Positions 1 through 64,000 of a DNA stretch of 64,000 nt are shown here, one piece after another. Position numbers and translations under genes: made by a program. The stretch comes from Microbotryum violaceum (taxonomy: Eukaryota). Position 1 is the stretch's first letter. Each line of letters starts with the position of its first letter. The notes under the pieces are model-generated. The model ran no database searches and had not been told where the DNA came from. It saw only the letters and a list, made by a program, of their open reading frames with translations. The DNA lies in assembly GCA_001244265.2 (NCBI GenBank), contig CDLV01000013.1:930001-994000 (forward strand), given 5' to 3'.

Positions 1-778
1 AGAAATCGAGGGGTCTTCCCCCCTCCTTACTACCCATACCTTTGCGACGCACGCCGGGAAGCTCGTAGTAAGCTCGACTTGCTGCACTTGCGAGCGATCT
101 GACCTGGCGAAAACTCCCAGCGTTGCCGGGGACAAAGATGACTGGAATTCCGGTAAGGGCGAAAGCTCTTGGAGTCGGATCGGTACTTGCAGCCCCATGG
201 CCGACATGCGGCTCGAACGGATCGTCATCCCATCCTTCCTCCCGATAGAGATACAGACCCCAGGGTCCTGCGCCTAGCCGACTGTATTCACGCCCAAAGG
301 CTGTGGAATCCGGATTCGGAGCAGGCGAGGTCAACGGCGAAGGCGACGGCGAGCGAGCCACGAAGAAGCGGGCATGAGCTTCGGGAACGCGTGACGACCA
401 CAGCCGAAAGAGAGGAAGTGACGTGCCAGAAATATGGAGATATGACGGCGACATCCAGCTTTGTCGACATGCGCCCGCTCCGCCCCCTTTTGCGTCGGGA
501 GGCAACGATCCTGGCGGATATCGCGGAGGCGAGGCGACGTGTGCGAGCAACACGGTCACCAGCGCGACAAGCGACACGAGAACGATGGCGACGAACCCAG
601 CCAAGGGGGTACGACCGAACGAGGAGCGGTTTGTGGCGGCATGAACAACATATCCAGCGCTCTTTGGTCTTGCTGTTGTCGCCGTTGTTGCGGCGTCGAG
701 CGCGTCCGGTGCGATCGTCGATCGGGTCGAGCTCAAGAGTCCCGGTTCCTGTGATGCAACTCCCGCCGGGTCCGGCAT
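1..778 (-). CDS. BST1: GPI inositol-deacylase (PGAP1/Bst1), 5' part; continues off the left edge
   Basis: Manual minus-strand translation from ATG at 778: N-terminal TM segment (FVAIVLVSLVALVTVLLA), CRQSWMSPSY, LYLYREG and GIPVIFVPGNAGSFRQVRSLAS, matching the PGAP1 family motifs. Candidate intron 301-426. Confidence 0.9.
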   Translation of the reverse strand, partial: MPDPAGVASQEPGLLSSTRSTIAPDALDAATTATTARPKSAGYVVHAATNRSSFGRTPLAGFVAIVLVSLVALVTVLLAHVASPPRYPPGSLPPDAKGGGAGACRQSWMSPSYLHISGTSLPLFRLWSSRVPEAHARFFVARSPSPSPLTSPAPNPDSTAFGREYSRLGAGPWGLYLYREEGWDDDPFEPHVGHGAASTDPTPRAFALTGIPVIFVPGNAGSFRQVRSLASAASRAYYELPGVRRKGMGSKEGGRPLDF

Positions 779-2398
779 GCGATCAACAACCGACGATTTC
801 TCGACTAGTGGCCGCCACGCAACAAAGAGTCGGCTCGACTCGACACGTTAGAAACGGCACAGGAGAGGCGGTCCAGTCAGATGAGCGTGCGGGAAGGAGG
901 AGCAGCAGCGCGTCCGTACGGCACCGGGTTGCACTATTGGTGACAAGTTGCGGTGGGAATGAAACTTCGGCAGCTTCAGCCGAGTTTCCGGCTCGCGCCG
1001 GGCCACCCTTCGCTCCGACAACAGCACCTGTTAACGACCACTTGCAATCGATTGCGAAAACTGCTGGGTACCTTAGGTTTGTACCGTGCACTTCTCTGCC
1101 TTGGTCCGCGCCGCCCATACACATCGGTCCGACTGCGCGACCTGCCGCCGGCGCTATTACTTGCCATTTGACAGTCACGGACGTCAACATTCTGGATTCT
1201 GAAACTTGCCTCGGAAATAGGATTGCGCTTTTTTTTTACGGACTACTACGAATTCTTTAATCAACTACATCTTACTTGGATGACGTACAGGGGAGTTCAT
1301 GCAGCGCTGACACCCTTGCTAAAGCGGTCTAGGCACCTACTACTCTGTATTCACTCGGCGCTAGGACTCGGCATGAAAATGAGGGTAGACGGACTGAAAT
1401 GTACAGCGAGACTTGATCGCCCTCGAGTCGAGGATTTTCAGGCACGGTGCAGTTTCCCCCCACCCCACCCACCCCAAAATAGGTGCACCGATTGGCCATG
1501 TCCGATGCACCCACCTACCCGGTTATTTAGGTACCTAGATAACCCTTAACTAATACCACGGCCACTTCCAACATACCTAATGTCACCTAGCGCCAGTAGT
1601 AGGACGCGCGGGGCTCGCGATCGATAGGGGGCAGTTCCATTTTTGAAATTTCATCAGATGTAGCAACTGCACGACCTTGCAAAATCGCCGCAGAATAGCA
1701 GACACTGCATGGTGCGTTATGGTTTCATGACGTTGCTTCACTGTAACCTTGCGTTGAGAAACATTCGAGCACGATCTGACGTCTGACAGTCACATCTAGT
1801 ACTTGAAAGAGGCTTCAGGTGCGACATCACAAGGCGGTACCTGTTTAACGGATTTTCACATAGCTCTCTAAGAACCATCCAACCAGTCTATCTCTCAAGT
1901 AGACATCATGTACAGCTTGGTTCATTATGACGGCGAGGGAAATCAGTGACGCGCCTCGGGCCTGTGCCAGCGTGGACCCGGCGGCTCTTGCGACACTCAC
2001 TACAGCACAGCAGCAGCACTTAATCCCCCCCACTCGGTCCAGCGGTGGTGTCCTCGTTCGCTCGCTTGTCTCCCGCCCGTCCCGTTGCTACGTGTTCTAC
2101 CGTCGTTTCCAGCGCGTTTCTCACGAATGACCAGGTGAGCAAGACCTCAATTCCCACCTAACGCTGCGCCGCTCAGCGCTCCACCTTGATTCCGTTCGCG
2201 ATCGCTGAGCGTTTGAGTGCTGATCGACCCGACCCCATTCCCGGCCCACGTACGGCCCACGTCGTTGACCGACAGCCGCTGCGCGTGCACACGACTTTGA
2301 GACGATGTTCGCCTGAACGCCCCCAAACCTACCCTCCGACGACTTGTTCGTCTGCGCCACCCCATTACTTCGCCCGTGCGGTTTCCCTCTCGTTCGGG

Positions 2399-5300
2399 AT
2401 GGCTCCCCACCCACTGCCGGCTCGTCCCATCCAGTCCGTGGCCGGGGCGGCGACGCCTTCGTGGCCTTCCTTGGCGCAGCCACCCTTGTCGACCGGCGCG
2501 ACTATCCACCAGCAAGCCGCTCGCAACCAGGCTGGTACGACCGGCTTCTCGACAACACTACCACCCCCTCCATCCGCTGTTCAGCCGATACCCCGGCTGC
2601 CGATGCCGCCGCCGCCGTATTCGGGACCGGCGTCAGCGGCCGCCCAGCAGTCTTTGGGCCAGGTCTATTCTCAGTCTCAGTCTCAGGGTCAAAGTGGCCC
2701 GTTGCCGCTGCCCGCGCTCGGTGCCGCGAGAAGTTCCTCGTTTCAAGGGAATGCTACGAGTCCGAATGGAAGCAACACCCCGGGATCACTACCCGCTTCA
2801 CCAAAGTGGGGCACATCAGGGCAACACTTGCCGCAGTCGCATCAGCAGCACCATCTCGCTACGCCGACGCACACTCCCAACCCCGCTTCCTCCTCAACGT
2901 TGAGTTTCGCGCTGCCGAGAGCACCGAGCATGCGCAAGGCCCTCACCAGCCAGGATGTCCGAGTCAACTCGGTCCAGGTCGACCTGCCGGGGCAAGGCCG
3001 CTGGAAAGTTCATTGGAGGGCATGGCGTGGACCAGCGTTACTCGACACTTCGGTCGCGGCACCTCCGACTCCGTCGAGCACGACAAATGTTTCCGACAAG
3101 GCGCTGGCGCCTCATCTCGGCATGCCGCTGCACGAGCACACCCCGACGGCCAAGTATGACCCTTTGGCATCCACTGCACCAACACCGACGACGACTTTGA
3201 AACGAGCCCGGTCAGCTCTCGGTGACGACGACCCTTCGACTTCGATACCGGTCGCCTCGACGAGCTCCGCGCCCGGCTTATCATTGCGAGCCAGGCTACA
3301 GGGCTTGCAGAAAGTGGATCCCAGTCAAGATCCAATAGAGCTCGCATTGAAGCAAGTCCAACGCGTAGCCGCTAATCTCACCGCGTCTGCGTCAAACACG
3401 GTCTCGTCGGCGGTGCCCTCGCTCTTCTCGTACGTCAGAATCAGCGCGGTCCGACCGATCGAGGATTTCAAGGGCAAAGGGAAGGAGAAGGCCACCGATG
3501 CGCAGGACGCGGCCGTTGGGAGGATGCTCTGGGTCTTTGGTCTATCCTCGGATTCAATCGAGCATGACCCCACTCGAGAAGCCTTGAGTGCCCTTGAGTT
3601 CGCGGACCTCATTTGTAGGTTCATGAATTGCGGAGGCTCGTGTGGCCGCGCGCGCGAGTGCTGACCCCGACGTCGCTGTATGTCACAGGTGTTGGCAAAG
3701 GCCATTTCGCGCATCGAGATGTGTTCCCAGCCATGTACGAGATGACGACGTCGCCTTCGACGAGCGACGCCAAGACGGCTCCGTCGCAGCCAGCATCTGT
3801 CGCATTGCCGCTTGCGTTGCCCGCCTCGGCGTTTCCTTCCGTGCTTTCCCTGTCCGCTCAATTCTACGCAGATCTCCCCTGCCCGGCGAGCGCGCCTCAG
3901 CCGCAAACCCGCATCTGTTCACCGTGCGAAGCATTTTTAGCCGGTTTCGGCAGTGTTATCCGCCAATCGCTGCTCGCCCAGGAAGACGGGCATTCATCCT
4001 CCGAGCTGCGGCGCCCAGCTTTGCCGCTGGGCTCAGCGATCGTTATTCTCCCGCCAGCAAGCGAGCCTTTCGGCTATAGCGGTCGCCGTATCTCGCCCGA
4101 AGCGATCAAAACGACGTTGCATTTATCCCTCAATCTACAGGGGTTGCTCGTGCGGAGCGCCGTCGAGGACGTTGCGTACCGGCCCTACCCTGTGTTGTCA
4201 GCCTCAGTGACCCCTGTTCCGACCGGTGCACCGGTGCTGCTTGCCCCATTAGGAACGCCGGCGACATTCATCAGAACTGTGGCGTCATCGTCGCATTCGT
4301 TACACACGAGCCGGGTTGATGCATCATTGCGCCAGACCTGGCTGAATGCTCTCGGCGGCTTGGACCTCGCGCTGGACGAGCATGAGCACTGGCTCGTTTG
4401 TCGGATCTTGATTCCTCCGCATGGCACCACTGCCAACATGTCACCCCAGGTCTCGGTTTCCTCACCAGAACACCTCGACGTCATGTGGCCGGCCAGCCTC
4501 TGCCTACTTGATGGCACTCGGTCACAACCGTTGCGGTCACCTCAAAGCACCCCGCCTCGCCCAAAGGCGGTCGACCTCGTCGATTCTTTGTCTCTGGACC
4601 CTTTCGTACGCACCACTTTTGAAACGGGACTCAGCTCTCCCGACGTTTTGACACGCCAACAATTGGCGGCGGCCCTCCATCGGGGGCTCGCCGCAGACGC
4701 GGTGAACCCTCACAAGTCGTCGTCATCTACGACGTACCATGACCCCATACGAGCTCGCGTAGAGCAGGTGGGCACCCTATTCGTGGAGCTTCAAGAACAA
4801 CGGGAGCAACGACTCCGGCTCGACCGGGAAGCCGAGGCCGTGCGAGCTTCCACTGTCGCTGCGGCGACGACCGCACCCCCGCGTCGCCGCCCGTTGCCGA
4901 ACCTGGGAAACTTAATTCCACAGCTGCGCCGATCAGCATGCGTACTCCAATCTCCCTCGTTGGGGGGTCCACCGAGGCGCTAAGCCCGGGAGACGCGTTC
5001 AGCGCCGCCGAGCGCAGCTTGATGAGTGCCCTCGGGGAGGCGCCATTTGCCTCCACCGACCCGGCGACGATGCAGGCGTCGAACGCGTCGGCGCTGACGA
5101 CGATTAAAAATGCCGAAATGGACCATCTCTATCCCTCTCCCTTCGAAGCCCCGAATGCGCTACCAATTGTCAGCGAGGGCGTCGGAAGTGATAGCGTGAT
5201 GAACACGGTCGAGCTGGGGTCCTCGCACGACGCCACCTTTCCAAACTTTGACTGGGGCGAGGACTTCAGCGCCGGACAGAACCCCGGACTCCGTCACAAT

Positions 5301-8300
5301 CAAGACTTCGACGACGGGATGATGATGGACTTGAACGATGACGACTTCTCCTTTTTCGACGACCCCGCGCCCTTACCGACGTCACTTCCGCTTGGAACTC
5401 TGGCCGGCCTGCAGTCGCCAGGCCCAAGCCCCAAGTTCTTGGATCACTTCAGTCACCTTGGCTCAGGAGCCACGCCGTTTCCTTCGGTGGCGAGCCCGGC
5501 TTCGCCTTCGTTGGGAATAGCTTCGCCAAATGTGCACACCTCACCCGCCGTGCTCAGCTTCAGCTTTGACAACAGCCAAAGTCACAATGCGCTCGGTCTC
5601 GGGGGCACAACGCCTCGCGCTCAACTTGCAGAGCAATCGCCTTTCAAGACTCCGCGGACTCCGTACACTCCATATGTTGAAGTCGTCGATGAGGAGAACG
5701 AGCCCGAGAGTGCCCACAGTGGTACCCATGCTACTGCCACGGTATCGGTGGCAGGTACGCCAGCCTCGACTGCACTCGCGCTGAAGAAGTTGACCCAGTT
5801 TGAGGCGGTCCCGTTTGGAAGCTCTCACGCCAAGGCAGATGATCGCTACGATCCTCGCAAAGGCAAATTTGGACTCCCTAGCCCCGGCTGGGATCATAAG
5901 GAACTTCCCATGGGAAATATGTCAAACGCGTTGGCGTCAGGCGTACCCTGGTTAACCGCAATGTGCGATCCGCGCGCCAATGCCGCTCGACAGCTCAAGC
6001 AGAAGCGCACACCATCTCTGGCCAAGAAGCGCCCAGGCACGGACGGCACCTCATATCCATGTGCACGGGTCCAAACACGAGACCGAAAATGGATTCGCTT
6101 CACCGAAGTTGACAGCGACAACCCAGGAGAGGAGGACAGCGAGGATGACGACATGGATGGGCCCGTTGAGCCGCAGCACCATGGTGGAGATGACCTTGTC
6201 GCCACGGAGACAGGCCCTTCCCATCGAGCTCCAGAGAATTTCTTCGGCTCGGGCTTGTTGATTCTTCGGGACCATCTCAACCGCATGCTGTCCACCACAG
6301 GTGCCAAAGTGGATATCATAGCGCCTGTGCCCGTGGCGACGAAGGCGACGAAGGCAGCAGAACATGCGCTTGAAACTACTGTCGGGCTCATGGCGGATCA
6401 GACTCTACACAACCCTGATTTCCGCAACAGGTCCGCTGCCTTGAAGGTGCGCAGCAAGTCGAGCGGCGCGAAGGGTGAGTCGACCGAGAGTTTGAATGGC
6501 GATGAGATGCGCGGTCCTGACGCCGTAGTGCCTTTATTCACAGCTTCGTCAATTGCAACCCGGATCGTCTACAATCTCCTCACTCGGGTCGCGCCCAACC
6601 CGGATCCACTGCCACTGTCGACTCTCCACGCTCCGACGCTACTCTTACGAGCCCAGCAAACGATCATGCAGCTCAGCACGTCGGCGCTGGACTTCTGGAA
6701 CCCGATGGGTTTTGAGCCTCTGTCCGGTCCCAAGGACGTAACAGCCTTTGCAGTATTCGAAGAACTCAATACTGATACAAGGGAGGCCGTCGCAAGTTGG
6801 CTTGACGACGTTTCGGAAGGCTATCAAAGTTCTCGCCTTGGTCGGCATGAACTGGGGCACATTGCAGCCTCGGGGACGTTCTCTGGAGTTGAGAATGGCT
6901 TGGCCGCGCTGCCAGTAGGAGCATTGTCGAGGGTGAGGGATGACTACAAAGGAATGGGTGAGTAGCATGTCGCTCCGAGGTCTCTTCTTGCTCTCACTTA
7001 AGTTGAACGCTGAACTTCCCAACCTCGCTCTGCAGCCAACCACTTGGTCGATGCGGCGCGCACTCGAAAGCATGTTGTGATTTATCTACTCGACCCATCC
7101 GAGGCATCTCGGACCTCTGCCTCTGCGGCGCCATCCATTATTGCAGCATTGGCGCACATACTCAAGTCACGCGCAAGCACCATGTCACTGGTCGTCTACC
7201 CCCTACCGCTCTCGACCGTGTCACGCTGGAGGTCCATCGCGTCGGCCGACTCGATTGCCGCTCGCCTGCGACGCCTCGCTTTCGCTGTGTATGATACCCT
7301 GCTTGTATCCGTTTCGAGCCTTCCAGCACCAGTCCCGGAAACATTCCCTTCGTCGCAAATCGGCAGACATCCGGTGCTCGGTCCTCTGACTCGTCTTTAC
7401 CAGAGCCCCGCCATCACCGCTTCGCCGGTGCGGGAGACTTCCATCGAGTTCGCGCTTGTGTGGCCGCCCTCGAGTCTTGAAGTCCTGCATCGGCACCGAC
7501 TGTTGCACGTTGCTTATGGATGCTTTCGCGCCCCCGCCGAAGGCGAACGCGGTCCTGCCCTCGAGTGGATCGTCATTTCTGGTATCGATGAAAAGGGCGA
7601 GACGTGGAAGTCGGTCCCACAGATTGTGCGCTACCCGCCGCAAATGCAGCTGGAGGAGGCGAGGGCGCGCCAAGTATGGAAAGCAGCCAAGTCGCTTCAT
7701 GATACCGCTGATATCGAATGGAGGGTCGTCGTCACCAAACTCGGGAACATGTCGAAAGAGGAAATTATCGGTGAGCCGGATTTGGACGTATTCTCCGCAG
7801 TGGCGCATTAGAGCAACCGACTGACACTGGCCGTCCGTTACTTATCAGCGTGGGATAAGATCAGCCGAGACATCATCAGCGCACTGAGAAGACCTTTGCA
7901 TATCACCATCTCTTGTGCTGAGATCGGTCCAGCGCTGTCGATGTTGCCAGTGCTCCACGAAGCTTCCGAGCACACCAGCTCGCCGATGTCCGAGGAGGGC
8001 GAGCTCGGGGCCGGCAACGACGCTGGAACGACCATGTCACCGGCGCTAGGTAGGAGTCATGCAGGCCGTACGAGAAACCAAAGCAAGCCCATTCATCTCG
8101 ACTCTGGCACATGCCTCTTCGTGCATACGCCGAACCATCCCATCACCTTTGACACGTCCGCCAGTCTGGTCGCCCCGGCCAGCTCGTTCCTCATTCACGC
8201 CCCTCGTCTGCCGACGTTCGCCCAAGCACCTTTCCAACCGTTCATGCCCGCCAGCCCGGCAATATCGGTGCTTGCTCTCCACGTACTTTCCTCAGCCTGT

Positions 8301-8471
8301 ACCAAAACTTCGACCCTGCGTATCGATCTCTCGCAACATGTGGCGGATATCATGCAGAGCTTTGCTGATCTCGCCGCGCTCGGACATGCGCGCTGGGGCG
8401 CATCCGGTCGAGTACCCTGGCACCTGGAGGCCGTAGCAAGCGTTTTGGACATCTTGGCCGCCCTGACCTGA
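2399..8471 (+). CDS. MED13: Mediator subunit 13 (Med13/Ssn2/Srb9), multi-exon, apparent frameshift near 4875
   Basis: Chained ORFs 2186-3664, 3628-4983, 4938-6965, 7044-7811, 7896-8471 with GT-AG introns. Motifs PVLLAPLG, WPASLC, DFSFFD, FWNPMGFEPLSGPKDVTAF, LHVAY, WRVVVTKLG and C-terminal PWHL are typical of Med13. Start codon uncertain. Confidence 0.85.
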
Positions 8472-8747
8472 ACCTTCCTTCTCTCTCGTCTGAACAATCG
8501 ATTCGCATTTCCGCTGGCATATACCCGGCCACCCCTGATTACGTTTTTTGTTTCTTACGTGGCGTCGCAACTTGTCTTTTCGTAGGAACCGTTTCTTCGC
8601 ACTCTGCAGGACTCTTAGCAAACGCAAGGACCCATATGATACAAATATCGTCATGACCAAGTGTAATTACTTGTTTTTGCACACCTTTCGGGTCTTCACT
8701 AAAGCTGACCCAGTGTCCACCCGAACCCCAAGAAGCAGTGGAGGAGT

Positions 8748-10333
8748 TTAAGCCGCAGATTTGAATTCGTACCCTCCTTCCCGCCTGATCATGCGATGCG
8801 AGAGAGAAGCGAGTACGGTTTCACCCTGTTGAAGTCCTGCTTCAATCTGATCGCCTTCCACGACTTGACTGACCCCCTCGGGCGTACCTGATTCGGGCAA
8901 TTCAGCGGCTCTCGCGTGAGTTGATAATCAACCTAGCACCATCGAGAGGTCAGAATGCCTACCGGTCAAGATCAAGTCGCCTTCCTCCAGCCGCATGATG
9001 GACGAGCAATGTTCAATCAGTCGATCGATCTTGTACAGCATCAACGACGTCGGTCCGTCCTGCCGGGTTTCTCCATTGACCTTTGAGCCGCAAAATAAAG
9101 TTGGGTGTCAGAGAAGACAGAGCACCCGGACCGAAAAGAATGAGCATCAGCCCTTTGCTATCCTTTGTGGATTCAGAAAAGTTTGCCTTTACCTTGTACC
9201 ACAATCTCAGCTGATGCGGATCCTTGACCTCGTCTTTGGAGATGAACCTCGATACCGGGCTGTTGCAGATGCGAACAGTTGACCGCAGTGGGTCAGACTT
9301 GAGCAAAATCAGACAACGGGTCAACTTGTTGAGGGAGAAACGAACCACCAGGTGTCCATGCCTTTGGCGGCGGACCAAGGAAGACCCTTTTTTTTGACTG
9401 TGTCCTGCATGTTGCGGCCCGTGTAGTCAATTGCGAGCGTGTATCCGGCGACGTGCTGCATCGCCGAAGCGAAAGAAATGTCCCGACCACCCTTGCCAAT
9501 CACAACGCCAAGCTCGACCCTTGGAGTGCAACGTTCGGTTGAGCGAGGTTACAACGACTCTTTACACCGCGGACTCGAGCACGTTTCGTGTAGACCTACT
9601 CGTGGTGGACCTTGACGCCTCGAGGAACTTCGACGGGCTCCTTGTCGGCATTGTACTGCCGAGTGCCGGGCAGACGAGGATTTCACTTGCGCGTCAACAC
9701 AGGTTGAAAGTGTGAGCATGCGAGAGGTGGTCCTGCACTCACACTCGTGGTAGGCTTTAGGAAGAAGAAAGGCTCGGTCGGGGTTGTGCTGTTGAAAGCC
9801 GGACGGATCCGGCGCAAGCAGAGCCGTCGGGTAGGTTCGAAGGTGGGGTCAAAAGCGAGGTTCGAGCATGAGTGGCAGCTCTAGGCGGGGCGGGCAGAGC
9901 TAGAGGGTAGCACAAGCTCACTTGTTTAACTCGGCGATGTGAGCGGCATAGTTGCTGTGGTGGTGGGTGTGGCAACTTTGTGAGCTGCGCTCGGTGGCCT
10001 AGACGGACGAAGACGACGGAGTTTGCCAGCTTCGACTGTATGAGCCCAAGCCTGGACGTACCGGCCGATCGCGATGATCTAGCGAGGTGTAAAGACGAAG
10101 GCCTGGGTTAGTGCCTTCCATCTTTGCTACCCTGGAGTTCTGCGAATCGCCGGACGTCCGACGCCGGATCCAAACTTCCTCGACTCGCCCGACGTCAGCC
10201 GCGGCGCACAGCCGGTGCGAGGGCTGCCAGGGCAGGAGTGGGCGCAGATGCAGAGGTGCATGATGGGCTACAGATTGCCGAGAGAGCCGCTCACCTTCTT
10301 GCCCGACGTGCGAAACTCGGCAGCAATCGACAT
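8748..10333 (-). CDS. Fumarylacetoacetate hydrolase-domain protein (FAHD1/Fmp41-like), many small exons
   Basis: Spliced reading MSIAAEFRTSGKK|IIAIGR|NYAAHIAELN|..EPFFFLKPT..VHHE..GYTLAIDYTGRNMQ..GLPWSAAKGMDT..LEEGDLILTG, a FAHD1 signature. Confidence 0.9.
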
Positions 10334-10920
10334 GATGGGCGAATAGGGTCACGGCTCGAAGCAAAGAAGCCGGTCGGCTTTCCGGTCGGCCGTGGGAGCG
10401 CCGGTGCGTGGGGGTTCCGGTTACGTTGCCAGACGTTGACTGAGACTCTTGTTGACTAGGAGTCGTTGACTCGCAGAACCGCGAAGTAGGTGACTCCGAG
10501 TCCTACCGTTCGAGAGCACCATCTCGAGATCAACCGAAAAAGTAGAGAAAACTCGCACACGAATCCGTCCCCGGTTTTCACCATCCTCATCGGGCTCTTC
10601 AAGCGATTGTCGGCGCGAGTTCCCCGGATTAGCTGTCAACTTGGTGGCAACCAGATCGAGTACCGATCTCGGTGACCAAAGAGTACAGTACAGCCTCTAA
10701 ATGAATCAAGCTTTCTTTGCGTGCAATGTTTATGGGACAGCGGCGGGGAAAGTGTCTAACAAACATGTGATTACGGGTAGGAACATAGGGCTTGAGAGGG
10801 AGACCGAGGGGATTCAAGCTTGAATATGATGCTTGACAGGGAAATTAGATATATAAAGTAGGAGATTTGCATAGGAAAATCATGAAATTTGGGCGAGGTC
10901 ACGCCGGCCGAGGAGTTCGT

Positions 10921-12000
10921 TTAGGCATTGAGTGCGCCGCCGAACCCGTTTCCGGATCGAGCCGATCGGGCGCCAACGACGACGATGGCAGCGAGAGCAA
11001 TCGTGCTGAGGATCCAGTTGATCCACCCGAAAGCTTCGGCAGATTGGAGCTGGCTGCAGTGACCAAGGCCACGGGCCCCGCAGTTGCCGAGCTTGCGGAA
11101 ACCGTCCGTAACAGCGGCCGATCCGGCGAGCCAGAAGAGCCAGGTCAACGCGAGCCAAGCACCATGCGACGCGATCGAGAAGAGGAAAGAACTCGACGAC
11201 CTGACGACACCTGTAGGAAGACGGAATGTCAGAGTCAACAATGGTTCCCGTGACAAGCTGGACTGCCCTGGACCGAAATAAATGACCAGACCCGAGGGGC
11301 CGCACGGCGCGCTTACCAACGATGTATGCGATACCGAAGAACAAGGTCCAGAGCGAGGTGAAGAGCAAGAAGCGGGTCCTGACACGATACCGAAAGAGAG
11401 CAAGCGGATGCTTGTGATTAGCCATCGTCCTCTGCGAGTCAAGTCCGCCAACCCCGTTCGAGAGGTCTTGACGACATCGATTGGCGGCCCGTCATGGCTC
11501 ACGATCCCTTGAGCAAGCTAGACGGGTAGTCGTCATTGCGGTTGTAGGATCCGACCAAGACGGCCGTTTGAATCATCTCGGCGAAGGAGAAGAAGATCAT
11601 CAGGCCGAACACGATCTGGGACGGGCCGCGCATAAGGGGGTGCCTTGTCAGCCACGGGACACTCGGATGACTCGCTTGGCGTTGGAGAAGGAGAAGAGGG
11701 GTGCTTACGGGGTGACCGCGTTTCTGTCATAGGTGATACAAAGGTGAACATGCGAGAATCATTTAAACGACGTGGGGGAATGGTGAAGGTCGGGTTGCGC
11801 AAAGCTCGGCGTCAGTTTTCATTCCAGCGGTCTGGCTCGCACCGCCATCGCAGGAACCCGGGCAGGCCGAAGGCAGGGACGACCGCTTTCGGGTCTTTGT
11901 TCGATCGCCCTCGCCCGAACGCTGCCGTCGGCTGACAGCGGTGCACGGCTGAAACTGGTAAGATGGTGGGGTCACGTACGATGATGGAGTCGAGAGACAT
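10921..12000 (-). CDS. MARVEL-domain four-TM membrane protein
   Basis: Spliced MSLDSII|KRGHP|IVFGLMIFFSFAE..RFLLFTSLWT..SIASH..LTWLFWLAGSAA..C..LQSAEAFGWINW; typical fungal MARVEL pattern with a 15-nt micro-exon. Confidence 0.8.
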
Positions 12001-12920
12001 GCTTGATGGATTATAGAGAGGACGGGGCCTTGGAGGTAGAGTTGAGCCGGTAAGAGCTGAAGCTGCGAGGTGAGGGTTGCGAGGTGAGGACAGAGGAGGC
12101 GAGAGCAAAGAGGGATCAAAGTCTGCGCCGGGGCTTCCGGGCTGATGACTCGCAAGTCGCCTCAGGTTGCCTCATCGTCAGTCGCCTCGGGCTCGGGCTG
12201 ACCTGCGGCGCGCGCGACGTCATTATTTTGCCCCGGCGAACTCGATCGAGTCGTGCGGGCACCGAAACAAATCATTCAATATGTGCATCTTTGGTTGCAA
12301 GTCTTGATTGCTGCAAGTCATGATCTGATCGTACTTGGCTCAATGCCAGGTGCCTAGGCAGGGCCCCATGACGCCTCGGGTATCGCCGTATCGGGGCCCT
12401 CGGTCTTGTCTTCCACCTCCACAAATACTACTAGATTCTGCGCTCGCTCCGCTTTAGGCAGTCGCTGCCCCTTTGCTGCCCCTGCGAGCTCGGACCGGCG
12501 CGAATTGGTCGACTCTCCATCGAGATAATTTTCAGAGTGCAGGACGATGAACCCCTTGACATAGACGCGTGTGTTCGAATACGGGAGAAAGTCATTGTTA
12601 CAAATCGAGCCCATCCTCGACGAGGGTGGTCTGAACAAACGGCAATGCACACATGAGGGAATCCTAGGAAATCAGAACCTCCCACACAGAGGAGCAAGCG
12701 CCCAAAGAGCGACTCGCCATGGAGAATGGACCATCAAACCACATGATAAAATGATGACGCCTTGTCCTTTTATGAGGTAGAGAGTTGCAGTGGATAGGAG
12801 AGGAAGATCGTGTGCGCGCACGCAACGAATAACTGCCAATGAGAGGAGGACAGGCGGAAGAAAAGAGCAGAGTTGAGCGAGAGGGGTGCATGGGGGTTGC
12901 GCATCATTGTCGGCGTCGAT

Positions 12921-15106
12921 CTAGTCGAACTTCATCTTCTTGCCCTCGAACGAAGCGGCTCCACCAGTTCGGGCAGACCCAGCTCGGGCACCCCATCCGG
13001 AATCTCCTTGTCGGCCACCTCGTCCTCCGCCGCGTCCTCCACCTCGTCCGCCACGGTCGCCGCCGAAACCGCCTCGTCCTCCACCACGGCCGCCACGCCC
13101 ACCACGGTCACCGCCGAAGCCACCACGACCTCCACCACGACCTCCTCCACCTCGATCGGATCGCTCCCCTCGGGGTTGTGAGTAGTCGAGACGGACGGTT
13201 CGGCCATCGACTTGCACACCCTCGCCATCAGCGGTCGGTCCACCTTTCTTGACGGCCGCCTCGGCACCATCCAGCGACGAGAACTCGACGTAACCGAAAC
13301 CCTTAGGTCGCCCAGACTCGGCATCCATCGGCAAGCGAACCGACGAGACGTCGCCAAAGTCGGCGAAAACGGACCAGACGCTGTCCTCACTGCACGAGAA
13401 GGGCAAGTTGCCGACAAACAAAGTCGTCGTAGGCGGGCCCGAGAGCGTGTCGTTGAAAGTCTTCTTGGGCTTGTCGCCGAAAGCGCCTTGCTCGCGGTTG
13501 GGACGAGGCTGACTAAGGTCGACCTTGATCGATCGGCCATCAATCTCGTTGCCGGCCATCTCGAGCGCCTTCTGCGCTGACTCGGCCTTGACGAACTCGA
13601 CGTAGCCGAAACCGCGCGAACGACCGGACTCACGGTCGGTTACGACGCGTGCAGACACGACCTCGCCGCAGACCTCGAACTCGCTCTTGAGCCACTCGTT
13701 GTCGACGTTCCACGAAAGGCCACCAACGTAGACGGTGGAAGACACAATCTCGCCATCGTTGCTGGCCTCGGCGGCAGGAGCGGGGGCATCGGCCGTCTTG
13801 GCCTTCTTCGCGGGCGCTTCGGTGGAGTCGGCGGCACGCTTCTTGCTAGCAACAGCGGGGGCTTTCTCTTCCTCTTCCTGACGACGTGAAGATGCGTAGG
13901 AGTCAATACAAAAGGCAATGCGGGCAAGATTGAGACTCTTCAAAGACCCACGTCGTCGCCGTCGTCAGAGTCATCGGACGAGTCAGAATCTGCCTTGGTG
14001 GCGGCGGGCTTCTGTGATGCAAAGGGTTCGCCGTCAACAGGGCATGTCAACTGACTGGGGGTCGAATTTCACTGACCTCCTCGTCATCAGAGTCGTCGGC
14101 CGACTCGGAGCTGTCATCTGACTCCTCCGTGGCCTTAGTGGCGGCTGCTTTGCCGTTGCTCTTGGCCTTGGGAGCCTACTCATAAAGACGAAGCATACAT
14201 AAAGCATTAGCGTGCGTTTTTAGTGACACAGAGACCAAGACGCACCTCATCCTCGCTGGACGAGTCGTCTTCGGAGGAGGACGTCTCTTCAGCGACGACC
14301 TCTGCGACCTTGGCGGCGCCATTAGCGACCGCCTTCTTGGCAGAGACGGCGGTCTTGACAACCTTCTTGGCGGCGTTCTTGACGGCCTTGACGGGCTAGA
14401 GAGTGGTGCGGACGAAGGGGTCGCAGGGCAGGGGGAATGAGAGGGTGTGGGTCAAGTCAGCGACACAACAGGCAACCGAATGACGAATGTAGAACGATGC
14501 AATGCAAATAGCCAGAGACAACAACGCAATGCTGTCTCGCATCGGGACGCAAATAGAAGTAAACCCGGGGAAGCACATCAAAGTCGGAAGGGAGCCGCGG
14601 AGAGAGCTTTGGCGGTGCTGCTGGCTGCGAAGCGCCGAGGAGCTCGGATTTGCTGAAGGGCGAACGCGGGCCCCGGAATGCGGCCAGGAAAGAATAGGAA
14701 CACTCACAGCAGCCTCTTCGTCGTCGGAAGAGTCATCCGAGTCAGACTCTGACGAAGACGAATCGTTCTTCTTGGCGGGGGCTACAGCAGCGACGACCTT
14801 GGCCGCGCCCTTCTTGGCCTTCTCGACCGCAGGCGCAGCCTCCTCCTCCGAAGACGACGAGTCACCGTCCGAGTCCTCGGATTCAGACGACGACGACGAC
14901 GACGACGACTCGGGCTCGGGCTCCGGTTGTTTCTTGGACGCCTTTTTGGACACCTTGGCGGAAACGGCGGGGGCGGCCACGACGGCTTTCTTCGAATCCT
15001 TCTTGCTCACGGCGGCCGTGGTCGACGACTTGGTCTTCTTAGACGAGTCGGCCTTCTCGATCTTGGACGCGGACTTGGATGTCTTGGGGGTGGTAGATTT
15101 TCCCAT
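12921..15106 (-). CDS. NSR1: Nucleolin-like protein (Nsr1/Gar2): K-rich and acidic-serine N-terminus, two RRMs, RGG tail
   Basis: RNP motifs VYVGGLSW/RGFGYVEF and LFVGNLPF/KGFGYVEF; RGG repeats; C-terminus FEGKKMKFD. Confidence 0.95.
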
Positions 15107-15676
15107 TTTGGAAAAGTGTGGGTGTAAGGGAAAAGAGTAGTTTGGGCGGAGGGGATGAAGGGGTTGAGGGGGAGTGGTGGGAGGTGGGAGGCGGAGCGTA
15201 CCCGGGCAGCGGATGTGGGTGTAAAGCTTCGCAGCCTTTTGTGTCTGCGAGAGTCTGCGGTAGCGCAGGCGGATCATATTTCGCAGCGAGCGCGCACGGA
15301 CCGCCGCAGTGGCGTCGGCCAATCCCGACTGGGCGAGCACGTCCATGACATTCGCGACGCTGGGAGCATGGAACTTTAGGCTGAAGTCGACTACGGGAAT
15401 CGGGGTCTAGAGAGATGCATTCCAAGGTTTTCAGCTTTGCGAGATGTCCAACTGAAGCACCGAGCGAGTCGGTGGAATAAGTTACACAGAGAACAAAAGG
15501 AGACAGGAAGCGGGACTACTGCAACCATGAACTGCGAGGATATCAAGAAATGAGAGTACCGAGAACAGATAACGAAGAGAACAGAGACGAGGAGTGATCG
15601 TGGGTGTAAGCAGCTCCGAGCTGCCCTTATTTTTTGGACGTTTCGACAAAAGCATGGTATAGAGAAGGCTGCCCCT

Positions 15677-18736
<3,060 letters not shown>

Positions 18737-19501
18737 GGTTGAAGGTCGGGGCGTGGGTAGGCAAGGGCCGGCTCGGAACGAGCTGGGCGTGAGGCTTCTG
18801 CCCGGGAGTGCAAGGCGAAGCTGATGAATATGATCGGGCAACGAACGCGGAGGCCTGAGAGTACCGGCGAGGACGGCGGAAAAAGAGAGCAAGACGCGAA
18901 CCCAAGTGATGGCCGAATCGGATAGCACGGTAACAAGGAGCCGGTCGAATGAGTGGGCGGTGCGGAGGAGTGAGCTAGAACGACTTCGCGAAAGTGGTCG
19001 GTGGTCGCGGGCTGCCGAGCGAGGCCGAGCGCCGGGGTTGTGATTGAGGCGCGTGCAATGTCGCGTCGCGCGCCATGTGCCTCGAGCTAGGGTGCGTCTG
19101 GCACATGTCAAAATCGGTTCAACACGATATCAAAAATCCGCGATCACTCCCCCTCGTCTCTATTCTCTTCGTTATCTGTTCTCGGTACTTTCATTTCTGG
19201 ATATCCTCGCAGTTCATGGTTGCAGTAGTCCCGCTTCCTCAGGCTGTCTCTTTTTGTTCTTTGTGTAACTTATTCCACCGACTCGCTCGGTGCTTCAGTT
19301 GGACATCTCGCAAAAGTGAAAACCTTGGAATGCATTTCTCTAGGCCCCGATTCCCGTAGTCGCAGCATACCATGCGTCCGCTGGCTCACTCCCAAGAACG
19401 ATCCACTGAGCGTAATGTTATTCCCATTAAAGCGTAATTTTGACAACGGCCGGTATCGCTAGAGATCCCTCGCTCCTGTACGCCACACCCCTCGTGGGCG
19501 A

Positions 19502-20450
19502 TCAACTGGCATCCTCAAATGGGTCATCGCCTCCATTTGCGCCCTGCGGCATAGCGTTTCGACCTTCCGGAGCTTTGTGATAGCGTCCCTCTCCTATCTC
19601 CATCGCATCCTGGTCCCGAATCCCACTAGTGCCGAGAACTTGGGTCAAAAGCTCGACATTGGCCGCGTCGCTTGACGAGATCGCTCCCAGCCGCTCGTTG
19701 CCGCGTCTCATTTTGCGGATGAGGACGCCAGCGTCGATGCCGTGCTCGGCTAGAACCTCGACAAGAGTTTCGTGTAGAGTGATGGCGGTCTCGTCCAGGG
19801 ACTGCTCATCCGCCTGGGCCTCGAAAAGCTGCATACTCAACCGCGCACGGGCCGGTAAAGGAACGCACGGGTGCCATGTGTCAGCCGGTGCAGCATTCAG
19901 GTCAGCATTCCCCTCACTTTCGCACTCGTCAAGCAAGGTAACGAAGCTCTACGCATCTCCAACTCACGCATTCTCCCACCATCACCTCGACACTGAGGAC
20001 CTCACGTCCTTGCACGGCCGACTTGACCCTCCGCTCAGCTTCGGCGATGCGCTCGTTGAACTCGTCCTCGACGCCTTGGTCGACCCGTTTCGACATGGCT
20101 TCTGTCTCGTCAACGTCACTGACAACCGTGGGGATCATTTTTATGCGCTGTCTTAACTCGGGCTCCCCTGTATTGGCGTCGGCGTCGGGTTCGGCATCGA
20201 CTTGGGCACCGTCCTCGTGTCGCTCGTCGGGTATCCACCTCGCCATCCAATCCGCTTTGAGTGCGCCAACGCGGACTTTCCATTCGTCCCTCAACTCTCC
20301 CGCCAACGTGGCCATCTCAGCTCGTGTCGAACTTTGAATCTGAGTGAGCAGCAGCGCATTCGACAACAGCACGAGTTCGGGATAAATCCGCGTCGCTCGC
20401 ACCGGGTCGAATAGGGATGCATCGAGTGTAGCAGGTGAACTCGACGCCAT
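19502..20450 (-). CDS. Hypothetical protein, two exons
   Basis: ORFs 19929-20450 and 19502-19936 join through a short GT-AG intron (~19939-19979); no family recognised. Confidence 0.6.
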
Positions 20451-20882
20451 CAGCGTTCAAGCGGGGCGTGTAATGTGCTATGAAGGGTTCGTTGCTTGAG
20501 CCAACCGGCGACCGATGATTGTATCTCGTATGAGGTAACGAGCTCGGATGAACGCTCGAAAGAAGTGAAGCTGTCGCACGGACCGTTCTGACGCGCCGTC
20601 GGTTCGTAGGTAGTCGAATCTATGAAATCTAATTAGGCTTGATACGAAGAAAAACACTTGAATCGTTGTCCGGATGCTCTAGCAGGAGGATGGGCGGAAC
20701 CGCTTGATTCTAATATGTTGCTCACTGATCTATGTAGTATATATTGGGGCTCGAGGGCGCTGTGCGCCCACCTCCCTGCGTAATTGAAGGTCGTCGCGAG
20801 CTCCGAACAGAAGATCGGCGCGTGCGCGCGCGGCTGAGAACCTTATTTGATGGAGGCATTTGCCGTACAATCTACTCTGTAC

Positions 20883-20930
20883 TATGTAGATGTAGATAGA
20901 TGTAGATGAGATGTAGATAGAGAGAGAGAG
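20883..20930. repeat. Compound microsatellite (TAGATG)n/(AG)n
   Basis: tatgtagatgtagatagatgtagatgagatgtagatagagagagagag read directly. Confidence 0.8.
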
Positions 20931-21880
20931 ATCCCGGACAACGTTCGGATCAACACAAGTTCCTGAACTCTGTGTTCATTTCCTCTTTGTTCACCTCTCA
21001 ACTTCTGCGACCTGTAGTATCCACTGCACTGCGACCTGCAGTGTCCGAGATGAATCAAGGGCAACACCGTACATCAAGTATAGCCATACTTTGTTGATGC
21101 AGCCACCTCATAGTCACTTGAAGCTCAGTGGACACAAGTCTCAGCCGCCAGCCGGGCTTAGGCACTGGGACTGAATAAACACGTTACACCGGTAGAGTCC
21201 AGCCCTTCGCCGGAATGTGCCCCGAGAAGTCAATCAGAGCTAGGTGACTATTACTGCCCACCGCCCAGCCTCGCCCAGTCCGGCTCTCCGTCAAAAGCCT
21301 CTTCAAAGCGCCAGAAAGCGCCTGGAAGCGCTCCCGAGTCGTGCGTTGAAACCGCTCAGGTCCGAGCTTGCGACAACTCTGCCTCTGCTCTGTCGCCACT
21401 CGCCTGCTTCGCCTGCACTTGGGATATAATGCGTCTCGGGCTCAATCTGGCTTGATTGTGCATCGGGCTGGAGTAGTGTCCATAGAGCCAGCGGCTATCT
21501 GACTGCCCACCTGACTGACAACCCAAACCCCCCATTCAGCTCTGGAAAGCCGCGGCGCCGCGACGCGTGCGTTCCCCCGGGTGCTTCAACGAACGAGCGG
21601 ACGAGCGGACGAACGCCGGGCCAGGTCGTCCGACTCGACGGGCACTGCGATCGTTGCACGACAACGACCGCTACTGCAGTAGGCCAGCACGATACCTCAA
21701 CACGATCGATGGTAATGCTACCTGCCCTGCAACCAAAATACTCGTCTCGGTCAGGTGGGCCGCAGCGACCACGCATCAGCACTAGTGGGTCGACGCTCCT
21801 TTTCGCCCCACCGGGATCCCGTAACCGCGGCGTCGCGTCGTTCGGACGACGGATTCCGCACTCTAGGGACGGGACTGACA

Positions 21881-24800
21881 ATGTTTTCGCCGTATGCAGG
21901 CTCCATCGTCCACGTGGATCCGACAAACTCGGCTGCTTCGATGCCCGTCGGCGACGGCAAAGCTCGTGGACCGAGTCCCCAGCCGCTCGGGTCCACCGCC
22001 ACCGCCGGTGCCCCGTTAGCATCATCCGCTAATCGGGAGGTTACGACACAAGTCTTTATGGCCCAGTCTCTCCAGCCTAACACCAACTCAGGCTTTCCAT
22101 TGCGCCCGGCTCTCATGCCGCGCACTCGGTCTTCGCCCGTTCCGGATCGCAACAGATCTGCGAGCGAGCACGAAGACCTGCCACCGCCGTGGCGTGTCGA
22201 CGCTCCAACTACGCGCACTCGACTATCGCCATCGCCTCGCAGTGCCTCCACAAGCTTTGTCGATGCGGGCGAAGGGTATGTTGACTTCAGCTCGACATCG
22301 CCGGCCAGTTCAATGTCATCGGTCGCGACTCGTCGCTTCTCGCCCTCGCTTGAGACTGGCGTCTCCTTCCCAGCCTCCTCAACCTCAGGTCTGAACGCAG
22401 GGCAGCGCTCTAGGTTATCCCAAGCGTTGCTCGATGTATCCGCCGATATATCGTCGCTGCTGCCCTCGCGACCCTCGTCGCCCTTGTCACAAGGCACCAC
22501 AGGTCTGGTTCGGGCCAAGGTAGCTTCCGATAGACGTGCCACCTCAATGTCGAGTCTCGATTCAAACACGCTCGAAACGATTGCTCGCCCCTTAGAGCGT
22601 CCCTCGTCCCGTGGCACCTTCGCGAGCAGCTCACCTTTGTCCACTGCCGCCGAGGCCCGACAACTCGAACGAACTCCTTCCGTACCTGGGTCTGACGACT
22701 CACTTTGTCATTCAATCTCGACGGGATCCGCTTCGGGGTGGTCGCCCTTCTTCTCCCCTCATTCCGCTGCTTCCACCGCCGCTCGAACGAGCTTCGCCAG
22801 CAATGTGTCCAAAGAGCCGAGTACGAGTCCTCCCCTCGGATTGAGCATCCTTGAGATCCAGGCTTCGTCGACTGCAACGACGTCTCGGTCTCTGGAGCTC
22901 GACTCTAGCGGCCATCGAGCTCCCCCTCTTCAATTGGCTCACTCGTCCAGATCCCCACCCGTCGCCACGCCCAAGCCTGAGCATGCTTTCGGTGACGGGG
23001 ACCTCGATATATCCTTGGCCGAGCTCCAACGTTTTGCGCAGTCGCTGCCTTCGCCTGCACTGTCGATGAAGCCGTCATACTCGCAGGGTTCCGCATCCAA
23101 TTGGCCGCCCCCGTCGCCGGGGATCCTGACCTGCTTCCAGGTCGTCAGCCCTGTGCTAGTGCAGACTCTATCCCCCATCCTTTCCGTCGCCCCTTTGAGT
23201 CCTTCACCACTAGTGGAACCAGATTCCGAATGCCGGTCGAGTGTGGCGACTGTCTCCTCGACCATCGCTAGCGAATCAGACGGTGGAAGCGGAGGATGGA
23301 ACGGGGGCGACAACTCTTCGAGGTCGACGGCAGCAAGCGAACTTGACTGGAAAATGGGAGCCCAGGAGACGCATAATGACCAAGACAACGCCGAATCACT
23401 TGGCCCAAGAAGCACGATTATAAACTGGACTGGAACAGAGATCGACATGATGGCTGTGCTACCTATGAGTGAGTGGGGCGTCAGGCTCGATGTGCGACTT
23501 TCGTGTCAGGCACTCATGAGCTATGCCGGGGCGACGACAGGTACCACCCATCTCCTGCTCTCACACATGACGCCATCGGCCGCCATCTCGTCACTGCTCC
23601 GCAAAGTGCTGCCCTCTCTCAATCCTGGCCTCACCGTCCTCAATCTCTCGCACAACAGCTTGCATGCACTGCCATCCACCATCGCTTTGTGTGCGTCCAC
23701 ACTGGAAGAGATGTCGGTTTCGGGCAACCCGATTCGCGATCTTCCCCAGTGGCTGACCGACTTTACTCGCCTGCGCGTCTTCCTCGCCGATGAATGCGAA
23801 CTGTCGTCAATCAGCGAGGTCGTCAATGCTTGGCCCGCGCTGGAGACACTTTCCCTCAGAAGGAATCGTATCGATCGATTGCCGCCTTGGCTAGCCCGTT
23901 CAAGCAACCTCTGCAGGTTCGACATCGACGGCAATGACTGGTCCGGAGAGTGGCTACAAGTCATCGCACCCCTATTGACGGACGAGAGAGCGGTCGCGGG
24001 CACGATTCCTTCGGCTACTGAGGGTTTTCGGTCGGGATCGAGCACCCCGTCCGGAGGCTGGCCGGATTCGAATCCGCCTCACGCCTCTGCTCCGGTCTCA
24101 ATCTCACTGGACCCTGGTCAAAGCTTGAAGGGTTCGCGGAGCGTGAGTGCGTCCTCTTTGCAATTTCCTGCGCCTGAAGTGGGAGGTATCCACGCGGGCA
24201 GCGTTTTTGGCAAGATGATCAAGACCGCTTCCTCCCGTATTCGATCACGGTCAATATCGGGAAAGAAGCTGTCGCAGCTAGATCGAGCCCAATCTGAGCC
24301 CACGATGCCTTTGTCTGTCCTCGACATCCGACCCTGCCGAGGTGAGGGCCGGAAGCGAAGGAGTTTCCTCCTCACGCCATGCGACATCGCAAACATTTCA
24401 GAGCCGGAAATAACCCCGATGCCACGACTGGCATCGCTGGGCGGTCAAAATAAACCTAGTGGGCAAGACGCTGCGACGTTCGCGACCAAGATGATGGATA
24501 GCAATGTTGACGAGGAAGACCATCGAGCGGGGCTGCGCATCGTCATGGGCTACCTTCGTGATCTCGACGACTTGACCTTAGGCGTCAAGAGGAACTCGTT
24601 TAGCACCCTCGCGTCCAGCCAGGGTTCAGTTCGACATTCATCCTCGCTCGGCTCGATCGCATTCGGACAGAACGGCGATTCTGCCACAGTGGTGCGACGT
24701 GCGCAATCGACTCGCAGAAATACGTCAGGCCGCGCCTCAACTATGGACGAGTTTGACGCCCTACGTCAATCGCTTCCTGGCAGTACCACGTCAGGGCCGC

Positions 24801-26418
24801 TGAAGATACGAGACGATCCCGCTCGGCGCGAAGCTGTAGTCAAGGAAATCATCGAGACGGAAAAGACGTATCTCAGGGGACTCGAAGAGTTGGTGGCAAT
24901 CTATGTGGGACCAAGCGCAGGTGTGATTGATGGCAAGGAGCTGTTACCTGCTGTCGAGAGACGAGCCGTCTTCTCCAACGTGGTCAGTTTTGCCCGGATG
25001 TGACATTACCCGCTAATCCTTGACTGATCGCTCCGGCCTCGTTGCTTTCCTTCGGGAGTAGGAGGCAATCCGCGATTTCCACGCAAAGATCTTCTTCCCC
25101 GACCTGTTGGAAGTCGTGCAGTCAGCCACCAAAGCCAGCGCTTCGATCCGGCTTATCGATCCTTCACACCGGTGGCTAATGGCCGCTATAGGCATTGGCC
25201 GCGTGTTCGCACGTCATGCTGCTGTGCTCAAAATCTACTCGGCGTACGTCAACGCGTTCGACGGCGCGCTGACCCGCATACAATCTTGGATCATCGACGC
25301 TGCTCCTTCGCGGCCGGGCACAAGCTCTGGGAGTCGCGAAGCTTCTACGCCCGGCCTGGCCGCGAACAAGCCAGACGGTTCACACGGCGGTTGCGCCCTG
25401 ACGATGAATCAAAAAAAGAGGATCAAAGCCTTCCTCAAGCGTTGCAAGTCTCATCCGGACCATTCACAGATCTCACTCGAATCGTACCTGCTCTTGCCGG
25501 TTCAACGAGTCCCGCGGTATCGCATGCTCCTAGGTACCTTTCTCTCTTCTTTTTCTCCTTTTCATCAACGCTGCAGGGCCTCACCGTTACAGTTTTGTAT
25601 TCTCCGTCAGAATCCCTCCTTTCGTGCACGCCCTACATCCTACCGGTTGGCGACTCGTGTGTGTCACCGCACGACACTGCATCACCTTTGGTCCCGCACC
25701 CGACGCTATATGAAGCATTGACGCTAGTTTCCGAAGTTGCCGTATCGATGAACGAGCGCAAGCGAGAAACCGAAGGACGTGCCGAATTGTTGTACTGGCA
25801 AGGACGAATTGGCCACCGTTTCCGCTCGCCCCTCGTACAACCGCATCGAAGCTTGATAAAGAGCGGCGCCGTCAACCTTGTTCGCACAGTCAAGCGGGCT
25901 GGCGGGACCGTAGCGCAAAAATGGTCAAGCAAGGATTCTGGCGAATATTTGGTTCAAGAGGTTGGCAAACTATCCTTGGTGAGTCCGCCCTCGCTAGGCC
26001 GCCAACATTTGCCTCGTTTTTGAACCGCGTGTTGACATATTGCATGTTCGCTGCCCGCTCTTCCAGATCGCGCTCCTGGTAACAGATCTCCTTGTGCTCG
26101 TCAAGGCACCTCCACCTGTTGTTATGGATCCACACGCCCAAGTTGACTTGTACACGGTCATTCGCTTATCACCCGCGATCGAGCGTGGCGGTACTTTCGA
26201 AGGGCCGGCTAGTGTCTATGGGGCTGATCACACAAGTAAGCGTCTATAGGCGACTGCGTTACAGCTACCCCTCACGACTGACACCTCTTCTCTTTCATTG
26301 TACAGCCCTCAGGATCGTTTGTGACACGCGCGCAATTCTATACCTGGACTGCAGCTCAGTCAACGAAGCTTCTACGTGGGCGCGGTTGATCAACGTGCAG
26401 TGGGAATTGAACACTTGA
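21881..26418 (+). CDS. LRR + Dbl-homology (RhoGEF) + PH-domain protein
   Basis: LRRs (LTVLNLSHNSLHALP, LETLSLRRNRIDRLP); DH motifs (VVKEIIETEKTYLRGL, YSAYVN, LESYLLLPVQRVPRYRMLL, MNERKR); PH-like end. Start uncertain (frame open from 21755). Confidence 0.88.
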
Positions 26419-26696
26419 GAAGGCCGTCTCAAATGTACACTCGGCTTGTCTACTTATAACATGATTTTATACACTTGAAGTCTGCCGTCATCTGTGCAAC
26501 GCCTTCGTCCAGGCTCCGCGAATATGACCTTGCCTTCCACCCCGTCGTAAATAGCATTCGCATCACATCACTCGCAATTTGCTCATTCGTAGATATTAAA
26601 CAACATGTTGATAATTGCATACGCTACGTTCACTACTGTACGGTCTCGATTCGGTCTCGGCTGGGCTCAATCTGAACTACCCCTTCAAACGCGTTC

Positions 26697-28313
26697 TTAC
26701 ATTCCACGGCTCCCGCGAGAGATTATGTGGCGGGTCATTTCCCGCCCCGCCACTCTTTCGCTGGCCTTCGATCCCGGCCCAACACATAAGAGAAACTCGA
26801 ATGGCTCGGATTCGACCTCGGGCTGGAGTGAGCCGCGAGCGGTGCGCGCATTGCGCACAAGAGGTGCCATCGGCAGGTCCCGAGTGCATGCCATGGTGGG
26901 TGCGCCCCAGATGGCTGCTGCGACAGTATTGTGCTGAACAACGATTCCACGAGCTTCGGAAAACGCGAACGTGTATCCGAAGTAGCCGCTGCCGGACCTG
27001 AGGTGGTTGCTAGAGATGTCTGTTCCGAACGATACCGAACCCTGGACGTGCTTGGATCGATTTATGGCCCAGAGGTCGGACCCTGTGGCGATTCCGACGC
27101 GCACCATCGCCGAGACCGCGTTGATTTGGTTGAAAGCGATAGTCAGTCCCGCTTGCTCGTGGTCGCGCAGACCAAATCGTGGGTTCGGTACGGCAGCAAT
27201 TCCTACGAGCATGTCTCGGTCTGTTGCTGTGATGATGTTGGACGCGACGGACGTCGCGGGGGCACCCCGAAGGATGATGCCGGCCCCAGAAACGTTGACG
27301 ATTGCATTGTCGATGATTGTGCTGGACGAGGCAGACCCCAGCTTGAGTAACACAAATTTGCCAGGGCAGCATGACAAGTGGTGCACTCACGACCTGGCGC
27401 ACGCTACGCTGATCCCATCGGTCCACAGCCCAGGTCGCTCCCGGCCTCTGTAAGGCGGAGGCCCATCTCTGAGGCGCGCCAGCTCACTCGAAAGCATCAG
27501 ATCGAGCGGGGAGAGCCCGGCGTCTCTGAAGATGTTGTCCGAAATGACCACGCCTTCGCACTCGGCTCCTATACCTTCCTCGACGTGTACAAGAGCAAAA
27601 CCTCTGGCGTGCGAAATTTCGCATCCCCGCAGCAGCTGCTCACCGCCATCACCGCCAAGCAGCACGAGCGCATCCCCACCTTCGACTGCGCCGAGCTCGG
27701 TCCGGCCACCATCAATCTGGACGCTCAGGATTTGCACGCCCGTACATTGCGGACAACTCGCGTCAACTGCAGTGGTTAAATGACCGTTGTAGCGAGTCGA
27801 GCTCGTGCCCGTCTCGATCACAATTAGCGCCCGGGCGTTCTGGTCGGGATTTCCAACGGTTAAAATCGCTTGACGAGGTGCAGTGAAGCGGATCGGCTCG
27901 GTGTGTGGGTCGATAGAAATGTGTGCATGCTGGCATAAGATAATACGTGTCTCGGGTCCCCCTTCTTTGAGCATGCGATTGATCTGGTGCGCAGTTGAAT
28001 TGTGCACGCATTCGTCCCGGGAGTCTTGAGCATCGTCACCATCGTGGTCATCGACCTTGCCAATCACATATTTATTACGGATTGAAGACGAAATAGGAAT
28101 TTTTTGAATCGCGTAGGGGTTCATGAGCCGGTGTTGCTGCCTGATTTTCACCCTACTAATACTAGTACGGGCGAGCGGACCCCGGCCGGGAGCGCGTTCT
28201 GGCCGCGAGTCGCTCGACCGGGCGACACACGATGTAACGAAGGCCGCAAGCACGAACAGCGACCATGAAAGTGGGCACGATGACTTGCGGCTTTTTCGCC
28301 AGAGTCTGGCCAT
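26697..28313 (-). CDS. Putative secreted right-handed beta-helix (pectin-lyase-like fold) protein
   Basis: Hydrophobic N-terminal segment (WSLFVLAAFVTSCVA); repeated I.DN.I / I.SN strands; W.DGISVAC motif; intron ~27340-27390. Confidence 0.6.
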
Positions 28314-31300
28314 GAGAGGAGGCCAAGTCGTGTAAGTGCGGCGTGAAGTTGGTTTCGAGCTTTGAAGAGGTAATGTCGCAGGCGGTCTGCAAAGCCCGAC
28401 GCGCAGTGGCTTGCACGCGGTCAGTGTCGGTCAGAGGTGGCCGGCCGTGCGTGCCGGCTGGGAGGGTTGGTATACCAGAGGTACCGTTGCTGGGAGCCTG
28501 TAAGGTCCGGTCTCGATACTAGGTCCAGAATGGGTGGAATTGGCAAAAGCGTTGCGAGGTTACGCGGAGTGCAGGTTGTGGAAAGAGACAAAGAAAGGGA
28601 GCACGGCCGGCGAGACATAGAGCGCGTCGATCACTCATGCACATGCGTGGTGATCACTCATGGCAGCGGAGGGAGGTGGCGCGCCGCAGGCCGCGCGCTT
28701 GTGCGCCAACTGCAGCTCGCTCGGATCCCGGCCTGACTCGTTGAAGCAGGTCAGCCCCTGTCTTGAGCGATTTTGGGGCAGCGGTTCTTAATATAGTAAT
28801 GTGTGCCATCCAAATTGAATGGAGACTGTGGCGAAGCGGTAGGCCGAGCTTCGTGGCAAGTGGGGACCACGCGAGCTTGTTCTTTTGCAAGGCTTCGTTG
28901 ATGCGACGCGATCTTTGTCTCTAGCACCCAGAAAGAGGACACACTGTCGATCTTATACAAACAAACCCAACATTTTGCAAAGGTGCAGTGTTTGGTCTTG
29001 AGAGTATGGGTGAGTTCGCGCTGGCAACAATTCCCACTGGCATTCAGTTGCAGTCCAAGGCGTTCAACCGTCGCAGGGCCAACAGTCCGTCTAGTAGAGG
29101 CTTCAGAGGGGAAAATGCTAGGAGTAGTCAGCTTGCAGTATATACACAACTTGATGACTCTCGCGATCCTCACGGCCTCGAGTACCCATTTACCTGCTCT
29201 GCGCGAATCGCAATGTTCGTTCTTGCTGTTCTTCCCATGTAGCCTGCTGCTCACGATTGCGTTCTCTCCCCTATCATGTGCTTGTCCTTAATGTGGCCAG
29301 GGAAGGGGATACGAAGAAGGTCGAGGTCAGAGGATAGTCACGTGATCGGACGGGCGAGGGAAAGTGCGAGTTGCGAGCGGTGTAGTGCCAATATCAACAA
29401 GTGGACGGGGAATGTAACAAAAAGAAAGAACGCTATACAGACTCGTCATCGATCTCGATTGCATCGACCAACCTCGCCATCACCTCTTCCTGATCCTTCC
29501 CTACTACCGGAACCTCGGGCTTCCGACCACCTCTTCTCCGTCCACCTCCCAATCACCGCGACGACGGGGGGAGCCGCGGAGCCACGATCGAGCTCGAGTC
29601 TAGCTTACATTCCGTCATATTCGAAATAAGTGCACAGGATCTGGCTACAGATGGCGGCACACTGCGTGATAGTATAGCTGTGGTAGTGTTCTTTTTGGCT
29701 CTGCGCGTTGGGAGAGGAACTCGTGTCAGCCTGAGATTCATAGGGAAGACAGGTTCCAGTCGCTTTGTGGCAAGCGCGGCGGTGGCTGTGGAGCTCAGGA
29801 GGCGGGATCGTCTGCGCCGAGCAGAACGGTTTTTTTGCCGCTTGCAAAATCGCGACGACTCACCAAAGACCACCATGGCAATCGACATGATCAAAGAGGC
29901 GGTACGGTTGAGAAGCAACCACTTGAGAGGCACCTGCTGCAGCTGTGATGGCTGCCAAAAGGTGGTACTTCATCGCACAAACGGATGCGAAGGCTCAACT
30001 TCTCGGTGGACACTGAAGCGCCGAGATTTGGAGATGGGGGCAGGGGGGGGGCAGGGGAAGTCAAGCAGATGGAGACGAGTGCGCTGGACACAACAGTAAT
30101 GGAATGACCGAGCGAATTTGAAGAGCGAAAGAAAAACGCCAAGATGGTGGGAGGGGGAGGGAGAAAGTCTCGACAGAAGTAAGCCTGAAGCTGAAATTTG
30201 TGCGCGAACGGGGTCTGTAGTGCCACCCTTGCGGGTCTCGCCGTCTGTCCAGTCCACTTCGTTTAGTTGGAAGGCGACGTTCCGAGCAAATGAGGAGCAA
30301 GTATTCATTCCGCTGCCGTCGCAGCGGTAACATGCCTTCACCTTCCTGAATCGACCCCACGACACGAGATGAAGCCGGTCCAGCGTCGAGTCCCTCTTGC
30401 TTGGCGTGGCCTCTCAGTTGCTTGCAGATTGAAAAAATCCCAACTTTCAGCATGTGCCGGCCCCCCTTGCCTCCACTAGAGGGGCTAGCAGGAAAGGTCC
30501 AGCGTCTTGATGTTACTACCCAGAGTCAGTGCAAGGCCGACTGAGAGCGTGGCGGGTTGGCGGGTCCGATGGGCAATCGAGGAGCGAGCGCGTCCCAGCG
30601 CCCTGCCAGCCTAATAAGGGGGTCGAAGCTCGGAGTGCGTCCCTAAAAGTGCTAAAAGTGCCCTCGGACCGTTCGGTGCGCTCTCGACGAATTTTGCGAT
30701 TGGTCCAGAAGCTCCGTGGAGTTAGAGGATTGGCTGGGACTTTGCCCACGGATTCGCCCGGATTTGGCATCGCTCGACGGAGCCACCTGAATTTAGGTTT
30801 TGTTTTATCTTTTTCACACTTGCATTGGAAAATTGGATGCTCCTCTTCTCACTCTGAACATCGTCGGACCCTGCGCACGGGAGTCTTCAGAGTCAGAAGC
30901 CGGAGCAGGGGTTCAGGTGCCCGCGCTCGCCATACGTCCGAGCTTATCACATCATGGTGCAGATGAATTCTGAGAGTGAGAGACCCGAGCGAGCCACCCG
31001 CGTCGTCACGTAAACAGCACCATGGTCGGCGGAGCCCGGCCGGGGCGGCCAAACTTTATGCAAGCACTAAGTGAGGCGTTCCCACTCCCGAGTCTCAGGG
31101 TCTCGGCTGGGTGCCAAGGTCGGCACGCACACATTCCTCGATCCCGGCAATCTGGGCCCAGTCGGAGGAGGTGCTTACGGCCTGCGTCAGAGAGCCCCAA
31201 AGTCTCCGGCGTGGCACAAGCTGTCCTTCCTGTTTGGGAAGTTGCGCGCGGGCACCATGGTGATTCACGCGACCTCCCGCGCCCAAATCAGATCGACATG

Positions 31301-32136
31301 CGCCACGCTTAATTGAAAGCTGCGGTGATGTCAAATTGCAGTAGTCTCACTGTCTCACACTACTACCTAAATTCTCGATCTGCCGGGGAAGCACTTGCCG
31401 GCAGGAGAGGAGAAGCGTCTACTGCTCGCAGAAGGCTGGTCCATTAGGAACTGTCGGGTACCTACAAAGTACCACCTGCCTTGACGCCTAGCTATGGAGC
31501 AAAATGTTGCTCCGTTAAGAACCTATCAAAGTCGCTATTTTGGTCCTTAATTGGGCTACGAGATGATGATTAATTGAATGGGCTGTAGCAGCGAGTCACA
31601 AATACAAAGGCATCTCCCGGTGGCAGTGGTTTGAAAGAAGGGTCACAAACAAGTGCTACCGAACTCGACTCGACTCGGCTTGACATGAGTGCTGAAGGAG
31701 CGGTGTACATGTGGCAGTAGCGGCGAGGGAGCTTCGGAAAATCGATGATCGACCTGATTCGGGCTCCGAGCATGTCTCACTATCGCACTCGCTGTAACAT
31801 TGGAGCGAGCGCAGAACTATATGATCTCTGTGTGAGCTAGGCAGGGGTTTCACTATCTAGATACTAATAAGTAGGTCATTGCGACGTGTTCGCGATAGGT
31901 GTCGCGAGCTACTTGGAGGCTAGTGCGCGACAGGCGTTGTGCGCATTCGAAGTGAAGCTCGCGAGACAAAACTGACACGGCTCAGACAGGTCCAGGCGCG
32001 GGACCGGGCAAGGCCTGGCGCGCCCCCTTTCGAGAGTGGGCACCGACTCAGGGCCGTCGCGCTGCCTTCCTCTCGTACTCACCATCCTCTCCCACCAGCT
32101 GGTCACCCATCCCCGGTCTCCCGTTGTGCCGTCGCC

Positions 32137-33954
32137 ATGTCCGTTTTACCCGTCTCGCCTCGAACCCAACAACGATCGTTTGCCTCGTCGAATTCGACTT
32201 CGACCGTCTTAGCTTCCTCTTCCTCTTCCTCGTCGTCGGACTCGTCCGACGAGCAGATCGACAATGTCACTTTTCCGCGTCCGCGGTCACCTCAATCGCG
32301 CCGCAATCATGTCAGCACGATGCTCAAGCTCGTCGCGGCTAGCAAGTGGATCCAGTCGTCGTACTCGCACACCTCCAAGGACCTCGATTTTGGGTGCGCT
32401 GGTGATTGGACCGAGCACGGTCCCGAGGATTTGGTGAGTGCTCTCGCCTTCGGCTTGGTGTCGCCGAGTGGTCGATTGCTCTTCGGTGGCCAGTGGCCGA
32501 GTTCTTTCTTACCAGGGGGCCGCCTATCGCCGGACTCGGTGAGGGCCCGCGCGATGTCGCTACGCCCCATGCATCGCCATGATTTTTTCGAACAATTTTC
32601 TTCTCTGTGATGTACACCAGACGTTCCCGACTGTCTCCTCTTTCACACTCGATCCCCTGCTGCTCTCGCGTTCTGCGCTGGCGCGTAAGGTTGCGAAGCG
32701 TGGGATCTGGCCCCATCGACTCTGAGCACCTCTTTACCAGCGCCCAGCGCGGAGACCGCTGGGGGCCCCCGTCGCCGAGACAGGTGTCTTGGACCTGGCG
32801 CGAGCGGACTCGCGGCTGCACAAAATAATGAAACACCTCGCTTCGCGAGGGCTCGTGTAATGCTTGCTGCATGGACCAGACGGGTGTGGCACTCACACTA
32901 AAATGACGCGACCCGATCGAGGTTGAATCAGGTCGAGCCAGTCACATGGATCGTCGAATTTTGGCTGACCCACTTGGCTGTATTCTCGTCTGCGCGGGAA
33001 CAGGGCGACCGATACTACTCGAGCATCCCAGGGGCCGCCTGCAAGCGCGCCTCGACGTCGTCGTCGATACTCGTGCCGTCCTTGACGCATTCCCGAACCC
33101 ATTCAGCGTCGTCAGATTTTTCTAACGTCTCCACCACCGATTCCTCGCTCCCGCCCTCTCCGACACAGCGGTCTTGTACCTCGTCGCCAGTTGCGCCGTA
33201 CACCTCGCGCGTCCCCCTGACCCCTCGCTCCGCCCATCGCCAACGCCAGTTCGACGAAAATGTCGCAATCGACGCCGTCAACGACTACTTTGTTCGTGTA
33301 CGACTGAGTCAGATCCGAGAAACGGTCGACGACATCTCCAATTCTCCCGCTGCCTCCGCTCGTGGCTCGGTCTCTGCGCTCACCGTTCGAGCCGCACAGT
33401 CTTCCGACCTACTCGAGGGCCTCGGCATCCGGCCGGACGATCCCACCGAGTATCTGGCAACAACAGAAGCCACAATTTCCAAGTCGGAGGCACCCAAGCT
33501 CGAATTTGGGAAGGTTTTGCGGGGTTCGGAGGGCAGCTTCGACTTCGACTTTCAACTCGAGTTTGCCCACCTCGCGCCCGAGTTCTCCACATATGCCGCC
33601 TTTCACGATGCACCTTTCCTCTTTGATGACAGCGGGTCCTTGCCACCTATCTCTTCTTCGGGCGATTCGACCGCTCAGGTGTCGACACCACCCGCAAGAT
33701 CGCCCGGTAGCGAGATCGACTTGACGCTCGAAGGCGAACTCGACGAACTTTCAGAATACTTCGCCAGCACGGTCCAATTTCTGGCTTGCGACTCGTTCTC
33801 CGCCCCGAGCCCTCATTCGCTTGCAACATCTCGCACCAATTTGAGGCATGTCGCTTCGACGCGTCGTCGACCTTCGTCGGTTCTTTTCCAAGCTACAGGT
33901 GCTCGGTCGGTACCGACCAGTCCTCGGACGAGGGTCGACTACGCTTGGATCTGA
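32137..33954 (+). CDS. Hypothetical serine-rich protein, spliced
   Basis: MSVLPVSP..DFGCAGDWTEHGPEDL followed by a GTGAGT donor near 32433; long downstream ORF 32923-33954. Internal exons unresolved. Confidence 0.55.
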
Positions 33955-34453
33955 TCGGTCCGACCGGACAAAAATCTCGCATATGACACAATCGCAGGGC
34001 TGCAGTACCGAAGTAATTAGATGACCGCAACGCAACTCATACACCAAATAATGTAAAAAATACATGCAATAGTCTTCAACTCTGAACAGTGTCGAGAGAC
34101 GGGGTTCTTGAAAGCGCCGAACGTGCAGCATACGTCGTGCCCACCCGCTGAAGACTCATTTTGAAATTAATCTATGTGTCGGAGGCACTACTTGGGCTCC
34201 TCCCCGGGAGCGTGTATCATTGACTTTCGGGCCCACATCATCGTTGCATCATTCAGGGTGCACTGATGTGTACCAAATTGAGCTATCGTGGAAGAATCCT
34301 AACAGCCGAAGAACAAGCCAGTAGGCGAGCCCTAGTAGAAGCTCGTTGAGCGTGTAGCTCACACGCCTCCCAGGGTCACTCTTCTTAGCCCTTGGTCCTC
34401 AAAGAGGGGTAGGCCGCTGTCCATACGCTGTCTCAGATTCTTAAAGCTTGTGG

Positions 34454-34628
34454 TGTAATGGATGCCTTACAGAACAGCCCCATAAATAGCCTCTGAGTAG
34501 CTAGAACTGTCGAGTTCTAGTTACGACTTGCTTTTAGCCTAGCGGTCAAGAACGACAGATTGTAGTTTATGCTTTGAGGCGCATACCTTACAGGTAATGG
34601 GGCTGTTCCTGTAAGGCATCCCTTTACA
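34454..34628 (+). mobile_element. Solo-LTR-like / MITE-like element, TGTAA...TTACA, 5-bp TSD TGTGG
   Basis: TGTGG at 34449-34453 and 34629-34633; ~30-bp terminal inverted repeat (ggatgccttacag[g]aacagccccat); homologous inverted copy at 52413-52542. Confidence 0.8.
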
Positions 34629-35423
34629 TGTGGAAGGCTCCGGTCGCGATATCAACGACGGCTATGTTAGGTACAGCCCGCGGGCGACGGCTGACATCAC
34701 GCTCCCCACAACATCAACATTACTTCTCGCTTCCTTGTGCGTTGCACTGGCCGGCGACGTCAGTTCGTGATCGAGGCTGCACTTGGGCGAGCGGTACCTG
34801 GTAAGTGATCGATCAAGGAGATACGGCGGACGCGCGCGGGCGAAATGAGAATGGCTCTTGCGACGGTGCCCATGTCTCAGAGATGCCAGAGCTGCCGACG
34901 TCGCTCCCCTGAAAAGCGTCTCTTGAATCAGGGTGGTGGTGACTCGTGTGAGCACGTGAGTAGTGGTGGTGGTAGTGGTGATCTCGTGTCCCACTAGTTG
35001 CTACTCAGCTGAGCAAGACCATAGGATTATCGTCGAGCAGGTTGTCACAGGCTGCACTGGCCCGCCACAGTCGGCGGTCACGTCTCGCGCCTCAGGAACT
35101 ACCAACCAAAGATAGGTGCCTCTAGCCATCCCGCTGTTCGGTCTACTGAACCCTGACGGCTGCAACCTCTCTACCTTCCATCCCGGCTCGAAATTACTAG
35201 ATGGGGCGCCGCCAGTTTATCGGCAGCGCTACGTACCGCACGACGCCGCCCTTCGAGTATCGACCGTGCACAGCTTAGTAAGGTACACCTTTCCGCGAAT
35301 GCACAAGATGATTTCGACAGAGAAACAAAAGCCCTCGAGACGCAGAGACACCCCACGCCGACTGCTGGGAATGGCTCTCGCTAAAAGCGATTGCGTGCGT
35401 CAGGATCGTATCCTGGAGCGTGA

Positions 35424-36918
35424 CTAAAGCTGGTTCCTTTTCCGTGCGGTCCTCTGGTACGGTCGGAGAACCCACTCGACATCGGCTTCGACCTGTTCGA
35501 TCGTCCCTTGTCGGATCTCGTACGCTGTGTTTCCACATGAACAAGAAAAGCTCGCATCAAAACATGGGCCCGTGACCGCCGGTGGGACTTTCGCAGCTCA
35601 CTCACGTCTCATCTCGAACCGAGGGCCAACTTCAGCAAGTTGCACTTCCTTGTGCGACGTCTTGACAAAGACGTGGTGGCGGAAAGAGATAAAGTCACCC
35701 TCGTTGACAAAGGTCATTGTGCGTTTCGAATCCTCTCTGGCGGGCGGTCAGGCAGAAGACAGGGGCTCGATTAGTATCCGGTCGCAAAGGAGGAGAAGCT
35801 GCGGGCCTCGACTCGTGCCTCGACCCACTTTGGAACAGGGAAGCAAAACTTTAGTGCATCTTGCACTCGCTTGCCCAATTTGGACCCGAACCCCTCGAAA
35901 ATCAAACTGCGCAGCCAGCGGTGCTCGCGCGGGATCAGCCTTCTGTTTCTCGGCGTGCGGGGTTCACAGTACAGAGCAAGCGTCCTGCTCACTGAGGGTA
36001 CTGTTCGCTGATAGTGGTTCCCTGTACACCCTGCAGACTGTGTCGTAGCACGACGCCGCTGAGGGTAAAGAGCACCGTCGGTCCGTGAGGGAAATGGGAG
36101 AGCATGAGTGCATCCGGCACGCCTCGATGTTCGTGGAGTACGATGAGGTCGGTGATGCCGTTGGTGCGACATGCGTCGGCGAGTTCCTTCATGACGTAGT
36201 TACCACGGTTGATTCGTGTCGAGTTGGGGAAGCAGAGTCGCATTTCCTGCAGCAGACAAGTTGAGATCAAAGCGTGGGTGGTCGTGACGAAAGGGCCGGT
36301 CGTTAGCGACGCAAGCCGGCAAAGTGGTGTGAGCAAGTAAGCGCACGACGCACCTTGGCAAATTGAGCAAGTTTTGAAGAAGGATCCCGCGAGGTGGTGA
36401 TGAGCACTCGCGGATCTTCGAACCCGGCTTGAGAGTATTCGTCGTCGATGTGCGTCATCGGCGCTGTTGAGGAGTTGCCAGGAAAGGGGTGAGGGTTCGA
36501 TGTCAGTCGAAGTTCTACACGTATCATTCGTCTCTAGATACAGCCCACGGTGCCCCCGATTCGACCTCACCCTCTTGCCTTGCATCCATCTTGGCCTCAC
36601 GGTCGCCGACGCCATGCCCCCGCGGGACCTGCTTCCCCTTGGCCAAGAGGTCCTTGACGCGCTGTTTGCGCTCCCAGATCTGCTGCTCCTTTTGTTCAAG
36701 CGACTTGGTGTAGAGGAACTCGCGGCGCTGTCGAGCTTGTCTTCGCAGCTACGTGCGATGTTGCGTAGTACGAGTGCCATGTTCGACGACGAGCCGCCCA
36801 ACAGTTGCGAAGCGATGCAAGAGTGCGCGGCACGGGGAACGGGGTTGTAAGGAGGGTCTTGGCGTGTCAGCTCGGCTTGATCGGGATTGATGCTGGTTTG
36901 GAAGTGATGGCTTACCAT
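35424..36918 (-). CDS. IMP4: U3 snoRNP Brix-domain protein Imp4
   Basis: ATG-only first exon, then [62 protein letters not shown]; ends [17 protein letters not shown]. Confidence 0.95.
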
Positions 36919-37301
36919 GATGGGCGGACGACGGGGCGGAGGGGCGTGTGTACGTCCACGCAGGCGAATGAGCCGAGGAGTGTCGGCAGCTGCCAAGTCC
37001 GGACCTCGGCGAGAAGTCAATCGTAGCCTTTCGCAGCAAGGACGAATGGGCGGGGCCGCCTTAGGCCGCCTTCCCACCAACGAGCTCGCACGGACCGCCG
37101 CCTGGCCGCAGCTCGTTCTCGTTCTTGAGCTCGAGCTAGCTGCCCACCTCTTCCACCATCTCTCCGCACTCGCTACGCTCAAATTGACCACGCAGAAATT
37201 GGCCTATTCCCAAAGAGACCGGACGCTTTAAGGCTGCAATCTCGTGCTTGGTTCCTTCAAAGTCCCCAGCTCATCGTGCCGGCAAGGTCACCCGCGACGC
37301 C

Positions 37302-38878
37302 ATGTCCTCGTTCCGCAGGCGCACGGCGATGGCTCCGATCGCCGGCACCCGTCCCTCCCCTTACAACGCCTCGCAGCGGCTACTCTCGACCGGACTGGTC
37401 TCGCTCGACGACCTGATCGGAGGGGGTCTTCCCCTGTCGACCGCATGGCTCGTCACGGGCGATGACCACGCGTCGTCGTACGCTTCGCTCGTGCTGAGGT
37501 TCTGGCTGTCCCAAGCCGTCGAGTGCGCCCACGACTGCCTCGTTGTCGGCCCAGGCGACCAAGTGCATGCGATAATCGAAAACCTCATGGACATTGACGC
37601 GAGGTCAGATGCGCCCGCCGCTCAAGACGAGGGGCACGACCCGAACGAGACACCATCGTCGACCACCGTCGCGACGGATCAAAGTGGGGGGGATGGCCAG
37701 AGCGAGGCCCAGGCTCAAGCCAACGTCGACGACGAGGACGAGGACAAGATGAAGATCGCGTTCAGGTACCAAGGCATGAAGAAGCACAAGACGACCGTCG
37801 ACGAGCCCTGTAAATCGCGTCACCGCAGGCACGGTAGTATTCCTTGGGACCGCTCGGCTGACCCAATTTGAGGACCCCTGTCTGATCCCACCACTCCAGC
37901 GGCCAAATCCTCGCAAGACGACGTGTACTGCTCGCTATTTGACCTCACAACGAAGCGCAACATCACCCACACTGAGCGAGAAAGAATCGAGGTGCTCGAT
38001 GTGGACCGTCTGCCGATTCCGGAGAGCACCTCTCTTCCGAACGATCTGTGCGATCTCGTCTTTGACGCGATCGAGGCCAAATTAACTCGAGGAGGCTTTC
38101 TGTGCGTCCGCTTCACTCTGGTAGCGCCTTGCCATCCATCTCCTATCTGACTCATGCCTATACCTTCCGTCCATTCGGAAGATTCGACGAGGACGTGCCC
38201 TCCTCTCGGCCATCGACGGCACTCCGGATTGCTCTGTCCAACTTTGGCGGGCCGGCTTGGGGCCCTTCATCGCCCACAGTGAGCCGTTGCCTCCCCGCTT
38301 GCGCCCAAACTCGTTGCTCGACAGAAGAATCGCCTGACCTCTGTCATTTCTCCCTCGTTTCCCAGTCCATGTATCGCTTCCTCGCTCGCCTCCGGCCGCT
38401 GCTCCGTCGCTCCACAGCTTCGGTCTGCCTGACCTTTCCTTGCTACCTGCATTCACTGCAAATCACGACCCGGCTGGCGCATGCGACCGACCTCCATCTC
38501 GCCCTGACCTCCTTCTCCACCTCGGCAACCTCTCTCGCCCAATTCCCTCGCCACCAAGGCCTGCTGGCTTTTCCCAAATTACCTACCGTCGGGGCTTTGG
38601 TCCCGAGCTCCATGAAGCTGTCCGTACTCCGAGGTCTAGGCGGAGGCGGGGAAGGTAATGACCTAGGCTTCAGGATTAAGAGGAGGAGGTTCATTGTCGA
38701 GACCGTCGGGGCGGATGAACCCGTCAGCTTCGGACCGGCACCGACGACGCCGGTTGTCGCCGCTGTGTCACCGGAAGCCGTGGAGGACAAGGGCGCTACG
38801 AAGTCCAAGACGAAATCGTACAAGCAGGTCTCGGTCTCCCGGTTAATTCACGAAAAGCCGGAGCTTTACGAGTTTTAA
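37302..38878 (+). CDS. ELP4: Elongator complex subunit 4
   Basis: GTRPSP..LSTGLVSLDDLIGGGLPL, KMKIAFRY, FDLT, NDLGFRIKRRRFIVE are Elp4 motifs. Confidence 0.9.
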
Positions 38879-38984
38879 AGGCACACGACTAGTTCTAGAA
38901 GCACGTGACTCGATATGGTATTGTAGAGGGCTCTAGCATGTTACTACGACTATGAAGATGACGCGACCTCTGAGAGGAGTATGT

Positions 38985-40255
38985 TTAGTCCAGCGTTTCG
39001 ACGAGACCTGTACCCTCCCAGAGCTTCTTGACGGCGCCCCAGTATTTTTCTGGCCCCCTCCTCGCATGACTGACATGTTCGGTGCCTTCGAATCTCAGCA
39101 TCGTCACCTTGGCGCCTTGTTGGCGCGCCCATTGTGCATTTGCTTCCACGTCCTGAGCGGGGATTAGCATGTCCGTGGCCGAGTAGAGGTAGAGGCGGGG
39201 GACAAGAGGGATTTGCGTCGCAACGTATGTTCCCACTTGCTCCAGGATGGAAGGTTTGAACCGAAGTCTGCCTCGAAAGAAAATTCGTTCAAGAGAGAGA
39301 GAGAGGGTGAGAGCCGCTCGAGTCCACTCTCGGCCCGATCTTGAGCCTCGCAAATGCAGCTTCAAGAAACTTACGCATTGAAGATCCTAATCATACCGAA
39401 TACCAGAGCTACGAGGACCATCGCCGGTGCCTTGAACAGCCAATTGTTCAACGGCGCCGTGAAGGCCGAGACCATCGTCTTTAATCCCCCATTCCCGGGG
39501 CAACTGTCAAAAATAATCGCTCGGGCCGGGATTCCGTTGACCTCCGAATTTTCGGAGTACTCGGCCCGGCCGTGCGGATCGTCCTGGGAGATGCGGGACA
39601 GGGACGAGCGTAACATCATTTCGTTGATCATCTTGAGGTTGAGGCAACCACCGTTGGAAAAAGTATGGACGAGCAGGCCGGAGGACGGTCCCGCCGCGGG
39701 CACGGCTGAGCCCGAGTCGCCGAGACGTGCTCGGAGGAATTCGACGGCGGGGCTCAGGGCGCGCCGTTGGGTTTCGGCCCGGGAATAGAAGGATGTCTGC
39801 GAGCTCCGAACGAGCAGAATCGTCGACGACGGATACTGCACAGGCGGTAAGTCACAAGACAGAAGGTCGTCGCGTCCATCAGTTCGGACTGTGGGCAGGA
39901 GGAATCGCCAGCTGAGGCCGGGCGGAGGCAGAAGACGCTATGCGCGCGGCCACAGGTTGCTGAGGGAAGGACTGACCACGCGATGGTATCCTTCAACGTA
40001 TTTGGAGAGATGCTTCATTTGGGCGTCCATCCATCCAAACATGAGCTGTCGCCGATCTCGAAGGAAAAAAGGGGGGGTGGGGTGAGGTCGTTGCACCAGG
40101 TCGTAGTACGCCTCCTCGCAAGGAGTACGTCACGGGCAGGGGTTTCGACTGACCACGATATGTGGTGCCTCATAGCTGCTTTTGCGTGTCGCAGGTCGGA
40201 CTGGCTCGGCAAAGTAGATACTGTTGGTCAACCTTGTGAGCTGCTTTGATGCCAT
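38985..40255 (-). CDS. TMEM53 / DUF829 alpha/beta-hydrolase-like protein
   Basis: GWTPK..KYVEGY, LVHTFSNGG, IFDSCPG, PRLYLYSATD, FEGTEHVSH..P.KYW. Confidence 0.88.
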
Positions 40256-40300
40256 GTCCCTTCCCGGTGTATGCGGCGGACGCCACAAAGGAAAATGGGT

Positions 40301-43300
40301 TAATGCCGCGAGCAAATGGTGCAATTACCAATTACGCGCGCGCGGTTACCCCCGAAGCTTGACCCATCTACCCAGGTAGTAAGGTGCAAAGTTCACTTAC
40401 AAATGGTGCATTCTTCGCGCAAATTTGGTGTGTTTGCCCCGGAAGAAAGGTGCGTTTACCAATTAAGGATGGTGCATCTACCACGTAGCGGGGCAATCCG
40501 CTCTATCTCGTGTAGTATGCCATGTACCACCCTGAAACTTGACAACCCTCCTACATGATCATCAAGTACGTCCACCTCTAGTAAGAAGCACTCTCACCAG
40601 GACCCCATGTAGTTGGAAATCGTGCGTGCACCCGGGCGGGCTCTCGCCGCGGCCGAGTCGTCCGGACCCCGGGCCGAGTAGGCCCCCCCACCCTAGGCTG
40701 CAATACAATGACTAAGACGATCAATCATCTCGGAGCTGCGGGATGTGTCCATATGGAGTGGGACACCTTGTATAGCATTCCTCGCCGTATCTCCTGCCTC
40801 AGCTTGAACTTGGACAAGGAAGATCATTGACTGCCTTTCCAAACCATCCGTGAACCTGTCCTAACAAAGCTAGTAGCACATCACCAAGTGTTCTCGCAAA
40901 TGTCACTAGCCGCGATCATTATCTCATTATATGTATGTATATACATCCTTCCGTTCTACTCATAATGGTACGGCTTAGGATCGACGACCTCACTCCTCTT
41001 CTTGCATCTGCTCAAAATAAACCATGACCAATGTGAGTGTTCTGATGACAAGGAAGGGTCCGATGCAGTTTGGGAGAGCCCGTACCTTGAGCAATTGACT
41101 CCAACATCGGATTTGTATTGCGAGCCAGGCATTGAGTGCAAGGCTTCAGCGAAGCCGCGCAGCTTTGAAAAAAGATTCTTCCCTCTCGCGCTTCGATCGG
41201 CGAGGGCTTGGGGCGCTTGTAGATATAGCGGCAATTGACCGAACGGCCAATGTACGTGTTTGATACCTTGGCAAGCAAGCAACGACCTCGAGTGCCTCAG
41301 ACACCGGCAGAGGGGGAGTAGGGTCGAACCTTACGATCCTCGGGAGTCTCATTGGCGGCGCATCTGGCATTGAACCAATCGTTGCAATTGACGGTGCCGG
41401 GTTGGGCCGCGGGCTTCGCGAAATCAACGGAGAAGTACATTGAGCGTCGGGATTGGGCTCAGAGGTGTACATTGTGCCGATCGAAGGGTCAATCAGAACG
41501 GGGGTAGGCGCACAAAATTCAATACCGGGCGATCCCAAGGGCTTCTCTTCGGTTGCCACTGGTGCTGTACAATATATTGAGCGTTCTCCAGCAGATTGGG
41601 CAGGTTACCGGGCGGTTCGCTGACGGAGCCCCGTTGAGCATCTACGAAAGACATGTCAATGCGCTGTGTCAAGGCCGAAGTATCGACAAACTGACTGCCG
41701 AACCTACCTCTGACAATAATGGCGGCCCGTTTTTCGACTAGGTCCTTCACAACGTCCAAATAATGCAGCAACGTCCCTTGCTTGACGTCGCTCGAGAGTA
41801 ACATAGGCCCTACAGGAAAGAGAATGTGCGAAAACTGATCAGCGCCGAAGGCTGAAGACGGTGAGACTCGCAAGAAGGCACAGGATTGGGCAGGGCCTCC
41901 TTCGCGACTGACCCAACGCCATCTGTTCGTTCGTACCCATCGTCGCAAGAATGGTAAGCGGGGCGCGGTTCTCATTCAGATACCGCCAAGACAAATCAAT
42001 CCCAAGGAACCGCGAACCGTCTTCGGCAACGTTTCCCATGGTGGCAAAGGCGATCAGGATATCAATTGAATGCAAGAATGCGAGTACGCAAATGAGTGAC
42101 TCGTTGTTCGTGGCGTTGAAAGGTTGAAAACTGCGGGACACACGCACGACGTGTAAGCCATGCATTAGCAGAATGCAAGCGCGACAATGCGTCGGATGAA
42201 AAAGAAAACACACTAGGCCACTCCGCGAGTCATCGGTTCAGACGCATCGTTCAAGCAGAATTTTCGCAGTTGAGCTGTGCGCGATAGGGCGTATAATGGA
42301 GAGGAATGTGTGTACGCCTTCGCAGCCTTGGTCCGGAACATGCTCTTGAGTTGCTTGGCCCAAGTGACCCGGTTAGGATGGAGAGTGACTCGGTGGATCT
42401 TCTCCCACTTCTTACAATAGTCGGACATAACTTTCTCGCGTGAATGGACCGAGAACGCGAGTCAGCGGTGCGATCAACAGACAGATAGAGGGTTCTGTTG
42501 GACATATCATGACTGTGATTCACCTTGGAAAGCACTGCTTCGGGTGCTGCCACACTGTTGCACTATCTGATGAGCGACAGTTCGCATAACCGCGGCCGGG
42601 TTCCTGACCGATTCTAGGGTCCGCCGGCCCTCATGGTTGCCAAGCGTGTAAATCAAGGCGATCGAGAGATTGCTGGCTGGGACCACAATCTTACAAAAGC
42701 AGAGTGCAGGTAACGAAACGGGTCTCAGCGCATGCGCAAAAGCCACGAACCCAAACACAGCAAAGAAAGGATCTCTGAGGCTGAAATTTCGGCTAACTCA
42801 CCTTCAATTGTGAAGAGCATTCGCGCACGACATCTTTGTCCTTCGGTCGCACATTGTAGTATATATTCCCATCATCTCCTGTGTAGCGCATGCAGGCGCC
42901 CGAGCACTGGTGCGATATGCGAAGCACTTCTTTGAGTGATTCCTTCCAAGTGGATTGCAAATTGTGGCCGATCAGCGGGTGCCATTCGATCAATGTCAGG
43001 TGATCCGTCGGATGCTGATGGAAAGAGATCGATGGAGCACGGTGAGATGTTTCTACTACGGCGAGACAACGTTCGTAATTGCAGGCCGTCCATTCGTGCT
43101 CCTGTTCCGGTTGGTTTCGCCAATGAAGGATAGGAGGAGGATCGGTGTGGAAGAATTTTGTCAGTTTTGCTTCCTAATCAGCAACTTCAACTAGCCATCA
43201 ATGACTGCTTATGCTTAGAACCAGTATCGACCTACTTCGGTGGCCATGTACAAAGGAAGCTTGAGAATTGGTATGGTGTCCTTGAGCGTCCATTCATCTG

Positions 43301-44445
43301 CTTTCCTTCGGTCGCCAAGAATCAGCGGCCATTGCCCGTAGTCGGCTTTCTTTTCCGCCGACCAGAGGAGGTTCGACGACATGATCGCTTGACGTTTGGC
43401 TTGGATTGTGTCATACTCCAGCTTTAGATGGTTGGGTGCACAATTCTCGAGGAGGTTGACGACTTGGCGCAGTCGATCCATGGCTTCTATGGCTTCTTCG
43501 CCGCCATCGGAGTAGCTGGCTTCGGAGTTGTCGACGGCGGGGTCTGAGTCGGCGTTCGAGTCGACATCGTCGGAGCAGCCCTCAGGAGTCATTGAGATTT
43601 GATTGGAGTGCGTCACTGAGGGAGATTGGTCAATAATATCGGGTTCCCGCTGGCCCAAGTCTCTCTTCTGGGTAGACGTAGTCGAGGACATCTGGGAGGT
43701 GCCACGTGCAGGTGGGCGGGTCATAGTCGATTGGTCGGGTCCCAATGCGGGGTGGGCCACCCTTATTCTGGAGCGTTGCTTTCATCTGCTGACTAGACAT
43801 GACGTATGCGACACGGGTTTTGGAACCAAGGCGAGTATCGGTCGATGGCAACGGATGGCAGGAACTGGCGTGGCGCGGTGAACATGAGTCGAAAGTAGAA
43901 GTAGGCATTTGGCGCGACGCGACGCGTCAAGCAGCCAGACAAAATTGAGCAAGTTCGGTGGCGGCGATGCGCGGCTGTGCAGTGGATGCAGGGCCTACTT
44001 TGCTTGGGCAGTGACACGCATGATCGGATCACTTGACCCGTTGTAGTACCCGGTAAAAGGAAGAGTGAATATTTCGATGCCTGGGGGCCTTCGTCGAGCC
44101 CGTGGGGGGAGTACAGGCACGATTTTCAACTACATGAGATCCGGGTGAAAGTGCGTCTTACCAAGGGTGGTCATACTTGGTGGTCATGTAAAAGAGCTCG
44201 TCAAGTTTCAGGGTAATACATGGCATACTACACGAGATACAGCGGATTGCCCCGCTACGTGGTAGATGCACCATCCTTAAATGGTAAACGCACCTTTCTT
44301 CCGGGGCAAACGCACCAACCAAATTTGCGCGAAGAATGCACCATTTGTAAGTGAACTTTGCCCCTTACTACCTGGGTAGATGGGTCAAGCTTCGGGGTAA
44401 ACGCGCGCGCGTAATTGGCAAATGCACCTTTTATTCGCGGCATTA
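40301..44445 (-). mobile_element. Long-TIR DNA transposon, probably Mutator-like (MULE), defective
   Basis: 40301-~40628 is the imperfect reverse complement of ~44115-44445. Internal spliced minus-strand gene has a C..C..C..H WRKY/GCM1-like segment and GIDLSWRYLNENRAPLTILAT, resembling the first catalytic-D region of MULE transposases. Confidence 0.75.
40950..43910 (-). pseudogene. Degenerate MULE-like transposase
   Basis: Fragments HQCSGAC..RECSSQLK|IVV..YTLGNHE, MSDYCKKW..HPNRV, GIDLSWR, PMLLSSD; broken by stops and frameshifts; no CxxH or third catalytic E seen. Confidence 0.55.
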
Positions 44446-44468
44446 TGTATGGATGCCGCGACAAAGCA

Positions 44469-44508
44469 AGTTAAGATGCGTTTCGGAAGTTAAGATGCGT
44501 TTCGGAAG
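44469..44508. repeat. Tandem duplication of a 19-bp unit (agttaagatgcgtttcgga x2)
   Basis: Read directly. Confidence 0.9.
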
Positions 44509-45109
44509 CGGACAATGTGTTGGCGCCCGCACAATCTCGCACAATTGGCCAAGTTCCATAACCGCACCCGCAATCAACCTAATTCCGTAACCTAACTCCG
44601 ATCGGCCAACCACCTCGTTGCCAAATCTGGCACGGCGGCGATTCGCACAGTGCCATACTTTCCGTCGCTCTGCTACTTCTGCATTTCTTATCGACGGAAG
44701 CGCATATCGAAGATTGCTTTCTATTTAGCTTGAGTTTCCCTCGCCCTTCGGGAATGGATGGGGTCACCGCAACGAAGTTGGAGAAGAGTGAGTCCACAGC
44801 CACTCTCGGGTCTCTCCCCCCTATCCGGTCGCGCACCTTTCTCTGTACATCGAGTCCTGATCGCCAGCCTGATCTCCCTCTCTCACCCTGATCTCTCTCC
44901 CTCTCCCTCTCTCCCTCCTCTCTCCCTCCCTCCCTCCCTCTTTCCCTCCCTTTCCCCATCGCCTCGCAGAAAACAAGTCACTCTATATTTCGACCTCGTT
45001 TCACCCTACGCTTGCCCCGTTCTCCCCCTGCTGGCAATCCTCCTCGAAGACGACGCCTTTGAGATCACCGCCCACCTCGACCGCCTCGCCACACTGCGCC
45101 TCGACAAGC

Positions 45110-45500
45110 TCGTCCCCCTCCCTGCGTCCCGGCGTGCTCGACCGCTACGTCTTTCGCGCGTCGGAACGTGGGAACACCAGCACGACGCGCGGCACCCCCT
45201 GTGGCTGCGAGTGGTTCGGCCGCACGCTCCAGGCCCTCGGCACGGCGCTCGGCTGGGTCGTCACCCACACCTTGTACGCTTGGCGACGCTTCCCTGCGAA
45301 CGCCATCAACGTCCCTGAGGTCACCCTCGCGGAGCGCCGCCTGCTCATGGCACACAGCGCAGAGTCGACGGCGTACGAGCGCTACTACCAAAGCCACCGT
45401 ACCAAGGCCGACACTCGGGCGCTCGTCGGTGATCGTCCCGAAAATCGAGCCTTGCTCACAGCCGTCAACGTTGCCGAGGTCATCGCCGATCTGCCGATGG
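45110..45500 (+). pseudogene. Tyrosine recombinase C-terminal catalytic fragment (DUF3435/Crypton-like)
   Basis: LGW..TLYAWRR..AIN..ERRLLMAHSAESTAYERYYQS..D fits the YxxRR / MxH / YY layout of fungal DUF3435-type YRs. Confidence 0.65.
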
Positions 45501-45502
45501 CT

Positions 45503-45635
45503 TGTTCCCCCGCCGGTTGTGCTCGAGCCCGATGATCTGCGGGTGTGCGGGTGTAGCAAAGAAACTGTTCCCCCGCCGGTTGTGCTCGAGCCCGATGATC
45601 TGCGGGTGTGCGGGTGTAGCAAAGAAACTGTTCCC
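45503..45635. repeat. Tandem duplication of a 63-bp unit
   Basis: tgttcccccgccggttgtgctcgagcccgatgatctgcgggtgtgcgggtgtagcaaagaaac occurs twice back to back. Confidence 0.95.
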
Positions 45636-45691
45636 CATTCATCGCCCTGCGGAGTCCGGACACTGCGAAATACTGGGTTTGGGGTCACGGT

Positions 45692-46474
45692 CGCTGCCAC
45701 CTCGTCGACGACCGACACCCACCACCCCATCTGCTCGGGGCTTGATTGGGCGGCCAAGGCGCTACCTCGACGTGACGCGGTCGCCACCGCCCGCGGTTAC
45801 AACAGGTCGGCCCAGGCATTGAGGAAGCGCGTCGAAGAGCTCGCCGAGGTGCGCTTCGTCAAGAACACCTCCGCACACACGGCAAACGCACAGCTCCGCG
45901 TTCTGCGACTGTTCGTTCACTTCGTCGCGCGAGTCGAGGAGACAAGCGTGTCGGACACAATCGCAAAGTTCTTCATCCCCGGTGTCGCCACCCCGATACC
46001 CGTCAGCCTCGTGCAGGCTCTCATGGAGGACGCGACGGTCATCTTGGGCTGGGGAACGCCAGCTCGTCGTCCGAGTCGTCATCGAGCTTGCGCTTCGACA
46101 ACCGGCCCACCGTCGCCGCCGCCACGTCCTCCATGAAAGCCTGCACGAGGCTGACAGGAATCGGGGTGGCGACATCGGGGGTGAAGAAGTTGGAGATGGT
46201 CTCCAACACGCTTGTCTCCTCGACCTGGGCGACGAAATGTACGAAAAGGCGCAGAACACGGAGCTGGGCGTTGGCCGTGTGCGCGGAGATCTTCTTGACG
46301 AAGCGCACCTCGGCGAGCTCGTCGACGCGCTTCCTCAATGCCTGGGTCGACCTGTCGTGACCGCGGGCGGTGGCGACCGCGTCACGTCGAGGAAGCGCCT
46401 TGACCGCCCATAGGTCGTACCCAGGCCCCGAGCAGAGGGGGTCGTCGGTGTTGGCCGTCGACGAGGTGGCAGCG
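45692..46474. repeat. Diverged inverted duplication (~340-bp arms, ~90-nt spacer) of a putative YR N-terminal coding region
   Basis: 45692-46033(+) and 46123-46474(-) both encode KALPRRDAVATARG..LRVLRLFVHFVA..PIPVSLVQA.MED. Confidence 0.9.
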
Positions 46475-49387
46475 GAAGCGCGAGCGCGAGCAGCGGAAGC
46501 GGGAGCGGGCACGGGCACAGACACCGTAAGCGTAGACCACGACGCCGAGGGAGGGCCGAGCGCGCCCGGGGGGGCGGCGACGGGAGGACCGGTGGTGGCG
46601 GCGGCGGAGCCCAGGACAGCTGTAGCTGACTGCTGAGGCTGTGGGTGCGGCACGGGAGGGTGGGCGTACGGTGCGGACGTGGATGGGTGGTATTGCGTAT
46701 GGGGAACACCGTGAGGAGGTGGTGGAGGAGGGTGGGGATGGTAGGCAGGAGGAGGAGGCGGCGGGGCTCGGCGAGGTGGCGCCGGCGGCAGCGGGGTAGC
46801 AAGGGTCGCGCTCGAGGGCTGTGTCGGGACCGAGCAAAAGCGCCACAGGACGACGGGTCAGTTATGGCCATCGATCATTGCTACCCGGCACCTATCCCTG
46901 ACGGGACGTCAAGATCATCATGGCAGCGGTGGCTTGCAAGTTGCCGGTCTCGGCTCCGATACCGGGAACTCGGCGCGCGCGTTGCGGCCCAAGCACACCA
47001 GACGGCGGTTCGGAGAAAGGAGACACTTCGGCACGACGCTCCTAATGACCGATGTCGCCACTGGCCACGGTCCAGGGTGGGGGTGGGGCGGAGGCAAGCA
47101 AGACTGACCTGCCGTGCGTTGGCCTCGGGGGTGTCAGTCGGGAGAGTGTAATCCTCGGGCATATTTTCGGCCACGTTCGATCGATCTGGAAGAGTCACGA
47201 GAATATGGTCAGTGAGCGCTGGCCTCCGGCAGACTCCGAGTCCGGTTGGAGCGAGGTGAGAACGGGACAGGGAGCTTCGGCGCTGTGCGACGGCCGCCGC
47301 TGACCGGACGGCGGGCGTTTAAGGCGCCGCTCCGCTTACGCCTCACGACAACCTCAGCGGCCGAAGCCTTACTTGCGCGCGGCGCCACGGGCGCCTCTTG
47401 ACCTTAGTCCTTTTAGTAGTCTTTCTTCGCCTGCGAATTACGCCGTTTGATCCTTTCAGTTTGGACTCGGAACCAGTGAGGCTCGAGAGCAATCTCGTAC
47501 CTTTCAGGGCGCTCCGTCGCAGTGGTCGACTCGGTGCGTTGAGAACCTCCATGGGATCGTCGATGATCACGGTATACACCTCAAGGCTGTGACGGTCGCG
47601 TGGCTGGGCGACTCCGACGACCCCCCCTGGCACCATGCCGACAGCAAGGCCGCAGCGAATGCTTTCGCGCGTCGCGAGTCGCCTCGCGCCGGCGTAGCCC
47701 CAGCCCCGGCCAAAGCCGTATGGCACCCGTCGCTGCTGCACGCGGCGCCCGAGAGAGCGCAACCGAACTCACCAGACTGCAGGGTTCGATTGGGTGGACG
47801 TTTCTTGGGTAGCACCAAGTGATGGAGTGACGCTGTCAAGGTCGAGCGAGGTGGAAATGTGGACGAGAGAGGCACAAGTGGGGGTAAAGTATGGGGTAGG
47901 CGAGTCTCGAGATGAGCGGTCGTGAGGCAGGGTGGTCGAGGAAAAGGGCAGAGGTCAAGGGGGGAGGGAGAGGGTGGGGGTGGGCGCACAAGAGGGAGAA
48001 CAGGCGGGAAGACGAGGGTGGGAAGCTGAAAGCTGCTCGCTCGAGAGCAGCGCGCTATCATCCACGACCCGCCGACGACGCTTCCGATCTCCGGGTACGG
48101 GCGTGGCCCCTAAAGCTAATTTGGAAACCTCGAGATTTGACCACCTTGACGTCGAAATCTCGCCGCCATTGGGTTGAGAGTCTGTACATACTGGCCTTGA
48201 CTTGGGTTATGTGATGTACAACCCGAGGGGCCCTCCCAAAGCTGGGGATAGCTCCGCCGCCTGCGCGCACCACACCACTGTCGTGCACATTCGAGCGAGC
48301 GATCTGATTGGGCGGATTGCCCTTGTGAACAAACGTGTATAGATCATGATCATTATCTACGATCCTATGTTGAGCTGGATCAGCGTAATAGCGCCCTGTG
48401 TCCTTGGCTAACGTTCTGCTTCGTTGGCGACGGCCAAATCCAATCGATCGCCAGCCGGCGAGCGCGACGATCACCCCCGGACCCTCGAGCCTGCGCACCC
48501 AAGCGCGCCCGAAACACAGTCGATGTGTTGGCCCCGATGCGCCCAGCGCGTCCGAGCGCCATGCCTCCTCCATCCGGCTCGGACCTCTCCCTGCAGCGAC
48601 GAGGAGCCTGTAGCAACTCCGTGCCAGCGGCACAGGTCCCACATCGGGGCAATTCGCCTATGGATATCCCGGTCAGCGTAAGGCTTCGTGAAAGTGTGTA
48701 ACCCTCGTCTGTCCGAAGTCATGCTAAAGCTGATTGGGATCTCGTAACTCTACAGCATGTCTACCTCTGTGGTCGGTCGAAGTTGTTGCAGACCTTGCGT
48801 AGACACCATCCTATCCCGTGCTCGGTCATCGCCGCTCTCGTATCCCGTTGCCGGCAACGCGGGGGAGGACACGCACTGCTCCAGGAGGGTTCACCCAACA
48901 TTCAGCATCGATAAGATCGACGCGAGTCTCTTCGTGAGCTCCAACTCGTATCACGGGTTAAGCGAGGATGTTGGGATGCTTGGGTTAGTTGTTGGAGGTC
49001 AAGCATCTTCAAATGGGCGATAAACCCCGGGTTGTCCAAGTCGAACCGCGGCCGAGCAAGTGTCTCAAGCCATCATACGACCCCGGCGATGATGACGAAT
49101 AACGCTATGAAGGCTGAATCGAGGGTCAGAGTTGGGCATTCCTGTACTTTACAAGTGACCTGTTGCTTGTTGGGGTGTTGCAATATCATGCGATCGTCAC
49201 CCATCGTCATTTGTGCTTCCGACCGGAGGAGCTTCCCGACCCCTCTTTCGGTCGACTTTGGACTGCGGATTTAGAGCTATTGCAGTACAATCGGGTGCCA
49301 AATGCGCACACGGGTTTCACGCATGGACATCGCACTAACCTCGGACGGGTTGGTCACTGCGGGTGGTGTAGTCGAAATGAGGTGGGG

Positions 49388-49474
49388 GTAAAAGACCCCT
49401 ACGGTGGGGTAAGAGATCACTACGAGAGAGTAAAAGACCACTGCGCGGTGGGAACAGACGTAACAGACCCCTAC
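49388..49474. repeat. Four copies of a 15-bp motif GTAAAAGACCCCTAC (degenerate), first three at 21-bp spacing
   Basis: Copies start at 49388, 49409, 49430 and 49460. Confidence 0.75.
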
Positions 49475-49503
49475 CGAGGGGGATGGTCCTTTACTACTTA
49501 CTA

Positions 49504-51264
49504 CCAATGGGAACCCATTAAATTAACGGGAGGATGAATTTCAAGAATCGAACAGTGTACATGATCCCTGAAGCTTTTTAGAGCTGAAGGTTTGTTCCAG
49601 AAAATTCGGCGGCGCGAGCTTGGGAAATTGACGACGGTCTCAACATCGGGGCGCCGCGAGTTTGGGAAATTGACGACGATGTCAAGGATTGTTGCTCTGT
49701 GCATTTTCGTGTCCTTGGACTTTTTGATCATTCCGGACACAACATCCATGTCGATTTCGAGCAGTGCTGTTGCGCTTCGAGCCATTTTCTCTTTGGCGAC
49801 CGGAAAAGCTAGTTGGCGAAACAATTCTCGTCGGCGGAGCATGTTCGAAACGATGAATGGGAAAGCACTGAACCGTGTTGTTCGTGGGCGAGTACGCGAT
49901 CTGATCGATTAAATCACTCGGTCGATGGAGACGTCGGGGATGGATGAGTGCGCCCCATCAAGCTGAATTTTTTAAAATCGGAGGTCCGTCCGTAGTGTAG
50001 AGTTGGTTAATCCCCTCCAAATGCTTATTCCACACGCTTGATGTCGTCTTCATGCACCCATCGTACGTTATGCCCGAAGACTCTCTCTGAACACACCAGG
50101 CAGCAGAAGAGTCGGGAACGAGCGTCGGTGAAGTAATCATTCCATTCAGAACGGTTCTCGGTTTTGAACTGATCGGATGCTGGCGCAAAATGCGATGTCA
50201 CATTACCGGGATCTTATTGTGCGGGTTCGGGATGCAGTGGTGGACGTCTGGGCAGCGTTTCTTTAGAGTCAGTCCGACGCTGAAACGTTCCCGCGATTCT
50301 TCTGGACTTCGAGTCGTTCTGTTCGGTTTGGAGCACGTCAACAGGTTTGATGCGTATGCTCTGTGGTCGGAGAAGCAATGACGACGCAGCGGAGTCACGG
50401 GACTCACCGCTTGTTGCCTTCTAAAAACATACCCATTTGAACAAGCATTACAATTGGGATTGCACGATCAAAGGAGCGCTTGTAGGGATAGCTCTTTCGC
50501 AAGCGGATTCCTCCTGGAGTATCCTTCCAAGTGGTGCGCCCGGCGAAAAAGCTCCTACAGGGGATCCATGCTGAAGTTGATGCTGCTGCACACGAGCTGC
50601 CCAAGACTGCATTTGACAACCACATCATCGAGTGCTGACACTGGACTGTTGCGTAAGAGCTGACCGGAATACACATACTGCGCTTGATCGGTGCGGCGGG
50701 AGCATCGGCTGTCGCTAGTGGTGGACGCGAGGCTTAACACGTTGCCGAAATTCGAGCGTTGTGCACTACAGTGGGCTGACCTCGATGGTGCGGAGGTGTA
50801 CAAGATCAGAAAGCAGTGACATGACGGCGGTTGTGTAATAGCCTGTCTTAGAGATGCGAGGAAACTCGATCCAAGTTAGAACAAGGCAGTATGTACTACC
50901 TAATGATCGGCGCGCTCAGCCGGGGTCCTCCTATCCGGGGGAGCATTGTTCAAACCGATCGGCGCTGAAATCGCGCTCTCCTATAGGACTTCAACAGCCA
51001 CGCGCTATTTCGGCCATTTCGTCCCATAAAATCTTAGAAGTGCACCATTTTCGAGGCTGGACCCCCCCCCTTTTTCGAAACGAAACCTTCAGCTCTAACG
51101 AGCTTCAGGGATAACGAGCTTCAGGGATAACGAGCTTCATGGATTGTAGGATAGTAGGATACTAGTAGGATACTAGTAGGATACTAGTAGGATACTAGGG
51201 GAGTATGATAGATAGAGAAACTGTAGATAGTTTTGAGGATTAAGGATAAGGATAGTTTCAAGGA
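49504..51264 (-). mobile_element. Non-autonomous Helitron derivative 1
   Basis: 3' end is hairpin cccgttaatttaatggg + ttccca + TTGG|T, homologous to the two other copies. Putative 5' TC at 51264 followed by tandem repeats at ~51096-51200. Interior is decayed and unidentified. Confidence 0.6.
51096..51198. repeat. Minisatellites (taacgagcttcaggga)x3 and (tagtaggatac)x4
   Basis: Read directly. Confidence 0.9.
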
Positions 51265-52029
51265 CCAGTGGGATCCCGTTAAATTAACGGGCGGATGAAA
51301 TTCAAATCGCATGATAATCGAAGAACAGTCTACATGATTTCAGCAGAGGTAAACAAAAACAAACAAAAAACGCAAAGATTTTTCATTCATCGCCGAAACA
51401 GCCTGCCCATTGAAACATTTGTGCAATGAGATCTGGACGGTGGCTTGCTTTGTCGTTCGGCCAAAGTGCAGCCTTGATTTCCGGCCATTCGCGAATGGAG
51501 TTGCGCGTCACCGTGATGAACAGCACGGAGGCTTTCCAGGTTTGATAGTGCACGCCAGCGTAACGTCCGTGCAAACAGTACGCAAATAATTGTGAGCCGG
51601 ACACGGCTGGCCCGGGCGCGCCGCATCACGTGACAGACGCTAGCCTCGCCCCGCGCGTCAGGCCGCGTCAGGCGTCAGGCCGTCAGGCGCCAGGCGGAGT
51701 TCTGCTGTAGAAGCAATGTCATGCAAAGTCACGCGCTTGCCGTCCATTTAATGCAATATAAGCGTAAACACTGTTTTACGTCAACGAAAAAGTGAAAGAA
51801 AATACAGGGAACGCTGTAGCTTCGTTCGACCGGCTCGAAAAATACAAAAATCGCTACAGAGCTTGTACATGACTTCTGATGGGACCATGGACACCACAGG
51901 CAGGTGCGGCAGACACAACAGTATGCTGGTCCATCCATCACAGGCGGCCCTCCGGGCCGCAACCTAATTTAAAACAGCGATTTTAGGTACATTCCTTAAT
52001 TCACACTTTTTTTTTACTAATTAGGGTAA
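51265..52029 (-). mobile_element. Non-autonomous Helitron derivative 2 with Rep remnant
   Basis: Hairpin cccgttaatttaacggg + CTGG|T 3' end; LFITVT..WPEIKAAL..HRPDLIAQMF Rep motif (51383-51604); 5' ~400 bp homologous to 53081-53480. Confidence 0.85.
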
Positions 52030-52412
52030 TACGTTTAAATATCGTTCAACTGCAGTGATCATTCAAAGTCCGCCAATGGAAGCGTTACTTACTATAATTT
52101 GAATCTTCGCTCAAACTTTATGAACTGTTTTTTATGGATGAGAGAAGCGAGGGACCTGTGCCAATTCTGCTCTAATCGGCGCAAACACGGCGCCCGAACC
52201 GCCAAGGCCGACACTCCCGAACGGACCGCTGACACCACGGGCGCCGGAGTGGCCAAGCAAGGAAGAGCCCTGATGTAGCAACTACTGCATTGTCCGCCTT
52301 GTCTCACCGACCAGAAGTACTATAGACCTGTACATGGATCGTTTTCCCAGAGTGATACATCACATATTGCAAGAGATACAGGCGTCTACACTATGTGGTA
52401 CCTAGGTCCGAA

Positions 52413-52542
52413 TGTAAGATATGTGCCTCAGCATAAAATACGTTCTTGACCGCTAGGCTAAAAGCAAGCCGTAAATAGAATTCGGCAGTTCTAGCTACCG
52501 AGAGGCTACTTATAGGGCTGTTCTGTAAGGCATCCCCTTACA
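52413..52542 (-). mobile_element. Solo-LTR-like repeat (TGTAA...TTACA), second copy
   Basis: Reverse-complement homolog of 34454-34592; flanks ccgaa/atgaa match only partly. Confidence 0.7.
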
Positions 52543-53080
52543 ATGAACGTGGTACAAGAATGACCTCGAATGTGATCCCAAAGTCCGCATCGATGTGATC
52601 CCAAACTCCCTCCGATGTGGGCCGAGATTGGCCGTTCTCGGGACCCCAGTGTTCTGTTATTCACGCCATTAACCTCCGTTAACCTAATTCGACTCTCCTG
52701 ACCACTCGCGCGAGTCTTAGCGGAATAGTGGTTCGAATTGCAGCAAGACGAAGGAGAACATTGGTGGTGTAGGAGTTGTTAAACAAATACCTCAAGCGGT
52801 GAAAACCCAGCCTTCTGGGAAAAACCGCAAGAGATTGATCTAAACGGAAGAGAGTCCGAACTTCTTGGTGATACACAGGGATGGTGGGCGGGATGACAAT
52901 TGGCAGCTTTGCGACCCAAGCTTCTGGATTTTAGTCGGCTACAACTGATGATGGAGCAAGTCCACTGATCGTCTCAGCATACCTTTGCGACAAAGGCAAT
53001 AAAGACAGTTGGGGCGCGGTTGGTAGGACCCCGAAAGCCCAACCAGAGGCGCATGCGGAAAAACGCCCTTTTTTTGGCCT

Positions 53081-54906
53081 TTACCCTAACTAGTTACCCT
53101 AACTAGTAAAAAAAAAGTGTGGGTTAAGGAATGTACCTAAAATCGCTGTTTTTTACTAGGTTGCGGCCCTCCGGGCCGCCTGTGGTGGATGTACCAGCAT
53201 ACTGTTGTGTCTGCCGCACCTGCCTGTGGTGTCCATGTTCCGATCAGAAGTCATGTACAAGCGCTGTGGTGACTTTTGTATCTTCCGCGCCGTTCCAACG
53301 AAGCTACAGCGCTCCCAGTATTTTCCTTCTTTTTTTCGCTCACATAAAACAATACTTCCACTCATATTACATTTAATGAACCGCAAGCGCGTGGCTTTGC
53401 ATGATATTGCTTCTACAGCAGAGCTCTGCCTGACGTGCGAGGCGAGGGCTGGCGTTTGTCACGTGATGCGGTGCGCCGGCGGTGGAGTGTCATTCCGGCA
53501 GTCGACCAGCGGCATTAGGGGCTGAACAACCAATTTGCCCGTATGGCATTCGACCAGCGGCATTAGGGGCTGAACAACAAATCAAACCACGTAAATAATC
53601 CTGCGCCACTCCCTCGAACCTTTCCTTTCTCCCTCCCACTCTCATCTAATTTTAGTGACACTCATTCAAGAACAAACCCTCGCTGCTATGTCCCGGTCCC
53701 AAGGTCGCCAGGGACTCAGGGAGGGCCATCGCAGCCTCGCCAAGTCTTGGGCGCGAGGGTAGCGCCGTACCATGGGCTACCATGGGCCTGCTCGAGCGCC
53801 CGCTGCTGGGTGCCCCGCGGCTCGACCGCGGGTTGGGATACAGCCAAAGAGTGGGTCCTACCAGGCCGAGACCGACGCACCCACAACCTTCCTACGTCAA
53901 GCACGGAAATGGCGATGCTTATCTGCGATTCCGACACCAACACCGGAGATCGTGGACCGCAAGACCTTATTCTCCAGGTGCACGGTGATTGATGTCCCGA
54001 TGGTCGGCCCAAGTACCAAACCGTTAGCTCGCTCCATCCGTCTGCGATGCCTCTCCGGTACCCACTACTCTTCCCCGCGGGGAAGATGGCTTCCACCCCA
54101 ACATTCCTCTTTGCGGTTCGATCGAGTTGGGCCACTCTTCGCCAAAAGACAGCAACAAAGAAGGTGAGGACGAGGAGGAAGGGGACAAAAAGAACGGTGA
54201 TGGTGAACATAAGCATCTTTGGCTCCTCCTCGGGTGTTCCCATTCTGTTAAGGCGCGAGCACAGACTGATATTGATTGTTTGAACACCTACGACGACGGT
54301 CAAGTAAAGGGGGTCAAGGTGGTGAGTCTCGCGTTCACAAATCCTTTGCGTTCTACTTGCACAAACGCGACAAGCCCGCATGGCACTCGACGTCCCTTCC
54401 CGGCGTTCGTGATCGAAAGATACTCCCAGGCTGAGGCCGATCGACTCAACTACATCCAGTTGCATGAAGAAAACCTACGCCTCACCACGACCCAAGGCAT
54501 CAACGGACTAACCCCGGACCAAACTGGATGCTCGATGACTTTGGGCTCGATGTTCAAGAATAGACCGCGCGACATCATGCAGCGATACCAGGATGCGATG
54601 GCGTGCGTTGTCAAACATGGAAAGCCTCCGCTGCTCATCACGATGACGTGCGTTCCTGAATCACCGCAAACCAAGGCTGCACTGGGGCCGAATGACAAAG
54701 CATGCAACCGTCCGGATCTCATTGCACGAGTGTTTGAAGCCAAGTCTGGCAGCAAGCGACATGCAGGCTGTTTTGGCGATGAATGTAGGATGAATGGATT
54801 TTGTTTCTTCTTCGTATTGGGGTTTTTAACCTGAAATCGCGTAGACTGTACAATTATCCTGCTATTTGAATTTCATCCTCCCGTTAATTTAACGGGTTCC
54901 CACTGG
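53081..54906 (+). mobile_element. Helitron derivative 3 (internally deleted), inserted just inside the left TIR of the P-like element
   Basis: Rep N-terminal motifs plus 3' hairpin cccgttaatttaacggg + ttccca + CTGG|T at 54880-54907. Confidence 0.9.
53688..54745 (+). pseudogene. Helitron Rep/helicase N-terminal fragment (Helitron_like_N)
   Basis: HNLPTS..EMA, YPLLFP/GEDGFHP (frameshifted), RLNYIQ, PRDIMQRYQDAMACVVKHGKPPLLITMTC, NRPDLIARVF; truncated before the HUH motif; no PIF1 helicase. Confidence 0.9.
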
Positions 54907-55384
54907 TTTTGGCGAAGTTTTTTACCCTATTTTGGCCCCAAAATGTCAAAATTTCGCATGCGCCTCGGAAATATTATCAAAATGTGTTCTACATGCTCCA
55001 AAAGTCGCTCAAAAGTCCTCGAAAACGCGTTCCGAGCGTATGCGGGCGCTGCCGCGGCCTATCGAAAGTGGCTTGCGGCGGTGCCCGCAATGTCTTCGAA
55101 GCGAGATGGTCCCATGGACTGCAGTAACCCTTTCAAGACGCGTGAATGTACTGCACTGCGTCCTTGCTCTGTATTGCTAATCTCTAAGCCTGCCTCTCCG
55201 CGACTTGTGTCGCTCAATTACATTGGCCTCCCTTTGAGTAGAACAGCTCTGAGGTGGCTACACTCATGAGCAGCTCGATGGGCAATCAAGCTGGCCCAGT
55301 TCAGCGAGAAACTGGTATCGCGAGCATCAACAAGCGGCGGAAGTTTCAAGTGTGTAGGCTGTATAGTACCGAAGATGCATGAGT

Positions 55385-58300
55385 TCAGATCGAAATTACG
55401 CTAGTTAAGCTTGGTAGACGCACGATTGGACGTAATGAGCTGTTTGCCTTGTCAATGGTCTCGAGTACGTAGCGTTCCTCAGCTTGTCTGTCAGCTTCGT
55501 CGTAAGCGATTTGCACGTCGAGTCTGGCCAATGAGAAAGGAGAACAATATGAGGTCCGGATTAAAAGGTAGAAGAACGCTTCAGCGCACGTGGCACAATG
55601 AATTGTCCACTCACAAGGCTGCCTCAACGTCAAAGTCCAGAGCTGGCGATCGAATTGCACGGTCGACAGCTTCCCGCTCGTTTGGGTCCAGTTTCACAAC
55701 ACCTTGGCACGTGCTACGCCGCATGCCATCAAGAGCAGAATCCAGCAATTCGGTGCGGAGCAGACCTTGATCTTCCTTGGTAGGATGATGGTCTTCAAGA
55801 TCTACTTCAAGTGGGCATGGTATCCCGTGTCAGATACGCATCACTTGTAGACCAAGTCGTTCGGAACTACCTTGAACTGTTGTGCCATGGGCGAGTACGT
55901 CCTCGACGAGTATGTCAGGTTGCGGACCTTGGTTGCGTCTGTTGGACGCGATGCGGTGCACAGGCTCCCACATGCGTAAACCTGAAAGCAGTTCACGTGC
56001 AGTATTTGCCGCTGCAAAACTGGTGAGAGAGATGTCGCCATCACTGGGGTACGTTCGCATCGCAACAAGGTCAAGATCGTCGAGGTCGTTGTAGGTATAA
56101 TGGTAGCCTTGACGTGATCCCGCCGCTTCGGTCTTAAACTTCCTCATGAGCTCCAAGAGTGCAGTGACTTTGCCAGTTGCCTGTTGGATTCTAGCCGGGT
56201 TAACTACTGTATAGATTAGATTAATTTATGAAGAACGCACCTGCAAGAACTCTAGAGCATCGAACTCCTTTACAATCTGGCGTATACCCCGAAGAAGTGC
56301 TCCACCATTTCTGTGCCATGCCGCCAGGGAATGAACGATTCTTTCGGCCAAAAATCTCGGTAGTTGCGGACGAGAGCAATCGTTGAGTCAACCATCTTCC
56401 TGACCCCATCAAGCGTTTCTTTGGCGAGGAACGAGTGAGAGCTAGATCCGGGGCGACTTCGGACAAAGTCATACCACGCCTCGAACGTATATCTGACAAC
56501 GAGCAACATCCTGATACGTTCAAGGGGCTGAAGCGACCGGTTCTGGATGGCATCGTGTAACTCGCCACATAAGAAGAGATATACGACCGCATCGGGGTCG
56601 AGTTTTTTGTCTTCAGCGAGTTCGGTTACGAGTTCGAGCGTCGCCTTGGAGAATGCCCGATGTGTTGCATTGTCGTCTTGACGATCACGCCCGACCACAT
56701 CACGACGAGACAGAGTACGACGCGACTCCAGTCCGCCCAGTATGGTGAGCATATCCTGGTAGGCAATGCATCCGAGACCACCGAACAGCAATCTTGCTCC
56801 AGAATCGATAGCGTTCCTCAGACATTTGGCCAGGCGTTTTTCGTCCCGACAGAAGACTATCGGCGTTCCCGCGACGTTGACGGTCGATATAGTGATCTCA
56901 GGAAACACTCCGTCCGGATCTGGGGAGGGGAGGGTGTATGATGACGCGTTCCTTGATCCGGTTTGAGCAACAGCGCCACCCTGATCGCGCAGAAGGACGG
57001 CAACATTACGTTGCAGCACACCCTCGCTTGCAGCACCATCTGCGGAGATGAATACCAGAAGGTGTGCGACGCAACGTTTTATTAATTCTTGTATCACTGA
57101 ATGTAACTGTTCGGTCGCGTCCTCCGCGTTCGTAGTTTCGCCGATCACAAAAGCGGCAAACACCTGTGCTGGGGAGCCAACATCGTTCGGTGCTATCATG
57201 TAAGCTCGGATCTGAATGAAGAGGCGACACATGTTAAAGCCTCATGGAAATGAAGTACAAACTTAAAAGAATCATTGCCACTCACTTTGGTTCCAGCAAC
57301 CGGGGGTCAGGTCCGCTGAACATTTCAGGGAGTTCACCCGGAGTTTCGTAGATGCGTGGCGGACCAATTGATCCGATCAGCTCGTGGCGGAATATGCCCT
57401 TCGTACGTAGTTCGCGCTCTAAACTGAGGTCTTCTGAGTAGTATGGAGTGGTTCGCATCCTGGATCGACACTTCGTGTCGTCTACGTGCAAATTGAACGT
57501 TAGGCCGTCTGCTTCGAGTTTCGCGCAGACACGATCCATGTTGGACTTGTCGAGGCCGAGGCGCATCCTGCCTGATGTCGCTCGGTCCATTCTGCAAGCA
57601 CCTCGATCATTCAGTATGAGGTTGAATTGAAGGAACGAAAGAATGACGGTACTCACTGCAATTTTCGGCTTGTGGATGCGCCGATTGTAGCCTGCAGCAC
57701 TCTCAGAGCCATCGGAGACGCCAGCGCCATGGCTTGCTCGAAGTCACGCAGCGCTTCGGACCGCACAAAGCCTCGCATTGATTTGCCCTTGACCATCCGA
57801 GCGTGCTTGACCGTAGCCGCTTTTACCAATCCCTCCAAGATGTTCGCTCCGTCAAATTCTCCTGAGGCCACACCTTGCGCGAATCGTAGATACACGGCCC
57901 CTTGACCGTTGTCATCCAGGATCTCTTCTAGTCCAAGATGTCGCCGGTAGATGGCCGAGAGAAGTGTATCGCCCGCGACATATTTCTTGTTGGTGTATTT
58001 GCGAGTTGCGCCAGCAGCATGTTGACGTCGAAGAGCTGCTCGACAGGATGAATCCTTAGGAAGCCTCGCGCATTCTTCACCCGGTAAGCTTGGTCCGTCC
58101 TTGTTGATCGAATCTCGAGCGCTATACTTGCGACAATTCACACTGATGATGCGCGGTGCTCGATGATCGTTGCGCCACTTCCATTCATTCGCTTCCAATT
58201 TGTCCACCTCCTTCCTCTCGAACTCCGTCATTGGTCGTTTACCAATTTTGGGATAGAGGCGCAAACAAAGCGTCCGTCGAGGAGGGGCCCCGCCACCCTG

Positions 58301-60077
58301 CGCCGCAGTTGATGAAAGATAATGCATCGCCGTTTCAGACGTAAGGCCGGGGCACGGTCCTAGCGAGGGCCTGGTAGCAGTCGAGCCAGAGGCGATAGGT
58401 CTGAAGAAATTGCTGATGGGTTGGAGGTTGACACATTTCTTATTGCCGAGATGTAATTGAAATCGTGCCTTGCACAGCAAGGCCGCCATTGGAACCAAGA
58501 CATAACAACGTCCACACCGCACGTACTTTGGATTGTTGACGTCGACATTCGATCCCGGGCAAAGATCTTCGACTTTTTCAGCAAACCTCCTGAAAAGAGG
58601 CGGATGGTCGCGAGCCCACGTCATATGCTCCTCGGGGTGAGCTCTCGAGCTTTCGTCGGCTTCGATGCCTTGGTGAAGGTCGTTTGAAGTCGAGAAGTTG
58701 GCGGGTTTTTTGAGGATGATGCGACTCGTTGATTTGTTGGCTTGATTGTCGCTGCCTTGCCGGACTCTGCCGACGTGCTCTTGCTGCTCAGTGTTCCGGC
58801 AGCGGATCCCCTCCCAGACTTTGCCTTTAATTTTGCGCCCGTGGCAACGATGGATTCGATCTCTTTGGGATCCTCGACAGCACCAACCAGAGAGGATAAA
58901 CGACAGAATTGACGGAGCCGTGACATGTGAGCGCGCGCTGCGTTGAATGACCCAATCTCGAGCACCTCCGTCTCCACTGCATTGATCGTAGCCGGCCAGC
59001 ACGAGTAGCTGTCTTCCTGTTGTTCCGCCTTAGGAGTATGAGGGAACTCGTTTTTGATGTCCAGCTTCAGAAATTTGAATAGCGTAAGGACGGCCGTCCG
59101 AGTAGCCGCGGTGATCGGAGTGGCGGAGAGTGAGTTGATCACAGACCATGTCCGCTTGTGCATGTTGATGCGGGCCAGGACCCAATGGCTGTCGGAGCAG
59201 AGGGGTAGAAACCAGATTGACTTTGAAGTCGGCGTGTTGCGCATGCAATCGCCTAGCTCGATGAGATTCCGATACTGGTTTGGCGGGCCGAAAAAGCAGG
59301 CTTTGAAGACCGAATGAGGATCCGAGTCGGGAGGGCGAGCCTTTACCAAGGAGATGACGGTGGAGGGTATAAGTCCATACGATGTTTCGAAATCGGGATT
59401 CTGCACTCGTCCAGCTCGAAGGACGCTTTCAATTGACAAGTTCACCGCGGCTTCACCGAGCCAATCATGACCTGGGTAGAGACGCGAATAAGCAAGTTGC
59501 CTCAGATACGAGATGAATACGAGTGGCCAGCTGAAGGATTGGTGTACTGACTTAAGAATCTCAGGAGATAAACCAAACTCGTTCCACTTGCAAGAAGAGG
59601 CAATGGTAGAAGCCCGTCTTGCTCTTGCCATTGCAATCCGTTCAGTATGCGACGTGCGACAGCGATACGGTTGCGGTCAATTTCGTTGATAACGATAATT
59701 TTGTCCATCCATCGTTGAGCTCGCAGCGCCCAGCTTTGAACGTCTTTTGCTCGGTCGTACTCTGACCATAGCCGATCGGCGCCGAGCGGCAAACACGTCG
59801 ACCCGACGGCCAAAGATCGATATCTTTTCTTGCGTGCATTGATCAGAGCATCGGTAGCGAGAAATGCGTCTCTGGTCTGAAGAGTCGGGTAGGGTAAGTT
59901 CGAATACTGGGTGGGCTCGTCTTTGGACAACTCGATGTGAAGAGACGCGTCGGCGGGAGCGACATCGAAGGCGAGAAGCTCGGCAACCGTCACGTTGGTG
60001 AGCGGCAATAATCGATCAAAGTCATCGTCGTGCAAATAGTAGTCCTGATCTTCGTCAAGAAACAAGCATGGAATCAT
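55385..60077 (-). pseudogene. Ulp1-like protease + Cys-rich region + P/THAP9-like DDE transposase, spliced and frameshifted
   Basis: SHW..INSL..QQEDSYSC (C48-type triad); RCGRC..HLGNKKC; LHVDDTK; SADGA; DEKRLAKCLRN; RDRQDD; TEMVEHFFG; GT-AG introns; frameshifts near 58620 and 56285. 3' end approximate. Confidence 0.8.
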
Positions 60078-60810
60078 TTCGTCGTGCTATGCTCCAGTGT
60101 CAGAACGAAGTGAAGCGGAACGGAACCTCAGGGGCCCCGTCATTTTTATCTTACTCGATAGGGGTATCTAATCCCTAATATTCTTTAACAGCCACTGAAC
60201 TAAAGTGATCAGCGAAAATGGCTAGTGACTTGTTCAAGCGCGAGCATCGCGAAGCGCGTTTCGACAAACGGGCCCAAAGCGATGCCGTAGGCTGCTCAGG
60301 GTAGGCCAAAATTGGGCCGACTCGGAAAATGTCAAAATCTGTGCATGCGCCTCGGGGGCGAAACGTGTGTTTCGTCCCAAAATGTCAATTTTTTGCGATG
60401 CGCCTCGACGATTTTCAGGATTTTGGGTCCTCAAAATGTCAAAAAAAAAAGCGCCTCCGGCTGGGCTTTCGGGGGTCCTCGGTTGGTGCAAAGGACAGCA
60501 AAGGGTCTGCTGAGAGATATGCGATTTAGCTCGTTGCCCAACAAGGGCCTGGAGCAAAATGCCCCCACAAAGAATTTGCAGGGATCCAAGTGCAAAGTAC
60601 ACCGTGCAACAAGCTTGGGTGTATCGAAGCACTTACCCCGAGCTACTCATAGTGAGCCACGTCGGGGGTTTCATACCGAGCTGCTAGCAGCTGTGAACGT
60701 CCGGCAAGATTGAACTCTCGATCAGCGACCTCGTCAGCTGGGAGGTAGTCTTGGGAGTGAGGAACGCACCTGTCCCTACAGGTGGTGAACGCAGCCACAG
60801 AAGCTGGTAA

Positions 60811-61023
60811 GGAAACGTCGACAACGCAGTGAAGGCCCGAAAGGGAACGTGCGTTGCAAGTACCGCCGGTGGGCTCGCGTGTGGGAAGCACAGCTATAGC
60901 ATCCACCGGGGGAAACGTCGACAACGCAGTGAAGGCCCAAAAGGGAACGTGCGTTGCGAGAACCGCCCGTGAGCCCGCGTGTGTGGGAAGCACAGCTAAA
61001 GCAGGCTATAGCATCCACGGGGG
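60811..61023. repeat. Tandem duplication of a ~100-bp unit
   Basis: ggaaacgtcgacaacgcagtgaaggccc.aaagggaacgtgcgttgc...gctatagcatccac at 60811 and ~60912. Confidence 0.9.
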
Positions 61024-61333
61024 AGAGAGGGTCCGTGCGCGAAAGCCTGAATCGGCGCGTCAAATCCTTGCAGCAAAAGCCGAAAAGACCATGAGCAGAC
61101 GACAATCATTGCTTTGGCCGGGTTGTGACCGAACTTCGAACACACAAAGGCTCGCATGTTCGGGTAACCGGGCAGTGATAGCAAAGACTGGGATGTTTCG
61201 TATTGCATTCTCCCTGTTTCGACCTGCCTCAAGGAAATCGGGACTACAGCCTTCAACGCGGGTTCCCCCGCCGAGCGGGAGCACGAGCAATCTCCCCACC
61301 TCATTCCCAACGCCCAAGTTCACAATGTAACAT

Positions 61334-63921
<2,588 letters not shown>

Positions 63922-64000
63922 TGCAGAGGGGAGGCGAAGCGGATCAAAAACATCGTCAGTACGCCCGGATATGCCACAACATCAGTCTCGTCGACATGCG

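What the first reader, a model, noticed from the sequence alone, without database searches (positions are those of the whole stretch)
58990..60077. Ulp1/SENP-like cysteine protease apparently fused N-terminally to the P-like transposase
Seen: after splicing a GTCAGT..CAG intron (~59472-59550) the frame reads LLRFLSHDWLGEAAVN..WFLPLCSDSHWVLARI..VINSL..QQEDSYSCW, then runs into a K/S-rich linker and the Cys-rich and DDE regions on the same strand, with only a frameshift near 58620 between. Known: C48 peptidases have W-L, H-W, D-S and Q-x5-C motifs; Ulp1-like domains travel with Mutator and Zisupton-type elements. Inference: a P-like transposase carrying its own deSUMOylase-like domain, perhaps to counter SUMO-dependent silencing or to self-process. 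The triad Asp is Asn here.
Basis: partly seen in the sequence, partly recalled or inferred. Interest (0 to 1): 0.75.

Follow-up and report, generated by a model that had tools for sequence, protein, structure and literature searches.

The report
Protease-headed P transposon of basidiomycete fungi
This is a damaged copy of a fungal jumping gene whose cut-and-paste enzyme is built like the fruit-fly P element enzyme but carries a SUMO-protease-type domain at its front, a design shared by a large and apparently overlooked transposon lineage of smut and mushroom fungi.

Summary
Confirmed. The stretch is the 5' part of a ~6.55-kb DNA transposon (29-bp TIRs, 8-bp TSD; 16 near-full sister copies at 97-99%) whose relatives are named Microbotryum proteins. 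The 80-nt intron (59551-59472) is spliced in contigs of two putative RNA runs of a relative. The protease core and the transposase HTH region share one exon, open in 2 of 19 sister copies. The protease model matches SENP/Ulp1 (Z 14-17); a sister family's transposase model matches Drosophila P transposase (Z 27, next 12). Of 120 transposase homologs, nearly all from Agaricomycetes, 107 carry the protease upstream; the other 13 have shorter N-termini. The two domains' trees agree and the protease is under purifying selection (dN/dS ~0.25, linker ~0.6). Asn for Asp marks a conserved subclade, not decay. No THAP domain was found. This copy is dead (917-bp deletion, Helitron insertion, substitutions); the frameshift at 58638 lies in a C-run and may be an assembly slip. 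Likely role: a tethered ubiquitin-like (probably SUMO) isopeptidase; untested. Ulp1 domains are known on other transposon superfamilies, not found in print for P. The scan noted this before on sister copy L002.

The parts
60480..60487 (-). 8-bp target-site duplication, left copy (ACCAACCG)
   Evidence: identical to 53017-53024
60451..60479 (-). 5' terminal inverted repeat, 29 bp, begins AGGACCCC
   Evidence: shared start of all sister copies that have a 5' end
59552..60077 (-). exon 1 (526 nt): conserved N-terminal extension and first helix of the protease; start codon inferred
   Evidence: dN/dS 0.26-0.29 against divergent copy L026
59472..59551 (-). intron 1, 80 nt, GT..AG
   Evidence: joint L002 2428->2509 in contigs of X3 and X5, mapped to the window
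58899..59567 (-). C48/Ulp1-like (CE clan) protease domain: W-L, His 59187-Trp, Asn 59136, Gln 59019, Cys 59001; Gly>Trp at 58998 private to this copy
   Evidence: Pfam; PDB profile; model and fold
58600..58898 (-). K/S/T-rich linker, weakly constrained; 1-nt shortfall in a C-run at 58638 shifts the frame in this copy
   Evidence: dN/dS 0.55-0.60; shortfall in 10 of 20 copies, scattered over the copy tree
58060..58520 (-). Cys-rich region in place of THAP: C-x2-C..H..C (58516-58435) and CPGL..GGG..W..C..CxxC; first Cys of the last CxxC reads Gly here (58081)
   Evidence: zf-BED 20.8 bits (cut-off 20.6) in one homolog, P0024; zinc binding inferred
57654..57760 (-). P-transposase-type HTH region at the end of exon 2 (same exon as the protease core)
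   Evidence: PF12017 above cut-off in 4 of 26 homologs, below cut-off in P0009 and P0010; no hit on the window itself
56270..57590 (-). RNase H-like DDE domain with helical insertion: D 57482/57479 (DDT), D 57040, D(2)H at 56845/56836 (His reads Arg here), E 56302; 1-nt shortfalls against L002 near 57306 and 56287; introns at ~57590-57653 and ~57220-57285 inferred from sequence only
   Evidence: fold of sister-family protein P0006
55078..56269 (-). C-terminal exons; introns ~56240-56181, 55614-55524, 55423-55359; ~917-bp deletion at 55078 with 7-bp microhomology (CCGCAAG) removes the last exons
   Evidence: joints in X3/X5 contigs; comparison with sisters
53083..54906 (+). Helitron-like insertion in the 3' subterminal region (not part of the P-type element); Rep fragment 54028-54834; hairpin followed by CTGG at its right end
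   Evidence: Helitron_like_N 67.7 bits; boundaries
53025..53052 (+). 3' terminal inverted repeat
   Evidence: (I19)
53017..53024 (-). 8-bp target-site duplication, right copy

Best explanation
A cut-and-paste transposon of the P superfamily whose single spliced gene encodes, in order, an N-terminal extension, a C48/Ulp1-type cysteine protease, a flexible linker, a Cys-rich putative DNA-binding region replacing THAP, and a P-type HTH / RNase H / helical insertion / C-terminal domain. Shown: the architecture, the folds, the shared exon, co-inheritance of the two domains and purifying selection on the protease. Inferred: in intact copies the protease is active (about 0.85) and stays tethered to the transposase, so that it is delivered to element ends and target chromatin, where it removes a ubiquitin-like modifier (about 0.75; SUMO the most likely single one, about 0.5) from the transposase itself or from neighbouring silencing and repair proteins, keeping the transpososome from being inactivated or degraded and steering repair of the donor break. 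The copy in this window is non-autonomous.
For: One exon holds protease core through HTH, open in L002 and L013; four annotated proteins read through it. Family profile's best PDB match is yeast Ulp1, E 1.2e-20, then SENP1/3/2/5; protease model pLDDT 92, Z 16.7-14.3 to SENP5, SENP3, NEDP1, SENP1, Ulp1. Transposase model: P transposase E 2.5e-13 and Z 27.0, next Z 12.3. 107 of 120 homologs carry the protease, upstream in all 107; His 111, Gln 107, Cys 107, Trp 103 of 112 aligned domains. Identity matrices of the two domains correlate (Spearman 0.79, 0 of 500 permutations reach it); 26 of 29 well-supported protease splits recur in the transposase tree, none conflicts. Protease dN/dS 0.24-0.28, 29/141 synonymous against 25/444 non-synonymous, p 9e-7. 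Asn is an accepted third residue of CE-clan triads (PMC1847702, passages).
Against: No activity or substrate data. The fold does not fix specificity: NEDP1 (Z 15.5) sits among the SENPs and CE enzymes switch between SUMO, NEDD8 and ubiquitin (PMC4961225, passages). At the column of Ulp1 Glu455 (numbering and role recalled) only 40 of 102 homologs have an acidic residue and 50 have Asn; this family reads W-L-G-E-A-A-V-N where Ulp1 reads W-L-N-D-T-I-I-E. No RNA contig spans protease and DDE exons. The transposase fold was modelled on P0006, a sister family 54% identical over the compared stretch, not on this family's own protein. dN/dS rests on one divergent copy (L026). 17 of 19 sisters are broken across exons 1-2 as assembled.
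Confidence: 0.6

Rival explanations
1. Same tethered design, but the enzyme is a deubiquitinase or deNEDDylase (protecting the transposase from proteasomal turnover or acting on cullin ligases) rather than a SUMO protease.
For: NEDP1 scores Z 15.5, above Ulp1 (14.3); profile also matches XopD, ChlaDUBs, OtDUB; Asn at the third position occurs in the bacterial CE alignment with SseL/ElaD (PMC1847702 figure legend); OTU domains replace Ulp1 in some Ginger1 transposases (PMC2836005).
Against: Sequence profile ranks SUMO proteases first by ten orders of magnitude (1e-20 against 7e-11 for the best bacterial enzyme); the Asp of the W-L-x-D motif is kept in 74 of 102 homologs.
Confidence: 0.18
2. The protease cuts its own polyprotein, as viral CE-clan proteases do at Gly-Gly-like sites (recalled), releasing or activating the transposase.
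For: N-terminal position, flexible linker; a near-invariant G-G(-G) lies in the Cys-rich region (loose motif in 96 of 102); poxvirus I7L, ASFV pS273R and adenovirus protease share the fold (Z 9-11).
Against: Of 62 linkers that could be delimited (of 102; median 207 aa), 25 hold any GG and 3 hold [LIMV]xGG; the conserved GG lies between Cys residues of a putative zinc cluster, where a cut would split the domain (inference).
Confidence: 0.11
3. The domain is mainly a SUMO-binding or targeting module; in the Asn subclade catalysis is weak or lost.
For: Asp>Asn in all four Microbotryum families seen; low Pfam scores.
Against: His, Trp, Gln and Cys are kept in the Asn subclade; Asn is a permitted triad residue; the Asn proteins form one supported clade in both trees, so the change is old and tolerated under purifying selection.
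Confidence: 0.08
4. Protease and transposase are separate products, split by the frameshift (fixed or programmed) between them.
For: The same 1-nt shortfall is in 10 of 20 copies.
Against: It is a C5>C4 change scattered over the copy tree, differing within five sister pairs (L007/L009, L004/L006, L010/L015, L011/L016, L002/window), as expected of homopolymer miscalls, recurrent slippage or gene conversion; the other 10 copies, four database proteins and 107 homolog gene models have no break.
Confidence: 0.03

Closest known systems
Drosophila P element transposase / THAP9, P superfamily (PDB 6P5A, 6PE2; PMC7776569, PMC8230255)
   Same: HTH, split RNase H with DDE, D(2)H signature, all-helical insertion (Z 27, 396 residues aligned); ~30-bp TIRs; 8-bp TSD; intron-containing single gene.
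   Different: No THAP domain; N-terminal C48 protease and a different Cys-rich region; protein about twice as long; termini AGG..CCT (the usual CA..TG of P elements is recalled, not read in a paper here); 13-14% identity; GTP use untested.
Rust-fungus P elements in Repbase (P-1_PSt, P-1_MLP, P-2_MLP; PMC3164196)
   Same: P superfamily in Pucciniomycotina, 8-bp TSD.
   Different: The passage read mentions no protease ('protease' 0 times in the main text); the Repbase entries could not be seen, so whether they are this lineage or already annotate Ulp1 is open.
Ulp1/C48-bearing transposons: Ginger1, Mutator (PMC2836005), Crypton (PMC3212892), CACTA (PMC8978399); Zisupton (recalled)
   Same: A C48 protease with intact triad carried by a DNA transposon; role in SUMO/ubiquitin control of transposition proposed, not shown, in the passages read.
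   Different: There the protease is C-terminal (Ginger1), in a second ORF (CACTA, CryptonS) or patchy; here it is N-terminal, on a P-type enzyme, and near-universal in the lineage.
Yeast Ulp1, human SENP1/2/3/5 and NEDP1
   Same: CE-clan fold, W-L, H-W, Q-x5-C motifs.
   Different: 13-20% identity; Asn for Asp in the Microbotryum-containing subclade; divergent substrate-binding surface; specificity unknown. A host-type C48 gene with Asp lies elsewhere in this genome (L031).

Membership tests
Peptidase C48 (Ulp1/SENP, clan CE) | Profile match above Pfam cut-off | tested here: met
   20.8 bits against 20.7 on the window (marginal, and 20.3 when the linker is included); 23-26 bits on P0001-4; 25-28 bits on sister loci
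Peptidase C48 (Ulp1/SENP, clan CE) | His-Asp/Asn-Cys order with oxyanion Gln and Trp after His | tested here: met
   Asn allowed per PMC1847702
Peptidase C48 (Ulp1/SENP, clan CE) | CE fold | tested here: met
   pLDDT 91.7; Z 16.7, rmsd 2.8 over 165 residues to SENP5
SUMO-specific protease | Cleaves SUMO conjugates or precursors | not testable with these tools
   no assay; fold scores for SENPs and NEDP1 are close
P superfamily | DDE triad with D(2)H signature after the second Asp | tested here: met
   D-x2-H-x2-K-x2-R-N in 105 of 120 homologs and in L002; His reads Arg in the window copy; signature per PMC8230255
P superfamily | P-type fold with helical insertion domain | tested here: met
   sister-family protein P0006: 6P5A Z 27.0, next family 12.3; Foldseek E 2.5e-13
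P superfamily | Short TIRs and 7-8-bp TSD | tested here: met
   29-bp TIR; of 10 sisters with both ends: 5 exact 8-bp TSDs, 2 with 7 of 8, 2 with swapped exact TSDs, 1 imperfect; window exact
Canonical (animal) P elements / THAP9 | N-terminal THAP zinc finger | tested here: not met
   no THAP Pfam hit in the 36 long proteins scanned; C2CH-F pattern in 0 of 120
Canonical (animal) P elements / THAP9 | 5'-CA..TG-3' termini (recalled) | tested here: not met
   AGG..CCT in this family and in the related families whose ends were found
Canonical (animal) P elements / THAP9 | GTP cofactor | not testable with these tools
   insertion domain aligns structurally; residue-level check not done
Mutator, hAT, Transib/RAG | Transposase closest to these folds | tested here: not met
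   Transib Z 12.3, ISCth4 11.3, RAG1 10.7, Hermes 9.9 against 27 for P
Zisupton/KDZ | KDZ-type transposase | tested here: inconclusive
   no KDZ Pfam hit in any scan; no direct profile comparison made

The most novel reading that the evidence does not exclude
A large, undescribed basidiomycete branch of the P superfamily replaced THAP with an obligate N-terminal SUMO isopeptidase that has been co-inherited with the transposase since before Pucciniomycotina and Agaricomycotina split, and uses it as a transposon-encoded counter-measure to SUMO-dependent silencing or degradation; fungal P elements are then not rare curiosities but were missed by Pfam-based surveys.
Probability: 0.3. Interest if true: 0.75.

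Novelty: new variant of a known kind. Interest (0 to 1): 0.55.

Why it matters
A survey of 1,730 fungal genomes counted 11 P elements with a transposase domain, as 'single occurrences' (PMC5751038, abstract and table passage); one search here returned 134 P-type proteins, the 120 listed almost all from named Agaricomycetes, and this genome alone holds at least four families. So the fungal P superfamily looks badly undercounted. Second, Ulp1 domains recur on unrelated transposons and their job has been guessed at without a test in the papers read. Here the protease is near-universal, under selection, and fused to an enzyme type with established excision and integration assays, and recent 97-99% identical copies with open frames exist, so the question 'what does a transposon's SUMO protease do' becomes directly testable with a single Cys mutant.

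Tried and rejected
Pfam found no transposase family on the window's DDE exons or P0001-4 (weak MarR hits below cut-off ignored); the PDB sequence profile found no transposase: P assignment rests on structure, motifs and PF12017 in homologs. No run on record as RNA was listed: no RNA holder listed; X1 behaved as unspliced DNA, X2 was sparse; introns 2 and 3 were not among the joints shown (17 joints hidden). Protease search hits P0023, P0029 (repeats) and P0025 (tandem, unrelated C48) were set aside as non-family. Programmed frameshift considered and rejected. Asn as decay rejected. The first transposase HMM accidentally spanned the protease as well and was used only for locating regions; rebuilt it on the core. 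No complex with SUMO was predicted, so binding is untested. Ten literature searches returned no paper describing Ulp1 fused to a P-type transposase; Yuan and Wessler 2011, a 2019 TE review and Repbase were not available, and no supplements were read. Search of earlier notes by sequence (P0010) found nothing.

Full report
Observation. On the minus strand an ORF starts at ATG 60077 and reads ..LLRFL into a GT at 59551; the frame 59676-58621 carries HDWLGEAAVN, WFLPLCSDSHWVLARI, VINSL and QQEDSYSCW. Removing 59551-59472 (80 nt) joins them as LLRFLS-HDW. Contigs of two runs of one study (X3, X5; a related organism; RNA status is the tool's guess) show exactly this joint and five further GT..AG joints downstream; X1 and X2 do not show it, X1 being unspliced. 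Pfam Peptidase_C48 scores at the cut-off on the window piece (20.8 against 20.7) and above it on four annotated proteins of the same family, named by the source as Microbotryum silenes-dioicae proteins.

The element. A search of the own genome gave 37 matches, 16 of them near-full sisters at 97-99% (a lower bound). Sisters define a 6.54-6.58-kb element with 29-bp TIRs starting AGGACCCC and 8-bp TSDs: of 10 sisters with both ends in view, 5 have exact TSDs, 2 have 7 of 8, 2 have each other's TSD and 1 is imperfect. The window copy runs 60479-53025 with TSD ACCAACCG on both sides. It lacks ~917 bp at 55078 (7-bp microhomology), holds a 1.8-kb Helitron-like insertion near its 3' end, and differs from L002 at Gly>Trp after the catalytic Cys, a Cys of the Cys-rich region and the His of D(2)H. 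It cannot be autonomous.

Is it one protein? Exon 2 (about 1819 nt) holds the protease core, linker, Cys-rich region and the HTH-bearing region of the transposase. It is open with exon 1 in 2 of 19 sisters (L002, L013), and P0001-4 read through it. The window's frameshift is a C5>C4 change at 58638 present in 10 of 20 copies. On a tree of 17 near-full copies built from substitutions it differs within five sister pairs, which fits homopolymer miscalls, recurrent slippage or conversion better than an inherited split; reads were not available to decide. Most other frameshifts are private or shared by two or three copies.

The protease. A profile of 115 family members matched yeast Ulp1 best (E 1.2e-20), then SENP1, 3, 2, 5. 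An AlphaFold2 model of the L002 domain (pLDDT 91.7) matched SENP5 Z 16.7, SENP3 16.6, NEDP1 15.5, SENP1 15.1, Ulp1 14.3. In 112 aligned domains His is kept in 111, Trp in 103, Gln in 107, Cys in 107; the third residue is Asp in 102 and Asn in 7. Asn is found in all four related families seen in this genome, and the four Asn proteins in the tree set form one clade in both domain trees (support 0.96 and 1.0). Asn is an accepted third residue in clan CE (PMC1847702, passages). Against the 89%-identical copy L026 the protease has dN/dS 0.24-0.28 (29/141 synonymous, 25/444 non-synonymous; p 9e-7), like the Cys-rich/HTH part (0.32) and unlike the linker (0.55-0.60, p 0.13). This rests on one divergent copy.

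The transposase. Pfam gave nothing on the window's DDE exons. P0006, a sister-family protein 54% identical over the compared stretch, was modelled (pLDDT 71, low in the C-terminal third): Drosophila P transposase is the best match, E 2.5e-13 against 5e-5 for RAG1 and Z 27.0 against 12.3 for Transib. The P signature D(2)H (PMC8230255, passages) is present in 105 of 120 homologs; the P HTH family PF12017 passes its cut-off in 4 of 26 scanned. THAP was not found in 36 long proteins scanned nor by pattern in 120; the Cys-rich region hits zf-BED marginally in one homolog. Termini are AGG..CCT. So: a member of the P superfamily by catalytic domain, TIR and TSD, but not of the THAP-bearing animal type.

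Breadth. Searching with the transposase core of a Mycena homolog, with no protease in the query, gave 134 proteins, 120 listed, 119 with fungal names across Agaricomycetes. 63 of 120 carry a precomputed PF02902 (my count from that table); a family profile, seeded partly on these proteins, finds the domain in 107 of 120, always upstream; the 13 without have 130-526 residues before the core against at least 575 in those with it, as expected of cut gene models. The search only admitted proteins of 1114-3548 aa, so shorter protease-free relatives could not appear. In the reverse search with the protease (21 hits), all 7 genuine hits of 600 aa or more continue into the Cys-rich/transposase region; shorter hits end before it. 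For 102 proteins with both domains the identity matrices correlate (0.79) and 26 of 29 supported protease splits recur in the transposase tree with no supported conflict: the two domains have travelled together.

Mechanism. Shown: fusion, folds, conservation, selection. Inferred: an active isopeptidase tethered to the transpososome that strips a ubiquitin-like modifier, most likely SUMO, from the transposase or nearby chromatin and repair proteins (0.6 for this overall reading). Against over-reading: CE enzymes change specificity easily (PMC4961225, passages), NEDP1 scores among the SENPs, and the Ulp1 Glu455 column (numbering recalled) is acidic in only 40 of 102. Self-processing is less likely: 3 of 62 delimited linkers hold [LIMV]xGG, and the conserved GG lies inside the Cys cluster.

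Literature. Ulp1/C48 is reported on Ginger1 and Mutator (PMC2836005, passages), Crypton (PMC3212892, passages) and CACTA (PMC8978399, passages); Zisupton is recalled. Fungal P elements are known from rusts and Allomyces with 8-bp TSDs (PMC3164196, one passage; PMC5751038, abstract and passages, which counts 11 with a transposase in 1,730 genomes and names C48 only as a generic accessory filter). P domain order is from PMC7776569 (passages) and PMC4168063 (passages). PMC12730594 (term search, no hits), PMC13608869 and PMC10175614 (passages) add nothing on this fusion. Ten searches found no description of a protease-fused P transposase; Repbase, subscription papers and supplements were not seen, so prior annotation there cannot be excluded.

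Verdict. Real, well supported, a new variant of a known kind: known parts in a combination and breadth not found in print. Interest 0.55.

Noticed in passing
L007 (G000:C2:2089001-2094424) and L009 (C2:2141353-2146764): Two inverted sister copies carry each other's 8-bp TSDs, pointing to ectopic recombination that inverted the ~47 kb between them.
   Followed up: partly
window 49500-54906: Cluster of Helitron-like pieces: the same hairpin end recurs at 49503, 51264 and 54866; the insertion's left end has telomere-like ACCCTAA units; L010 seems to have a related insertion in the same subterminal region.
   Followed up: partly
L055-L067, L033, L040, L052: At least three further families of the same protease-P design in this genome (about 45-60% protein identity), all with His-Asn-Cys; those whose ends were found share AGGACCCC termini despite the protein divergence.
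   Followed up: partly
L031 (G000:C7:18005-18283): Best C48 match in the genome (60.5 bits), with Asp; no transposase core in the 3-kb locus; probably a host Ulp gene.
   Followed up: no
window 61334-63780 (minus): Intron-rich actin gene directly upstream of the element; its 3' part holds a ~180-bp tandem duplication (61404-61740).
   Followed up: no
window 15388-19362 and 40301-44445: Two elements of ~4 kb with long (150-250 bp) terminal inverted repeats at 95% identity; 18227-19129 encodes an FHA-like ORF by eye.
   Followed up: no
window 45692-46474 and 51688-53435: Long fold-back pairs (292-nt and 342-nt arms, 87-89%) in transposon debris.
   Followed up: no
L002 2182-7096 and 2788-7160: High-depth joints in X3 and X5 contigs that skip 4.4-4.9 kb of the element without GT..AG ends suggest abundant internally deleted non-autonomous derivatives in the related organism.
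   Followed up: no
17 near-full copies: C>T plus G>A make up 463 of 1028 substitutions against the column majority.
   Followed up: no
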